A stretch of 64,000 nt of DNA, from contig JBCNUW010000003.1 of NCBI GenBank assembly GCA_039630575.1, positions 1-64,000 of the forward strand, read 5' to 3'. A program made the position numbers and the translations under genes. Position 1 is the first letter of the stretch. Each line of letters opens with the position of its first letter. Positions 1 to 64,000 of the stretch are shown piece after piece. Source of the stretch: Candidatus Hydrothermales bacterium. GTDB lineage: Bacteria; Hydrothermota; Hydrothermia; Hydrothermales; JAJRUZ01. The notes under the pieces are model-generated. The model saw nothing but the letters and a program-made list of their open reading frames with translations. It was not told the origin of the DNA and did not search any database.

Positions 1-738
1 GATTTTTTTGCTGGTTCAGGTACAACTGCTCATGCAGTGATGAAACTTAATAAAGAAGATGGTGGTAAAAGAAAATTCATTCTTGTAGAAATGGCTAATT
101 ATTTTGATACTGTAATCATACCAAGAATTAAAAAAGTTGCTTACTCTTTTAATTGGAAGGATGGTAAACCACAAGATATGGATGGAATTGGAGTTTTCTT
201 TAAATACCATTATCTTGAACAATTTGAAGATACCCTTGATAATATTGAATTTAAAGAACACAAGCAGGCACTTGAACTTTTCAAAGACGAATATCTTTTA
301 AAATACTTTCTTGATTTTGAAACAAGAGAAAGCCCGTATTTTTTAAATATTGAACAATTGAAAAATCCCTTTGCTTATAAATTAAAAGTAAATCTATCAG
401 AAGTGGGCGACCCCCAGGAAATGGCAGTTGACATCCCAGAGACATTCAATTATCTTTTAGGAGTAAAATTAAAAAAGATAAAGGCAAGATATAAGAATGG
501 AAGAAAATACCTCTTTACTCTTGGTGAAATAGAAGGTAAAAGCGTTGCCGTTGTCTGGAGAGAATATGATGAAAAATGGAAAGAAGAAGATTATAAAAAT
601 GATAAAGAATTTATCAATGAAGAATTGAATGATTGGAAACCACAGATAGTATATGTAAATGGTCAAAGTGTTTTAACAAACAAGGATTACGAACTAAGAT
701 ATATTGAACCTGAATTTAAAAAATTAATGGAGAGATAA
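1..738 (+). CDS. mod: Type III restriction-modification methyltransferase (Mod), 5'-truncated by window edge
   Basis: Frame is open from base 1 and reads DFFAGSGTTAHAV (SAM-binding motif I) then RKFILVEM; it abuts a Res-like helicase gene. Confidence 0.9.
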   Translation, partial: DFFAGSGTTAHAVMKLNKEDGGKRKFILVEMANYFDTVIIPRIKKVAYSFNWKDGKPQDMDGIGVFFKYHYLEQFEDTLDNIEFKEHKQALELFKDEYLLKYFLDFETRESPYFLNIEQLKNPFAYKLKVNLSEVGDPQEMAVDIPETFNYLLGVKLKKIKARYKNGRKYLFTLGEIEGKSVAVVWREYDEKWKEEDYKNDKEFINEELNDWKPQIVYVNGQSVLTNKDYELRYIEPEFKKLMER

Positions 739-3700
739 ATGAAAATTGAAAAATATCTCATCCTAAATAAATATCTTCTTTCATTATTTGGAGTTAATGA
801 ATTGAGAGAGTTACAAGAAAAGTTAAAAGATGCACAAGTAGGTATTGATAGTGATGGTAGAAGCCACTTTATAAATGTTTTACGATCCTTAGGAAATCTT
901 AAAATATCAGAAAGTGATCTTTTAAGATATGACCAAAATATTCAATCTTATGTGAAAAAGATCAATTTTAAAAGACAGCAGATTAATCTTAAATACTTTC
1001 AATATCTTGCAGTTTTGTTTACTGAAATTTTTCTGGATAATTTAAAAAATAAAAAGCTTGAGTTTTTATTTAATTTAAATCAGTTCCTTAAAGATTATAA
1101 AAAGGAAGAAGGTATAGATCTTATAGACCCTTTTACTGAAAGTGATTTTAAAAAACTTGCTTTTTGGATGGCTACAGGTTCAGGTAAAACTCTTATAATG
1201 CACATTAATTATTATCAGTTTTTTAAATATAATTTATTTTCTCCCGACAATATTATTTTAATCACTCCAAATGAGGGTCTTTCAAAACAACATTTTGAAG
1301 AATTAGAAAAAAGTGGAATACCTTGCAGACTTTATTCTGGAAGTTTTGATACAGAGTCTAAAAGGGATAAAGAAGTCCTAGTGATAGAAATAACTAAATT
1401 AGTTGAAGAAAAAAAGGGAAGTGGAGTAACTCTTCCGGTAGAAACATTCGAGGGCAAAAATCTTATCTTTGTAGATGAAGGACATAAAGGACAAGCAAGA
1501 GATAATAAAGAAGAGATGAAATGGAAGCGAAGGCGGGATTTACTTGCTGAAAAGGGATTCACCTTTGAATACAGTGCAACCTTTGGTCAAATTTTATCTG
1601 TTCCCTCTTCAAGAAGCAAAAACAAAAAAGCAAGTGATAATGTATTTGAAGAATATGCGAAGTCAATCATTTTTGATTATTCCTATAAATACTTTTATCT
1701 TGATGGCTATGGTAAAGATTTTTCTATTTTAAATGTTAAGGAAACCGGTATCTCCGAAAAAGAATTTCAAGAGGCAATGTTTTTAGCAAATTTACTATCC
1801 TTTTACGAACAAATTCTTATTTATGAAGAATATAAAGAAAAAGCAAGACAATATAATTTAGAAAAACCACTATGGATTTTTGTTGGAACGACTGTGATAA
1901 AAGAAAAAAAACGTTCTAAAAGAAATAGTGGCGAACTTAATGAAGAAGAGAAAGCAACGATTTCTGATGTAATTCAGATTATTGAGTTTATAAAAAAAGT
2001 GATTGAAAATGAGGAATGGGTGAATAATTGGATAGATAAGATTTTAAGATGCGATACTGGGTTAAAAGATGAAAGTGATAAAGATATATTTAGTGATAGA
2101 TTTTATTATCTTAGAAAGAACGAAATAAATATAAATAATCTTTACGAGCTCATTTTTTGTGGAAAGGGACGATTAAATTTATATGAACTTAAAAATGCAC
2201 AAGGTGAAATAGGATTAAAGATTGGAGAAAATCCATATTTTGGTGTTGTAAATATCGGTGATGTGGCAAGTTTAAAGAAACGGTTGGAGGAAAGGGGTAT
2301 TTCGGTTGAGCAAGATGTGATATCCGCTTCTCTTTTTGATGATATTAAGCGTGAAAATTCTAAAATTAATATACTTATTGGCTCAAAAAAATTTATAGAA
2401 GGTTGGGATACCTGGCGCGTCTCTTGTATGGGATTATTGAATATAGGTAGAGGGCAGGGTCCACAAATCATCCAATTATTTGGAAGAGGTGTAAGGCTCA
2501 AAGGGAAAGGGATGTCTTTAAAAAGAAGTGGCGAAAATTCTGAGATTCGTCTTTTAGAAACTCTTAATATCTATGGTATTAAGGCAGATTATTTAAATAA
2601 ATTTTTGGAAGCAATTAATAAAGAAGAAGTAGAACTTGAAACTATTAAAATACCTATACAGTATCAACACAGAGATAAATGGGAGACTCTTTATACCTTT
2701 TCTAAATCTGAAAAAAAGTTTGAAGAAAATATAATATTAAAACTAGAAATTGACGATAAAATCAGTTATACCGTAGATCTTTTACCAGAAGTTCAAGTGA
2801 CTCTCTCACAGGATAAAAGAGAGGAGGGAATAAAGGCAAAGGGAATAAAGTCTGAAGTAGTAAAAATAGGATATGATGATAATGTTGTTAATTTACTTGA
2901 TTGGCAAAAAATTTATCAGGAAATATATTATTTTAAAGTTCAAAAAGGATATTGGAATTTAGTTTTTGACACAGAGACTCTTAAAAAAATTCTCTTATCT
3001 AGTAGATATACACTTTTATGTTCACCTGAAATCTTTGAATTAAAAAATGCTTTTAATATTAAGAAACTGGAAGAAATTGCTATTTTGATTATAAAGAAAT
3101 ATTTAGACCTATTTTATAAAAAGAACTTGAGAAAGTTTGAAACAAAGGAATTGCGTTATGATAAGGTTAAACAATTACCTTTACCATTTGTTTCAGAAGA
3201 TGAACAAGGATATATAGTGCAGATAGACAAGAAAAAGAAAGATCTTATTAATAAGATAAGGAAGTTGACACAAGATTTAAATAAAATTTTAAAAGAGGAA
3301 TTTGAATCTCTACCAAGAATTTATTTTGATAGATCTCTTTATGTTCCGATATTACTTGAAAGTAAAAAAATAAACAAAATTTCCCCTCCGGGTTTAGTTG
3401 AAAGTGAAAAAAAGTTTGTAGAGGAGTTAAGAAAGTATTTGAGTGAAAATAGTAGCAGATTTTCAAGTGTGGAAATATATCTATTGAGGAATTTTTCTAA
3501 AATAGGTGTTGGTTTTCAATTAGAATGGTCTGGTTTTTATCCAGATTTTATTATGTGGATAAAAAGAGGGGAAAAACAAGTTATTATATTCATAGATCCT
3601 CACGGACTTGGACATGTAAAGTCCTTGAACAATGAAAAGATAGTTTTTGCGGGATTTAAACCCGCAGATTCAGATATAATTACTATAAAGGACATTGAAT

Positions 3701-3900
3701 TTGCTCTTAATAATAAAAATATCTCTATTGAATCATTTATCCTTTCTCCTACTAAATATGATGATCTTAGAAAGAGAGAAATTGATTTTCCATCAAAAGA
3801 GAAGTTCATACAACATCATGTCCTATTTTTAGAGGACAGTAACTGGCCTGAAGTTTTATTTAATACAGACTCAATAAAGGAAATTTTAAATTCAAAATAA
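739..3900 (+). CDS. res: Type III restriction endonuclease subunit (Res; SF2 helicase plus PD-(D/E)xK-type nuclease)
   Basis: MATGSGKT (Walker A), DEGH, YSAT, EGWD, QLFGRGVRL; C-terminal YPDF...IDPHG; starts immediately after the mod stop. Confidence 0.9.
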   Translation: MKIEKYLILNKYLLSLFGVNELRELQEKLKDAQVGIDSDGRSHFINVLRSLGNLKISESDLLRYDQNIQSYVKKINFKRQQINLKYFQYLAVLFTEIFLDNLKNKKLEFLFNLNQFLKDYKKEEGIDLIDPFTESDFKKLAFWMATGSGKTLIMHINYYQFFKYNLFSPDNIILITPNEGLSKQHFEELEKSGIPCRLYSGSFDTESKRDKEVLVIEITKLVEEKKGSGVTLPVETFEGKNLIFVDEGHKGQARDNKEEMKWKRRRDLLAEKGFTFEYSATFGQILSVPSSRSKNKKASDNVFEEYAKSIIFDYSYKYFYLDGYGKDFSILNVKETGISEKEFQEAMFLANLLSFYEQILIYEEYKEKARQYNLEKPLWIFVGTTVIKEKKRSKRNSGELNEEEKATISDVIQIIEFIKKVIENEEWVNNWIDKILRCDTGLKDESDKDIFSDRFYYLRKNEININNLYELIFCGKGRLNLYELKNAQGEIGLKIGENPYFGVVNIGDVASLKKRLEERGISVEQDVISASLFDDIKRENSKINILIGSKKFIEGWDTWRVSCMGLLNIGRGQGPQIIQLFGRGVRLKGKGMSLKRSGENSEIRLLETLNIYGIKADYLNKFLEAINKEEVELETIKIPIQYQHRDKWETLYTFSKSEKKFEENIILKLEIDDKISYTVDLLPEVQVTLSQDKREEGIKAKGIKSEVVKIGYDDNVVNLLDWQKIYQEIYYFKVQKGYWNLVFDTETLKKILLSSRYTLLCSPEIFELKNAFNIKKLEEIAILIIKKYLDLFYKKNLRKFETKELRYDKVKQLPLPFVSEDEQGYIVQIDKKKKDLINKIRKLTQDLNKILKEEFESLPRIYFDRSLYVPILLESKKINKISPPGLVESEKKFVEELRKYLSENSSRFSSVEIYLLRNFSKIGVGFQLEWSGFYPDFIMWIKRGEKQVIIFIDPHGLGHVKSLNNEKIVFAGFKPADSDIITIKDIEFALNNKNISIESFILSPTKYDDLRKREIDFPSKEKFIQHHVLFLEDSNWPEVLFNTDSIKEILNSK

Positions 3901-4196
3901 TCAAATAAAGATAAAAAATTAAGAAATTTTTGAATTTTTTTCCTTTACATAAAGTTTTGAATCATTTTCTAATATGTTTCATTTTTAAAAATTTTTGACA
4001 CTATGTACGTTATTCTAATCTCAACTTTAATTTTATCTTAGGCCTTTCCTAAAACTAATTTAATTAATAAATCTCTCTTTTTAAAATTTAAAAAATTGCA
4101 AAAGTTGTAATTAAAAAAATGACTTCTGTCTTGAAAGTTTTACAACCCAATAAAATAAATGATCTTTATTTAGCTTCAAAAATTAAAAAATTCTTT

Positions 4197-5279
4197 CTAC
4201 ATATTAATGGAAGAAGTTTTTCTGAAAAGAGCAGGTACCTCAAAATCTCCATTTTCATTAAATTCTTCGTAATTTTTGTCCTTAAAAGGTGTGAAAAAGC
4301 TCTCTCTTTTTTCAGGAACATCCGGTATACCTGAAGCAATAACAGTAACTTCAACCCTTCCCTCCATTTCGTCACAGTAATCAAATCCAGTTATAATCTC
4401 TGTATTTTCATTTTCTGTTTCATTAATTATAATATTCATTATTTCTTGGATTTCCCTCATTGTTAAATCGTTTCCTCCTACAATATTTAATAGAACTCCT
4501 TTGGCGTGTTTAATGCCATCACTATCAATAAGAGGCGAATGTATTGCATTCCAAGTTGCATCCTTAGCTCTCGAATCACCTTCTCCTATCCCTATACCCA
4601 TTACAGACTTTCCTCCATGTTTAAGTATACTTCTAATGTCGGCAAAATCTACATTTACATATTGGGGTTTTTGTATTATATTCACAATACCCTTAACAGC
4701 TTGGAATAATACTTCATCTACTTTTTTAAATCCTTCCTTTAATGATAAAGATTCGTTTCCATTTCTTAAAAGCCTATCATTTGGAATCACTATGTAGGAG
4801 TTAACATGTTTTTTTAATTCATTTAATGCTTCAATTGCCCTTCTTTGCCTTATAGGACCCTCCATAGAAAAGGGTAGTGTTACAACTGCTGATGTAAGTA
4901 TATTTAAATCCTCCCTACATAGCTTTGCAATAACTGGTATTCCACCACTTCCTGTACCCCCTCCAAGACCAGCTGCAAGGAATACCATATCAGCATCTTT
5001 CAATAAATTTTTTATCTCCTCAAGCGACTCTTCAGTAGCTCTTTTACCTATATCAGGATCACCTCCTGAACCTTGTCCTTTTGTAATGTTTTTTCCTAAT
5101 TGGATCTTGATATTAACTGGATTTCTATTAAGAGCCTGTATATCTGTATTCGAAACGATAAGCTCTAAATTTTCTATTCCTTTTTCACTCATGTATCTCA
5201 CAGCATTTGAACCTCCACCTCCTATCCCTAAAACTTTGATCTTTGTCTGTTTAACTCCACTTTCATGTAACTTTATCAT
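4197..5279 (-). CDS. ftsZ: Cell division protein FtsZ
   Basis: GIGGGGSNAV, GLGGGTGSG tubulin motif, NVDFAD, C-terminal DFEVPALFRK core. Confidence 0.98.
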   Translation of the reverse strand: MIKLHESGVKQTKIKVLGIGGGGSNAVRYMSEKGIENLELIVSNTDIQALNRNPVNIKIQLGKNITKGQGSGGDPDIGKRATEESLEEIKNLLKDADMVFLAAGLGGGTGSGGIPVIAKLCREDLNILTSAVVTLPFSMEGPIRQRRAIEALNELKKHVNSYIVIPNDRLLRNGNESLSLKEGFKKVDEVLFQAVKGIVNIIQKPQYVNVDFADIRSILKHGGKSVMGIGIGEGDSRAKDATWNAIHSPLIDSDGIKHAKGVLLNIVGGNDLTMREIQEIMNIIINETENENTEIITGFDYCDEMEGRVEVTVIASGIPDVPEKRESFFTPFKDKNYEEFNENGDFEVPALFRKTSSINM

Positions 5280-5300
5280 AATTATTCCCCTTTCTACATC

Positions 5301-5318
5301 TACGGATTTGAACCCATA
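5301..5318 (-). other. Hairpin with tRNA T-loop-like sequence between ftsA and ftsZ
   Basis: TATGGGTTCAAATCCGTA directly after the ftsA stop codon. Confidence 0.5.
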
Positions 5319-6560
5319 TTAAAAGTTATCAAAAAATTCTTTTATGTTTTTTAATATTCCTCTAGAAAAAATATTTCCTTGTTTTGCTTTATTATCGTCA
5401 TATTTTACAGTTCTTAAAATATAACCTAATTTCAAAGCACCTAAAGATGCTGAATAGGATGGATCTTGGGCTAAATCTTCGGATAATCCTCTGAAATTTT
5501 TAGGTTTTCCCACTATACATGGAAGATTAAATATACTTTCTGCAATTTCTGTAATCCCCTTCAATTTTGCTATACCTCCCACTAGAACAATTCCAGCTGA
5601 TAGTTTCTCCCAATTAATAACTTTATCTAAATGCCATTTTGCAAGCGAGATTAATTCATCAACCCTTGAGTAAATTGTCTCTTTTATCAGAGAAATCTTA
5701 AACTTTTTAGAGGGACGCTCACCTATCCCTTTTAACTCTATCTCTTCGTCTTCACCTTCACTTTCAATCCTGTTGAAAGATTCGAGAATCTCCTTTGCTG
5801 TTTTATTAGGTATTCTAAGAATCTTTATTAAATCATTGACTATAAGCTTTCCACCAAAAGAGAAAGAGTTTGCATAAAGTAAAGCTCCTTTACTCCATAC
5901 AGCCACATCTATTGTTCCCATACCAATATCCATAAGAAGAACACCCTGATTTATCTCCTCTTCTTCAAGAACAGCATAAGAAGAAGCGATGGGGGAGTAT
6001 ACAAAATTTTCAACTTCAAAATTACTCCTTTCAACCACTTTCTTTAATGTGCTTAAAACATTTTTTTTAGCTTTCAAGATGAATGTTTCAACTTCAAGTT
6101 TAGAACCAATCATACCTACTGGCTCCTTTATTCCCTTTAGATCGTCAACTATGTATTCATTTGGATGAATATAAATTATTGATTTTTCAAGTGTGTCTAC
6201 CCTCTGAATTGAAGTTTTTATAACTCTTATCCTATCATTTTCCTGTATTTCTCCATCTGAATCGTATACTTTAACAAACCCTTTTTCTATTTCACTCTCA
6301 ATGTAATTACCGTTTATTACCAAAATTAATTTTGTTTTTTTCTTAGGAACATCTCCCTTTAATTTGAATGCCTCCTCTACAGCCAATTTAATTGTGTTTG
6401 AAACTTTTTCAATGTTTTGAACCACTCCTGATTCAACTCCCTGTGATTCAATTTTAGGTGAATACCCTTCAACTTTAATTGTTTTATTCTCTACTATTCC
6501 AAAAACTGCTAAAACCTTTGAAGTTCCCAAATCAACACAAACAATTCTTTTGCTGTCCAT
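5319..6560 (-). CDS. ftsA: Cell division protein FtsA
   Basis: VDLGTSKV, MDIGMGTID and LVGGIAKLKG actin-fold motifs; directly upstream of ftsZ. Confidence 0.95.
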   Translation of the reverse strand: MDSKRIVCVDLGTSKVLAVFGIVENKTIKVEGYSPKIESQGVESGVVQNIEKVSNTIKLAVEEAFKLKGDVPKKKTKLILVINGNYIESEIEKGFVKVYDSDGEIQENDRIRVIKTSIQRVDTLEKSIIYIHPNEYIVDDLKGIKEPVGMIGSKLEVETFILKAKKNVLSTLKKVVERSNFEVENFVYSPIASSYAVLEEEEINQGVLLMDIGMGTIDVAVWSKGALLYANSFSFGGKLIVNDLIKILRIPNKTAKEILESFNRIESEGEDEEIELKGIGERPSKKFKISLIKETIYSRVDELISLAKWHLDKVINWEKLSAGIVLVGGIAKLKGITEIAESIFNLPCIVGKPKNFRGLSEDLAQDPSYSASLGALKLGYILRTVKYDDNKAKQGNIFSRGILKNIKEFFDNF

Positions 6561-6563
6561 TTT

Positions 6564-7043
6564 TCACCTCCCCTCTAAAAAAGACAAAACTTCTAAGTTC
6601 AATGTATCTTCAAACTCAATTAAATTTTTCAAATAATTAATTTTCTTGTCAAATCTGCCAAGACCAAATGTTATAAATTTTCCATCTATCGTATATATTG
6701 AAATTCTTATCGGTTCTACATATTTAATTTTCAAATAAAATTCAATATCTCTTTCTTTAATTAACTTCAATAATTCAGAAATAGGATAAAAAATTGAATT
6801 CATTTTGAAACTATCATGCTTAGTATTAAAATCTATTTTAACAATTTCTGGTAAATTCATCTTAGATAAACTGTCTATTATTTTCTTATCATCAATTTTT
6901 AAAAGGAAACCGTTAGAAGTTAAAAATAAATTTCTATCATATTTCGCTAAAATTTCACCATAATAATTTATATTAATTTCCTCATTTTTTTTAAAACCGA
7001 ATAAAAATAAAATTAAAAGAAAATACTTCCTTTTACCTCTCAT
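6564..7043 (-). CDS. Short FtsQ/DivIB-like protein (one TM segment, apparently no POTRA domain)
   Basis: Lies between murB and ftsA; ATG at 7043 has GGAGG upstream; basic N-terminus and TM segment, then a LFLTSNG...NLPEI segment resembling the FtsQ beta domain. Confidence 0.55.
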   Translation of the reverse strand: MRGKRKYFLLILFLFGFKKNEEININYYGEILAKYDRNLFLTSNGFLLKIDDKKIIDSLSKMNLPEIVKIDFNTKHDSFKMNSIFYPISELLKLIKERDIEFYLKIKYVEPIRISIYTIDGKFITFGLGRFDKKINYLKNLIEFEDTLNLEVLSFLEGR

Positions 7044-7917
7044 ATAAAATTTCCTCCAAGTATAAAATTTCTCTTTCAAGTAAAATTCCAAACTTTTCAT
7101 AGACTTTTTCCTGAACTATTTTTATAATCTCCTTTATATCCTTTGCTCTTGCATGTCCTTTGTTTATAATAAAATTGGCATGTTTTATCGATATTTCTGC
7201 TCCACCAACTCTAAGACCCTTAAGCCCTGCAAGCTCAATAAGTTTACCTGCAGGATACTCTTTTGATGGATTTTTGAATATACATCCAGCTGAAGGATAT
7301 TCAAGTGGTTGAGTTTGCCTTTTTTTACTTAAAATAGAGACAATTTCCTCCTCTATTTTATCCCTACTTTTTCTTTCAAGTTTAAAATAAGCACTTATTA
7401 TTAAACCCCCTTTATAACCTTTCCTGTATGAAAATTGAATTTCGCTTCTCTTTAATTTTTTAAATCCAGTTTTCTCGTATACAAAAATTTCTTCTAAGTA
7501 ATCTGATATATTTTTACCCATACTACCTAAATTCATACAAATCGCACCACCCACAGTTGCAGGTATACCAACAGTAAACTCAAGTCCTCCCATTTCCACT
7601 TCACTAAGCTTAGGAATTATTTTTGAAAACTTGACACCCGCATCAACTATTACACCATCATCAGTTAAAACAAATTCCTTTAAATTCCTTGTTGAAATTA
7701 TTAAAGCCTCAAAAAGTCCATCTGGAAGAAGTATATTTGAACCTCCCCCAATAAATGCATAGGGTATACCTCTTTTTTGTGCGAAGTTTATTACATATAA
7801 GATTTCCTCAATATCAGCTGGTTCGGCGTAAAACGAGCAAATCGATTCAATTTTTAATGAATTTTTGTTCTTTAAATTTACCCTCCTTTTTAAAATTCTA
7901 TTTACCAAGAATATCAT
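7033..7917 (-). CDS. murB: UDP-N-acetylenolpyruvoylglucosamine reductase
   Basis: IGGGSNIL, GIPATVGGAICMN, FSYR, SAGCIFKNP, KHANFIIN. Confidence 0.95.
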   Translation of the reverse strand: MIFLVNRILKRRVNLKNKNSLKIESICSFYAEPADIEEILYVINFAQKRGIPYAFIGGGSNILLPDGLFEALIISTRNLKEFVLTDDGVIVDAGVKFSKIIPKLSEVEMGGLEFTVGIPATVGGAICMNLGSMGKNISDYLEEIFVYEKTGFKKLKRSEIQFSYRKGYKGGLIISAYFKLERKSRDKIEEEIVSILSKKRQTQPLEYPSAGCIFKNPSKEYPAGKLIELAGLKGLRVGGAEISIKHANFIINKGHARAKDIKEIIKIVQEKVYEKFGILLEREILYLEEILYER

Positions 7918-9274
7918 TGTAAACCTCCTCTACGATTTTGTAAACATTTCCAGCACCAACTGAACATATAAGATCGTTCTCTTTAATTATTTTTTCTAAT
8001 TTTTCCTTTAGATTCTCCTCACCGTTTAAAACTTCTATATTTCTCTTTTTTAATTCATTAATAATAAGTTTATGTGTAACTCCCTTTATCTTTTTCTCTC
8101 CGGCAGGATATATAGGTAAAACTATTACAACATCTGAATTCGTTAAACTCTCTGCAATTTCTTTCCAAAGCAATTTAGTTCTTGAATATCTGTGAGGTTG
8201 AAATATAACAACTAACCTTCCGTCTTCCCAGAAATTACGAGCTGTTCTCAAAAATTCTTTTATTTCTGTCGGATGATGTGCATAATCATCAATCAAACCT
8301 ACTCCTTTTTTTATTCCTTTGAATTCAAATCTCCTTTTAACACCCTTAAATTCTGACAGTGTTCTTTTTACAATATAAAAAGGTATCTTTAAGAAGTGAG
8401 AAACTGATATAGTGGCTAACGCGTTATACACGTTATGAAGACCAGGTACATTCATTTCAAATTTACCTATTTGTTCTCCCTTCACACTAACTTCAAATTC
8501 ACTTCCCATCTTTTTAAGGACTACATTATATGCATAAACATCATTTGTTTTTTTTAAACCGTAACTTATTTTTTTTCTTTCAATCGGTTCTGCAAGTTTT
8601 TTTAAGTTTTTATCATCACCACAATAAATTATTGTCCCATAGAATGGCACCTTTAACATAAACTCCTTAAAGGCATTTTTAAGAGACTTCATAGTCTTGT
8701 AAGTATCAAGATGTTCCCTATCAATGTTTGTTATAACGCCTACACTTGGAAAGAGTTGTAAAAAGGATTTATCAGATTCATCTGCCTCAGTTACAAGAAA
8801 TTGTCCCCAACCAAATATTCCTCCAGTGTCTAATCCTCTTATTATTCCACCGACTATAATAGTTGGTTCTAAACCTGCGTCCTTTAAAAGATTTGATATC
8901 ATAGTTGTAGTAGTTGATTTTCCATGAGCTCCGGTAACACATATAGAGAACTTTATCTTCGTAAGTTCAGAAAGCATTTCAGCACGTCTTATCACTGGAA
9001 TTCCTTTTGATTTTGCTTCCCTAATTTCTACGTTTGAAGGGGGTATAGCAGATGAATAAACAACAAGATCTGAATTGTTTATGTTTTCTCTTTTGTGTTC
9101 ATAGAAAATTTTAATCCCAAGAAATTCAAGTCTCTGTGTGGTTTCACTTTTTTTAATATCACTTCCTGTTATTTCAAAACCCATGAGTTTTAATATTTCT
9201 GCAAGACCAGACATACCAGCACCTCCAATACCTACAAAGTGAATTCTTTTTATTCCTGTATGAATAAAGAGCAT
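7898..9274 (-). CDS. murC: UDP-N-acetylmuramate--L-alanine ligase
   Basis: HFVGIGGAGMSG, GAHGKSTTT, EADESD, DDYAHHPTE. Confidence 0.97.
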   Translation of the reverse strand: MLFIHTGIKRIHFVGIGGAGMSGLAEILKLMGFEITGSDIKKSETTQRLEFLGIKIFYEHKRENINNSDLVVYSSAIPPSNVEIREAKSKGIPVIRRAEMLSELTKIKFSICVTGAHGKSTTTTMISNLLKDAGLEPTIIVGGIIRGLDTGGIFGWGQFLVTEADESDKSFLQLFPSVGVITNIDREHLDTYKTMKSLKNAFKEFMLKVPFYGTIIYCGDDKNLKKLAEPIERKKISYGLKKTNDVYAYNVVLKKMGSEFEVSVKGEQIGKFEMNVPGLHNVYNALATISVSHFLKIPFYIVKRTLSEFKGVKRRFEFKGIKKGVGLIDDYAHHPTEIKEFLRTARNFWEDGRLVVIFQPHRYSRTKLLWKEIAESLTNSDVVIVLPIYPAGEKKIKGVTHKLIINELKKRNIEVLNGEENLKEKLEKIIKENDLICSVGAGNVYKIVEEVYNDILGK

Positions 9275-10281
9275 TTTTTCAACTCCCTTTTTAGCACTTC
9301 TTTCCAGTTTGGTAATTTTTTAAATTCTTCTTTTTCTTTAAATAGGTTATCTACTTCGCATTTTAAAAGATAAGGATTTATATTATCTTCCTTTATTAAT
9401 TTAAATGTTCCGTAATTTTTTGCAAATAGAGCGTTGTAGTATTGATGATTGTTCTTTGCATGGGGAAATGGAATGAAAATAGCCTTTTTTCTTAATTTTA
9501 ACATTTCAAAAACAGCACCTGATCCTGCCCTTGATATTACTATATCAGAAGCTGAGTAAAAAATTTCTATATCTTCTCTAAAGGGAAAAAGAAAGAAATT
9601 CTCACCTGCAAGTTTTTCAACATATTCATTAAAGAATTTACCAGCAATAACTAAAACTGTGTCATCTTGTAATTTTGAATATGAATAGGAAAGTTCTATA
9701 AGTTTTTTTGCTCCTTGACTACCACCTAAAAAAAGTAAAGTCCTTTTATTTTCAGGAATCTTAAGTAATTTTCGTGCTTCTATTTTTGAAATTTCTTTTA
9801 ACTCTCTTGTTGGATTCCCAAGAAATATACATTTCTTTTTTAAAAATTTTTCAGTTTCCCTAAAACTTATTAAAATTTTATGTGAGAATTTACTAAAAAT
9901 TTTTGTAACAAGACCTGGAATTGAATTCTGTTCAAATACAAAAATCTTCCTCCCAGTTATAAGGGCTGGTATAAAAAAGGGAAAAGAGGCGTAGCTTCCA
10001 AATATAAACATAAAATTGGGTTTTATTTTTAGGGTTAAATAAAAAGCAAAAATTGTACTTTTTAAAATCTTATAGAGGTTAAAAAGAAAAACCTTTAGAT
10101 TCTTTAGCTCAAGAGGAGCTGAGTCAAATCTATAGTTGTATGTTATAATTTTATTAAAATCAGTTTTGGGCGAAACAATTAAATAAGTTTTTATCTTCAA
10201 ATTTTCTAAAAAGTTTCTCACTTCTATAGCAGGAAAAATGTGACCACCAGTTCCGCCTGTGATTACGAAAACTTTGACCAT
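9250..10281 (-). CDS. murG: Lipid II N-acetylglucosaminyltransferase MurG
   Basis: GGTGGHIFP, EQNSIPG, GNP, GGSQGA, HQYYNA. Confidence 0.95.
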   Translation of the reverse strand: MVKVFVITGGTGGHIFPAIEVRNFLENLKIKTYLIVSPKTDFNKIITYNYRFDSAPLELKNLKVFLFNLYKILKSTIFAFYLTLKIKPNFMFIFGSYASFPFFIPALITGRKIFVFEQNSIPGLVTKIFSKFSHKILISFRETEKFLKKKCIFLGNPTRELKEISKIEARKLLKIPENKRTLLFLGGSQGAKKLIELSYSYSKLQDDTVLVIAGKFFNEYVEKLAGENFFLFPFREDIEIFYSASDIVISRAGSGAVFEMLKLRKKAIFIPFPHAKNNHQYYNALFAKNYGTFKLIKEDNINPYLLKCEVDNLFKEKEEFKKLPNWKEVLKRELKKCSLFIQE

Positions 10282-11357
10282 AATACAAAACTTTCTTTTC
10301 TCTTATAACTTGCTTGATTTTTTATAATATTAAGAGATGAACCAAGAAGAAAGGAGTAAGTTATTCCTGAAGAACCACCATAAGATAAAAGTGGAAGGGG
10401 AACACCTGTAACAGGTAATAAACCTAAATTTACTGCTATGTGGACAAAAACATTAAAAAATATAAAAAGTCCAGTTCCAATTAAAAAGTTTTTGTAAAAT
10501 TCATCTTCGATTAAAATTGCACTATCAAAAAGAGTTTTTATTATTAAAGAATAAATTAAAATTAAGATAAGAATTCCCAAAAGTCCTGTTTCTTCAGCTA
10601 TATGAGAGAACAAAAAGTCCTTAGATACCTCAGGTAAAAACTTATACTTAATCTTTCCTTTACCTATCCCTACACCAAAAATTCCTCCTCTCGAGATTGC
10701 TATTTTTGCCTGCTTTACTTGATAAACAGATTCCCCACTTATATATTTCTCTATTCTGCTAACAACGTATCCTCTTTTAAAGATAAGAAGACCTATAATG
10801 ATTAAATTGGAAATTAAAAAAGGTAAAAGAAGATATTTTAACTTCAAACCACTTAGAAAAAGAAGGGAAAAAGTTACAAAAATTATTGAAATTATCATAG
10901 AAAAGTGTGGAATATTGTAGAGCAGAAAAATTGAAAGAACTATGTAAGAAAAGGTTCCTATGAACTTTATTAAATTATGTGGTTCACTTAATAAGTTTGA
11001 AATTTGAAGTAAGAAACCAATTTTAAAAATTTCAGAGGGTTGAATTGTAAAGTCCCCAACAGTTAACCACCTATGAGTGTTTTTTATTGAAATATCTAAA
11101 ATTAAAGGAACCGATAATAAAATTAAAAATGTCCATGATATGAAGAACCTAAATTTTTTAAAAATAGTTATGGGAAAAATCAGACCAATTAAAAAGAAAA
11201 TTATATTTAAAATATTTCTGGATATAATTTTCATAAGATCCTCAAAGAAAATTTCCTCTCCAACAAATATCCAAGAGTAAAAACTAGATGAAAATAGAAA
11301 AATAAATGATAGAAGTGATAATGTTAAAACGTAAAATATCAAATTTCTCTCACCCAT
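10263..11357 (-). CDS. ftsW: SEDS peptidoglycan glycosyltransferase FtsW
   Basis: Polytopic membrane protein; RW...IQPSE, LPE..DF, LLPVTGVPLPLLSYGGSS; dcw position. Confidence 0.93.
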   Translation of the reverse strand: MGERNLIFYVLTLSLLSFIFLFSSSFYSWIFVGEEIFFEDLMKIISRNILNIIFFLIGLIFPITIFKKFRFFISWTFLILLSVPLILDISIKNTHRWLTVGDFTIQPSEIFKIGFLLQISNLLSEPHNLIKFIGTFSYIVLSIFLLYNIPHFSMIISIIFVTFSLLFLSGLKLKYLLLPFLISNLIIIGLLIFKRGYVVSRIEKYISGESVYQVKQAKIAISRGGIFGVGIGKGKIKYKFLPEVSKDFLFSHIAEETGLLGILILILIYSLIIKTLFDSAILIEDEFYKNFLIGTGLFIFFNVFVHIAVNLGLLPVTGVPLPLLSYGGSSGITYSFLLGSSLNIIKNQASYKRKESFVLWSKFS

Positions 11358-12595
11358 TTTTTAAAATCCTCACCTCTTTCTGAGTAATTTTTATACTGAT
11401 CAAAACTTGATAAACCAGGAGAGAAAAGAACAATATCACCCTTTTCCGCAATTTGTTTCGCTTTTATAACAGCTTCTCTTACAGTGTTAACTTTTATTAT
11501 CTCCTTTAAACCCTTTAGGTTATCCTCGAGAAAATCCTTTGCTTCACCGTACAGAATTATCTTTTTAACCTTCTTTTTTACTTCTTCCTTTATTATTTCA
11601 AAACTTATATTTTTATTTTTACCGCCAAGTATAAGGATCACGTGTCTACTCTTAAAGGATTTTAAAGCATATAAAACTGAATGAGGATTTGTTGATTTTG
11701 AATCATTTATCCATAAAGTGCTTTCTATTTTTCTTACAGGTTCCAAACGATGAGGTAAGGGTTCAACTTTCTTTAAGGTGCTAACTATATTTTCTTTATC
11801 AACACCTAAAAGAAAGGTGACTAAAATTGAAAAAGCAATGTTATACCTATTTCCTTCTCCGATAAACTTTTCAAATTGATCATTTATTTTTTCTTTTATA
11901 CCATCTAAATTTATTACATATTCTCCCTTTGAGTAGTATATTCCCTTCACTTTTTTCTCAAGTGAAACATGTAAAGTTTTTACTTTGCTTACATCAATAT
12001 TCTTTAAATTCTCATCGTCAAAATTTAATACTAAAATACCATCCTGATCCATGTTTTTAAAAATTTTTAACTTTGCATTCCTGTATTCTTCAAAGGAGTT
12101 ATGAGAATCAAGATGATCTTCGGAGATATTGAGAATGCAAGCTATAAGGGGTTTAAACTTTTTAATGAATTGGAGTTGAAAACTTGACACTTCCATTACA
12201 AAAATTCCCTCCCTTAAATATAGATTTGTTATTGGTGTTCCTATGTTACCACAAAGGTAGATTTTTTTATCTCTGTAAAATTCTTTTAGGATGTTGTATA
12301 TAAGATATGATGTTGTTGTTTTTCCATTTGTTCCAGTGATAGCTATAATTTTTCCCTTGATTAGGTTATAACCAAATTCAAGTTCAGGTATAATAATTTT
12401 TTCACTTTTTGTGAGATTCTTTAATTTTATGTTATTTATGGGAATACCTGGAGATATAATTATTCTATCGAAAAATGGTAAAAGGTGTTCATTTTTTAAC
12501 TTTTTGTCCACTATAAATGGTTTAAAGCCTTCTTTTATCATGAATGAATATACAGATTTCCCTGATGAACCAAATCCCCATATAGCAGTTTTCAT
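11339..12595 (-). CDS. murD: UDP-N-acetylmuramoyl-L-alanine--D-glutamate ligase
   Basis: ITGTNGKTTT, EVSSFQL, DHLD, NDSKSTN, SFDQY; start placed at the ATGA overlap with mraY (MKTAIWG). Confidence 0.95.
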   Translation of the reverse strand: MKTAIWGFGSSGKSVYSFMIKEGFKPFIVDKKLKNEHLLPFFDRIIISPGIPINNIKLKNLTKSEKIIIPELEFGYNLIKGKIIAITGTNGKTTTSYLIYNILKEFYRDKKIYLCGNIGTPITNLYLREGIFVMEVSSFQLQFIKKFKPLIACILNISEDHLDSHNSFEEYRNAKLKIFKNMDQDGILVLNFDDENLKNIDVSKVKTLHVSLEKKVKGIYYSKGEYVINLDGIKEKINDQFEKFIGEGNRYNIAFSILVTFLLGVDKENIVSTLKKVEPLPHRLEPVRKIESTLWINDSKSTNPHSVLYALKSFKSRHVILILGGKNKNISFEIIKEEVKKKVKKIILYGEAKDFLEDNLKGLKEIIKVNTVREAVIKAKQIAEKGDIVLFSPGLSSFDQYKNYSERGEDFKKWVREI

Positions 12596-13668
12596 CTGAT
12601 CTTCAAAGTACTTACTGCAATTAGAGAAAAAATAAGGGAAAGTATCCAAAATCTTATGACAATTTTAGATTCAGGTATTCCTTTTTTCTCAAAATGATGA
12701 TGAATTGGTGCGATTAAGAAAACTCTTTTACCAAACCTTCTATATGAGAAAACTTGAATTATTACACTCATAGCTTCAATAACCAAAACAAACCCTGCTA
12801 CAGGAAGTAAGAGTTCTTGTTTAGTCAGTGCTGCCATAGATGCAATTCCTGCTCCTAAGGCATGAGAACCTGTATCACCCATAAAGATTTCAGCTGGGTG
12901 GGAATTAAACCATAAAAAACCTACCGATGAACCAAGAAGAGCTGAACCAAATACAGTTATTTCCCAAGATTTTGGAATAAAAAGGATGTTAAGGTAATCT
13001 GCAATTTTAGCATGACCACCTGTGTAGGCAAGAACAGTAAAAGCAAAGATAATTGGAGCTACAACTCCTATGGCAAGTCCGTCCAACCCATCTGTTAGGT
13101 TTACAGAATTTATTGTTCCAAGATACATATAAAAAAGAAATAAAGGATAGACAAATCCCAGTGGAATCAAAATATTTTTAAAAAATAGCATTTGGGTTTT
13201 AAATCTTATATCAGGACTGAAAAGAAGAAAATAAAGAGCAATTGTAAATAGTGTTAAAGTAACTTGTAGAATAAACTTAGGCACTTGACTTAGTCCCTTT
13301 TTCTTTTTCCTTTTTGTAAGGTCGTCGATAAATCCGATTAAAGAAAAACCTACAAATGGTAAAATTGCTGCATACAAAAATATATTTTTTAGATCTCCCC
13401 AAATTAAAAGAGATAAAATGACTGATATAACGATAATTATTCCACCTGATGTAGGTGTGCCTTCTTTTTTCCTGTGCTGTGCTGGCACATCTTCACTAAT
13501 ATTTTCTCTAAGATTAAATTTGTAACAAAGGTTTATGTAATAGGGCATTAAAAACAAGGTTAAAAAAAAGGATGTAACTGCAGCATAGGCAGCTCTAAAC
13601 GTGACATAACCAAGGAGATTAAGAAAAGAAAAGTGGATTTTTAAAGGATAGATAAATTCAAGTATCAT
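12592..13668 (-). CDS. mraY: Phospho-N-acetylmuramoyl-pentapeptide transferase
   Basis: KEGTPTSGG, NLTDGLDGLA, FMGDTGS, APIHHHFE. Confidence 0.97.
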   Translation of the reverse strand: MILEFIYPLKIHFSFLNLLGYVTFRAAYAAVTSFFLTLFLMPYYINLCYKFNLRENISEDVPAQHRKKEGTPTSGGIIIVISVILSLLIWGDLKNIFLYAAILPFVGFSLIGFIDDLTKRKKKKGLSQVPKFILQVTLTLFTIALYFLLFSPDIRFKTQMLFFKNILIPLGFVYPLFLFYMYLGTINSVNLTDGLDGLAIGVVAPIIFAFTVLAYTGGHAKIADYLNILFIPKSWEITVFGSALLGSSVGFLWFNSHPAEIFMGDTGSHALGAGIASMAALTKQELLLPVAGFVLVIEAMSVIIQVFSYRRFGKRVFLIAPIHHHFEKKGIPESKIVIRFWILSLIFSLIAVSTLKIR

Positions 13669-14944
13669 CTTTTAATCCCTCCAAGATTTTTTCCATTTCC
13701 ATTTTTCTTGATCCCTTTACAATAACAAGTGAATCTCTTTTGATTATTTCACTAAGTTTTTCTTTCATTTTGTCTTTATTTTTGTAATGAATTGAGTAAA
13801 GTCCTATTTTCTGTGCTTCTTCAGAGGTGAATTTTGAATCTTTTCCAAAGGTGAAAACTGCATTATAATTCTTAGATTTAAGTAAACGGGCAACTTCTCT
13901 ATGATAAATTTCTGAATACTCCCCAAGTTCTAACATATCTCCCATAAATAGATACTTTTCTTTCTTTTTAAAAAAGGTACCTGTTTTAATGGTATCTTCC
14001 ATAGAGAGAGGGTTAGCATTATAAGAATCAAGAATAATTAAAGCGTTGTTATATCTTATGATTTCCATTCTTAAATCTGGAAATTTAAAATCTAAAAAGA
14101 TATCTTTATAAGTTTCAAGCTTTAAAATCATAGCAGTTTTAAAGGCAGCAATTGCATTTTCCATCATGCCAAAACTTGGAACATTCAAGGATATTTCAAA
14201 TTCTCCGTTATAGGTGAATTTTTCCCCATCCCAGAAAACATTTTTATCATCAAGTTCAAAATAAACTATTTTAGCTTTTGTTTTAACTTCCTCTACGAAG
14301 GGTGCATTTTTGTTTATAACAAGATAACCCTCAGATGAAATATTTTTAGCAAGTTTAAATTTTTCCTCAGCAACTTTTGATACACTTTTAAGACCTTCAA
14401 GATGACCTGGACCTATCTTCGTTATTATTGCGATATCTGGTTTTATGATATCAGAAAGTATTTCCATCTCTCCTTCTTTGTTTATGCCTGCTTCTGCAAT
14501 TATGTACTCTGAATCTGGAGGTGCGTTAAGGAAAGTAAGGGAAACACCTATGAAGTTGTTATAACTTTTTGGAGAGGGGTAATTCTTTTTGTTATTTTTA
14601 TTCATTATATGAGAGAGCATAAATTTAAATGTAGTTTTTCCTACTGTTCCCGTTATTCCAATTACTTTACCCTTAAATTTTTCCCTCTTTTTCCTTGCAA
14701 GTTCCATTAAAAAATTTAGTGTGCTTTTAACAAATATTACTTTATCTTTAAGGTTAACTTTATCTTTAAATTCCTCTGGTAATATACAGAGTTTTGCACC
14801 TCTTTCTAATGCGGATTTACAAAAATATGCCCCATGAGTTTTTTCTCCCTCAAGTGCAACAAATATGTCACCTTTTTCAATCTCCTTTGAATTTATCTTC
14901 ACAGCTTTAAGGTTTTCTAAAATTTTATCTATCAGTTCATTCAT
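13658..14944 (-). CDS. murF: UDP-MurNAc-tripeptide--D-Ala-D-Ala ligase
   Basis: ITGTVGKTT, SYNN.IG, DSYNANP.SM, GDMLELG, VKGSR. Confidence 0.95.
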   Translation of the reverse strand: MNELIDKILENLKAVKINSKEIEKGDIFVALEGEKTHGAYFCKSALERGAKLCILPEEFKDKVNLKDKVIFVKSTLNFLMELARKKREKFKGKVIGITGTVGKTTFKFMLSHIMNKNNKKNYPSPKSYNNFIGVSLTFLNAPPDSEYIIAEAGINKEGEMEILSDIIKPDIAIITKIGPGHLEGLKSVSKVAEEKFKLAKNISSEGYLVINKNAPFVEEVKTKAKIVYFELDDKNVFWDGEKFTYNGEFEISLNVPSFGMMENAIAAFKTAMILKLETYKDIFLDFKFPDLRMEIIRYNNALIILDSYNANPLSMEDTIKTGTFFKKKEKYLFMGDMLELGEYSEIYHREVARLLKSKNYNAVFTFGKDSKFTSEEAQKIGLYSIHYKNKDKMKEKLSEIIKRDSLVIVKGSRKMEMEKILEGLKDDT

Positions 14945-16409
14945 TTTTTTCCCTTAATATTTCAAGTACTACATCCTTGTCCTTAAAGGGAATTCGTTTA
15001 CCCTTTATTTCCATGTAATCTTCATGCCCCTTTCCTGCTATAAGAATCAGATCACCTTTCTCAGCCATTTCAATTCCTTTTTCGATTGCTTTTTTTCTGT
15101 CAATTTCAACTATTACTTTGTTTAATTCTCCTTCTGGTATTCCTGACTTTATATCTTCTATTATCTCATATGGGTCTTCAAATCTCGGATTGTCAGTTGT
15201 TAGAATTACGGTATCTGAAAGTTCTGCTGCTATTCTTCCCATTATCGGTCTTTTTTCCTTATCTCTGTTACCACCTGCTCCGAAGACAGTTATAATTTTC
15301 TTTGGATGTAAACTTTTTAAAGTTTCAAGAACGGCACCTATAGCATCTGGTGTATGAGCATAATCTATGTATATATCAAATCCTTTTCTTGTATTAATTT
15401 TTTCTAATCTTCCCTCAACTCCTTCAAACTCACTTATATGTTTTATAAAACTTTCTTCCTTAAATCCCATTTCCTTTAAAATTGCAAAGACAGAACATGT
15501 ATTGTAAGCGTTAAATTTTCCTATTAATTTTGTTTCAAATTCTATCTTTTTATTCTCATACTCTATTTTTAATCCCATACCATTTGATGATAGGTATCTT
15601 ATGAAAACTCTAAAGTCTAAGTTTTCAAGATACATACCGTAACATTTTTTATTTTTATGTTTAATTTCTTTAAACACTCTTTTTCCATATATATTTTCAA
15701 CATTTATTATTGAGGGTGCTTCTTCTTTTAAAAGATCAAAGGCTTTTTTCTTTGCATTATAGTAATTCTCCATTGTTTTATGAAAGTCAAGATGATCCCT
15801 TGTTATACCGGTATATATGAGTCCATCAATTTCTATATTGAATATTCTTTTTTGTTCTAAACCGTGGGATGTTAATTCCATAAATAGATACTCTACTTTT
15901 TCCTTTTTCATTTCATCAAAAATTTTATAAAGGTGTGTAGAAGGAGGAGTTGTATACCCTCTGTATATTATTTTTTCATCTACTCTTGAATTCAAAGTTC
16001 CGATCACTCCATTTTTAATCCCCATCTTTTTAAAGACAAATGATAAGAAGTTTGTTATAGTTGTTTTTCCATTTGTCCCAGTTACACCAATAATTTTGAA
16101 TTCAGGTATTCCATAAAATCTTTTTAATATTTCGTGCATTGTCTCAACAGGTTTTTCTGTTATAAATTGAGTTATTTGAATATCTTCAATTTTTTCATCT
16201 GTTACCAAACAAATAGCACCATTTTTAATCGCCTCGTCAATATGGTTTTTGCCATGTGTTTTCAATCCTTGAAGTGCAACAAAAATATAGTTTTTCTTAA
16301 CTTCTTTAGAGTTCTCAGCAATTCCTTCAACTTTACTGTCTTTATAATTTAAAAATTCACCTTTTAAGGATTTAAATAGTTCCCCTAAGTTCATATTTAT
16401 TTTCCTCAT
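14937..16409 (-). CDS. murE: UDP-MurNAc-dipeptide--meso-DAP ligase
   Basis: VTGTNGKTT, DHLDFH, DYAHTPD, DNPR (meso-DAP-type motif), AGKGHE. Confidence 0.96.
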   Translation of the reverse strand: MRKINMNLGELFKSLKGEFLNYKDSKVEGIAENSKEVKKNYIFVALQGLKTHGKNHIDEAIKNGAICLVTDEKIEDIQITQFITEKPVETMHEILKRFYGIPEFKIIGVTGTNGKTTITNFLSFVFKKMGIKNGVIGTLNSRVDEKIIYRGYTTPPSTHLYKIFDEMKKEKVEYLFMELTSHGLEQKRIFNIEIDGLIYTGITRDHLDFHKTMENYYNAKKKAFDLLKEEAPSIINVENIYGKRVFKEIKHKNKKCYGMYLENLDFRVFIRYLSSNGMGLKIEYENKKIEFETKLIGKFNAYNTCSVFAILKEMGFKEESFIKHISEFEGVEGRLEKINTRKGFDIYIDYAHTPDAIGAVLETLKSLHPKKIITVFGAGGNRDKEKRPIMGRIAAELSDTVILTTDNPRFEDPYEIIEDIKSGIPEGELNKVIVEIDRKKAIEKGIEMAEKGDLILIAGKGHEDYMEIKGKRIPFKDKDVVLEILREKNE

Positions 16410-17877
16410 TTATAATTTCTATATTCTCAACTATTTTTCTAAACATTTCTGGTATAACCTCTGAGGAGAATCTCACATTTTGTGGTTCATCAAGACCTAT
16501 GTAGATTAAAAAATTTGGGTTTTCATCAGGATAAAAACCTACAAAACTCATCACTGATAGTTCCTTCGAGTATTTTCCATCTTTAACTTTCTGTGAAGTT
16601 CCAGTTTTACCACAAATGTTTAATCCCTCTATTTTTGCCTTTTTCCCGCTACCTTCCTCTACAACCTTTCTTAGAAAATTCTTTATGATGTACGTTTCTT
16701 TACTATCAAAAATTTTCCTAACAACAATTTTACTTTTAAATTCTTTAAATTTATCTTTTTTAATTACACCTTTTAAAATTACAGGGTGAAGAAGATAGCC
16801 ATCATTTGCAATTGCTGAATAGAAAAGAGCTATTTGTAAAGGTGTGACAAGTAGACCTTGTCCAAAAGAAAATGTTAGAAGATCTATTTTATTTATTTTT
16901 TTCTTTAAAAGACCTTTACTTTCTCCAGGGAAAAGTATGCCAGTAGGAGAATCAAACCCGCATTTTTTTGTAAAGTTTAAAAGTTCATTTACATCACATC
17001 TTTCAGCTATTCTTGAGATACCTATGTTTGAGGAATAAACTATTATATCTTCAACAGTGAATTTACTTTTTTTCTTTTTTTCAATTTCAGGATCTTCTAT
17101 GATCACATCTTTGATAACAATTGGGTTAGATACATCAAACAACTCATCGATTTTAATTTTTGAATACTTTATTGCGTATATGGCAGTAAGAATTTTAAAT
17201 ACTGAACCTGGTTCAAAGAGATACTGGATATTATTGTTTCTATAGTTTTCATCACTGTAGTTATAATAATTTTCTGGATCAAAAAAGGGATAAGAAGAGA
17301 GTGCAAGGATTTCTCCATTTTGTGGATTTAATACTGTTACCCAACCTTTTTTTGCTCTGTATTTTACTGCATATTCTCTAAGTATTTGGGAGCATATTTT
17401 TTGAATCCTTATATCTATTGTAAGAACTATATCATATCCATTTTGAGGTAGATGTATTTTACTTTCTGGAAGTACAGTATAGTTGCCATCAGCAGTTCTA
17501 AAAAGTTCAATTTTTCCATCTTCTCCTTTTAAAAGTTTATTAAATTCAAATTCAATTCCTTCAATTCCTTCGTTATCAATGTTGACAAAACCTATAAGGT
17601 TACTTGTTATCCATCCAAAGGGATATTTTCTTTTCCAATCATAATTATCAGGTAATGTTAGGGTTAAAGGGATTAGGTTTCTATCATAGATTTCGCCTCT
17701 TTTTCCTTTGAGTGTTTTTATTTTAATAAACACTTTGTTGCCTTCTTTTTCATAAAATTCTCTAACTGGAGAAAGCCCTAAGCTTGTTGCTTTATAAAAT
17801 ATTAACAAGAAAGAAAAAAGGATTATTTGCTTATAAAACTTTAATCTTTTTAATATTTTTTTCTTATCTTTCAACAT
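16372..17877 (-). CDS. ftsI: Class B penicillin-binding protein FtsI (short form, no PASTA domains)
   Basis: RGEIYDRN, R.YP.G, GIEGIE, EPGSVFK (SxxK), SSN, KTGT. Confidence 0.92.
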   Translation of the reverse strand: MLKDKKKILKRLKFYKQIILFSFLLIFYKATSLGLSPVREFYEKEGNKVFIKIKTLKGKRGEIYDRNLIPLTLTLPDNYDWKRKYPFGWITSNLIGFVNIDNEGIEGIEFEFNKLLKGEDGKIELFRTADGNYTVLPESKIHLPQNGYDIVLTIDIRIQKICSQILREYAVKYRAKKGWVTVLNPQNGEILALSSYPFFDPENYYNYSDENYRNNNIQYLFEPGSVFKILTAIYAIKYSKIKIDELFDVSNPIVIKDVIIEDPEIEKKKKSKFTVEDIIVYSSNIGISRIAERCDVNELLNFTKKCGFDSPTGILFPGESKGLLKKKINKIDLLTFSFGQGLLVTPLQIALFYSAIANDGYLLHPVILKGVIKKDKFKEFKSKIVVRKIFDSKETYIIKNFLRKVVEEGSGKKAKIEGLNICGKTGTSQKVKDGKYSKELSVMSFVGFYPDENPNFLIYIGLDEPQNVRFSSEVIPEMFRKIVENIEIINEENKYELRGTI

Positions 17878-18085
17878 ATTTTCTTTCCTCTTCAGGTTGA
17901 CCTAAAAGTGTTTTAAGTAACTCAATTTTTGTGTTCGTGGCCCTATAGTAGAGTTCAAGAATTTCTTTTTCCTTTTTGTATATTTCTCTTGATTTTTCAA
18001 GAACTTTTCCCCTTAAAAAAAGTAAAAAAAGAAGGTAAAGGAATATAAAGAGAATTATTTTAGTTTTTTTAAATTTCTTTTTCAT
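17864..18085 (-). CDS. ftsL: FtsL-like protein
   Basis: Basic N-terminus, one TM segment and a short coiled coil; lies between rsmH and ftsI. Confidence 0.6.
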   Translation of the reverse strand: MKKKFKKTKIILFIFLYLLFLLFLRGKVLEKSREIYKKEKEILELYYRATNTKIELLKTLLGQPEEERKYVER

Positions 18086-18966
18086 ATTTTTTCAGCAGCT
18101 CTGAGTTTACAGGAGCTACAGTTTGGTTTCAATCTGATTTCTTCTTCATTTGGTAAAAGTGGTTTTTTTGTTAAAATTTTAAATTCTTTATTTTTCAAGA
18201 ATTTTTTGACGAGTCTGTCTTCTATTGAATGGTAAGTGAGAAAGATTAATTTTCCCTTTTTATCAATTATTTGAGGTAAAAAGGAAAAGACAGTTTCTAT
18301 ATTTTTTATTTCATTATTTAGCCATATTCTAAAAGCCTGATAAACTTTTTGAAGGATTTTTTCTCTGTTTCCTTTTATTTTTTTAAGAACTATCTCGTTG
18401 AATTCTTCTGTGAATTTTATTTCTTTTTCTTTTAAATTCTTAAAGATATTAAGGGCTACCTTCTTATAGTTCTTTAATTCTCCATAATTTTTGAGGATGT
18501 ATTCTATATTCTTTAAATTTAATTTTTTAATTTTTTTATAAAGTGGTTCATTTATTAAGGGATTATAGCGCATGTCAAGGATTTCATTTTTTTTGAAGGA
18601 AAACCCCCTTTGGGAGGATGAAATGTGATAGAAAGAAATCCCAAAATCAAAAAGGATGCCATCAATTTTTTCTACATTTTCCTCTTTGAGAACAGATGGA
18701 ATTTCAGTATAGCTTTTATTAAAAATTTTAGCATTTTCAAATTCCTTTAAGATTTTTTTTCCCCTTTCATAGAGAAAAGGATCTACTTCAAAGGCAATGA
18801 GTTTACCTTTTGTATTTTTAACAATTTCTAATGAGTGTCCACCTGTACCAAAAGTTGCGTCAACAATAATTTTTTTATTATAGGGTTCAAGAATCTCAAT
18901 AATTTCTTTAACCATACAGGATGGATGAATTTTTATTTCAGAATTTAAAGCTAATGAGGTATTCAT
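18082..18966 (-). CDS. rsmH: 16S rRNA m4C1402 methyltransferase RsmH (MraW)
   Basis: VDATFGTGGHS, DFGIS, RGFSF, LDMR, QAFRI..N.E, YHSIEDRLVK. Confidence 0.95.
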   Translation of the reverse strand: MNTSLALNSEIKIHPSCMVKEIIEILEPYNKKIIVDATFGTGGHSLEIVKNTKGKLIAFEVDPFLYERGKKILKEFENAKIFNKSYTEIPSVLKEENVEKIDGILFDFGISFYHISSSQRGFSFKKNEILDMRYNPLINEPLYKKIKKLNLKNIEYILKNYGELKNYKKVALNIFKNLKEKEIKFTEEFNEIVLKKIKGNREKILQKVYQAFRIWLNNEIKNIETVFSFLPQIIDKKGKLIFLTYHSIEDRLVKKFLKNKEFKILTKKPLLPNEEEIRLKPNCSSCKLRAAEKI

Positions 18967-19378
18967 CGTAGTTTAGTTGATCTTTAATTTTTTCGACAGT
19001 TTCTTCATACATTTGAGGATCCCATATTTCAATCCATGCAAACATTCGAACAAATCTACAATGCTTTTTTATACCAGCATATTCAGCTAAGTGTCCAGGT
19101 ATCAGAATTCTTCCGTGACTATCAAATTCAGTTTCAACTGCATCGCCTGTTAAAAATCTAATAAGGTTTCTATTTTTAAGATCTCCGATACCCCTTTCCC
19201 TTAAGGCTGTTTCAAAACTTTTCCATTCTTTTTCTGAGAATACCCATATACATTTATCAGGTCCTCTGGTCAAAATTATTTTCCCATCCCCCTCAGGAGA
19301 AAGTATTTTTCGAAGATCATGGGGAACTGAAACCCTTCCCTTCGCATCAACCGGATTTAGTCTATTATTTCGGGACAC
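18938..19378 (-). CDS. mraZ: Transcriptional regulator MraZ
   Basis: Two DxxGR motifs (DAKGRVSVP, DSHGRILIP), IEIWD; first gene of the dcw cluster; GTG start. Confidence 0.95.
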   Translation of the reverse strand: MSRNNRLNPVDAKGRVSVPHDLRKILSPEGDGKIILTRGPDKCIWVFSEKEWKSFETALRERGIGDLKNRNLIRFLTGDAVETEFDSHGRILIPGHLAEYAGIKKHCRFVRMFAWIEIWDPQMYEETVEKIKDQLNYDEYLISFKF

Positions 19379-19398
19379 TTTTTGACACCTTTTGACAC
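19374..19398 (-). promoter_or_regulatory. Three MraZ-binding repeats (GTGTC, 10-bp period)
   Basis: Minus strand TTGTGTCAAAAGGTGTCAAAAAGTGTCC; the last GTG is the mraZ start codon. Confidence 0.8.
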
Positions 19399-19402
19399 AA
19401 TT

Positions 19403-19431
19403 ATTATATGTATAAGTCTTTTATTTGTCAA
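19403..19431 (-). promoter_or_regulatory. Sigma70-type dcw promoter TTGACA-N17-TATAAT
   Basis: Perfect consensus: -35 at 19426-19431, -10 at 19403-19408, 17-bp spacer. Confidence 0.9.
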
Positions 19432-19445
19432 GTTTTTTCTTAAAA

Positions 19446-19478
19446 TGTGGAAAAGTTTGTGGAAATTTATGTGGAAAA
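19446..19478 (-). promoter_or_regulatory. Three tandem DnaA-box-like sites (12-bp period)
   Basis: TTTTCCACA (19446-54), ATTTCCACA (19458-66), TTTTCCACA (19470-78); two match TTWTNCACA exactly. Confidence 0.6.
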
Positions 19479-19523
19479 CTTTAAAATACGGAACTTTAAC
19501 TGAAAACTTATCGTCTTTATTAA

Positions 19524-21905
19524 ATGAAAACCTTAAATTCCTTTTTAATTTTAATCTCCTTTTCATATCTTTTTTCTCTTGATATTCCAAAATCTAATTT
19601 TAAAAAGGGCTCTGTTATCTTTGGATACGTTGTAGATTCAAAAACTAATCAAGCTCTTTCTTATGCTACCTGTCTTATCTATAGAAAAAACGAAGAAAAA
19701 ATTCTTAAAGGAGTTCTTGCAGATGAAAAAGGTTTTTTTCTATTTGATGGAATACCACAAGGTATTTACACCTTAAAATTTGATTTTGTTGGTTACAAAC
19801 TAAAGACCATATCTGATCTTGAAGTAAAACCAGGTGATTCTCTTGTTGACCTCGGTAAAATAGAATTAGAGGTCTCCTATTATGAAACAGAGCCACTTGA
19901 GGTAAGAGGTACTCCTATTCCTTTAAAATTCGAAATAGATAAAAAGGTTATAAACGTTAGAGAATTACAAACTTTTCAATCCGGGTCTGCCCTTGATATC
20001 TTAAAAAATGTTCCTTCCATAAATGTAGATATTGAAGGAAATATAACCTTTAGAGGAAGTCAAAACTTTCAAATTTTTGTAGATGGAAGAAAGACAGCAA
20101 CTGAGCCCTCTTTTTTGTTACAGCAAATTCCCGCTACTTCTATAGATAGAATTGAAATTATCACAAATCCCTCTGCTAAATATGATCCAGAAGGGACAAC
20201 AGGAATTATAAACATAGTGCTTAAAAAGGAAAAAAGAGAAGGTTTTAACATAATTTCAAATTTAAATTTGGGGATGTACAAGAATTATGGTGGAGATATA
20301 TTTATTACTAAAAATATTAATAAGTTAAATGCCTATATCTCACTAAACTATAGCAGAAGAGAATTTCCAAATTCTATTGAATTTGAAAGGACTCTTTCAA
20401 ATAAAACTTTCCTTTCTAAAGGAGAATATAAAAGAGGTTCATCTCCATTTGGAATAAGATCAGGTATTGAGTACCTTCTTAAAAATAGTACAGTTGGTTT
20501 TAATTTAAATATTGGAGAATGGGTAATGAACAATACCCATAGTTCAAATTACTTTGATACAAACAAAGTTTCTCCTTTATTTATAACAGAATCCTATCAT
20601 AAAAGAAAAAGTCCCTATATTGAAACATCTTTTTACAATAAAACAAAATTAAAATCTGAAAAGGAATTTTTGTTTGATTTATCATATAGTTTCAGAGAAG
20701 GTGAAGAATACACTCAGACTTTTAAAAAGAGCTTAGAGGGAAAGATACTTGAAAGTTATAAATCAGAGGAAAGCGGTCCATCTCAAAGAGTTGCTACAAG
20801 GTTAAACTATAATCAAAATATCTTTAAAAATTCTGCACTTGAAATAGGTTTAGAAGGTGATTTTTCTGAAAGTGAAGATGTTACTAAATTTTTCATTTAT
20901 GATATTTTAAAATATAAATATAAAATTTTATACAGTGACTTAATAATTGCACCCTATTTACTTATAAAAAGCAATTTTTCTAAAACATCTTTTCAGATAG
21001 GTTTTAGAGAGGAATTTACAAACAGAAATATAAATTTAAAAGATAGTTCCTTCTATTATACCTTTAAAAGATGGGATTATTTCCCCACAATTCATATTTC
21101 ACACGATTTAAAAGAAAGCGTTAAATTGAACTCAAGCTATTCAAGAAGAATAAGAAGGCCAAGAGTTTTTATGCTTGAACCCTTTGTTACATGGCTTGAT
21201 CCCTACAATGTAAGAAAAGGAAATCCAGAATTAAAGCCTGAATATATTGATAGCTATGAATTGAGTATTTTATTTCCGTTTTTAAAGGGAAGTTTAACTT
21301 TAGAGTCTTATCTTAAAAATGTTTATAACAACATGCATATGGTAAGGGTACCATATAACGATTCTGTTTTTATGATGACGCACTATAATACAGGAAGTTC
21401 CACATCTTTTGGTTTTGAACTTGTTTATGATCTTTCACTTTTAAGATTTTTATCTCTGAGTTTACTTTATGATCTTTATTATTCTAAACAAAAAGGTAGT
21501 TTAATTAATGAGGATTTTAAAAGAGAGTCTTTCAACTATAACTTTAAATTAAGCTTCTACTCTTTTGTTACAAGGAATTTAAGAATTCAGTTAAATTATA
21601 CCTATGAAAGTCCTACAAAAACTCCTCAGGGTGAAAGAAGTAAGGTTCATTCCTTAGATTTATCTTTTCAGAGTTTTTTTGCCCAGAGAAAATTTATTTT
21701 AAGCGTTCAAATAAGAGATCTCTTTTCGTCTTCGTATCACCTTTTTAAAGGTGAAGGTATAAATTATTCTTTCGTTCAAGGTTTTTATCCAAAAACTCCC
21801 TTTATCCATTTTGCCCTTACTTATAATTTAAATAGTATGAATTTTGAGAAAAGAAGAAAGAGAGAGAGTGAAGACAGATTACTTTTAGAGGAAATCGAGT
21901 ATTAA
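19524..21905 (+). CDS. TonB-dependent receptor-like outer-membrane beta-barrel with carboxypeptidase-regulatory-like N-domain
   Basis: Signal peptide; G.VVDSKT...G.Y.L.F.FVGY domain; plug motif IDRIEIITNPSAKYD.EG..GIINI; SYSRRIRRP and GNPELKPE barrel motifs. Confidence 0.85.
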   Translation: MKTLNSFLILISFSYLFSLDIPKSNFKKGSVIFGYVVDSKTNQALSYATCLIYRKNEEKILKGVLADEKGFFLFDGIPQGIYTLKFDFVGYKLKTISDLEVKPGDSLVDLGKIELEVSYYETEPLEVRGTPIPLKFEIDKKVINVRELQTFQSGSALDILKNVPSINVDIEGNITFRGSQNFQIFVDGRKTATEPSFLLQQIPATSIDRIEIITNPSAKYDPEGTTGIINIVLKKEKREGFNIISNLNLGMYKNYGGDIFITKNINKLNAYISLNYSRREFPNSIEFERTLSNKTFLSKGEYKRGSSPFGIRSGIEYLLKNSTVGFNLNIGEWVMNNTHSSNYFDTNKVSPLFITESYHKRKSPYIETSFYNKTKLKSEKEFLFDLSYSFREGEEYTQTFKKSLEGKILESYKSEESGPSQRVATRLNYNQNIFKNSALEIGLEGDFSESEDVTKFFIYDILKYKYKILYSDLIIAPYLLIKSNFSKTSFQIGFREEFTNRNINLKDSSFYYTFKRWDYFPTIHISHDLKESVKLNSSYSRRIRRPRVFMLEPFVTWLDPYNVRKGNPELKPEYIDSYELSILFPFLKGSLTLESYLKNVYNNMHMVRVPYNDSVFMMTHYNTGSSTSFGFELVYDLSLLRFLSLSLLYDLYYSKQKGSLINEDFKRESFNYNFKLSFYSFVTRNLRIQLNYTYESPTKTPQGERSKVHSLDLSFQSFFAQRKFILSVQIRDLFSSSYHLFKGEGINYSFVQGFYPKTPFIHFALTYNLNSMNFEKRRKRESEDRLLLEEIEY

Positions 21906-21923
21906 GTTTTCTTATAATTATTT

Positions 21924-22679
21924 ATGTTAATTTTTATATTTTCTCTTCTCTTTCCAGAAAGACCATTATCACCCCAAGTTATAATGGGTTCTCACATTGC
22001 AACTTATAATTCACCCCTTGCAGTTTTTTATCAACCTGCTCTTCTGCCAGGCAAGTTATCTTTTGCATTTACCTATACAAAACCTTATGAGGGTTTACCT
22101 ATAAATTTTTTTGAATCGGCTGTTTCCTTTCCTCTTTTTAAGTTAAATTTGGGTTTGGGTTTTTCATATTTTGGCGAGGAAATCTATAAAGAAAATTTAG
22201 CTATCCTTTCTTTAAGCTATAAAAACTCTCTCTTTTCAGTTGGTTCAAATTTAAAGCTACTATCCCTTTACATTCCTGAGGTCATAAGCCACAATGAGCC
22301 TTCGTTAGATTTTGGAACAGTTTTATTTTTTCCCTTTGATATTAAAATTGGTGCCTTTACAAGGAATTTTTATAGGTCAAAAAATTTTAAAACTGACATT
22401 CCTTCCCTTTTTGCTTTATCCTTTGGAGTAACACATAAAACATTAGAATTTTTCTTTGATCTTTTATCAGAAGAAAATCACCCCTTTACATACAGTATAG
22501 GTTTTAAAATTAATATTTTAAAATCCTTTTATCTAAGAGGAGGTTTAAAAAGTGAAGAAAAGATTCTTGGTGTAGGATTTGGTATTAATCCTGGTTTTGT
22601 TTCTCTGGAAGGTTTTTATAGAGTTCATCCTTTTTTAGGATCCTCTTTTGCTCTCTCTATATCTTTTTATAAAAATTAA
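21924..22679 (+). CDS. PorV/PorQ-like outer-membrane beta-barrel protein
   Basis: MG..A....AVFYQPALL N-terminal motif, amphipathic strands, LDFG, YLRGG, HP.LG near the C-terminus. Confidence 0.6.
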   Translation: MLIFIFSLLFPERPLSPQVIMGSHIATYNSPLAVFYQPALLPGKLSFAFTYTKPYEGLPINFFESAVSFPLFKLNLGLGFSYFGEEIYKENLAILSLSYKNSLFSVGSNLKLLSLYIPEVISHNEPSLDFGTVLFFPFDIKIGAFTRNFYRSKNFKTDIPSLFALSFGVTHKTLEFFFDLLSEENHPFTYSIGFKINILKSFYLRGGLKSEEKILGVGFGINPGFVSLEGFYRVHPFLGSSFALSISFYKN

Positions 22680-22681
22680 AC

Positions 22682-24082
22682 TTGAGAAATTTTGAAGATT
22701 TTGTAAATTTTTTAAATGATTCTCCTTTTAAAAAAGCAATCAACTTTTTTTTAGATAGAAAGATTGACTTTTATATTGTTGGTGGAGCATTGAGAGATTT
22801 TCTCATCGGCAGAAGTGAAATAAAAGATCTTGATATTTTGATTCTCGTAGAACCAGAAAATATAGTCAGAGATTTTTCTAACAAAATAGGAGCATTTTAT
22901 ATTCTACTAGATGAAAGGGAAAAAGAGTGGAGGTTAATAATCGATAAGACTTTTACCATTGATATAAAAAAAATTAAAAAAAATATTCATAATGATCTTT
23001 TAGAAAGAGATTTTACTATAAATTCACTGGCATTTAAATATGAAGATAAGTCCTTAGTTGATATTACTGGTGGATTAGTTGATATAAAAAGTAAAATAGT
23101 AAAAGCAGTTAAGACTGAAAATCTTTTAAAAGACCCCTTGAGGATGTTAAGAGCTTTTAGATTTATGGCTACTTTAGATTATGAGATAGATGAAGTAACA
23201 CTTAATTTTATAAGGGAAAATAGCGATAAAATTATTCAGTCAGCAAAGGAAAGAATAAACAAGGAGATTTTTTTAATTTTTTCTGAAGGGAAGAATATTC
23301 ATAAGACTATATTAAAAATTAAAGAAACAGGATTACTATTTATTTTAATTCCCGAATTAAAAAGTATGGAAGGTTGTTATCAGATTTATAAGAATAAATC
23401 TCTCGATGTTCTTCTTCACACACTTAACTGTGTGTATTATCTTGAAAAATTTTACAAAAATTATAAAAAAACTTTTTTTAAAGTTTATGAAAAATTTTTA
23501 AAGGAGGTTTTATATCCAGAAAATAAAGTTTTACTTTTCCTTTCTATAATTTTCCATGATGTTGGTAAACCCTTAACAAGAACTCAAGAAGGAGAAAGGA
23601 CTAAGTTCATAGGTCATGATAAAATTGGATCTGAAATTGCTTATAGATGGGCAAAGGACATGAGATTTTCTGAGAAGTTTTCTAAAAAGTTAAGGAACAT
23701 GGTTTATTTTCATATGTATCCCCATCTTTTGGGAAGAGAAAAGCAAATAACAAGAAGGGCAATTTATAGATATTTAAAAAAAGTAGAAGATTTATGGTTT
23801 TTAATTATAGTTCATGCTTATGCTGACTTTCGAGCAACTCCACCTGGTAAAGATCCAAGTTATCTCAAGAATTTACTAAAAAATATCTATGATTTTAAAT
23901 TAGAGAGTGAAAAAGAAAAATTAAAGCCTTTGATAAATGGGTATGATCTGATTGATCTTGGTCTAAAGCCTGGTCCCATTTTTAAGGTAATATTGAACGA
24001 AGTAGAGGAGTTAAGGGCAGAGGGAATTTTAAAAACAAAAGAGGAAGCGTTGATGTATGTTAAGGAAAATTATATTGATTGA
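22682..24082 (+). CDS. Class II tRNA nucleotidyltransferase with HD domain (probably CC-adding)
   Basis: VGGALRD..DLD, ERDFTINS, DPLRMLRAFRF, HDVGKP, INGYDL...G.KPGP. Confidence 0.88.
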   Translation: MRNFEDFVNFLNDSPFKKAINFFLDRKIDFYIVGGALRDFLIGRSEIKDLDILILVEPENIVRDFSNKIGAFYILLDEREKEWRLIIDKTFTIDIKKIKKNIHNDLLERDFTINSLAFKYEDKSLVDITGGLVDIKSKIVKAVKTENLLKDPLRMLRAFRFMATLDYEIDEVTLNFIRENSDKIIQSAKERINKEIFLIFSEGKNIHKTILKIKETGLLFILIPELKSMEGCYQIYKNKSLDVLLHTLNCVYYLEKFYKNYKKTFFKVYEKFLKEVLYPENKVLLFLSIIFHDVGKPLTRTQEGERTKFIGHDKIGSEIAYRWAKDMRFSEKFSKKLRNMVYFHMYPHLLGREKQITRRAIYRYLKKVEDLWFLIIVHAYADFRATPPGKDPSYLKNLLKNIYDFKLESEKEKLKPLINGYDLIDLGLKPGPIFKVILNEVEELRAEGILKTKEEALMYVKENYID

Positions 24083-24147
24083 TAATTTTTTAAAAATTTA
24101 TAATTAACTTTTTTATAGGTTCAATTCCTTTTTTAATTATATATCTT

Positions 24148-24927
24148 ATGGAATATAAAAATTTAAAAATTGAAGATAGGGATTTGTATACTATAATTTT
24201 TCTTTCAAGACCTCCTGTTAATGCTTTATCTCCAGAGCTTCTAAGTGATTTAGAGGATGCAGTTTTAAATATTTCTAAAGATAAAAAAAGTAGAGCAATT
24301 ATAATAGCGGGAGAAGGTAAATCTTTTTGTGCCGGTGCTGATATTAAGGTAATGAAAGATTTTAATTCAATTGAGGCAAGGGAGTTTGCTATAAGGGGGC
24401 AAAATGTGCTTCAGAATATCGAGAATTCTGAAATACCCATTATTGCTGCAATACATGGATATGCTCTCGGAGGTGGTTGTGAACTTGCTCTTGCTTGTGA
24501 TTTAAGAGTTGTAACAAGGGATGCTCAAATAGGGCAACCTGAAGTAAAGTTAGGTCTTATACCTGGATTTGCTGGAACTCAAAGGCTTTCAAGACTTATT
24601 GGTATCGGTAGAGCAAAGTGGATGATTTATACAGGTGAGATGATCTCCGGAGAAAAGGCTTATGAATGGGGATTTGCTGAGGTTCTTGCTGAGAAAGATA
24701 AACATATCGAAGAAGCAGAGAAACTTGTTCAAAAGATTCTTGAAATGGGTCCAACGGCAATAAAGCTTGTAAAATCGGTAATAAACAGGGGAATTGATTC
24801 AACTTTTAAAACTGCTACAAGTTATGAGGCAGAAAGTTTTGGACTTGTTTTTTCAACTGGGGAACCTAAAGAGGGAATTGAAGCATTTATAGATAAAAGG
24901 AAAGCAAAATGGCAAAAAAAAGATTAA
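24148..24927 (+). CDS. Enoyl-CoA hydratase/crotonase
   Basis: FCAGADI, ALGGGCELALACD, GQPEVKLGLIPG.AGTQRL. Confidence 0.93.
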   Translation: MEYKNLKIEDRDLYTIIFLSRPPVNALSPELLSDLEDAVLNISKDKKSRAIIIAGEGKSFCAGADIKVMKDFNSIEAREFAIRGQNVLQNIENSEIPIIAAIHGYALGGGCELALACDLRVVTRDAQIGQPEVKLGLIPGFAGTQRLSRLIGIGRAKWMIYTGEMISGEKAYEWGFAEVLAEKDKHIEEAEKLVQKILEMGPTAIKLVKSVINRGIDSTFKTATSYEAESFGLVFSTGEPKEGIEAFIDKRKAKWQKKD

Positions 24928-26390
24928 TTGTTATTACAGTTTTAGGAATAATTTTTCTGACACTTCTTTTTTATTACATAAAACCAGGTACTGCCCCCTA
25001 TGTAGTAAAAGAGGAAGAACTTGAGAAAATTCCCACAGAGGAAGCTATTTTTGGGTATGAAAAACTAGATGAACTTTGGATGGGTGTTTATGTTGGAGAT
25101 AAAAAAGTTGGCTATGTATATACGAGGGTAAAAAGAAGAGAAAAAAGTAGAGAGATTTATCAGAAGATGTATATAAAAGTCATTCAACTTGGTCAGGTTC
25201 AAGAACTTTTTGCCACTACTATAGTTAATACAGATGAGAATTATTCTCCAAAGGATTTTGATTTTATTCTCGAATCGTTACAACAGAAAATGAAAGTAAA
25301 GGGTTTTTTTAAAAAAGATAAACTTTTTCTAAATGTTGAAACTCCTGAATTTAAAAGAGATTTTACTTTGGATGTTCAAGGAATTTCACAACTACCTGTG
25401 ACACTTGAGAAGTTGATAGAGGAAGGTAAAATAAAAGATAAAATGGAATTTTCTTACTTTGATCCAACTACATTTAAAATGGAAAAGGGAGTAGTGGAAT
25501 ATTTAGGAAAATCAGAACTTGATTATAAGGGAAAAAGGATTTCAGCTGATCATTACAGGATAAAGGTCTCAGTGTTAGCTACAGATGTGTGGTTAGATGA
25601 GCAAGGAATTTTACGCCAAGAAACTCAACCTGAAATGGTCTTTTTAAGGGAAAGTCCGGAAGAGGCAGTTAAGATTGAGGGTAAACCTTTGAACATTCTT
25701 CTTAAATTCGCTGTAAAACCTGAGGGTAAAAAAATAGATGAAAAAGAAAGAAATAACTACAGGAGAGTAATATACCGCTTAAGCAACATAGATTTATCTG
25801 TATTAGACATAGAGTTTGCAACACAGAAAGTTTTGAGAAAAGGTGAAGATTATGTAGTTATAGAGACTTTGAAGGAGGACGTTAAAAATGTATTAAAAAT
25901 TGATACGACAAATATTTCAAAATATTTAAAACCATCAGCTTTTGTCCAATCGGATGACCCTCTTATTATTGAGTTTGCGAAAAAGGGAGCTGGTACTTTC
26001 TCTGATTATAAGGAAGCTGCCAAAAACTTAACTTTACATGTATATAACTATCTTGAAAAAAAGGCTGTTGTGTCCTTCCCTTCGGCTCTTGACGTTTTGA
26101 AAATGAAAAAGGGTGATTGTAATGAGCACTCGGTTCTCTTTGCAGCTTCAGCAAGATCTCTGGGAATTCCTTCAGAAATAGTTGTAGGTCTTGTTTTTAC
26201 AGATGGTTACTTTTATTACCATGCTTGGAATGTTGTTTATCTTGATAAGTGGACATTTGTAGATCCTACTTTCGGTCAGTTTCCAGCAGATCCCCTTCAC
26301 ATAATGTTAAAATTAGGTGGTGTTGAGAAACAGGCAGATGTCATGGCAGTTGTTGGAAAAATAAAGATAGAGGTACTTGATATAGAATAA
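24909..26390 (+). CDS. Membrane-anchored transglutaminase-like protein
   Basis: N-terminal TM segment; C-terminal GDCNEHS, YHAW and VDPT give an intact Cys-His-Asp triad. Confidence 0.85.
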   Translation: MAKKRLIVITVLGIIFLTLLFYYIKPGTAPYVVKEEELEKIPTEEAIFGYEKLDELWMGVYVGDKKVGYVYTRVKRREKSREIYQKMYIKVIQLGQVQELFATTIVNTDENYSPKDFDFILESLQQKMKVKGFFKKDKLFLNVETPEFKRDFTLDVQGISQLPVTLEKLIEEGKIKDKMEFSYFDPTTFKMEKGVVEYLGKSELDYKGKRISADHYRIKVSVLATDVWLDEQGILRQETQPEMVFLRESPEEAVKIEGKPLNILLKFAVKPEGKKIDEKERNNYRRVIYRLSNIDLSVLDIEFATQKVLRKGEDYVVIETLKEDVKNVLKIDTTNISKYLKPSAFVQSDDPLIIEFAKKGAGTFSDYKEAAKNLTLHVYNYLEKKAVVSFPSALDVLKMKKGDCNEHSVLFAASARSLGIPSEIVVGLVFTDGYFYYHAWNVVYLDKWTFVDPTFGQFPADPLHIMLKLGGVEKQADVMAVVGKIKIEVLDIE

Positions 26391-27103
26391 TGTTTTTACT
26401 CAGATTAAAAAAAGTTACAAAAAAATTTGAAAGATTTAAGCTCGGTCCAATTGATTTAAATATAAAAAAAGGAGAAATTTACGGACTTATAGGTCCAAAC
26501 GGTTCAGGTAAGACAACAACATTGAAAATAATAACAGGACTTTTAATACCTGATAGTGGAGAGATTTTTTTAAAAGAAAAATTAATAGATAGATTTGATG
26601 ATTTTAAAAAAAATTTGGGTTTTGTACCTGATAATCCCTTTGTGTATCCCTATCTTTCTGGTTATGAACATCTTCTTTATACAGCAAGGCTTTACAAGTT
26701 GGAAGATGAATACATAAAAGAAAGAATAAATTTCTATATAAAATTGTTTGATATGGAAGGATGGATTGATACCCAGTCAAGATTTTACTCCTACGGTATG
26801 AAACAGAAAATATCTATTGCATCTGCACTCTTACATGATCCAGAGCTTCTTATTGTAGATGAGCCAATAACAGCTTTAGATCCTGTATCAGTTTATAGGT
26901 TTAAAAAACACCTTGTAGATCGCAAAAAAGATGGAAAATCAATTTTACTTGCAACACACTCTTTATTTTTTGCAGAAGAGCTTTGTGATAGGGTTGGTAT
27001 CATTTTTGGTGGTAAGATTTTTAGAGAAGATTCACCCTTAAATTTGAAAAAAGAGACAAATTCAGTTTCTTTAGAAGAGGCTTTTATTAAGATTGTTGTT
27101 TAG
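26390..27103 (+). CDS. ABC transporter ATP-binding protein (ABC-2 type)
   Basis: GPNGSGKTT, YSYGMKQK, IVDEP, ATH. Confidence 0.92.
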   Translation: MFLLRLKKVTKKFERFKLGPIDLNIKKGEIYGLIGPNGSGKTTTLKIITGLLIPDSGEIFLKEKLIDRFDDFKKNLGFVPDNPFVYPYLSGYEHLLYTARLYKLEDEYIKERINFYIKLFDMEGWIDTQSRFYSYGMKQKISIASALLHDPELLIVDEPITALDPVSVYRFKKHLVDRKKDGKSILLATHSLFFAEELCDRVGIIFGGKIFREDSPLNLKKETNSVSLEEAFIKIVV

Positions 27104-27114
27104 AAATTTTTATT

Positions 27115-27903
27115 TCATAGGTAAACTTTACTCTTTCGTTTGAAAATGTTAAAAAGAGCAAAGATAATTAAAAAAAATGTAAGTGTAGCTACAATGGCTG
27201 GACCTGTAGGAATATCGAGAATATAAGATAAAATGGCTCCTAGTATTGAGGATAAAATACCGATTAACCATCCAAAAATAAGCTTCAGAATAAAATTTTT
27301 AAAAAGAAAAGTTGAAATAAGTGGTGGAATTATAAGAAAAGAGAAAACAAGTAACACACCTCCTGTTTGGACAGAGTAAGTCACCGCAAAAGCAAAACTC
27401 GAAAAAAATATTATATCAAATAATAAACTTTTTTCTATACCCTCAGAAAGGTTTAAAAATTTTTTCCATAGTTTAAAGTGTAAAAGACCTATTAAAAGGT
27501 ATACAAAAAATATTCTAATGAGTTTTTCATAGGTAACCCAAAGTAAACTACCTGAAAAGAGCTCTCTTAATGCTTCCTCTCCATGGGGAGCTTTTTCTAA
27601 AAATAAGATTGTAAAGGCTGTAGAGGCAACATAACTTATTCCTATCAGTGCCTCTTGAATAACTTTATTATCATATACTCTGTAAGTAGATAGAAGAATT
27701 GACCCTAATAGACCAAAAATTAGGGAAGATAAAAAGTGGTTTAAGTTAAATAGAAAAGCAAAAGCAACACCCATAGCAACTATTTGAGCAATAGCAAGAT
27801 CAGCAAAGATAATTCCTCTTTTTAGTATATGAATACCAAAGTATGTATGGATTCCTACGAGTATAAATGAAGAAAGCAGTATGGGCAAAATAATTTCAAT
27901 CAT
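27115..27903 (-). CDS. Metal (Zn/Mn-type) ABC permease, ZnuB-like
   Basis: Polytopic; RGIIFADLAIAQ..A.G, LFSGSLLWV, GVLLVFSFLIIP, DIPTGPAIV. Confidence 0.88.
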   Translation of the reverse strand: MIEIILPILLSSFILVGIHTYFGIHILKRGIIFADLAIAQIVAMGVAFAFLFNLNHFLSSLIFGLLGSILLSTYRVYDNKVIQEALIGISYVASTAFTILFLEKAPHGEEALRELFSGSLLWVTYEKLIRIFFVYLLIGLLHFKLWKKFLNLSEGIEKSLLFDIIFFSSFAFAVTYSVQTGGVLLVFSFLIIPPLISTFLFKNFILKLIFGWLIGILSSILGAILSYILDIPTGPAIVATLTFFLIIFALFNIFKRKSKVYL

Positions 27904-28769
27904 TTTTTAAATTCACTCAGAATATTTAAAATATCTTTCATAAGGTCAAAGTAATTTTTGATATTTTCAAAACTATTTATATCATGAGGAAGAATAACAA
28001 ACTTTATACCTGTGAGATCAGAAATTTTTTTCGGAGCTTTTTTGTCATAGTAAATTGAGCTTACTATAAGGGAGACTTTTTCGTTTTTTATTTTCTCAAC
28101 AAGATTTTTAATGTGTTGAAGTGAAGGTGGAATACCTGGTTTTGGTTCAATATAGTCTACAAAATAAAATCCAAACCTTTTTGCTGCATATTCATATAAT
28201 TTATGATAACTTACAAACTTTTTACCTTTAAGGATATTGTAACGTTCAAGCCAAGTATTTAAACTATCACTGATTACCTTTTTTAATTTCTCTCCATTTT
28301 TAAAAAAGATCTCCTGGTTCTTATAATCTAACTCTTTAAGTCTCTTTGTAAGTGAATCGATTATGTAGATGATGTTAATTGGGTCAAGATGATAGTGAGG
28401 ATTTCCAAACGGATGGACATCTCCCATTGCTCTTGTTACGAAAGTTTCTGTTTTTTCGATTATTTCCGGGACAAATTTTGATAAGTTTATATGACTTTTT
28501 TTCCCAGGCATTATTTTAGGATTACCACTTCTTTCTATTAGGTAAGGTAAATACGCTATTTCGAGGTCAAGACCGTTGTAGATAAGCACATCGGCTTTTT
28601 TTATCTCAACTATCATACTTGGTTTTGTGTTAATGTTGTGAGGATCCGATTTTCCATCTACCAAGACATAGATTGAGACTTTTTCGCCTCCTATTTCTTT
28701 TGTTAGCCATCCAATCCAAGGTAAAGTGACAAATATTTTTAATGTTGAAATCAAAAAAAATAAAGTCAT
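27900..28769 (-). CDS. Metal-binding ABC solute-binding protein, ZnuA/TroA-like
   Basis: DPH, NGLDLE, GDVHPFGNPHYHLDP, YH..Y.Y, EPKPGIPPS..H. Confidence 0.9.
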   Translation of the reverse strand: MTLFFLISTLKIFVTLPWIGWLTKEIGGEKVSIYVLVDGKSDPHNINTKPSMIVEIKKADVLIYNGLDLEIAYLPYLIERSGNPKIMPGKKSHINLSKFVPEIIEKTETFVTRAMGDVHPFGNPHYHLDPINIIYIIDSLTKRLKELDYKNQEIFFKNGEKLKKVISDSLNTWLERYNILKGKKFVSYHKLYEYAAKRFGFYFVDYIEPKPGIPPSLQHIKNLVEKIKNEKVSLIVSSIYYDKKAPKKISDLTGIKFVILPHDINSFENIKNYFDLMKDILNILSEFKK

Positions 28770-28781
28770 AATTTCCCTCCT

Positions 28782-29714
28782 TTAAAACGGATGAGCCCCA
28801 TGTGGTCCAACACTGAAATTTGTCTCAAAAAAAATTTTTTTCTCTTTTACCTCATAACTTAACCTAAACCTTGAAAACTCTGTAGGACTAAAGTCAATCA
28901 TGATTATGTTTTTTCTTATACTTTTATTTTCCTCTTCCAAGAGGTCAAACCTATAACCAAGTCTCCATCTTGGCATAAATTTATAAACAAAATCAAAATA
29001 AAAGGAATTAAAATGTCTTTTAGCATCTTGGAAATAACCACCTGTAATCAGTAAACCTTTTAACCTTTCTTCTCCTGGTTTTATCCTTTTTAAAACTATT
29101 TCAATTCCAACCCATTTTACAGTATCCTTTTTTAGACCCATGTAGGTAGACATCCATAAAGTTGTGCTAAAAGGAATTTCATTTGAAAAATGGAGATAAC
29201 TTAAATAATTATAAAAGTTGTTTTCTTTATCCTTAAAAATTTCTATTCCTGGTTCTATAAAAATTTTAAAGGGGAAAATGTAGGATATACCTATACCGAT
29301 TCCGTTTACCCCTTTATCTTTATGATTTTCTACTTCATGGAAATGTGAGTGGTTTTTATGGTCAAAGGTTAAATATTCATACATTTGGGGTAATTCGGGG
29401 AAGTCATAAAAATGAGGATGAAAGGTGTTCAATCTTGTGAATCTACTTTTGAATTTTCCAATAAGTATTTCAAAAGGTAAGGTTAAAGTTTTTGAATATG
29501 CCTCCTCTAATTCAATCCCTTTTTCAGTAATTGGAAAGATGCCATAAAAAATAAAATAGGGATCTATTGCACCTTTCATTACAAATTCAAAAGAAAACTC
29601 GCTAATTATATGATTTGTATCGAGATCTTTTTGAAATTTTGAGTATAAAACTCCCCCAAACTCGGGGTTAAAGTATGGTTGCAAAATTTGTGTTATAAAC
29701 AAAATTTCAAACAT
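28782..29714 (-). CDS. Outer-membrane beta-barrel/porin associated with metal ABC operons
   Basis: IDPYF, LEEAY, GKF..F.RLN.FHPH, His-rich insert HKNHSHFH, PTEFSRFRL, C-terminal GPHGAHPF. Confidence 0.75.
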   Translation of the reverse strand: MFEILFITQILQPYFNPEFGGVLYSKFQKDLDTNHIISEFSFEFVMKGAIDPYFIFYGIFPITEKGIELEEAYSKTLTLPFEILIGKFKSRFTRLNTFHPHFYDFPELPQMYEYLTFDHKNHSHFHEVENHKDKGVNGIGIGISYIFPFKIFIEPGIEIFKDKENNFYNYLSYLHFSNEIPFSTTLWMSTYMGLKKDTVKWVGIEIVLKRIKPGEERLKGLLITGGYFQDAKRHFNSFYFDFVYKFMPRWRLGYRFDLLEEENKSIRKNIIMIDFSPTEFSRFRLSYEVKEKKIFFETNFSVGPHGAHPF

Positions 29715-29787
29715 ATTTTACCTCCTTTTTAAAAAGATATTTAAAAGCAAATTTTGGACTAAACTGATTGATTAAGTAGTGAACTAC

Positions 29788-30057
29788 CTACAAAGAAGGT
29801 GGACCTCTTGAGAGATAATTTATTAGGGTTTGAAAATCAAAAATTTTTGGAAGTGAATTTAAAATTATTTTTATTATGTTATGAAAAATTAATATTTTCC
29901 CTTTATCAATATTTTCAAAATTTGAAATATTTAATTCACAGACTGCACAATCCTCATCTCTTATTTCTAAATGATTGTGATTTAAAAAGTTAAAAAATAA
30001 AAAAGATGATAATATAGTTTCTATTAAAATGATTTTTTTAATTATTTTGAATAGCTT
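29788..30057 (-). CDS. Unannotated DUF2946/CutF/CruR-like leader peptide (HxH, CxxC, C-terminal RGPP); start codon uncertain
   Basis: Manual translation: KLFKIIKKIILIETILSSFLFFNFLNHNHLEIRDEDCAVCELNISNFENIDKGKILIFHNIIKIILNSLPKIFDFQTLINYLSRGPPSL*. No in-frame ATG/GTG/TTG start, so it is missing from the ORF track. Confidence 0.8.
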   Translation of the reverse strand, partial: KLFKIIKKIILIETILSSFLFFNFLNHNHLEIRDEDCAVCELNISNFENIDKGKILIFHNIIKIILNSLPKIFDFQTLINYLSRGPPSL

Positions 30058-30059
30058 TC

Positions 30060-30083
30060 AAAAAAAGGGATTTGAACCCCTTT
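30060..30083 (-). terminator. Intrinsic terminator with T-loop-like loop
   Basis: AAAGGGG-TTCAAA-TCCCTTT running into a T tract, about 10 nt after the lipoprotein stop. Confidence 0.7.
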
Positions 30084-30092
30084 CTATTGATT

Positions 30093-30935
30093 TTAACGGG
30101 TTTTTGAAATTGGTGTTCCGTTATAATCAGCTGTGTAATAGTTGCAGTAATATGTTATAGTAAGATAATTAGTTCCGTCTGTTACTTTGATTTTACCTCT
30201 ATCAGGATATTCACAATCTGAATATTCGTTGAAATGTAAATCTTCACCTATAAATTTTAGAGCATAGGTAATTCCAGCATATTTGAATTCTGAGTTACCA
30301 TCAAAATTGAGTACTCCAGCAACCCATGGATCGCTAGGATTATCTGGTATGTAATTGAAGTCAAAATGTGTTGACCACGAAACTTCTGTTTTCGTAATGT
30401 ATGCATAGTCATATTCAATATGACCAGAAAAAGAGGTTCCTACTTTATCGATATCATAAACAGAATTTGATCTAACAGTAATTAAGGTAGAATCTCCATG
30501 AATAAATTTAAACTCATAATCAGAAAATTTAAGGTAAAAACCTGAAGTGGCATCATTATCGTTTTTATCTTTTATTTCAATTGTTCCACTAAAGATATAT
30601 GTGTAAGGTGGATATGAGACTGTACAGTTATTGTAAGTAATTTTAGCATCTCTGTAATAACCATCACTATCTCCGTCACTGAAGTCTCCATCTCGTGTCT
30701 CACAAGGATCTTGGTTTATTCCATTTCTTTTAAAAGGTGAAATATTAACCTCGTCAGGTTTGAACATTGTGAGAATCAGAAATCTAAATCCATCAGCAAC
30801 TGAGGGAGCAATTGCCTGAGCTGTTTGTTGATTTAGTTCTGTTTGAGGTTTTGGTTCAGTTTTCTTCTCCTTTTTGCAGTTATAAAGGAATATCAGACCC
30901 AGAATTAGGCTTGTTATTAAAGTTATTTTTTTCAT
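30093..30935 (-). CDS. Putative lipoprotein of unknown function
   Basis: MKK, hydrophobic stretch, then LYNC followed by a Lys-rich segment; beta-rich, several Cys, DGDSDG motif. Confidence 0.7.
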   Translation of the reverse strand: MKKITLITSLILGLIFLYNCKKEKKTEPKPQTELNQQTAQAIAPSVADGFRFLILTMFKPDEVNISPFKRNGINQDPCETRDGDFSDGDSDGYYRDAKITYNNCTVSYPPYTYIFSGTIEIKDKNDNDATSGFYLKFSDYEFKFIHGDSTLITVRSNSVYDIDKVGTSFSGHIEYDYAYITKTEVSWSTHFDFNYIPDNPSDPWVAGVLNFDGNSEFKYAGITYALKFIGEDLHFNEYSDCEYPDRGKIKVTDGTNYLTITYYCNYYTADYNGTPISKTR

Positions 30936-31018
30936 CTTTATAATATAACAGTTTTTAACCGACTAGAACGGCTGTTAAATTTATAATTATAAAAAATCTA
31001 AAAAAAGTTTCTCAATTT

Positions 31019-31442
31019 AAATGGGAGAAAGGGCAAAGATTTAAAATTTAAGGTTTATATCTTATTTACCTTTTGTTTCACCCTCAACTTCTATTGTAAA
31101 TGTAACAACTGTAAAGTAACCTAAAATGGAACTGATTAAAACATCTACAAAACTCATATAACTTTTTGCCTTTACGTTTTTCAAATTATATTTTGCAATC
31201 AAGTCTTCTGTTGAGTTATCAGTAATTGGAACAAGACCATAAAGTACATACCATACCCTTTTTGTAAGTTTTACTTTGCCTACATCTGTTTCGCTCATAA
31301 TTTTGACTTCTGATTCAGGTGGTGCTATAAATTTAACGTTATAGCAAGCTACAAGATTAAATAAAATAATTATGGCTATAATTTTTTTCATATTTTATCC
31401 TCCTTTTTTTATTTTTTTTAATTTTTGCCCTTTCTCCCATTT
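31019..31442. repeat. Perfect 19-bp inverted repeat enclosing a small gene
   Basis: AAATGGGAGAAAGGGCAAA at 31019-31037 and TTTGCCCTTTCTCCCATTT at 31424-31442. Confidence 0.95.
31062..31391 (-). CDS. Small Bor/Iss-like lipoprotein
   Basis: LVAC lipobox, WYVLYGLVP, SFVD.LIS..LG..TV...TIEVE pattern; strong AGGAGG Shine-Dalgarno. Confidence 0.7.
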   Translation of the reverse strand: MKKIIAIIILFNLVACYNVKFIAPPESEVKIMSETDVGKVKLTKRVWYVLYGLVPITDNSTEDLIAKYNLKNVKAKSYMSFVDVLISSILGYFTVVTFTIEVEGETKGK

Positions 31443-31455
31443 TAAATTTTTTAAA

Positions 31456-31484
31456 ATTATACTAAAAAATTCTAAGATATTCAA
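31456..31484 (-). promoter_or_regulatory. Promoter TTGAAT-N17-TATAAT for the Bor-like gene
   Basis: -35 at 31479-31484, -10 at 31456-31461. Confidence 0.65.
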
Positions 31485-31516
31485 ATTTAAATTTTAGATT
31501 TTGTTTTTTTGGATAT

Positions 31517-32251
31517 TTACTCAAAAATTAACTTTAACGCAAATATTATAAGAACTCCAAGAGTAAAAAGAAGAAACGAATTTATTGATTTTTTCAAATC
31601 TCTCTCATTATGTAGTTCAGGAACAAGATCTGAGGCTGATATATACAAAAAATTGCCTGCTACAAAAGGTAAAAGATAATAAATAAATTCTGATTCTTTA
31701 AAGAAAAAGTAACCAGAGACCCCACCAATTATTGCAGTAAGACTTGTCAAAAAATTCAAAAGAAGTGCATTTTTTTTAGACATCCCTCCAAAAATTAAAA
31801 TTGCATAATCGCTTAATTCTTGGGGAACTTCATGGGCTAAAACTATTAAAGTTGTTACAACACCGAATCTTAAATCAACGAGAAATGATGTTGCAATAAT
31901 AACACCATCTATTAAATTATGAAGAGAATCACCAATAAGACTTAAATAAGTTACAGGATGTATTTCACATTCCAATTCATGACAGTGTCTCCACCTAAAG
32001 AATTTTTCTAATACGAAAAAAAAGATAAAACCAAATATTAAAAGCCAAGAGGCTGCTAAAGGTTCTATTTTTTCCAAGGAATGGGGCAAAAGATGAAGTA
32101 GTGAACCTCCAAGCAAAGCTCCTGTTGCCAGTGATATAAGAAAAAATATTAATCTATCTAAAATTTCCTTATTTAGAATTAAAATAATAACTCCTACAAG
32201 TGATATCAGACTTACAAAGAAAGTTGAAATTACTATACTTGTAAGAATCAT
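31517..32251 (-). CDS. ZIP-family divalent metal transporter
   Basis: GDSLHNLIDG, HEVPQELSD, HCHE loop, YISASDLVPELH. Confidence 0.92.
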   Translation of the reverse strand: MILTSIVISTFFVSLISLVGVIILILNKEILDRLIFFLISLATGALLGGSLLHLLPHSLEKIEPLAASWLLIFGFIFFFVLEKFFRWRHCHELECEIHPVTYLSLIGDSLHNLIDGVIIATSFLVDLRFGVVTTLIVLAHEVPQELSDYAILIFGGMSKKNALLLNFLTSLTAIIGGVSGYFFFKESEFIYYLLPFVAGNFLYISASDLVPELHNERDLKKSINSFLLFTLGVLIIFALKLIFE

Positions 32252-32275
32252 TTTGATTTATATTATAATAAAAAA

Positions 32276-33463
32276 ATGATAAAACCTGCCATTTTAGGTA
32301 ATCCCCCGGCCTTCGATTTTCAAATACCTATAAGTAAACCCTTTACTCCGAAAGTTAAAGACATAAAAGATAAATTCTCAGAAATATTTTTAACTGGTCA
32401 AATCACAAATGGTAAATATGTTAAAGAGTTTGAAGATATGATATGTGATTACCTTAATGTTCCCTACGCTATATGTGTCTCAAGCTGTACCTTAGGTCTT
32501 GTTCTAACTATTAAAGCCCTTTCACTTGAGGGTTCTAAATTTATTGTACCATCCTTCACGTTTCCTGCTACAGTTACACCACTTTTATGGAATAATATTG
32601 AACCAAAGTTTGTAGATATCGATTCTCAAACATTTAATATCTCTATTGAAAGTATTGAAGAGAGTATTGACAAGGACACAAAAGGTATCCTTGCAGTTCA
32701 TGTTTATGGTACACCTTGTGATGTAGAATCTCTTGAAAGATTAGCAAAAAAGTATAACCTTGTTCTTTTATTTGATGCAGCTCATGCTTTTGGTTCAAAG
32801 TTTAAAGGAAGTTTAATAGGTAGTTTTGGAGAAGCTGAAGTTTTCAGCTTAAGTCCAACTAAAACAGTTGTTGCTGGTGAGGGTGGAGTGATAACTACTA
32901 AAAATAAAGTACTTGCCGAAAAATTAAGAATTTTGAGAAATTATGGTGATCCCGGAACTAACAATTTCGAGTACTTAGGACTTAACTCAAGATTGAGTGA
33001 ACTCCATGCTATTCTTGGAATTTTTTCTTTAAAAAGAGTTGAAGAGGAAGTAGAAAGAAGGAATGAATTGGCTAATATTTACATGGAAAATCTAAAAGAT
33101 ATACCTGGCATAAGTTTTCAAAAAGTTAAAGAGTATGTAAGATCAACTTTTAAGGATTTCTCAATTATTATAGATGAGGAAAAATTTGGTCTTAAAAGAG
33201 ATATCTTAAAACTAGCGCTTGAAAAAGAAAATATACAAGTCAAAAGATATTTTTATCCTCCCTGTCACAAACAGAAATTATTCGGTGAAAAATATAAAGA
33301 TTTAAATTTAAAAGTAACCGAAAAAATCTCTTTAAGTGTTATAAGTTTACCTATTTATTCTACTTTAAATAAAAAAGATGTGATTAAAATCTGCAATTGC
33401 ATAAAACGAATTTTTGATTTCAAAGAGGAAATAAAAAGTTATCTTTCACTTAATGAATGGTAG
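32276..33463 (+). CDS. DegT/DnrJ/EryC1/StrS sugar aminotransferase
   Basis: PSFTFPAT, VHVYG, DAAHAFG, FSLSPTK (PLP lysine), GEGG, GLNSRLSE. Confidence 0.93.
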   Translation: MIKPAILGNPPAFDFQIPISKPFTPKVKDIKDKFSEIFLTGQITNGKYVKEFEDMICDYLNVPYAICVSSCTLGLVLTIKALSLEGSKFIVPSFTFPATVTPLLWNNIEPKFVDIDSQTFNISIESIEESIDKDTKGILAVHVYGTPCDVESLERLAKKYNLVLLFDAAHAFGSKFKGSLIGSFGEAEVFSLSPTKTVVAGEGGVITTKNKVLAEKLRILRNYGDPGTNNFEYLGLNSRLSELHAILGIFSLKRVEEEVERRNELANIYMENLKDIPGISFQKVKEYVRSTFKDFSIIIDEEKFGLKRDILKLALEKENIQVKRYFYPPCHKQKLFGEKYKDLNLKVTEKISLSVISLPIYSTLNKKDVIKICNCIKRIFDFKEEIKSYLSLNEW

Positions 33464-34824
33464 TTACTATAAATTCTATCATAAAAATTGTTAATTTTTC
33501 TTTTTTCAAAGGCTTCCATTATTTCTCTGACAGCATGTTCAATCTCGTATTTTATGTCAAATTTTAAAGTTTTTTTTATTTTTTCAAAGGAAACTGAATA
33601 GTTTCTGCTGTCCTCTTTTTCTCTTAAAAGAACAATTTTAGATTCTGGTATCAATTTTTTTATTTTTTCTGCAACCTCTAAAATACTCAAATTCATTCTA
33701 TCAGAACCCACATTGAAAATTTCTCCACTTACTTTATAATCAGGCGCTTCGATTACTTTAATAATCGCTCTTGCAATATCCTTAACATGGATAAAAGGTC
33801 TAATTTGTTTACCTTTACCATATACTGTGATTTTTTTCTCTTTTAAGGCTTTTGCAATTAAAAGATTTACTACAAGATCAAAGCGCATTCTTGGTGAATA
33901 ACCAAAAGCTGTAGCAAATCTGAGTATTACAGGAGAGAAGCCATCTCCCTTCAGATCAAGTAGTGCTTTCTCTGAAAGAAGTTTAGTTTCAGCATACAGT
34001 GAAAGTGGAGAGGGTTCTGTTTCCTCTGTACACTTTTCCTTTTTATAGCCATAAACGCTGCAGGTAGACGCAAAAATAAGCTTTCCTATTCCAAGGTATT
34101 TTGATACTTCACCGAGGTTTTTTGTTGAAAAATAATTAATTTCAAGAGTTTCTCTAGGCTTTAATCTGCTTGAAGGATCTCCAACTATTGCAGCTAAGTG
34201 AACAACAAGATCTACATCTTGAATTGCCTCTACTAAATCTCTCGTGTTTATCAAATCGCCTTTAAAAAATTTGAATCTTCTACTTTTTATATTTACAATT
34301 CCCTGATTTCCATAAAGTAAATTATCAAAAATCTTTACTGAGTATCCTCTTCTAAGAAGCATTCTTGTAAGAACAGATCCAATGTATCCAGCACCACCAA
34401 TAAGAAGTATTTTTTTTGTTTTCTTTAATTTTTTAGGTATAAAGTCAAAAAGGAAATTCCTTTTCGGTTCTATGGAAACAATTTTTATAATTCTTTTACT
34501 CTTTGATATAACAGGCACTATTAAATTTTTTGATTTTGGAATTTTATTTTCTTCTTTAAGCTTTTGTATTAGTACTGAAATTTTTTTTCTATCCCAATGC
34601 TCATAAAATTTAATAGGTCTTTTATTCATAATTTTTTCAATTTTATCGCCTAAACTTGCACCTCTAAGCAAAGCTCTTCTTATATCTCCATCACTTACAA
34701 TACCTTTTAATCTCTTTTTACTGTCCACAACAAAAGCTAAACCTAAACCAGTTTCATTAATAATATGAATTGTGTCTTTTAGATTTTTATTTATGTGTAT
34801 TAGAGGCAGTTTATCCATTATCAA
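33439..34824 (-). CDS. CBS-domain plus NAD-dependent epimerase/dehydratase fusion
   Basis: N-terminal VVD...LKGIVSDGDIRRALL (CBS); GGAGYIGS, HLAAIVGDP, STCSVYG, YAETK, RFDLVVN. Confidence 0.85.
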   Translation of the reverse strand: MIMDKLPLIHINKNLKDTIHIINETGLGLAFVVDSKKRLKGIVSDGDIRRALLRGASLGDKIEKIMNKRPIKFYEHWDRKKISVLIQKLKEENKIPKSKNLIVPVISKSKRIIKIVSIEPKRNFLFDFIPKKLKKTKKILLIGGAGYIGSVLTRMLLRRGYSVKIFDNLLYGNQGIVNIKSRRFKFFKGDLINTRDLVEAIQDVDLVVHLAAIVGDPSSRLKPRETLEINYFSTKNLGEVSKYLGIGKLIFASTCSVYGYKKEKCTEETEPSPLSLYAETKLLSEKALLDLKGDGFSPVILRFATAFGYSPRMRFDLVVNLLIAKALKEKKITVYGKGKQIRPFIHVKDIARAIIKVIEAPDYKVSGEIFNVGSDRMNLSILEVAEKIKKLIPESKIVLLREKEDSRNYSVSFEKIKKTLKFDIKYEIEHAVREIMEAFEKRKINNFYDRIYSNYHSLSER

Positions 34825-35435
34825 TCAATTATAACCTCTCCATTAGGTTTTAATTCTTTTATTTTTAATCCCTCAAAAGTATAAACTTCTGTTTCTTTAT
34901 TTTTCCATTCGTTATAAGAAAGACCAGCCTTAAGACAAGTTTCAGATAAAAACTTTTCCTCATCAAAACCATACTCTAATGCAACTTGGGGTAGTAAAAG
35001 CCCCCTGTTTAATCCCTTTTTCACCATCAATCCTGTTTTTCCAATTATGATATAATTTTTGTATTCTGTAGGGTTTACCTCTAAAAGTTTGGGTTCACTT
35101 AGTATTGTTATTTCTAAAATTAAATTTAAAAGTTCTCTTTCGTTTTTTATCGGAGGAAATCTTGGATCATAAAAAGCTGATTCGACAGAAGTTATCAGTA
35201 TATTTTCCCATATCGGATTAGTTGGATAAGGGTTCCCTATACATCCTCTTAAAGTTTTTTTTGGATAAGTGTATAGTGTTGTAAAAACTCCCATGTTTTC
35301 AGAAAATTTTGTTTTTATTTCTTCACTAGCTTTAACTTCCTCTCCCTTGAGGTGTTTTTTAATTGCCTCCCTTGCAAGATCAATAAGTTTTTTTCCATCT
35401 TCCTTATTTATTTTCAAATCTTTCAAGTTTTTCAT
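34821..35435 (-). CDS. AMMECR1-domain protein
   Basis: GVFTTL, LRGCIG, DPRFPP, GLLLPQVA, CLKAGL. Confidence 0.93.
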   Translation of the reverse strand: MKNLKDLKINKEDGKKLIDLAREAIKKHLKGEEVKASEEIKTKFSENMGVFTTLYTYPKKTLRGCIGNPYPTNPIWENILITSVESAFYDPRFPPIKNERELLNLILEITILSEPKLLEVNPTEYKNYIIIGKTGLMVKKGLNRGLLLPQVALEYGFDEEKFLSETCLKAGLSYNEWKNKETEVYTFEGLKIKELKPNGEVIID

Positions 35436-38403
35436 AATATTTTAAAATTATCTCCTTTAAATTTGGAGATAAATTTTCATCATTTAAAAGTTCTCTTTTT
35501 CCCTCAAGTATTTTAAAATAATTTTTAAAGTTAATTTCTATAGGTATAGAGGTCTCGTAAGGTTTGGGTCTTTCTGCATATCTTTTTTTAACAAATTCTC
35601 TTTTTCTTACACTTTTTTGTGCCTGCAGCAATCTTGACATTATTCTCTCCTGAATATCTTTTAATCTTTCAGTTACTTCAAACTCACTTAACTTTTTTTG
35701 AGATTCTTCCATATCCTTTGCTGCTCCCTCAAGTATATCTTTTGTATTTAATCCAGTCCCTTTTTTCTCTAGTTCTTCAATTAATTTTGACAGCTCCTTT
35801 AATAATTCACCTTGCTCCTTCGCTAATTCCTGTAAGAACCTTTTTTCTTCTTCGGAAAGCTCAACGGGTTGTGGTAAGGGTAAGATAGAAAGTGTTAACC
35901 TGTTTATATTTCCTTGTTTTTTGATTAGATCTGAGAGTTTTTGCATAAAATTCTCCATCATTTCACCTTCGCTCCCCTTTGTGTTTGAAATCTCTTTAGA
36001 AAAATTTAAGATAATATAAGATGATTTTGAAAGTGATGCTCTTATATCTTTTAGTATCCTTTCAGCCTGATAATTTTCTTTTTTTTCAATTTTGTCTAAA
36101 TATTCATCCATCAAAAATTCCGCAACTTTCATTTCTCTTATCGCCTCATGGGGAAACAGCAGCGTATTTCTTGTTTCTAAAATTATCTCCTCTATAAATT
36201 TTCTATAAGCTATGTTAAAATCTTGGTCAAAGTTTTCGATTTCTTTTATAAATCCCATCAATCCCCAAAACGTTTTTTCTATTAATTTAAATGAAAATTC
36301 TAAATTTTTTTTAAGAAAACTTTCTAAGGCAATTTCAAGATTTTCTCTCATTCTTTTTGCTTTGTTATAACTTTCCTTTAAATTTTTTTTATCAATAGCA
36401 CTTAAAGAAGCCTTTCCCTCCCTTATAGCCTCGTCAATTTTTAACTTAGTTTCCTCACTATAATTATCCTTTATATCCTCCATCTCTTTAACTATATTAC
36501 TGAGCTCTTCTTTATTCTCACTTATACTCTTTTCTTCAGGTTTTCTCTGTGTTTCAACCATTTTACTTTCTAAATTTTTTGCCCTCTCAACCAGTTTTTT
36601 AAGCTGATATTCTCTCTTTATTCTCTCAAGTAAAGAGATTGTTCTTTCCAAATTCTCTTTCCACATTTCCCTTTTTTGAATTAATTCTTTTATACTTTTT
36701 TCAATTTGTTCTTTATTTTCAAATCTAATAGCCTCTTCAAGTTTTTCGTAAGCTTTTTTAAGTTCTTCACTAAATAATTCTCTCATCAACTCTGTTATTT
36801 TATGTATTTTCTCATTTAGCTCTGGATCAATTGAAACTAAATTTTCTTCGAAGTATTTAATTTTCCTTTCAATTTCTTCTAGCTTGTGGGTTAGTTCTTC
36901 AATTGTTTTTTGAATTTCAACAGTTTCTTTTATTAACTCACTCTTTGTAATATTTTCATTTATTTTTTCTCTTAACTCTTTAATTTCATCTAAAATATGT
37001 GATGCCTCTGTTTTTATGGTTACAAGTTCTCCCTTGAATTTTTCTGTTTCTTTTTTTACCTCCTCATATATTTCTTCAAATGTTGGCATATGAATTAGAA
37101 TTTTTCTTGAATCCGAAAACTTTTTTGTTTCATCTTTATCATAGACTCTGAAATAAACATAAAAGTTTTCTCCAGGTTTTGGATTTAAAGGGTCAAGATC
37201 AAGAAAATAAGAAAAAGTGTCTTCTTTTTTATCTTCAAACTTTTTAACAATTTTTTCAAGAAAATTCTTGTTATCTCTTTGTAGGTAAATATATGCCTTA
37301 TCAAGACCTATATCATCACTTGCGTATACTAAAAAGGGAATTTTCATGTTATCTGGGACTTTAACATCATTTTCAGGGTATATTATTTTTACAGTTGGTT
37401 TTAGTTCCTTCAAAATTTCTACATAAATTAATTGGGGATCGAAAAAACTGTCTTTTTCTACATAATGTATAAATCTGATTTTAGAGTTTTCTAAAAATTT
37501 TATTTTGAAACTGTATTCACTTTTGTTTTTAAAAATAATTTTTAGGTAATCTGTTAATATTTTCTCAGAATCAACAGGAAAGGAAAGTGATACTTTAAAT
37601 TCAATTTCTTTATTTTCCTTTATTTTAATGAAAGGAAGAGGTAATTCTTCACCTTCACTTTTGGCATTTATTTTTTTTATCTTCGGAGGATCCAAAAACT
37701 TTGTTTTTAAATAAGGAGTTTCGTCATTTTCCGTTACTAATTTAAACTCAAAATCTCCTGGTTCAGGTTTTGTTGTAATAATAACAATATTATCATAAAC
37801 AGGAATTTTTTCCTTATATTTTTTGTCTCCCTTTTTGTAAAAAAAAGTTACTTTGTTAACTTTTTTCCCTACTATCCTTGCTTTGTAAATAAAGGGCTGT
37901 GTAGTATAGTAAAAGGGTCTAAGTTTTTTGTAAATAATTTTTTCTTTTGGCTCTTTTACTTCAAATAAATTTTTTGTATAATTATCATTAAATATAATAG
38001 ATCCTACTGTTAATATGAATAAAGAAAAAATAAAAACTTTTATTTCTCTTTTAAGGTTCTTATTAAATATTTTTTTTAGATCAATTTTGTCTAATTTACT
38101 GAAAATAAAGTTGGAGTAAGCTCTTTCAAAGTTGTTTTTGCTTTCACTATAGATAAAGGCTGTAAGTATTTTACCTTCATACCCATCTAATAACTTTTCA
38201 AGCTCTATTGCGAAATACCTTTTATTTTTAAGAAAAATTTTTAGCGGTATAAAAAAGAGAAAAAATGGGAATAAAAAGATAATTTTAAATCCAGTAACTC
38301 CAAAGAATGCAACAGATAAAAAAAGGGATGATAAAAAAAGTAAAATAAATTTTTTCAGTTCATAGATAATTACTATTTTCCTAAATTCTTTTAATTTCTT
38401 CAT
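35404..38403 (-). CDS. Large membrane-anchored Ig-like plus coiled-coil protein (DUF4175-like)
   Basis: N-terminal TM segments, PTVKIIYP..D / A.DD.GL beta domain, long Glu/Lys-rich helical region, C-terminal I..YYEKL. Confidence 0.6.
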   Translation of the reverse strand: MKKLKEFRKIVIIYELKKFILLFLSSLFLSVAFFGVTGFKIIFLFPFFLFFIPLKIFLKNKRYFAIELEKLLDGYEGKILTAFIYSESKNNFERAYSNFIFSKLDKIDLKKIFNKNLKREIKVFIFSLFILTVGSIIFNDNYTKNLFEVKEPKEKIIYKKLRPFYYTTQPFIYKARIVGKKVNKVTFFYKKGDKKYKEKIPVYDNIVIITTKPEPGDFEFKLVTENDETPYLKTKFLDPPKIKKINAKSEGEELPLPFIKIKENKEIEFKVSLSFPVDSEKILTDYLKIIFKNKSEYSFKIKFLENSKIRFIHYVEKDSFFDPQLIYVEILKELKPTVKIIYPENDVKVPDNMKIPFLVYASDDIGLDKAYIYLQRDNKNFLEKIVKKFEDKKEDTFSYFLDLDPLNPKPGENFYVYFRVYDKDETKKFSDSRKILIHMPTFEEIYEEVKKETEKFKGELVTIKTEASHILDEIKELREKINENITKSELIKETVEIQKTIEELTHKLEEIERKIKYFEENLVSIDPELNEKIHKITELMRELFSEELKKAYEKLEEAIRFENKEQIEKSIKELIQKREMWKENLERTISLLERIKREYQLKKLVERAKNLESKMVETQRKPEEKSISENKEELSNIVKEMEDIKDNYSEETKLKIDEAIREGKASLSAIDKKNLKESYNKAKRMRENLEIALESFLKKNLEFSFKLIEKTFWGLMGFIKEIENFDQDFNIAYRKFIEEIILETRNTLLFPHEAIREMKVAEFLMDEYLDKIEKKENYQAERILKDIRASLSKSSYIILNFSKEISNTKGSEGEMMENFMQKLSDLIKKQGNINRLTLSILPLPQPVELSEEEKRFLQELAKEQGELLKELSKLIEELEKKGTGLNTKDILEGAAKDMEESQKKLSEFEVTERLKDIQERIMSRLLQAQKSVRKREFVKKRYAERPKPYETSIPIEINFKNYFKILEGKRELLNDENLSPNLKEIILKYYEKLERFENK

Positions 38404-39464
38404 TCAACTAACCTTACATCTGAATGATCCCCGAGTATAAATCTATGAATTCTTGGTCTTGAATGATCTTGAAAAATTTTTACTTCCTTTCCTATTATGC
38501 TCATTTCTATCCTTCCTTTTATATCCCTTATTTCACTTTTTTCCATTATAATTGAATCTTCAATCTCCATGTTTTCAATGTAACAATCCTCCTGAATTGA
38601 TGTAAATGGACCAATATAACTTTTGATAATTTTTGTACCAGACTTAATAACAACAGGCCCTCTTATTGAACTATCAATTATTTGAGCACCATTTTCAACT
38701 TTAACTTTACCTATTATTTTAGAGTTAATTATCTTTCCCTCTATTTCGGGTTCTAAATCCTCAAGAACAAATCTGTTTGCCTCAATAAGATCTTCAGGTT
38801 TACCAGTATCTTTCCACCATCCTTTTATAAGAAGGGCATCAACTACTAAATTTTTATCAATAAGCCATTGAATAGCATCCGTAATTTCAAGTTCATTTCT
38901 CCATGAGGGTTTTATTTCCTCACAGGCTTTGAAGATATTTTTATCAAAAAAATATACTCCAACAAGAGCAAATTCAGAAGGTGGATTTTTGGGTTTTTCA
39001 ATAAGTCTGATAACTTTTCCATCTTTAAGTTCAGCAACACCAAAATCTTGAGGATTTGGAACCCTAGATAGAAGAATAAGTGAATTTGAATTTTTTCTCT
39101 CAAAATACTCACGGAATTTCCTTAGATCATCCTTTATAAGGTTATCTCCAAGAAAAACTATAAAAGGATCGTCTCCTATAAATTCTCTAGAAATTTTAAC
39201 AGCATGAGCTAAACCAAGTGGTTTTGGTTGAAAAATGTAACTCACTTTAACATTAAACTTTGAACCATTTCCTACAGCATTTTTTATCTCTTCACCTGTT
39301 TCACCTATAACTATACCAACATCTTCGATTCCAGCATTTCTAATTGCTTCAATTCCGTAAAAAAGTATTGGCTTTCCTCCAACAGGTATAAGTTGTTTTG
39401 CAGATGTATGAGTAAGTGGTCTTAACCTTGTTCCTCTGCCTCCACTTAAAATTAATGCCTTCAT
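38400..39464 (-). CDS. rmlA: Glucose-1-phosphate thymidylyltransferase (long form)
   Basis: LSGGRGTRLRPLT..AKQL.PV, Q..PLGLAHA, LGDN, EKP, ELEITD, WWKDTG; C-terminal beta-helix. Confidence 0.9.
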   Translation of the reverse strand: MKALILSGGRGTRLRPLTHTSAKQLIPVGGKPILFYGIEAIRNAGIEDVGIVIGETGEEIKNAVGNGSKFNVKVSYIFQPKPLGLAHAVKISREFIGDDPFIVFLGDNLIKDDLRKFREYFERKNSNSLILLSRVPNPQDFGVAELKDGKVIRLIEKPKNPPSEFALVGVYFFDKNIFKACEEIKPSWRNELEITDAIQWLIDKNLVVDALLIKGWWKDTGKPEDLIEANRFVLEDLEPEIEGKIINSKIIGKVKVENGAQIIDSSIRGPVVIKSGTKIIKSYIGPFTSIQEDCYIENMEIEDSIIMEKSEIRDIKGRIEMSIIGKEVKIFQDHSRPRIHRFILGDHSDVRLVE

Positions 39465-39880
39465 TTTATTAATTTCCTAAGTTCTTTTAAATTTTCCCTG
39501 TCTATAATTTTCTTTTCTAAAATCTCATAAACTTTTTCTCTGTCTTCTTTAAAATGGAAAAGTTCTATTAATTCTTTAGCCTGAGAAGTGGTAACTTTTT
39601 TCCCCTCTACAAGTTTTCTTAACTCCTCTAATGCCTTATCAACTATGGGAATATTTGCCATTTTCTCCTTAAATTCTCTTAACTCCTTGTCAGTTAAGTT
39701 TTTTTCCTCAATTATTAAAAGTTTTTTTATTTCTTTAATTAAGATTCTTAATGATTCCCTTTTGATTTCTTCCTCTCTATTCTCTATAATTTTTTCTATT
39801 TTCTCTAAATTCATAAGTATTAATTCCCTGTCACTTTTACTTATGGTGGTTATTAGAATTATTATAAAATTAGTAAGCAT
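39461..39880 (-). CDS. Hypothetical helical protein (DUF4476-like C-terminus)
   Basis: Short hydrophobic N-terminus; T..QAKELIELF.F..DR......IIDREN pattern; in line with rmlA. Confidence 0.5.
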   Translation of the reverse strand: MLTNFIIILITTISKSDRELILMNLEKIEKIIENREEEIKRESLRILIKEIKKLLIIEEKNLTDKELREFKEKMANIPIVDKALEELRKLVEGKKVTTSQAKELIELFHFKEDREKVYEILEKKIIDRENLKELRKLIK

Positions 39881-39944
39881 TTTATATTATACATTAAATT
39901 TAATGAAAATTGAAAATTAAAGTTTCTTTAATATATAAAATAGC

Positions 39945-40493
39945 ATGGCAGTGAAACATTTATATCATTCTTATCCAGTAGTTCCGTGTATATTAATTGT
40001 AAAGCATAGTGATAAGGTCAACGGGATGTCAATAGCTTGGCACTCACCTCTTTCCTTTTCACCACCACTATATGGAGTTTTGATATCTCCAAAAAGATAC
40101 ACCTATGAACTACTTGTAAAGGCTAAAGATTTTACGATTAACTTTGTTGATTATCAGAGTGCTAAACTTTTTGCTATAATGGGAAGGATAAGTGGTAGAA
40201 CAAGGGATAAAATTAAGGATTTTAATATAGAATTAAAGGATTCTCAAAAAGTTAATTCACCCTATCTAAAAGATGCCTATGCTGTGTATGAGTGTATTAA
40301 AACAAGACAGGTAATTACCGGAGATCACATACTTTTTGTGGGTGAAGTTGTAGAAGTTCATGAAAGGGAAAAAACTTTTGATGAAGAGGGTTTACCAAAT
40401 CTAAAAGAGCTAAAACCTGCTTTCTATCTTGGTAGGGATAAATACTTTACTATAAAAGAAATAGAGGAACCCAAACTAATCTTACCAGAATAG
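39945..40493 (+). CDS. Flavin reductase-like protein
   Basis: YP...NGM...W..PLSFSPP, FTINF, ISGR..DK, GDH.LFVGEVV. Confidence 0.9.
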   Translation: MAVKHLYHSYPVVPCILIVKHSDKVNGMSIAWHSPLSFSPPLYGVLISPKRYTYELLVKAKDFTINFVDYQSAKLFAIMGRISGRTRDKIKDFNIELKDSQKVNSPYLKDAYAVYECIKTRQVITGDHILFVGEVVEVHEREKTFDEEGLPNLKELKPAFYLGRDKYFTIKEIEEPKLILPE

Positions 40494-40500
40494 TATAAAC

Positions 40501-41424
40501 TCATTTTCTGTAGAAATAAAATTCTTTATCTTTTATTAATGTTACTCTAAGTGTTCCCTTTTCTATTTCTTTCAAAAGTCTTTCTTTAAGTTCTTTTTCA
40601 TTTATTCTTGTTAGTTTTTTTATTTCATTGAATTCATAGGGCCTTCTTTTTATTGCATCTAAGATTTCTTCGAAGGTAAGCAAATTCTCATTTAATTGTT
40701 TAGATGGAAGGTAAATAACTTGAGCTTTATCACTTATTTTTTTTGCAAAGTCTAAGGCTTTCTCGTATGAAGGTAATTTAACCCAATTTTCAGCTGGTGG
40801 TCTGGAAGGAGTATTTATGTAAACCATATGGGGGTTTAATTTGTTTACAAAGCTATTTAAATTTTTTATGTCCTCTTCTGAATCATTTAAGCCTTCAATA
40901 TACATTATTTCAAGTTCATATCTTCCTTTAAATTCCTCTCTCATTTTTAAGAGTCCCTCTTTTATATCTTCATATTTTATGTCATGATGAGGTCTTGATA
41001 ATTTCAAAAAAGTTTTCTCAGTTCCTGCATCAAGAGAGGGACAAAAAATGTCTAGATTTTTAATCTCATCCCTTATTTCTCTCCTGTTAAGAAAAGGTGC
41101 ATGGGTTAAAAGAGCTATTTTCTGATAAGGTAAAAGAAATTTTAACTTATCTATCATCTCTCCTAATCTCGAATAAAGTAGCGGTTCTCCAGAACCTGAG
41201 AAGGTCAATACACAAGGATTAAATCTTTTAACACCTTCTATTACTTCCTCTATTACCTTTTCGAAAGGAACATATTCTTTTCTTTCATTAGTAAGCTTAT
41301 ATGTTCCTCCAAGTTGACAGAAAACACAATTAAAGTTACAAGTTTTAAGTGGTAAAAGGTCAATTCCAAGTGATTTTCCAAATCTTCTTGAATTAACCGG
41401 TCCGTATATATATTTAAATTTCAA
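40501..41424 (-). CDS. Radical SAM protein (COG0731-like)
   Basis: YGPV.SRRFGKSLGIDL, CNFNCVFC, TFSGSGEP, SLDAG, INTP.RPPAE. Confidence 0.88.
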   Translation of the reverse strand: MKFKYIYGPVNSRRFGKSLGIDLLPLKTCNFNCVFCQLGGTYKLTNERKEYVPFEKVIEEVIEGVKRFNPCVLTFSGSGEPLLYSRLGEMIDKLKFLLPYQKIALLTHAPFLNRREIRDEIKNLDIFCPSLDAGTEKTFLKLSRPHHDIKYEDIKEGLLKMREEFKGRYELEIMYIEGLNDSEEDIKNLNSFVNKLNPHMVYINTPSRPPAENWVKLPSYEKALDFAKKISDKAQVIYLPSKQLNENLLTFEEILDAIKRRPYEFNEIKKLTRINEKELKERLLKEIEKGTLRVTLIKDKEFYFYRK

Positions 41425-42006
41425 TTAGGATTTTGGATATCCAATTGGAATAATATAAATTGGGTCAAAATCTGTTTCAAGAGTTTTTTTAATTTTATCA
41501 TCTTCAAAAGCACCAACAGGACATGAGGCAAGTTCAAGATAAGTTGCACATAACATCAGATTCTGAGCAGCATGTCCCGCATCAATATAAACATACCTTT
41601 CACCTCTTTTACCATACCTTGAAGTTGTCCTATAAAAATCTGCTGCAATTATAAAAACTAAAGGTGCATCCTTAATAAAATCCTGGTTATAGGAAAACCT
41701 GGATAATTTTTCCCTTAAATCGCCATCCTTTACTTTTATAATTGAGTTCTCCTCAGGCAAATACCTAAAAAGACCCTCTTTGTTACAGAAAAATATTTCA
41801 AGGGGATATCTTGCTCCTGCTGATGGGGCTGTTTTGAGTTTATATTCTTCCTCTGTTATACCATAGGTAGCCCAAAGTAAGGTAGAAATCTCCTCCAAAG
41901 TTGGTTCTTTTTTGGGGTCAAATTCTCTCACTGTCCTTCTTTTTTCCAGAACCCTTATAAAATCCTTATTTTTAATTAAAATATCTTTTAACTTTATTTT
42001 ATTCAT
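41425..42006 (-). CDS. SagB/ThcOx-family nitroreductase
   Basis: RRTVREF, LLWA.YG, TAPSAGARYPLE, DAGHAAQN..L.A, GAFED. Confidence 0.9.
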   Translation of the reverse strand: MNKIKLKDILIKNKDFIRVLEKRRTVREFDPKKEPTLEEISTLLWATYGITEEEYKLKTAPSAGARYPLEIFFCNKEGLFRYLPEENSIIKVKDGDLREKLSRFSYNQDFIKDAPLVFIIAADFYRTTSRYGKRGERYVYIDAGHAAQNLMLCATYLELASCPVGAFEDDKIKKTLETDFDPIYIIPIGYPKS

Positions 42007-42027
42007 GTCTTTAATATAAAATAATAA

Positions 42028-43437
42028 ATGCTAAAATTTCTACTTTTTGTTTTTTTTGATTTAAAGTCTTTTTCCACTGGTGTATCTAATACTGGATATT
42101 CCTATCCCTTTTCTCTTTTGTTTGAAGAAGATCTTCTAAGACCCTATTTTTCTTTTAATACCTTACAATCTAGAAAAGGGAAATTCATAAAGGATGGGTA
42201 TTATTCCTACTCAGCAGGATTTAATGTTGATTCAATTAACTCACTACGTTTTACTCTCTCTTCAGAGTTTTTTCAAGGTAAGGTAAAAAGTACTGATTTT
42301 TCTCTTTTAACTGGAACGAAGCTTTTTTCTTATCTTGCTGGATATTTAGGTTTTTATGGAATTATAGAAGAGGATTTAAGTCTTATATCAGGTTTAAGGT
42401 TTAAAATTCAAAATCCCCTTTATAGAGGTTTTTTTGAGGGTTCGCTAATCGGTCCTGGGGTTAAAAAGATTAATTTAAAATTTATAACAAGAATTCTTAT
42501 TACAGAAATTAGAACTTTTAAAAATGTGAGTGTTCAAGCTTTGAGTTTTTCCTTTGGCAAACTTCAAAAGTTTCAGAGTGGTTTTTCAACTGAATTTCTT
42601 ATTTTAGAAAAATTTTCAGCTGGAATTGGTGTTACCTGGATAGAGGGAATGCAACCCTATCCTTCTGTTTTTTTATCTTATTTCACAAATTTTATAGAAA
42701 AAACAGATTATCTACTTTCTTTTTCAATTAATTTTCTTCCTAAAAATGATGTTCGATATTCTTTTTCCTTTAATGTTTTGATTGGTGATGAGAAATGGAA
42801 GGAAAAAGAATTAAGAAAAAAGAAAATTGAAATGGAAAATCTTAAAAGACTTATTGCTGAGTCAGATAAAAAGCTTAAAGAGGCACAAAAACTTTATGAA
42901 GAAACATCTAAACTTAATCAAGAAATTGAGAGAAAAAAGAGAGAAATAGATTCTTTGAAAAATTTTTTAGAAAGGGAAAAAGAGGAGGTAAAAAGATTTA
43001 GGGAAGAGGCATTAGAAGCTTTAAAGAAAATAGAGGGTTTAAAGATTCAAGAAGAAAAAGAGTTCATCAAAATAACTGCAACTGAGAAGGCCGTTCATTT
43101 TGAAATAGGTGGAACAGGTTTAACTGTTGAAAGTATTTTAACTCTTAAAAGAATAGCAAATTTTTTGAAGACCTATCCCAAGTACAAAGTAAGGGTTGAG
43201 GGTCATACAGATAATATACCTATTGGTCCTCTTTTAAAAGCAAAGTTTAAAGATAATTTAGAGCTCTCAGAAGCAAGAGCTAAGGCTGTTTGTGATTACT
43301 TTATCATGGTTGAAAATCTCACAAATTTAGAGTTTGAATATGAAGGATTTGGGGATAAAAGACCAATAGCCCCTAACAACACAGAGGAGGGTAGAGCTCA
43401 GAACAGGAGGGTAGAAATAATAATAGAGAAAAGGTGA
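42028..43437 (+). CDS. Beta-rich N-domain, coiled coil and OmpA/MotB peptidoglycan-binding domain
   Basis: VEGHTD, N.ELSEARA, G.G..RP.APN.T.EGRAQNRRVEI. Confidence 0.85.
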   Translation: MLKFLLFVFFDLKSFSTGVSNTGYSYPFSLLFEEDLLRPYFSFNTLQSRKGKFIKDGYYSYSAGFNVDSINSLRFTLSSEFFQGKVKSTDFSLLTGTKLFSYLAGYLGFYGIIEEDLSLISGLRFKIQNPLYRGFFEGSLIGPGVKKINLKFITRILITEIRTFKNVSVQALSFSFGKLQKFQSGFSTEFLILEKFSAGIGVTWIEGMQPYPSVFLSYFTNFIEKTDYLLSFSINFLPKNDVRYSFSFNVLIGDEKWKEKELRKKKIEMENLKRLIAESDKKLKEAQKLYEETSKLNQEIERKKREIDSLKNFLEREKEEVKRFREEALEALKKIEGLKIQEEKEFIKITATEKAVHFEIGGTGLTVESILTLKRIANFLKTYPKYKVRVEGHTDNIPIGPLLKAKFKDNLELSEARAKAVCDYFIMVENLTNLEFEYEGFGDKRPIAPNNTEEGRAQNRRVEIIIEKR

Positions 43438-45164
43438 AATCTTTAATTAATCTCTTTTTTAGATGGAAAAAGAGTTTTTTCATTGGATTAATTGCTCTTT
43501 TTATTGTAGATGGAGCACAGCTTGTGTTGCCACTTGTAATAAGAGAAGTAATTCTGGCAATTGAAAAAGAAAAAGAGTTTTTTTCATTTTTAAAATACTC
43601 AACTTTTATTTTTATTTTGTCAACATTCATCCTTATATTTAGGTTTTTTTGGCGATACTATATATTGGGAGCAGCAAGAGAGATAGAAGCTTTTTTAAGG
43701 AAAAAACTATATGACCATCTTATAACACTCCACTTTTCCTTCTTTAATAAAAGGGGTGTAGGAAATCTCATGGCTCATATAACTAATGATCTTGAGGCTA
43801 TAAAGATGGCTTCTGGTATAGGCATAGTTGCCTTTTTTGATTTTTTGATTATGGTCACCTTTTCTTTTATTATAATGTTTTCAATTTCACCTAAATTAAC
43901 TCTTTTTATTCTTATTCCTTTCCCTTTACTTTCATTACTTATGATCTTTATTGGTCCAAAAATTCACAACTCTTTTAAGAGAGTTCAAGAAAAATTTTCA
44001 AGTTTAACAGAAAAATCTAAAGAAATTGTTAGTTCTATAAAGGTAGTTAAATCTTTTGTTTTAGAAAAAAGTAAACTTAATGAGTTTTCTGAAGAAAATG
44101 AAAAATATTTGAAAGAGAATTTAAATTTAGCTTTTGTTTATGGGATTTTTGAAGCCCTTATAATTTTTATATCAGGCCTTTCAGTTTTTTTTCTTTTAAC
44201 TCTTGGAGGAAAGAGAGTAATAATAAAAGATCTTAGTCTGGGCGATTTTGTAGCCTTTATATCCTATCTTGATCTCCTTGTTTGGCCTGTGATGGCTTTA
44301 GGCTGGACTTTGAATATTTTTCAGAGGGCTTCAGCTTCAATGAATAGGATTGAGGTTCTGCTCTCAGAAAAAAATGAAATGAAAGATGGCTACATTAGAA
44401 TTGATAAAAATTTAAAAGGTAAAATTGAAATCAAGGATTTAAATTATCAATTAAATGGAAGGATTATTCTGAGAAATATAAATCTTACAATTAAACCCAA
44501 AAAATTTATTGGTATAACAGGTAAACCTGGAGGAGGTAAATCGACTCTTTTATACCTTCTTTCGAGAATCTATGATCCACCAGATGGAACAATATTTATT
44601 GATGATATAGATATAAAAAATTATAGAATAAATGATTTAAGAGAAAATGTTATTCTACTTGAGCAGGAACCTTTCATTTTTTCAGCAACAATAAAAGAAA
44701 ATACACTTTTAGGTTCTGAATATAATCTAACTGACGATAAGATTGTTAAGGCTTTAGAATTTTCATGTTTAGAGAAAGATTTAGAAAGTCTCAGAAACGG
44801 AATTTTCACTTTTATAGGGGAAAGGGGTGTAACACTCTCTGGAGGTCAAAGACAGAGGTTAAGTCTGTCAAGGATTTTTTTTAAAAAGCCTAAGATTTTA
44901 CTTATTGATGACGCTCTCTCTTCTCTTGATTTTGAAACTGAAAATAAAGTTTTTGAAAATATTTTAAAAGAATTCAGAGATATAACTTTGATTGTTGTTT
45001 CAACAAGGATAAAAGTTTTAATGAAATGTGATGAAGTTTTTGTTTTTGAAAAGGGGGAGATTGTTGAAAGAGGAACACCTCTTGAGCTTATAAATTTAGG
45101 TGGATTTTTCAGTGCTCTTTACGAGTTACAGACAGCTTTAATGAAGGAAGAAATAAAAATGTAA
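43434..45164 (+). CDS. Heterodimeric ABC exporter subunit (degenerate Walker B/switch)
   Basis: Fused TMD and NBD; GKPGGGKST, LSGGQ, IDDA (D for the catalytic E), STR in place of the H-switch. Confidence 0.92.
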   Translation: MKSLINLFFRWKKSFFIGLIALFIVDGAQLVLPLVIREVILAIEKEKEFFSFLKYSTFIFILSTFILIFRFFWRYYILGAAREIEAFLRKKLYDHLITLHFSFFNKRGVGNLMAHITNDLEAIKMASGIGIVAFFDFLIMVTFSFIIMFSISPKLTLFILIPFPLLSLLMIFIGPKIHNSFKRVQEKFSSLTEKSKEIVSSIKVVKSFVLEKSKLNEFSEENEKYLKENLNLAFVYGIFEALIIFISGLSVFFLLTLGGKRVIIKDLSLGDFVAFISYLDLLVWPVMALGWTLNIFQRASASMNRIEVLLSEKNEMKDGYIRIDKNLKGKIEIKDLNYQLNGRIILRNINLTIKPKKFIGITGKPGGGKSTLLYLLSRIYDPPDGTIFIDDIDIKNYRINDLRENVILLEQEPFIFSATIKENTLLGSEYNLTDDKIVKALEFSCLEKDLESLRNGIFTFIGERGVTLSGGQRQRLSLSRIFFKKPKILLIDDALSSLDFETENKVFENILKEFRDITLIVVSTRIKVLMKCDEVFVFEKGEIVERGTPLELINLGGFFSALYELQTALMKEEIKM

Positions 45165-46900
45165 TGGAAGATATAAGACTTCTTTACTACATAGTAAGAT
45201 TTATAAGACCTTATTTTTTTGTTCTCATAATAACTTTTTTGATTCTTTCTATTACAACAATTTGTGATATGTTATCTCCAATAATATTGAAAGAGACCAT
45301 AGATAAGGGTATTATACCATTTTTAAATAAGAGAGAAATAAAGGAACTTTATAAGTATTCAACTTTTTACTTACTTTTAATATCTTTATCTTCTATTAGT
45401 ACTTATTTCTTTATAGTGCTTGTTAACTATTTAGGAAACAAAGTAATGATGGATATAAGAAATGAATTGCTTGATAAGATACTTTCTCTTAAACTATCTT
45501 ATTTTGACAAAAATCCTATAGGGAGAATTGTAACAAGGTTAACAAATGACGTTCAATCATTAAATGAGTTTTTTTCTTCTGTTCTTGTTTATCTTCTAAA
45601 GGATATTTTTCTTCTCATAGGTATCCTTTTTATTATGTTAAAAATGAACATGTTTTTAACCTTTTTTATTTTAATTTTAGTCCCTTCTCTTTTTGTGATA
45701 TCAAGTAAGTTTAGAAAAGTTGTTAGAAAGGCTTATAGTGATATAAGAAAATATATTGCTGAAGTTAATGCTTTTGTTCAGGAAAGTTTTTCTGGAATAA
45801 AGGTTATAAATGTTTTTAAAAAAGAGGATTTTTTTAAAGATAAGTTTCAAAGGATTAATAAAAATCTTTTAGAGGCTAACATAGAGCAGGTAAAGAGTTT
45901 TGCAATTTTTAGACCACTTGTTGATTTCCATGAGTTTTTATCTATCGCTCTGATAATTCTTATATCAGGTCCTATGATAGTAAAGGGAAGTTTCACAATA
46001 GGTTCTCTTGTAGCATTTATTTCTTATGTTAGGATGTTTTATAGACCAATAATGGATCTTGCAGAGAAATATAATATTTTTCAATCAGCCTTAGCAGCAC
46101 TTGAAAGGATTGACGGAGTTTTTAGAGAGATGCCAGAGACAAAAAGTGTTGGAATTGTAAGAAAAATAGAAGGAAATATTGTGTTTGATAATGTATATTT
46201 TTCATATGAAGAAGGAGGGGATTGGGTTTTAAAGGGGGTCTCTTTTGAAATTAAAAGTGGAGAAAAAGTTGCACTTGTTGGTCCAACTGGTTCTGGAAAA
46301 AGTTCAATTATTAATTTGATTTTAGGTTTTTATCCCTTTCAAAAGGGTAAAATTTTAATCGATGGAATTGATATAAAATGTTTTGATTTTAAAACTTTAA
46401 GAAAACAGATAGGAGTCGTTTTACAAGAAAACTTCATTTTTGAAGATACTCTTTTGAATAATATAAAACTTTATAATAACATCCAAGATACAAAGATCAA
46501 GGAAGCAATTGAAAAAAGTTATTTATCCTTTTTAATTGAGAAATTACAAGATGGTTTAATGACAAAGATAACATCAGATTCTCTTTCTGTTGGTGAAAAA
46601 CAGCTTGTTGCAATAGCTAGGATTTTTGCTTATGATAAAAGAATCGTAATATTAGATGAGGCAACGAGTCATATTGACCCGTATACTGAACATCTCATTT
46701 ACAAGGCAATTGAGGAGCTTTTAAAAGATAGAACCTCAATAATAATAGCCCACAGACTTTCAACAGTAAGAAGATGTGACAAAATAATAGTTATTTTTAA
46801 AGGAAAAATTGTTGAAATGGGAACTCATGAGGAATTATTAGAGAAGGATGGTTTTTATAGCAAGTTATTAAAAGTTGGAAGGTTGGACGTAATTGTATAA
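45164..46900 (+). CDS. Heterodimeric ABC exporter subunit (degenerate signature)
   Basis: Fused TMD and NBD; GPTGSGKSS, LSVGE, LDEAT, IAHRLST; TM287/288-type asymmetry with the upstream gene. Confidence 0.92.
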   Translation: MEDIRLLYYIVRFIRPYFFVLIITFLILSITTICDMLSPIILKETIDKGIIPFLNKREIKELYKYSTFYLLLISLSSISTYFFIVLVNYLGNKVMMDIRNELLDKILSLKLSYFDKNPIGRIVTRLTNDVQSLNEFFSSVLVYLLKDIFLLIGILFIMLKMNMFLTFFILILVPSLFVISSKFRKVVRKAYSDIRKYIAEVNAFVQESFSGIKVINVFKKEDFFKDKFQRINKNLLEANIEQVKSFAIFRPLVDFHEFLSIALIILISGPMIVKGSFTIGSLVAFISYVRMFYRPIMDLAEKYNIFQSALAALERIDGVFREMPETKSVGIVRKIEGNIVFDNVYFSYEEGGDWVLKGVSFEIKSGEKVALVGPTGSGKSSIINLILGFYPFQKGKILIDGIDIKCFDFKTLRKQIGVVLQENFIFEDTLLNNIKLYNNIQDTKIKEAIEKSYLSFLIEKLQDGLMTKITSDSLSVGEKQLVAIARIFAYDKRIVILDEATSHIDPYTEHLIYKAIEELLKDRTSIIIAHRLSTVRRCDKIIVIFKGKIVEMGTHEELLEKDGFYSKLLKVGRLDVIV

Positions 46901-47556
46901 TGGGTCTTTTTGATTTTGTATATCTTTACTTTTGTATCATTTCCACTTCCTTTATAGCATTAATTTTAATTTATTTTAAAATTTTTGAAGATAATTCTTT
47001 TTTTCCGATAACTTTTGTTGGCTCCGTTGTTTTTTTTAACTTAGGTTTAAAAGGTGTTTTTGCTCTTATTTTTTTTGTTTTTTCTTCTGTATTTTGGGGC
47101 TCCTTTAGGAGGGTAAAACATCCACCCAGAAATTATAAAGAAGTTTTGGCAAATGGTTTAATTCCCGCAATTTTGTCATTTTTTGATTATCATCTTTTTC
47201 TTTCTTCCCTTGCGGCAGTTTTGTCTGATACTTGGTCAAGTGAAACAGGGCTATCTTTTTCAAAAAATGCTTACAGTTTAAAGGGTTTAAAAAAGGTTAA
47301 ACCTGGAACAGAAGGAGCTGTTTCATTAATAGGAACAGTCATGGGAGCATTGGGTGCCCTCATTTTTTCCTTTTTTTCAGTTAAAAGTTCTTTTATCTTG
47401 CCAATTTTTATTTCAGGTTTTTTAGGTAATATCTTGGATTCCTTTTTGGGTTCCTATTTAGAGGGAAAGGTTAAGATTTTTACCTCAGATTTTATTAATT
47501 TTCTGATAACAGCATTTTCTCCATTAATTTTCTTCATCTTTATTAAGCTCAAGTAA
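46900..47556 (+). CDS. DUF92/TMEM19-family membrane protein
   Basis: R...VLANG, DTWSSE.G, PGTEGAVSL.G, DSFLG..LE, D.INF. Confidence 0.88.
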   Translation: MGLFDFVYLYFCIISTSFIALILIYFKIFEDNSFFPITFVGSVVFFNLGLKGVFALIFFVFSSVFWGSFRRVKHPPRNYKEVLANGLIPAILSFFDYHLFLSSLAAVLSDTWSSETGLSFSKNAYSLKGLKKVKPGTEGAVSLIGTVMGALGALIFSFFSVKSSFILPIFISGFLGNILDSFLGSYLEGKVKIFTSDFINFLITAFSPLIFFIFIKLK

Positions 47557-47982
47557 ATACTCATAGGCATCCTCCTTATAACCATAATAACCTCTTATTA
47601 ATCTTATTTTTTTAAAACCGAATCTCTCATAAAATTTTATAGCCCTTTCATTTGAAATTCTTACTTCTAAAAAGATATATCTTTTAAGTTCTCTTCTTGC
47701 TTTATTTATCAGGTCTTTTAAAAGTATCTTTCCATAACCTAAACCCTGAAACTCTCTTTTTACAGCAATATTTTTTAAGTAATAACTTTTTTCATATTCA
47801 CCTGCTATTAAGTAACCTATTATCTTTCCATCGAGTTCAAGAACTGTAAAGTAGTTTGAGGGATTCTTTAATTCGTAAATAAAGGAGTAAAAGGACCATG
47901 GATCGGGAAAAACTTCTTTTTCAATTTTTATTATCTCAGCTATATCCCTTAATTTTACCTTTCTCAACAAGGGATTTTTCAT
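47524..47982 (-). CDS. rimI: Ribosomal-protein-alanine N-acetyltransferase
   Basis: IEK..F.DPWS, NIAV...QG.G.G, LEVR.SN..AI.FY..FGF, YY..EDA; follows tsaB. Confidence 0.88.
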   Translation of the reverse strand: MKNPLLRKVKLRDIAEIIKIEKEVFPDPWSFYSFIYELKNPSNYFTVLELDGKIIGYLIAGEYEKSYYLKNIAVKREFQGLGYGKILLKDLINKARRELKRYIFLEVRISNERAIKFYERFGFKKIRLIRGYYGYKEDAYEYLLELNKDEEN

Positions 47983-48541
47983 AAGGTAAGAATGAATAAA
48001 GAGGTTTTATTTTCTCATACTCCACAGTTTCTATTACCTTGTCTCTTTTTTTCTCATAAAATTCATAAATAATGATGGGATCTAAAATTACTAAAGTATA
48101 ATCTAAATTTATTTGTGCGGGCTCAAATGTAAAAAGGGGAATAGACGGAGTAAGTTCTTTTACAACATAAATCTTATCTTCACCCTTTTTCCTAAAAAGA
48201 AAACCCTCACCTCCCTTTTTTAAAAAAATACCATAATCCGAATAATTATTAGAAATTTTATGTTCTATAATATCAAAAGTAACAAGAGGAACTATTTTTA
48301 TTTTTCTAGGTATAGCCAAACCGAGAGCAAAGGAAAGTCCAACTCTTAAAGAAGTGAATCTACCAGGCCCTATTGTTATAAGCATCAGTTCAACTTTATC
48401 AAGATTTATCTCATTTAAAATCTCAAAGAAAAAGGTTGAATGATTTCCCTCTTTTCCTGAATAGTAAATTTTAAAAAATTTTTTATCCTTGATTCCGATT
48501 GATGGAAACTTGGATGAACTCTCAATAATTATTTCTGACAT
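47936..48541 (-). CDS. tsaB: tRNA t6A biosynthesis protein TsaB (divergent)
   Basis: IESS, HS, GPGRFTSLRVG...A.GLA, C-terminal PLY; upstream of rimI. Confidence 0.8.
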   Translation of the reverse strand: MSEIIIESSSKFPSIGIKDKKFFKIYYSGKEGNHSTFFFEILNEINLDKVELMLITIGPGRFTSLRVGLSFALGLAIPRKIKIVPLVTFDIIEHKISNNYSDYGIFLKKGGEGFLFRKKGEDKIYVVKELTPSIPLFTFEPAQINLDYTLVILDPIIIYEFYEKKRDKVIETVEYEKIKPLYSFLPYEKSLVEKGKIKGYS

Positions 48542-50349
48542 AAAAGTACATGTAGACCATTTTGAGATGCAATAAATAAATAAGGTAACCTTATAAAACC
48601 AGATTCTATTCCTGAAAGGTAAAATATTTCTGTGTAAATATGGATTCCTTCTGTATTCGTGTAAACTAAGTTAGTTGAGTTAAAGTTAAAAAGCCCAAAT
48701 ATTTTTTTAAAATTTTTTATAATTTTAATATTTTCTGTGTGTGATAGGAAGTGATTAAGAAGGGGCTCTAAATTTGGATCACTGATATAGTATAAAAGTA
48801 AATAATAATTAGTGTTAATTAAAATGTATCTACCATGTATTTTTATGTTTGTTAAACCTGGAAAGGAAGTATTTTTTTTGAAAAGTGAGTAAGGATTTTC
48901 TGGTGAATTTAAAGAAAAAGCCTCAAGATAATAATCACCTATTAAATATAAATTATTGCATCCTATATCTCCATCTGAAACTTGAAAGCTTGTAGTTTTG
49001 CTGTTTATTACTGCGAAGGTATCAGAGATTATCTTTAAGATTTTAAAACCGTAAAGTGTTATAACATATATGTAACTTTCGTAAAACAAAACTTCTTTTA
49101 TTGAACCTGAACTTAAGGAAAATTCATCAAGAAAGAATATATTAAGATTTTCTTTCTTGTATAAACCTAATTTTCTCGGTCCAACATTTCCATATAGAAC
49201 AAAAATGTAAGGTTTTTTGTAATAAACTCTATATGAAAAATTAGGTAAGTCAAAACTTTTAAGAAAATTAAGATTACCTAAATTTTCAAGGTAAATTTCA
49301 AGCCTATTTGGAGCTTTAAGAGCAAAGATTGTATCATAAAATCCCTCTATATCTTTATACCAAAAACCTTCTATTGAATTTACTAAAGCTAATCTATTTT
49401 TCTTGACTGTAAATTTCCAAATGTTTCCAACTGCCGAATCTCCTTTTGTATCATAAACTGCCACTTGCCAAAAATACTTTAGACCTGGTGTAAGTGAATC
49501 AGTTATTCTATAAAAGGTATCTCTCGTTAAAATATTCAATAGAGGATTTATAAAAAATCTACTTGTATCAAATTTTATTCTGAAATATATTGAATCACCA
49601 TCAGGGTCAAATGAGTAATAGCTTAATCTTGGTGTATAATCAACATCAATACTTCCATCAGGAGGTAAAGGATCTGTGGGTGGTAAAGGTTTACGATTTA
49701 AGGGAGGTGTTAAAAAAAAGTAAACAGATGATGTATCTTTAAGTCCAAGAATATCGGAAACTACCACTTGCCAGTAATATCTTTTATTTGGATTTAAATT
49801 CTCAATTGTAAAAATTGTATCTCTATAATTTCTTACAATTGGTTCTTTGTAGATAGGATATGGGAATGTATCAATATGAACATTGTAAAGTAAAGTATCA
49901 AAAATGTCTTTGTCCTTTCCACTATATATAAGGTTTACTTTATAACTATTAAGTAGTGCTCCTGAGTCAGGTTTAATGAGTTTGATTTTTGGAGGATGGT
50001 TTGCCGAATAAATTATAAATTTAACATCTCTTGATCTTCCTACATTCCCTGCAAAATCAAGAGCCTTAGCATACACAACATGAATAGATGAATCCTTACT
50101 TGTGCTACCATCCCACAGGAAAACTCCATAACTACTTTCTTTTTTTCCAACAGAGGTTCCATCAACAAAAACTTCAATATAGTCTATACCTTCGTTATCC
50201 TCTGCTTTTACTTTTATTTCTATCGTATCTGGAAAGAAAGACTCATTTTCAACAGGTGATATTATCCATACTCTTGGAGGTTCCTCATCTTTTCTTTTAC
50301 AAAAAGTAAAAAAATAAATTAATATTAAAAGTATTAAAATTTTTCTCAT
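48529..50349 (-). CDS. Putative lipoprotein with Ig-like/FN3-like domains and a beta-propeller-like C-terminus
   Basis: FTFC lipobox-like site; PP.V.IISP...A.D..GI..., two YYWQV/YFWQV repeats, beta-rich C-terminal half. Confidence 0.65.
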   Translation of the reverse strand: MRKILILLILIYFFTFCKRKDEEPPRVWIISPVENESFFPDTIEIKVKAEDNEGIDYIEVFVDGTSVGKKESSYGVFLWDGSTSKDSSIHVVYAKALDFAGNVGRSRDVKFIIYSANHPPKIKLIKPDSGALLNSYKVNLIYSGKDKDIFDTLLYNVHIDTFPYPIYKEPIVRNYRDTIFTIENLNPNKRYYWQVVVSDILGLKDTSSVYFFLTPPLNRKPLPPTDPLPPDGSIDVDYTPRLSYYSFDPDGDSIYFRIKFDTSRFFINPLLNILTRDTFYRITDSLTPGLKYFWQVAVYDTKGDSAVGNIWKFTVKKNRLALVNSIEGFWYKDIEGFYDTIFALKAPNRLEIYLENLGNLNFLKSFDLPNFSYRVYYKKPYIFVLYGNVGPRKLGLYKKENLNIFFLDEFSLSSGSIKEVLFYESYIYVITLYGFKILKIISDTFAVINSKTTSFQVSDGDIGCNNLYLIGDYYLEAFSLNSPENPYSLFKKNTSFPGLTNIKIHGRYILINTNYYLLLYYISDPNLEPLLNHFLSHTENIKIIKNFKKIFGLFNFNSTNLVYTNTEGIHIYTEIFYLSGIESGFIRLPYLFIASQNGLHVLLCQK

Positions 50350-50353
50350 ATTT

Positions 50354-52006
50354 TTATTTTAAATCAGGGTAAAGTGATTTGTAAACCATGTAGTCAGATA
50401 GAACATTAAAAAGGTAATTTCTTGTTTCTTTATATGGTATGTTATAAAAAACGGAAATTTCGTCTTTAGGCAAAAATTCAATCCAACTTTTTACTACTTT
50501 ATTTCCAGCATTATAGGCACAGATGCCAAAATAAAGTCCAAGGGAATCAATTAGAGAACTTAGTATTTTCAAGCCAATTTCTATATTTTCCTCTAATTTA
50601 AATAAATTAAAATTTCCTTCTTTTACTTTTTTTGCAGTTTCTTCCATTATTTGCATTATACCTTTTGCACCTCTTGGGGAAACGGCAAGTGAGTCGAAAA
50701 GTGACTCTCTCCGTATCAAAGCGTATACAAGTGCAGGTTCTAAACTGTATTTTTCAGATAATTTTAGTATTAGATCTTTATAAGGAGTTGGAAATAGAAT
50801 TTTTAAAAAATCTCTATCAAAACATGTATCCCTCCTTTCTCTTAGAAAAAAGTAGTATTTTCTTGCAAGGTAAATGGAAAAATAAAAATTTTTTTTCTCA
50901 AAAAAAAACTTTGATAAGTATAGAATCTCATCCCTATTTTCAATACTTTTTATTCTTTCATTAATATCTTCAATTAAGTTTAACTCAAGAAAAAGTTTTA
51001 AAGTATCATATATTGGTTTTGGAATAGTGTCTTTAAAGATAGTTTTAACGCTACTGTCATAAGTTGTGCAAAGCAATTTATGTTTAAGATAGAAGAAGGA
51101 AAGGGGGTGCTCCTTTCTGATTTCTTCAAGAATTTCTTCCTCTTTTTTTAGAATATACTCAAGATATTTTGTTTTTAAATCTTTTTTTTCTATACTTTTT
51201 AAAAGTTTTATAACTTTATTATAATCTTTTTTGTCATAGTAAAAATAAATGATCTCATCATTAACAAATTTAAGCTTATTAAAGATTTTTTCAATTTTTT
51301 CTTTAAAGGTATTACTTTTAAGATAAATTAATCTTAGTTCTCTAAGAGAGGGCTCTAAAAATTGAGAGTTTAGATTTGTGTTTCTTAAAAAAGAGTTAAT
51401 TGCCTTTAAAGTATCACCGTTATTTAAAAAACTTATTCCTTTATAAAAGTTAACAAGATCCTCTTTTTTATATCCATTTAAAAGGGAATTTTTAAAAAAT
51501 TTTAAAGCTTTTTTATAGTTTTTAAGCTTATAGTAGGCGTATCCTATTAGATACATCAGTTCAGGATTTCTAATTTTTTTATTTTCAGTTTTTTTAATTA
51601 TCTCTTCCCATTTTTCATGGCTATATAGAACTTTTATCACATGGCTTATTGGTTTTTCTCTTTTTTGGGCTATCTCAAGTGCTTCAGGACTTTTACTATA
51701 AAGTTTTATTATTTTTTTCTCAATTTTGTCACTTTTTTTAATATCTCCTATTTTTTTGTAAAATTTTGATTTTAGATATAAAATTCTTATTTCTCTTTTA
51801 ATTGAGAATTTTTTATGTTTTTTTTCTAAAATACGGAAGAAAGAGTCGGGATCAGAAATTTCTTCAAGGTATCTTATAAAGGCTTCTTCAAATAGGGGGG
51901 AGTCTTTGTAGTTTTCAACTATTTTTAAATATTCTCCCTTAATGAATAATTCTTTATCAGGAAAGTATAAAAAAATTAAAGGAAATATAAGATCTTTCAG
52001 AAAAAT
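50354..52006 (-). CDS. Soluble lytic transglycosylase with TPR-like region; probable non-AUG start
   Basis: IRRES.F...AVS..GAKGIMQIM, AYNAG, IPYKETRNY; frame is open to 52015; GAGGAG lies 5 nt before ATT 52006 (alternative CTG 52000). Confidence 0.85.
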   Translation of the reverse strand: MFLKDLIFPLIFLYFPDKELFIKGEYLKIVENYKDSPLFEEAFIRYLEEISDPDSFFRILEKKHKKFSIKREIRILYLKSKFYKKIGDIKKSDKIEKKIIKLYSKSPEALEIAQKREKPISHVIKVLYSHEKWEEIIKKTENKKIRNPELMYLIGYAYYKLKNYKKALKFFKNSLLNGYKKEDLVNFYKGISFLNNGDTLKAINSFLRNTNLNSQFLEPSLRELRLIYLKSNTFKEKIEKIFNKLKFVNDEIIYFYYDKKDYNKVIKLLKSIEKKDLKTKYLEYILKKEEEILEEIRKEHPLSFFYLKHKLLCTTYDSSVKTIFKDTIPKPIYDTLKLFLELNLIEDINERIKSIENRDEILYLSKFFFEKKNFYFSIYLARKYYFFLRERRDTCFDRDFLKILFPTPYKDLILKLSEKYSLEPALVYALIRRESLFDSLAVSPRGAKGIMQIMEETAKKVKEGNFNLFKLEENIEIGLKILSSLIDSLGLYFGICAYNAGNKVVKSWIEFLPKDEISVFYNIPYKETRNYLFNVLSDYMVYKSLYPDLK

Positions 52007-52007
52007 A

Positions 52008-52958
52008 TTATCTCCTCAGTTTGTGAAGGAATTTTTCAGCTGAGATGTATCCTTTCTCTTTTGTCAAGTGATTAAGGGCTACTGCTTCTACAAGGACTGA
52101 AATGTGCTTACCAGGATTTAAGGGAAGTTCTACATAGGGTACTTTTATACCAAGAATATTTACCTTTTTTTCTTTTAAACCTATCCTTTCAACATTTAGG
52201 GTTTCACTCCAGTCTATTAGTTTTATTACGATGTCAACTTTAGTTCTATCAAGGCATGAGCTTGGTCCAAAAAGAGAAAGAATATCAAGAATTCCTATAC
52301 CTCTAATTTCTAAAAAAGTTCTAACATCTTCTTTGAAAGCTTCTCCAATTAGAAAATTTTCAGGGTGTCTTATTATCTTAATAAGGTCATCTCCTACAAG
52401 TTTATGGCCTCTTTCTACAAGTTCAAGTGAACATTCTGATTTTCCTATTCCGCTTCTACCTAAAAATAGTATTCCTAAATTGTATACACTTACTATATTT
52501 CCGTGCAGCACTGTGTAGGGAGACAAAAGGAGCGATAGAATAAAAAAAATTTCTCTCATAAAGTAAGTTGTTGGTTCAGGCACAGTAAAGAGCGGTACTT
52601 TATTTTCTTTTGCTTTTTGTAAGAGGTCAGAAGGAGGTTTAAAACCTTTTGTTACAAAAATTGCTGGTATAGGGTACGAAAAAAATTTTTCTATAGCATT
52701 TATTCTTTCTCTTTTATTTAAAGATTCAAGCAAAAGAATTTCAGTTTCTCCGATAATTTGGATTCTATCATATAGAAATATCTTTTCAAATCCTTTAAAA
52801 AGAAGAGCTGGTCTGTTTAGGTCAGCATTCTGAATTACTGTGTTAAGTTTAAGTTCTGGTATATGGTTTATTAATGTGAATCTTTTTTTTAAAATATCTA
52901 TAAAATCATTTAATTTGATTTCGTTAAAATATATTTTTAAATTTTCAAGTTCTTTCAC
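52008..52958 (-). CDS. hprK: HPr kinase/phosphorylase
   Basis: LNRP, RIQIIG.TE, HG, GRSGIGKSE..LELV.RGH.LV.DD, EIRGIGI.D. Confidence 0.95.
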   Translation of the reverse strand: MKELENLKIYFNEIKLNDFIDILKKRFTLINHIPELKLNTVIQNADLNRPALLFKGFEKIFLYDRIQIIGETEILLLESLNKRERINAIEKFFSYPIPAIFVTKGFKPPSDLLQKAKENKVPLFTVPEPTTYFMREIFFILSLLLSPYTVLHGNIVSVYNLGILFLGRSGIGKSECSLELVERGHKLVGDDLIKIIRHPENFLIGEAFKEDVRTFLEIRGIGILDILSLFGPSSCLDRTKVDIVIKLIDWSETLNVERIGLKEKKVNILGIKVPYVELPLNPGKHISVLVEAVALNHLTKEKGYISAEKFLHKLRR

Positions 52959-53248
52959 ATCCCTTTTAATTTCTGTTCGTATTTTTTAAGTTGAGAAGTA
53001 ATCTTATCTTTGAGGTCATCAACAACTGAAAAAAAGTCTGAATTTTGAGCTTTTGCTTTCAAAATACCTTTTTTTGTTACTTCAACAATTATTTCGCCTT
53101 GAAATCTTCCTCTTTGTTCTTCAAAAATTAAGTTTGATTTAATTATGTGATTTGAAAATCTATCAATTTTTGATAGCCTTTTTTCAATATACCTTCTCAT
53201 ATCATCAGTCAATTCAAAATTTTTTGACGTAACATTTAAATTTTTCAT
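52955..53248 (-). CDS. hpf: Ribosome hibernation factor (short HPF/RaiA type)
   Basis: N..LTD....YIEKRL.KI, A...DF...D....K...QLKKY..K; upstream of hprK. Confidence 0.88.
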   Translation of the reverse strand: MKNLNVTSKNFELTDDMRRYIEKRLSKIDRFSNHIIKSNLIFEEQRGRFQGEIIVEVTKKGILKAKAQNSDFFSVVDDLKDKITSQLKKYEQKLKGM

Positions 53249-53307
53249 TGAAGTATTATAATATATTTGGGATAGAACCTTTATATATTTTATTATAATT
53301 TAAAGTT

Positions 53308-54024
53308 TCAATCAATAAAGTAGGCTTTAGCCTCTTTGTCTTCAAGTTTTTGAAATTCCTCTATAGTGCCAATGAATCTTACTTTTTTGTTATAAAGCCA
53401 GATAATTTTAGTAGCAACAGCTCTTGAAAAAATAAAGTCGTGGGTTACTGCTAAAGAAGTTATTTTCCTTTGTTCCCATAATTTTTTTATTAACTTCGTT
53501 ATTCTATCAGCTGTTTCTGGATCTAGCCCAGTTGTAGGTTCATCGTAAAAGATGTAATCGGGATCATGAACTATTGCCCTTGCAATAGCTCCTCTTTTTT
53601 TCATACCACCTGAAAGTTCGGAAGGGTAAAGGTTTTCAAAACCTCTTAAATCAACTGATTCAAGTGCTCTTAAAACTTTATATTCAATTTCTTTTTTAGT
53701 TAACCTAAAGTGCTCCCTTAAGGGTAATGCTACATTTTCAAACAGTGTCATCGAATCAAAGAGTGCACTGCCTTGAAAAACAAATCCTATTTTCTTTCTT
53801 AATTCAATGAGAGCTTTTTCGTTCAAGTTGGTAATTTCTAAACCATTATAAAATACAGAGCCCCTTTCAGGTTTTAAAAGTCCGACCATTATTTTGAATA
53901 GAACAGATTTGCCTACTCCACTTTTGCCTAATATTATAACAAACTCATTATCAGAGACCTCAAAGTTTATGTCTTCAAGAACCCAGTCAGAAAATTTTTT
54001 GTAGACCTTTACTACTTTTATCAT
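53308..54024 (-). CDS. mlaF: MlaF/Mkl-type ABC ATPase
   Basis: GKSGVGKSV, FQGSALFDSM, PSELSGGMKKR, YDEPTTGLDP, VTHD. Confidence 0.88.
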   Translation of the reverse strand: MIKVVKVYKKFSDWVLEDINFEVSDNEFVIILGKSGVGKSVLFKIMVGLLKPERGSVFYNGLEITNLNEKALIELRKKIGFVFQGSALFDSMTLFENVALPLREHFRLTKKEIEYKVLRALESVDLRGFENLYPSELSGGMKKRGAIARAIVHDPDYIFYDEPTTGLDPETADRITKLIKKLWEQRKITSLAVTHDFIFSRAVATKIIWLYNKKVRFIGTIEEFQKLEDKEAKAYFID

Positions 54025-54824
54025 CCAAAAATTAAAACGCCAAGGATATAGTCAAGAACAAGAATCATTATAGAAGATAGTACGACTGCCTTAGTTGTAG
54101 CCTTACCAACTCCTTCAGCTCCTCTTTCAGATGAAAGTCCTGAAATTGCTCCAGAGAGGGTAAGGGCATAACCAAAGAATGTTGATTTTAAAAGTCCGCC
54201 AAAGAGATCTTTTGGTAGAAAAAACATTTTAGCACCTGTTGAAAATTCAAAATAATTTGCTACTCCAGAAAAATTTGCTATAAACATTCCTGAAAATATT
54301 GCAACTGCTACAGAAACAGTGGTAAGAAGTGGTAAAACGATAACACCAGCTAGCATTCTCGGCATTATAAGAAATCTGTATGGGTTAATTCCCATAACAT
54401 TAAGTGCATCAATTTGCTCTGTAACAACCATAGTTCCAAGTTCAGCAGCAATACCAGAACTTATTCTTCCAGCGACTACAAGTCCAGTTATTACAGGTCC
54501 AAGCTCAATCATTACTGCTTTTGCAACTCCTGAGCCTATATAAATAACAGGTACATAATCTCTCACCTGGTAAGCAGTTTGGATTGTTGCAACCATACCT
54601 ACAAAGCAGGAGGTAAAAATCACAAGTAAAAGTGAATTGTATCCTATCTCGTAAATTTCATAGACAATTTCTCTAAAATACTTTTTAACAAACCTTAAAG
54701 AAGTAAAAAAGTTTATTGTGGTATATGAAATTTCACTTAATAATTCTAAAAAAGATAAAAAAAAGCCTTTAAAAGGGAATACCACTTTCCTCCACAGGAT
54801 AATATTCTCTACTTGGATTTTCAA
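54021..54824 (-). CDS. mlaE: MlaE-family ABC permease (start uncertain, overlaps dnaB)
   Basis: ELGPV..L.VAGR..S.IAAELGTM.VTEQIDAL..MG.NP, GAEGVGKATT.AVV. Confidence 0.9.
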   Translation of the reverse strand: MKIQVENIILWRKVVFPFKGFFLSFLELLSEISYTTINFFTSLRFVKKYFREIVYEIYEIGYNSLLLVIFTSCFVGMVATIQTAYQVRDYVPVIYIGSGVAKAVMIELGPVITGLVVAGRISSGIAAELGTMVVTEQIDALNVMGINPYRFLIMPRMLAGVIVLPLLTTVSVAVAIFSGMFIANFSGVANYFEFSTGAKMFFLPKDLFGGLLKSTFFGYALTLSGAISGLSSERGAEGVGKATTKAVVLSSIMILVLDYILGVLIFG

Positions 54825-56160
54825 ATTTCATGAATTCTTTTCGGAATATGAGGGCAAACTTTCCCTGAGGACCATTTCTATTCTTTGCAACGTAAAATCT
54901 TATAAAATTTTCAGCATACGGTTCGGTTGGTTCAAAAATTTCGTATTCATCTTGTTTTTTATAGAGAAAGAGAACAATATCAGCATCTTGTTCAAGTGCT
55001 CCTGATTCTCTTAAATCTGATAGTTTAGGGGCTGCATCTTCTTCTTTTCTTTCCTCAGCTTTTCTTGATAACTGGGAGAGTGCTACAACTGGGACGTTTA
55101 ATTCCCTTGCTAATTTCTTAAGAGAATCTGTAATGTAAGCAAGCTCCCTCGGTCTGTTTTCAAATCTTTGTTTTGATTCAGATGAAGGACCCTGAATAAG
55201 TTGTATATAATCAATAAATATAATTTTTACTTTGTGCTCAAGAACTGCCCTCCTTGCTTTGGCTCTAAGCTCCTGTATTGATATCGATGGAGTATCGTCA
55301 ATGAAAATTGGTAAATTTTCTATTCTGTTTGCCGCTTCAAGAAGTCTTCTAGTCTCACTTTCACTTAGAGAACTTAAATTTCTAAATTTGATGCTATCAA
55401 TTTCAGATTCCAGAATTAAAAAACGCATTGCTATATGAATTTTTGACATTTCTATACTAAATAGAGCAGATGGGATGTTATAAAATTTTGCTAATCTATA
55501 TATCAAATTGAGAATAAAGCTTGTTTTACCTACTGAGGGTCTTGAAGCCACAACTACAAATTCACCTGGATGAAATCCTCCGGTAAGCTCATCGAATTTT
55601 GTGTAGCCTGTAAATATGCCGTGAACACCTTCTCCTTCTTTACCTTTTATTTCACTTATGTAAAGTTTAAGTACTTCACCTATTGGTAAAAGACCTTCTC
55701 TTATTTTTATTTGAGCTATTTCAAAAATTTTTTTATCTAAATCATAGAGTATTTCCTCAGCTTCTTCCTCACCACTTTCACATTTTCTTATCGTATCATA
55801 ACAAAGTTCTATTGTTTTTCTTAAAATGTACTTTTCCGTAAGTGATTTAATATAATCATCAATATAGGATGGATTTATAGCATACTCTTCTAACTCCACA
55901 AGATATTCAATCCCCCCTATTTTGTTTAAGATATTCTCTTTTTCAAGTACTTCCGCTACATTTATGGGATCTAACTTTTTTCGTTTATCCATTGTTTTAA
56001 TCATTGCTCTGTAAATATCTCTATGAGAGGGTTCATAAAACATCTCCTCTTTGAGTTGTTCGAAAGCTTTAGTGGCAGCATTTTCTAAAACAAACATTGA
56101 TCCCAAAATAGTTCTTTCAATTTCTATGTCAAAGGGAATTTTAAATTTTTCTTCTTTCAT
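54769..56160 (-). CDS. dnaB: Replicative DNA helicase
   Basis: SRPSVGKT, FSIEM, IDYIQL, LSQLSR, DLRESGALEQDAD, KNRNGP. Confidence 0.97.
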   Translation of the reverse strand: MKEEKFKIPFDIEIERTILGSMFVLENAATKAFEQLKEEMFYEPSHRDIYRAMIKTMDKRKKLDPINVAEVLEKENILNKIGGIEYLVELEEYAINPSYIDDYIKSLTEKYILRKTIELCYDTIRKCESGEEEAEEILYDLDKKIFEIAQIKIREGLLPIGEVLKLYISEIKGKEGEGVHGIFTGYTKFDELTGGFHPGEFVVVASRPSVGKTSFILNLIYRLAKFYNIPSALFSIEMSKIHIAMRFLILESEIDSIKFRNLSSLSESETRRLLEAANRIENLPIFIDDTPSISIQELRAKARRAVLEHKVKIIFIDYIQLIQGPSSESKQRFENRPRELAYITDSLKKLARELNVPVVALSQLSRKAEERKEEDAAPKLSDLRESGALEQDADIVLFLYKKQDEYEIFEPTEPYAENFIRFYVAKNRNGPQGKFALIFRKEFMKFENPSREYYPVEESGIPF

Positions 56161-57073
56161 AAAAAAATTTTACAGTTTCTTTTAAGCCCTCTTCAAGATC
56201 CCATTCAGGTTTAAAATTTAACTCTCTTTGAGCTTTTTTAATATCAAGAGCAATCCTTGTAATCTCACCCTCCCTTTTTGATAAGTAAATTGGTCTTTTT
56301 TTATAACCTGTTATCTTCTTTAATTTTTCAAAAATTTCATTTATACTAGTTTCTTTACCTGTTCCTATGTTAAATATTCCTGATTTACCTTTCAATATAT
56401 ATTCTGTTGCAAGAATGTTTGCTTTTGCTATATCTTCTATGTATATAAAGTCTCTTGTTTGCTTTCCGTCACCGTATATGTAGACTTCTTCATTTTTGAG
56501 CATTCTTTCACAAAATATTGAGATAACCCCGCTTTCACTGTGTGGATCTTGTCTTGGTCCAAAAACATTTCCGTATCTCAAAGAAGTAAAAGGCAATTTT
56601 TTTGAATAATATAAACCATACATTTCACAAGTTTTTTTAGAGATTCCATAGGGACTTATAGGGAAAGACTCATAATTCTCTTTTACAGGGATTTTTTTAG
56701 GTTCACCGTAAACTGTACCCCCAGAACTGGCATATATAAATCCCTTTAAATTGAATTGAGTAGAGGTTTCAAGTAAAGAAATTGTCCCCTTTATATTGAT
56801 TTCCATATCAAAGATCGGATTTTTAACTGATTCAATTACAGAGGACTGAGCAGCATGGTGGTTTACTATATCTGGTTTAAACTTTTTAAACAATCTTTTT
56901 ACTTTATCTTCCTCTGTTATTGAAAATTTTTCAAATTCTGCTTCTTTAGGTATATTCTCTTCTTTACCTGTCAATAAGTTATCTATGATGAGGACTTTAA
57001 ATCCCATCTTTATGTATAAATCAGAAATATGGGATCCAATAAAACCGGCTCCCCCTGTTAAGATCACACGCAT
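56141..57073 (-). CDS. NAD-dependent epimerase (UDP-glucose 4-epimerase-like)
   Basis: TGGAGFIGSH, HHAAQ, SSGG..YG, PYGISK, RY.NV.GPRQ, GDG.QTRDF. Confidence 0.9.
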   Translation of the reverse strand: MRVILTGGAGFIGSHISDLYIKMGFKVLIIDNLLTGKEENIPKEAEFEKFSITEEDKVKRLFKKFKPDIVNHHAAQSSVIESVKNPIFDMEINIKGTISLLETSTQFNLKGFIYASSGGTVYGEPKKIPVKENYESFPISPYGISKKTCEMYGLYYSKKLPFTSLRYGNVFGPRQDPHSESGVISIFCERMLKNEEVYIYGDGKQTRDFIYIEDIAKANILATEYILKGKSGIFNIGTGKETSINEIFEKLKKITGYKKRPIYLSKREGEITRIALDIKKAQRELNFKPEWDLEEGLKETVKFFYERRKI

Positions 57074-57080
57074 CTTCTAT

Positions 57081-59864
57081 TTACTTAATTTTTATGAATT
57101 TTATCTTTTTTGTTTTATTTTCACTATCTTCTATAATTAAAAAGTAAACTCCTTTTTTTTCTATATTTACAATTACTCTGTCATTTTTTCTTAGATGTGA
57201 AAAATTAATTTTTCTTCCTGTATTATCATAAATTTCTAAATTTTTAATTTTATTAGAAGGAAACAAAACAATTTTGTTGTTATTAATTAAAGCCTTTATA
57301 TCCTTGTATTCTTTAAAAATTCTTTCATGTGATTTAGTAAAAGAGCCACTGATTACCTCGTACCCTGATAGAGCATTATTATAGTAATCAAAAATAAAAT
57401 TATTTAAAAATTTAACAGTATCTCCGGGTCTTACAGTTGGTTTTCCACCTTCAGTTGAAAGGAAAACAAAGATATAACTTTCATAGATAAGAATATTTCC
57501 AATCTCCCCGCTTCCTGAAAGCCAGCTGTGATTATTTGATAGTTTAAAAACGTTGTTTATATTTATTTTATTAATTTCATTTTTTGTAAAAATATTCTCT
57601 GAAAAATAAAATGCTATGAAGTCATCAGTATCAATAGAAGTATCTGGATAAGTGTTATCAAAGGCTAAAATACTATCACATCTAGGAGATTCCAAATCAA
57701 AACTTCCTTCAATGGGTGAAAAGCCAAAACAAGGATTACCCTTTATATCATAAATCCTATAACCTTTAACCTGTATAGTATCAAAGCTATAAATTTTAGA
57801 GTCTGATCCTGTGAAAATAAAGATAAGTGTTTCTGGGGTAACCCAAATAGTATAAAAGTTTTCTCCGAAATATCCACCCCTTTTAAAGTAGAAAAAAGAA
57901 TCTACATTTGAGGGATGAATATAGGGTTTATTTGTGTGTTCATTAAATATAAGGAAAAGTGAGTCTCCATTACTTATGCCATTATCAAAGAAGTTTCCAT
58001 CCTTAGCTATAGCCTTTATTAATTTTGGACCAAGAATATCATCAAAACTTCCTGTTATGATTACCTGTGATATTCTCCAGAAACCAAAGGGATCGTTCAT
58101 CTTTACATTAACAGTATCACCTGGTTCTACTGAGGGATAATTATTTCCAGAGAATGCAAGGAATACTCTGAGAGTTTCACCGTTTGTTGACCATTGAGAT
58201 CCTCCAAAATCACCGAAAATATTAAGCCATGAATGGTTATTTGATAATTTTAGTAAGCTATCCACATTATTTTTATTGATAAATAGTTTTGATGTTGGTT
58301 CATTAAATATAAAAATTACATGATCGTCAGGATCCTTTCCATCCTGTTGAAATAAACCATCTTTAGCTTCTGCTAATCTTGCTACGGGGCCAGTTGTATC
58401 TTCTTCATAATAAATTTTAATATAGTCAATAAACGGTGAAAATTCAGGATTTGATGTAAAAAGTTCTAATTTATACTGAAACAGTGTATCTAAAACTTTT
58501 ATAAAACTGTAGTTTTCAAGAGATGATGAGTCAGATGTTAAAGGAGGGATGTGAGTAAAAGGAATTGTATCATTTATGTTATTGAAACTTCTCAGTTTTA
58601 ATCTAAAATTGCCAAGAGGAGCACCTTTAATCTTATAAGCTTTAATTTTAATTGGTCCTCTTTGTCCCTTCAGTTTAATATAATTTGAAATCACATAACC
58701 ATAGCCTTGGAATTTTGACTTAAATAGTCTCGGTTTATACGATGTTCCAATCAGTATTTCATTTTTTTTATAACCTATACCTTTTGAGGGTATTAGAGTA
58801 CCAAGGTTTGAGTATCTATCGAGTGATTCAATTAGGTTCCACTCAATTCCATCAAGTGAAGAGTAAATTCTTCTTTTGGGATGCACATTTTCACTATAGG
58901 CAAGTAAATATAAAATTCCATTGTTTGATTTAAAAATATCAAAAATTTCAAACTCAGAACTTTGAAATGTTACATAGGAATTGTTGTTTTTAATCAAATA
59001 ACATGCTGTTGGTAAGTTTCCTGCTACTATAAGATTTTTGTCAGGGTGTGACAAAACTCCACCCACTATATGTTTTGAAGGTAAAAGAGGAGATATTTGA
59101 TAAAAGTTTACATCATCTAAAGTTTCATAGATTTTTGTCCCACTGCCATCTGCTAAGGCGACTGCTATACCTAAACCGTTATCAGTTTTAAAAAGGCATT
59201 GAGCATCAGGCTCAGATCCAGGAGGTGAAGGGAACTGGTATATACTTTGCCATATATTTTGTGATTTTAAATATCTAAAAATTCTTCCCCTGTTTGTTGA
59301 ACAGTACATCTTAAGAGGTGAAAATATTAAAAAATCAGAGAAATTATGTCCTGAAGCATAAGGTGAATTGGGAACCCATCGGAAATTTTGCGGTGGAAGA
59401 TATTCCAATTCGTTAGAATAAAATATCCAACCCAATCCGGAGATAGAACCAATCCATAGATTGTTTCCGTAATCGTGGGTAAAATAAATTCTCTTTACAA
59501 TATTAAAGGATTTATCATCGTAAAGTACTCTACCAGAAGTGAAACTTAAAGAGTCAAGAGTATAAAAGACTTTAAAATTTTGAACAGTTATGTTCGGATG
59601 GAAAACACCCACAAATAAAGTATCAGGAGATTTTGTTGTTATGCCTTTTACTTCATATCCAGCAATATCGAACACTTGTGAACTTGGGATTAAAAAAAGT
59701 GAATCTCTTGAAATTAGTAATGAGTCAGCTTTTAAAAAGGGATCAACTTGAAAAGCTTTTAGAAAGGTTTTTAAAGTATCTTTTTTTACTATTATTGTGT
59801 CTCTACCTTCTGCCCATGTATCTTGGATAATAAAAGTAAAAGAAAAAATTAATTTAACAATCAC
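57081..59864 (-). CDS. Large secreted protein with internal repeats and a T9SS-type C-terminal sorting domain
   Basis: Beta-rich N-half with S.DG..W (BNR-like) motif, three repeats of about 120 aa, C-terminal IYDNTGRKI...KGVYFL.I......KFIK. Confidence 0.7.
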   Translation of the reverse strand: MIVKLIFSFTFIIQDTWAEGRDTIIVKKDTLKTFLKAFQVDPFLKADSLLISRDSLFLIPSSQVFDIAGYEVKGITTKSPDTLFVGVFHPNITVQNFKVFYTLDSLSFTSGRVLYDDKSFNIVKRIYFTHDYGNNLWIGSISGLGWIFYSNELEYLPPQNFRWVPNSPYASGHNFSDFLIFSPLKMYCSTNRGRIFRYLKSQNIWQSIYQFPSPPGSEPDAQCLFKTDNGLGIAVALADGSGTKIYETLDDVNFYQISPLLPSKHIVGGVLSHPDKNLIVAGNLPTACYLIKNNNSYVTFQSSEFEIFDIFKSNNGILYLLAYSENVHPKRRIYSSLDGIEWNLIESLDRYSNLGTLIPSKGIGYKKNEILIGTSYKPRLFKSKFQGYGYVISNYIKLKGQRGPIKIKAYKIKGAPLGNFRLKLRSFNNINDTIPFTHIPPLTSDSSSLENYSFIKVLDTLFQYKLELFTSNPEFSPFIDYIKIYYEEDTTGPVARLAEAKDGLFQQDGKDPDDHVIFIFNEPTSKLFINKNNVDSLLKLSNNHSWLNIFGDFGGSQWSTNGETLRVFLAFSGNNYPSVEPGDTVNVKMNDPFGFWRISQVIITGSFDDILGPKLIKAIAKDGNFFDNGISNGDSLFLIFNEHTNKPYIHPSNVDSFFYFKRGGYFGENFYTIWVTPETLIFIFTGSDSKIYSFDTIQVKGYRIYDIKGNPCFGFSPIEGSFDLESPRCDSILAFDNTYPDTSIDTDDFIAFYFSENIFTKNEINKININNVFKLSNNHSWLSGSGEIGNILIYESYIFVFLSTEGGKPTVRPGDTVKFLNNFIFDYYNNALSGYEVISGSFTKSHERIFKEYKDIKALINNNKIVLFPSNKIKNLEIYDNTGRKINFSHLRKNDRVIVNIEKKGVYFLIIEDSENKTKKIKFIKIK

Positions 59865-60802
59865 GTTCTTAGTTTTTTAATTTCTTCTGTTAATGCAGGA
59901 ACAATTTGAAATAGATCTCCTACAATTCCATAGTCCGCTATTTGAAAAATTGGAGCGTTTGGATCTTTATTAATTGCAACAATAACTTTGCTAGTCCTCA
60001 TCCCGGCAAGATGCTGTAAAGCCCCTGAAATCCCGCAGGCAATATATAAATTCGGTGAAACAGTTTTACCAGTCTGACCTACCTGATGGGAATGATCTAT
60101 CCAACCTGCATCAACTGCAGCTCTTGATGCTCCAACCGCAGCTTTAATAAGCTTTGCAAGTTCTCTTAGTGGCTCAAAACCCTCAGGTCCGCCAACTCCT
60201 CTCCCTCCTGATACAATTATTTCTGCTTCTGAAACATCTATTTCTTCTTCCTCCTTCTCTTTTATTTCCAATACTTTTAAACTATCCTTTCCCTTTACAA
60301 CTATTTTTTCAAATTTTCCATTTTTGGGATTTTCTACAGGATTTACTATGTTTGATCTTAAGGAAATTGAGTATTTTTCTGAGTTAATTTTTTCCCAAAC
60401 ATAGGCTTTCCCAGCAAGAATTGGTCTTTTGAAAATTTTTTCACCATTTTCTTCTTTTACTTCTATGATATCTTGAATTAAGGGTAAGTTTAGTAATGCT
60501 GAAACTCCAGCTGCAATTATTCTACCTGTGTTTGAAGCTGGAAAAATTAAAACTTTTAAATCTTTTTCTTTTAAAAATTCAAAAAGAGAATTTATTATTC
60601 CCTCTTCTGATTCAACTTTTTCTGTAGGCGAAACAAGATAAAAATAATCAGCACCGTGTTTGAAAACTTCTTCTTTTTCTACATCCTCTCCTAAGGCAAA
60701 AGTAAATATTTCTGAATTATAATTTTTTAAAGCGAAGGTAATCAGTTCTAATGAATGTTTTTTAACTTTACCATCTTTTATTTCAAGAAAGATTCCTATC
60801 AT
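59861..60802 (-). CDS. etfA: Electron transfer flavoprotein alpha subunit
   Basis: IVSGGRG, VGASRAAVDAGW, QVGQTGKTV.P.LYIACGISGA.QH.AGM. Confidence 0.97.
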   Translation of the reverse strand: MIGIFLEIKDGKVKKHSLELITFALKNYNSEIFTFALGEDVEKEEVFKHGADYFYLVSPTEKVESEEGIINSLFEFLKEKDLKVLIFPASNTGRIIAAGVSALLNLPLIQDIIEVKEENGEKIFKRPILAGKAYVWEKINSEKYSISLRSNIVNPVENPKNGKFEKIVVKGKDSLKVLEIKEKEEEEIDVSEAEIIVSGGRGVGGPEGFEPLRELAKLIKAAVGASRAAVDAGWIDHSHQVGQTGKTVSPNLYIACGISGALQHLAGMRTSKVIVAINKDPNAPIFQIADYGIVGDLFQIVPALTEEIKKLRT

Positions 60803-60815
60803 TTTTATCCTCCTT

Positions 60816-61577
60816 TTATAAGACTTTTGATTCCTCTTTTAATAATCTTATAAGTTCTTTTACGTTATCAGGAAAGGGTAAATTTATAATTTTTCCTGTT
60901 TTTCTAGGTGGGGGGGACTCAAATCTTAGTGTTTCAATTTTTTTATCTGTTAAGTTTGATACTATTATTTCATCTATTTTTTTAGATTTTGCCATCATTA
61001 TTCCTCTTAAGGATGGATATCGCGGTTCAAATTGACACTTATCAAATATAATAAAAGAATTAAATGGAACCTCAAATATAAAAAGACCTTTTTCGGTTTC
61101 TTTTGTTACTTTAAAACTTGAATTATTCACTTCAAAATTCACTGCACCGTAAATAAAAGGTTTTTGGATTTTTGTGGCTATATATATATGGAGATAATTT
61201 CTTTCATCATCAACAGCCTTCTTACCACAAAATATGGCATCTGGATTTTCCTTTTTTATTTCCTCAATTATAAGGTTTGAAATTTGAAAGATATCAAGCT
61301 CATTTGGTTTTTCATATTTAATAAGTTTCGCCCTATCAGCTCCCATAGCAAGTCCATGTCTTAATGTTTCTTTATACTCCTCGTTTCCAAGGGAAAGTAA
61401 AATGACCTCTACATTTTCTTTTTTTTCTTTCACTCTCAAAGCGGCTTCAAGAGCGTATTCGTCATAAGGATTCATAACAAATGGGATTGAGGAAAGATCT
61501 ACACCGCTACCGTCTGGTTTAATTTTTATAGGTACACCAGTATCTGGAACTCTCTTAGCTAAAACCAAAATTTTCAT
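60816..61577 (-). CDS. etfB: Electron transfer flavoprotein beta subunit
   Basis: K.VPD, MNPYDEYALE.AL, LAMGAD, PRYPSLRGIMMAK; start 61577 has GGAGGA upstream. Confidence 0.95.
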   Translation of the reverse strand: MKILVLAKRVPDTGVPIKIKPDGSGVDLSSIPFVMNPYDEYALEAALRVKEKKENVEVILLSLGNEEYKETLRHGLAMGADRAKLIKYEKPNELDIFQISNLIIEEIKKENPDAIFCGKKAVDDERNYLHIYIATKIQKPFIYGAVNFEVNNSSFKVTKETEKGLFIFEVPFNSFIIFDKCQFEPRYPSLRGIMMAKSKKIDEIIVSNLTDKKIETLRFESPPPRKTGKIINLPFPDNVKELIRLLKEESKVL

Positions 61578-61597
61578 AGATCCTCCTAAAAATTTAT

Positions 61598-61612
61598 GGG
61601 GATTCAAACCCC
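61598..61612 (-). other. Hairpin with T-loop-like sequence between glyS and etfB
   Basis: GGGG-TTTGAAT-CCCC immediately after the glyS stop. Confidence 0.5.
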
Positions 61613-63700
61613 TTAAACCACAATTTTAGATAGGTCTCCATATTTTCTAAACAATTCCCAAACTCTTTTAAGTAAATTTAACCTATTTTCTCTTAATTCT
61701 GTGTTTTCTGTCATCACAAACACATTATCAAAAAATCTATCTATAGGTTCCCTTAGTTTTAAAAGTTCTTTTAAAGCTTCCTCAAAGTTTTCCTTTTCTA
61801 TGTTGGATAAAAAATTAGGTTCGATTTCTCTTACCTTGTTAAAAAGTATTCTTTCTTCAATTTTCTCAAAGAGATTTTCTTTAACTTCACCTTTGAGTTT
61901 CTGACCTTTTATTATGTTATATGTTCTTTTTTGTCCAATTATTATTTTTTCAAACATTTCTCTTTCTCTTTTGAAGTAATTTTGTAATACTAAAGCCTTT
62001 TTATATATCAAATACAAGTTTTTAACTTCACTTTCAATAGCAGCGTCTACGATGTCATATCTTATACCTTTCAGTTCTTCAAGATAATTTTCAAATCTTT
62101 TTAAAATTTCTTCCTCTATTTCTTTAGCCCTTTTGTTAATTTTAATATTCTGTTTTTTTAGAAGGTTTATTACAAATTCAGTTAATTCTTCAAGATTGAA
62201 TTTTATTTCTTTTTCTATTATTAGATAAAATGTTGAATAGAGTGTTCTTTTTAGTCCAAGAGGATCTTTAGATCCTTTTATTTTATAACCGGTTGCTAAA
62301 AGAGAAATAGTTGTATCAATCTTATCAGAAATTGAAATTACTGTTCCCTCTTGTGTCTCTGGTAATTCATCATTTTGAGTTTTAGGTAGTCTATATTCTC
62401 TTAAAATCTTAACTATCCTTTCATCTTTTTTTTGTATTTTGGCGTATTCTGATGATATGATACCTTCAAGTTCTGTGAATTCTTTTCCGTCTCTTACCAT
62501 TTCAGTTGTAAGGTCAGTTCTTATTAGGTCAATAATTTTATTAATAAATTCTTTTTCTTGAGATAATTTAAAGTTTGAATTTTCGATTAAAAATTCTGTG
62601 ATTTCTTTTACTCTTTGATTTTTTTCATATATATTTCCAAGATCTTTTATCCAAACAATTCCTTTTAAGTAATTAATCCTTTCCTCAAGTGTAATTTCAT
62701 TATCCTTTTTTATATAAAAGATTGCATCTTCAAGTCTTGCTATAAGTACATCAATGAGTCCTCTTTTTATCTTGTCAGCTTTTTCTTCTTTATTATTTAT
62801 GACGGCAACGAAATAAGGTAAAACCTCTTTGTTTTTTGAGACAAGTGGTATATATCTTTGGTGAGATTTCATGGCAGTAAATATTATCTCTTTTGGTATC
62901 TCAAGGAATTTAGATGGAAACTCACATAATATAACACCTGGGTACTCAACAAGACCTGTAAGTTCTTCAATATGCTCATCGCTTAGTATAGGCTCAGCTT
63001 CCAGTTCGTTGGCAATTTTATAAATTTTTTCTTTTATTATTTTTTTTCTTTCTTCAAAATCTGGTATAACTCCGTTACTTTTTAATACTTTTACATAATC
63101 ATCTATAGATTTAATTTCAATTTCTTTATTATTAAAAAGCCTATTTGTTTTTGTTTTATTTGAGACAAAAATAGGCAATGGAAGTTCGAGAATTTCATCA
63201 TTCCAAATAGAGAGGATCCATCTGATGGGTCTTGCAAATGTAAGATTTTCTATTCCCCATCTCATCTTTTTAGGAAATGGTATTTTTTTTAAAATATCAA
63301 AGATATTTTCTTTTATTATCTCTTTTGTGCTTTTCCCGCCTTTTTTTATTTTTAAAAAAATATATTTTTTCCCCTGTTCTTCTTTTACATAAAAAGAGTC
63401 AGGTAAAGCTTTTGAACTTTCTAAAAATTTTTCTAAAATTTCTGTTTTTTCTCCTTCTTTAGTAAAAGAAATATGGTATGGTGGACCTTTAATTTCCTCT
63501 TCATATTCTTTTTGCCTTTCATCAAGATTTTCTATCAGTAAAGTAAGTCTTCTTGGTGTAGCAAAAGTATTTATTTTTTCATAACCGATTTTATTTTCAC
63601 TCAATAACTTTTCAAATTCTTCTTTAAGTTTTAAAATCGCAGATTTTACCTCAAAAGGTGGAAGTTCCTCTGTTCCAATTTCAAGTAAATAATTAGCCAT
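61613..63700 (-). CDS. glyS: Glycine--tRNA ligase beta subunit
   Basis: LLEIGTEELP, ATPRRL, MRWG..FARPIRW, HQRY, ARLEDA, SKDP.GL.R, FFDNV.VM. Confidence 0.97.
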   Translation of the reverse strand: MANYLLEIGTEELPPFEVKSAILKLKEEFEKLLSENKIGYEKINTFATPRRLTLLIENLDERQKEYEEEIKGPPYHISFTKEGEKTEILEKFLESSKALPDSFYVKEEQGKKYIFLKIKKGGKSTKEIIKENIFDILKKIPFPKKMRWGIENLTFARPIRWILSIWNDEILELPLPIFVSNKTKTNRLFNNKEIEIKSIDDYVKVLKSNGVIPDFEERKKIIKEKIYKIANELEAEPILSDEHIEELTGLVEYPGVILCEFPSKFLEIPKEIIFTAMKSHQRYIPLVSKNKEVLPYFVAVINNKEEKADKIKRGLIDVLIARLEDAIFYIKKDNEITLEERINYLKGIVWIKDLGNIYEKNQRVKEITEFLIENSNFKLSQEKEFINKIIDLIRTDLTTEMVRDGKEFTELEGIISSEYAKIQKKDERIVKILREYRLPKTQNDELPETQEGTVISISDKIDTTISLLATGYKIKGSKDPLGLKRTLYSTFYLIIEKEIKFNLEELTEFVINLLKKQNIKINKRAKEIEEEILKRFENYLEELKGIRYDIVDAAIESEVKNLYLIYKKALVLQNYFKREREMFEKIIIGQKRTYNIIKGQKLKGEVKENLFEKIEERILFNKVREIEPNFLSNIEKENFEEALKELLKLREPIDRFFDNVFVMTENTELRENRLNLLKRVWELFRKYGDLSKIVV

Positions 63701-64000
63701 AAACTTCTATATACTTTTTTGCCACGAGATGACTTAATCTTCTTATTCTTTGTATCATAACTTGTCTCTCGGCAGGAGATATTACCCCTCTTGCGTCTAG
63801 AATGTTAAAAGCATGGGATATTTTGATCACACAATCATAGGCAGGAAAAATAAGTTCTTTTTCAATCAATTTCTCTGTTTCTTTATACATTTCCTCAAAA
63901 AAATTTCTCCATAATGTAGGATTTGCAATGTGGTAGTAGTATTCAGAAAACTCTCTTTCATTATTTTTATAGATATCTCCCCATTTGTAATTTTCATTCC
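63693..64000 (-). CDS. glyQ: Glycine--tRNA ligase alpha subunit, 3' part (truncated by window edge)
   Basis: Frame is open to the window end: GDIY..NE.EFS.Y, PAYD..IK.SHAFNILDARG.IS..ER...I.R.R. Confidence 0.95.
   Translation of the reverse strand, partial: NENYKWGDIYKNNEREFSEYYYHIANPTLWRNFFEEMYKETEKLIEKELIFPAYDCVIKISHAFNILDARGVISPAERQVMIQRIRRLSHLVAKKYIEVYG

Follow-up and report, generated by a model that had tools for sequence, protein, structure and literature searches.

A conserved His-CxxC-RGPP leader peptide with a candidate non-AUG start precedes a porin and metal-uptake operon in Candidatus Hydrothermales

Introduction

To our knowledge, arrest leaders that sense a metal have been demonstrated experimentally for copper only; zinc-finger folding has reportedly been measured by arrest-peptide force. 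CruR (Bp2923) of Bordetella pertussis, a 145-aa DUF2946 (PF11162) protein, is a first-position small ORF with an export signal that heads an outer-membrane metal-uptake operon, and its CxxC lies ~45 residues before a near-terminal RAPP-type motif (PMC9426467). CruR senses copper and controls a TonB-dependent transporter, is poorly translated, and acts with the stalled state as ON and Rho termination as output; metal-driven folding that pulls on the arrest peptide is the model proposed for it (PMC9426467), and its arrest was demonstrated in vitro (PMC12992588). CutF of Rhodobacter capsulatus is an exported peptide with a Cys motif (CxxxC) and a Pro-rich end (PMC9973294; bioRxiv 10.1101/2025.02.05.636593), whose Cu-induced stall unfolds an RNA structure shielding the next Shine-Dalgarno sequence (SD) and switches on a detoxifying oxidase, a polarity opposite to that expected of an uptake operon (PMC9973294).

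SecM, ApdA and ApdP are small exported proteins that carry a RAPP-like core near the C-terminus, are released by force, and monitor protein export without metal ligands; arrest by RAPP or RGPP has been shown for other peptides as well, and the survey of Fujiwara et al. 2025 contains peptides with a His-CxxC-RAPP build (PMC12992588). ZrgD (DUF2607, PF10795) in Vibrio zrgABCDE is a His-rich small ORF beside zinc-uptake genes, with RAPP-ending examples (PMC12992588); it precedes DUF2796/ZrgA, is Zur-controlled, and is described as of unknown function (PMC9817125). According to Roy et al., neither Cu nor Zn has a known riboswitch (PMC9426467).

Here we describe a leader of this build in the window, a 64,000-nt stretch from a genome of Candidatus Hydrothermales (G000; G002, G005 and G215 are other genomes, and L-numbers denote individual loci). 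Sequencing runs containing window DNA are hot-spring metagenomes of one study, with no RNA run among those listed. We take Candidatus Hydrothermales to be WOR-3, the group label used in our locus counts. Leaders of this class are already in the literature (PMC9426467) and among the source-data rows of PMC12992588. This locus adds a probable ATH start preceded by a T-arm-like hairpin; with it come tests of SD masking at family level and a partial trade-off with Zur-type boxes. Among the paper titles and abstracts searched, a scope that left out most subscription journals, none concerned tests of a zinc-responsive RAPP leader or non-AUG initiation in WOR-3.

Results

Leader frame

A minus-strand frame of 89 codons is open from stop to stop at 29788-30057 (TAG 29788-90, upstream TGA 30058-60) and ends 73 nt before the porin ATG at 29714. 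The first-pass annotation had reported this gap, the positions of HNH, CAVC, RGPP, ACCTTCTTT, the SD AAAGGAGGT and a hairpin, all of which were verified on the sequence. Its figure of 89 codons describes an open frame that is indeed present, but this is a stop-to-stop length, and it overlooked that the frame lacks ATG, GTG and TTG altogether; the peptide is therefore probably 84-85 aa long, read from ATT 30042 or ATA 30045. The features of the leader are as follows.

29788..30042, minus strand: leader ORF with a presumed start codon, probably ATT 30042, giving 84 aa, or else ATA 30045, giving 85 aa
29983..30033, minus strand: hydrophobic N-terminal helix (signal peptide or anchor), from the sequence, an AlphaFold helix at 2-20 with pLDDT ~90, and the same segment in homologues
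29971..29979, minus strand: HNH, candidate metal ligands, from the sequence
29938..29949, minus strand: CAVC (CxxC), with the Arg of RGPP 43 residues further on
29797..29808, minus strand: RGPP, predicted arrest motif, 2 residues from the stop

Of 100,000 base shuffles of the 89-codon frame (20% GC), 15 left it open, as did 63 of 100,000 order-1 Markov samples. The six frames of the 1.89-Mb genome contain 14 R[AG]PP words; that of the leader, 73 nt ahead of the porin gene, is the nearest to its own stop (2 residues) and the only one with an upstream CxxC, which the other 13 lack. AlphaFold predicted helices only and no compact metal-site fold (pTM 0.33), and a paralogue search within the genome found none.

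Comparison with known leaders

The hydrophobic helix at 2-20, CAVC and RGPP 43 residues apart, and the position of RGPP 2 residues before the stop give the leader a CruR-type build. RGPP near the C-terminus of a small, predicted secretory or membrane protein also places it in the RAPP/RGPP class. Like CruR, it is a small first-position ORF heading an outer-membrane metal-uptake operon, and it putatively shares the stall-equals-ON polarity and poor translation (PMC9426467). It differs in heading a porin, ZnuA-family substrate-binding protein (SBP) and ABC-3 permease operon rather than a copper-homeostasis operon; in being probably 84 aa long, with an added HxH before CxxC and a probable ATH start; and in its favoured output, masking of the ribosome-binding site (RBS). 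With CutF it shares the exported build, and unfolding of RNA structure around the next SD is proposed for it likewise. The candidate ligands set it apart from SecM, ApdA and ApdP, and the porin gene downstream sets it apart from ZrgD.

The first-pass annotation had likened the frame to DUF2946 peptides. This membership was not borne out: neither this peptide nor those of G002 and G005 matched PF11162, even at E up to 10. Among 18 homologous leaders one passed the 23.7-bit cut-off (24.3 bits) and five matched below it; the G215 leader scored 19.9 bits. No match to PF10795 (DUF2607) was found, and Pfam and NCBIfam scans of the leader peptide returned no relevant family. The nearest named clusters in the ESM Atlas were DUF2946 and DUF2607 (the latter at 0.91, with 146 of 256 features shared), which serve as leads only. 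By analogy, the leader would work like CruR and CutF while falling outside DUF2946.

The Fujiwara et al. survey was built on annotated ORFs, so an ATH-started leader would probably be missed; the searched part of source-data file 8 has 0 matches to 'Hydrothermae', and the main text contains neither 'zinc' nor 'ZnuA' and no test of zinc control (PMC12992588).

Operon organization

The leader is followed by three genes in the same orientation and preceded by further candidate envelope and metal genes.

28782..29714, minus strand: 16-stranded porin of the GxHGAHxF family, 310 aa (AlphaFold pLDDT 89.6, 16 strands)
27900..28769, minus strand: cluster A-I metal-binding protein (SBP), three His aligned to AdcA, sole ZnuA-family match in the genome
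27115..27903, minus strand: ABC-3 permease, ZnuB/AztB-like, by family match
30093..30935, minus strand: lipoprotein-like gene preceding the leader, with synteny in G002 and L096
31517..32251, minus strand: metal transporter of the ZIP/ZupT family, three genes before the leader and likewise syntenic in G002

The top Foldseek matches of the porin were OmpU, OmpT and OprP (E ~4e-9 to 5e-8), and its nearest named relative is labelled Candidatus Hydrothermales. The predicted 16-strand barrel is not a TonB-dependent fold. No ATPase gene follows the permease in the operon. The porin, the SBP and the product of 21924-22679 have very short hydrophobic N-termini without a basic n-region; such short N-termini of exported proteins here (e.g. 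MFEILFITQ, MTLFFLIST) differ from those of homologues elsewhere.

Conservation of the leader

A three-sequence leader profile searched against 1.84 billion representatives gave 3 matches, two Hydrothermales-type leaders and a repetitive 1155-aa protein. Because the leader is too divergent for direct profile search, loci were collected through the porin, and a fixed leader rule with a CxxC-to-motif filter of 28-62 residues was then applied. The GTDB sample comprised the best 80 of at least 566 confirmed porin-family loci, 3 of them without usable upstream DNA. A leader (hydrophobic segment, His, CxxC, 43-48 aa, xxPP) was present upstream of the porin in 70 of the 77 evaluable loci, spanning eight phylum-level groups, and in five further WOR-3 loci (G002, G005, G215 and the metagenome loci L096 and L097); a search for the same uORF in related genomes had been proposed in the first-pass annotation. 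With the locus described here this makes 76 leaders, 70 from GTDB and six from WOR-3, in nine groups assigned by record title; one Clostridia-titled record was placed with Aminicenantes by sequence likeness.

The terminal motif is RAPP in 45 of the 76, RGPP in 9, QGPP in 7 and rarer words in the remainder, and the Arg is replaced (by Q, N, C, H, G or T) in 19. CxxC occurs in 73 of 76, always 43-48 residues before the motif (73/73) under a filter that permits 28-62. The first His is at least 90% conserved across 37 leaders; HxH is found in 37 of 73 and HxxxH in 32 of 73. The seven misses comprise L030, a KSPP variant, L074, where choice of the wrong porin start probably hid the leader, and five loci without a leader. 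At L030 (about 1050-1365), L044, L090 and L093 the motif reads KSPP or one Cys replaces CxxC. In L026, L027 and L036 (Aquificaceae) and in L024, L029 and L033, the leader-to-porin gap is ~300-400 nt and may hold an inserted small gene or RNA element.

Within the family, identity to the leader is 44-45% in G002 and 29% in G005, both of which keep HNH, CxxC and R[AG]PP; the motif reads RAPP in G002, RGPP in G005 and L097, and RSPP in L096. Between the G000 and G002 leaders dN/dS is 0.47 at dS ~0.8 (porin dN/dS 0.14), 13 of 37 identical residues are recoded, indels are net in-frame, and all motifs are intact. A profile built from 71 non-Hydrothermales leaders ranked this frame first among 13,104 six-frame genome segments (E=0.022; next 0.19). 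The leader frame is a real, selected and conserved ORF and, as noted at first pass, it heads a porin-SBP-permease operon outside Proteobacteria.

Porin orthologues are rare in the phylum, with matches in 7 of 272 genomes; two of these are a ~410-aa paralogue with GAHGAHMF (L005 in G001, L004 in G004), which lies after CxxCH (c-type cytochrome-like) genes and has no leader.

Metal identity

The first-pass annotation had assigned the operon to a Zn/Mn-type rather than a copper system. A zinc type is indicated by the SBP His residues and by Zur-type boxes in Vibrio and at leader-less loci. Zur-type boxes were scored with the core of the Vibrio Zur box (PMC9817125), a core unlikely to detect boxes of other phyla. 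In Vibrio campbellii, an operon in the same order of porin, SBP and permease lacks a leader and carries two 12/12 boxes. Among the five leader-less GTDB loci, L046, L051 and L067 score 11-12 of 12, L073 scores 9 and L061 scores 6 with this Vibrio-derived core. The two paralogue loci L004 and L005 have a Zur/Fur-like inverted repeat ~70 nt upstream, scoring 10 and 9 of 12. Leader-bearing loci scoring at least 10/12 with the same core number 2 of 75 before the leader (1.2 expected) and 0 of 73 before the porin, and the best box before this leader reaches 9/12 (p=0.21). Two Uliginosibacterium loci combine a leader with a palindrome of a second type, which we presume to be of Zur type; leader and Zur-type box are thus not mutually exclusive. 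The boxes of leader-less operons suggest, in small numbers, that the leader often replaces Zur and hence responds to zinc. The genome encodes one Fur-family protein, which could regulate the operon too.

Taken from the three-His SBP, the ZIP neighbour and the Zur-like boxes of several leader-less operons, zinc is likely the signal. Sensing of Mn, Co, Ni or Cu, or of export or thiol state as by a SecM-type monitor, we consider improbable. Such a signal would fit the copper-sensing CxxC of CruR and CutF, the link of His-rich CutF-like proteins to Ni/Co genes (PMC9973294), the Mn/Fe binders that match the SBP at E-values similar to those of AdcA, its closest match, and the 3 of 76 leaders that lack CxxC. 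It fits less well with the Zur-type boxes on the same operon where the leader is missing, or with His and Cys at a constant distance from the motif. It also sits poorly with V. parahaemolyticus omr-znuAII-znuBII, likened to this operon by gene order, for which Zn limitation gives 283-1034-fold induction (PMC9817125, Table 1).

Start codon and T-arm-like hairpin

Neither the G000 nor the G002 leader has an NTG start, and ATG is present in G005, L096 and L097. Reading from ATT 30042 gives MKKII, matching the ATG-started homologue in L097. Upstream lies the following element.

30064..30083, minus strand: hairpin with the tRNA T-loop sequence, then a U run; a lineage-specific leader element and/or the terminator of the upstream gene

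The U run after this hairpin means that it may also terminate the upstream gene. In G000, 50 T-arm-like hairpins lie outside tRNA calls, vs 4 with a scrambled loop, and a few of the 50 resemble uncalled tRNA ends. An NTG-started frame follows 31 of the 50, at 18-27 nt in 24 of these 31; the distances from 30064-83 to ATA (23 nt) and to ATT (26 nt) both fall within this range. G002 has the same element before its leader, with a bulged stem. At the corresponding site, L096 (2035-2075) has a long hairpin rich in G and C that lacks a U run and ends a few nt ahead of the leader ATG.

Bacteria are described as using AUU, AUC and AUA starts occasionally (PMC5499595). Of 1,588 non-overlapping long frames scanned in the genome, 59 have at least 25 free codons ahead of the first NTG, many of them probably artefacts. 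Pfam matches were obtained for five of six such frames tested, including DUF502 and a TPR/YfiO lipoprotein frame entirely without NTG. Conserved genes of G000 with unusual 5' ends are listed below.

G000 C2:21748-22398, minus strand: DUF502 (L098), no 5' ATG/GTG/TTG
G000 C29:3639-4325, plus strand: CpoB-like (L099), no 5' ATG/GTG/TTG
G000 C1:83639-84223, minus strand: lipoprotein (L100), no 5' ATG/GTG/TTG
G000 C23:100356-101123, minus strand: RecO (L101), no 5' ATG/GTG/TTG
G000 C13:9096-9881, minus strand: glycosyltransferase (L102), no 5' ATG/GTG/TTG
G000 C20:18102-18857, minus strand: prepilin peptidase (L103), frame opening with CTG

The deduced first codon of DUF502 is ATT, ATC or ATA in six of six genomes, and that of the CpoB-like gene ATA or ATT in all five genomes with an orthologue. 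For RecO it is ATT in four genomes and TTG in G005; the lipoprotein has ATT or ATC behind AGGAGG in G000 and G002 and TTG or GTG in four relatives. ATT, ATA and ATC thus exchange among relatives at the starts of these conserved genes, and non-AUG initiation looks common in the Hydrothermales family. In G002 (C23:161932-162332; L130/L132), recO matches fall in pieces with internal stops and may be frameshifted or misassembled. The infC frame at L106 (G000 C17:19169 region) has an ATG before the conserved N-terminus and no obvious AUU start. The IF3 linker there looks, as we judge it, a few residues shorter than in E. coli IF3. These peculiarities of infC and IF3 could possibly relax start-codon selection.

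That the leader of this genome is an untranslated relic with a lost start codon, or that its start was hidden by an assembly error, is very improbable. Such a relic could account for the missing in-frame ATG, GTG or TTG, for the absence of an SD, for the TTG at 30059-61 that sits one base out of the leader frame, and for a leader dN/dS above that of the porin. Yet G002 also lacks NTG, both genomes keep the frame open with its motifs and net in-frame indels at dS ~0.8, and ATH starts are conserved in other genes of the Hydrothermales family. A one-base error hiding the TTG start is opposed by G002 and by a contig of run X2 that is identical to the window over 29500-30301; this run is possibly the source sample and hence not independent. 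From these comparisons, the leader is probably translated, from ATT or ATA behind the T-arm-like hairpin.

Across the family, most leaders have a weak SD or none, and -10-like hexamers cluster 6-10 nt before the leader start, with 19 hits in 73 loci compared with 2 before porin starts; many family leaders are therefore probably leaderless transcripts or nearly so. A promoter scan near this leader gave 7 sites vs 4.6 expected. A -35/-10 candidate picked by eye before ATT was rejected, the conserved last T being missing.

SD masking by the leader tail

The elements involved in masking are as follows.

29720..29728, minus strand: strong porin SD (AAAGGAGGT), from the sequence
29792..29800, minus strand: first anti-SD, in the Pro-Pro-Ser-Leu codons (ACCTTCTTT), duplex -11.1 kcal/mol, minor in the ensemble, p=0.18 vs synonymous recoding
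29811..29818, minus strand: second anti-SD, in the Tyr-Leu codons, favoured by the minimum-energy fold and lying at the 5' edge of the stalled-ribosome footprint
29773..29790, minus strand: small hairpin beginning at the stop codon, without counterpart in the folds of relatives

The 9-bp anti-SD helix described in the first-pass annotation can form as an isolated duplex, but it contributes little to the ensemble (pairing probability 0.07 at 37 °C, ~0.2 at 60 °C) and is lost in G005, whose SD is masked by a helix beyond the stop codon, 37-41 nt past the P site. The second anti-SD, 9-13 nt before the P-site Pro codon, pairs with the SD with probability 0.87 at 37 °C and 0.5 at 60 °C. Both candidates would lie under a ribosome having the first Pro in the P site. 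Folding of 29700-29830 by itself showed no unusual stability (z = -0.36), and no tail-RBS duplex in this genome reached significance (p=0.18, 0.18, 0.67).

Blocking the footprint of a stalled ribosome raised SD accessibility in this genome: at 37 °C it went from 0.02 to 0.05-0.11, with barely any change in the longest window, and at 60 °C from 0.10 to 0.26-0.38. The effect at 37 °C was 1.7-1.9 kcal/mol with 30-60 nt of upstream context and at most 0.5 with 120 nt, and an upstream control block was as effective as the footprint block. At 37 °C an effect was absent in G002, G005 and L096 and clear in L097.

Among 61 loci with a spacer of at most 170 nt, an SD of at least 4 and no N, 44 had an RBS opening energy lower by 1 kcal/mol or more under the footprint block, and 10 under the control block. 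The mean effect exceeded the control in all nine taxon groups. In 64 distinct loci, tail-RBS pairing beat synonymous recoding in 47, random tails in 53 and RBS swaps in 47; kin loci are not independent, so the family p-values overstate significance, and Pro codons are C-rich by nature, a caveat on this complementarity. Some loci (L023, L038, L080) have near-perfect, locus-specific tail-RBS helices. Opening of the SD by a stalled ribosome, as first proposed, thus stands on family-wide statistics, but the footprint effect is weakest in WOR-3 of the nine groups. An SD-masking helix with its 5' arm under the stalled ribosome is predicted family-wide, weakly here and not in G005.

Given the weak anti-SD pairing here, the same metal-sensing leader may instead act on transcription, an unlikely but credible alternative. 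In this case the stalled ribosome would hide a C-rich rut site, release would lead to Rho termination before the porin, and the anti-SD match would be a by-product of C-rich Pro codons. CruR acts in this way (PMC9426467), and the genome has a Rho_N match. The C/G ratio of tail plus spacer is 2.27 vs 1.17 in the porin gene (family median 1.49 vs 1.05, with 37 of 75 loci above 1.5), the anti-SD evidence is weak in WOR-3, and the spacer exceeds 160 nt in 12 of 76 loci. Set against this are the family-wide excess of tail-RBS pairing over synonymous recoding and RBS swaps, the near-perfect helices, and a spacer here that is 73 nt long and AT-rich. Both outputs could also coexist.

Discussion

We favour, as slightly better than an even chance, a mechanism in which the AUU-started leader stalls at RGPP under zinc scarcity and keeps the porin RBS open for the uptake operon. 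Translation would start at ATT or ATA behind the T-arm-like hairpin. The ribosome would arrest when the first Pro occupies the P site, which the analogy with ApdA, ApdP and CruR makes highly likely. In a zinc-poor cell the stalled ribosome would hold the porin SD open, and the uptake operon would be made. When metal is available, a His2Cys2 site just outside the tunnel or translocon would bind it, fold, pull, and free the stall; the metal is rather probably zinc, with Mn, Co, Ni or Cu sharing the remaining likelihood. After release, the tail would refold onto the SD and porin initiation would drop, a step that is reasonably likely for the family and evenly balanced for this genome. We infer this mechanism for a leader that likely answers to zinc; in this genome its output may run through SD masking or through Rho.

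The most general form of this proposal is doubtful, and we offer it tentatively. It would make the leader a pan-bacterial zinc-sensing arrest switch, in which a His2Cys2 nascent peptide replaces Zur at porin-ZnuA-ZnuB operons and gates the porin SD, and which in Hydrothermales is launched from AUU by an SD-independent T-arm-like signal, with AUU, AUA and AUC initiation being routine.

As the Hydrothermales copy shows, ATG, GTG and TTG starts can be missing from leaders and also from ordinary genes, recO among them, so surveys based on standard gene calls would undercount such leaders. Cultured hosts among the leader loci are Hydrogenobacter, Dechloromonas and Uliginosibacterium. If the family answers to zinc, it would constitute a post-transcriptional zinc sensor across at least nine phylum-level groups.
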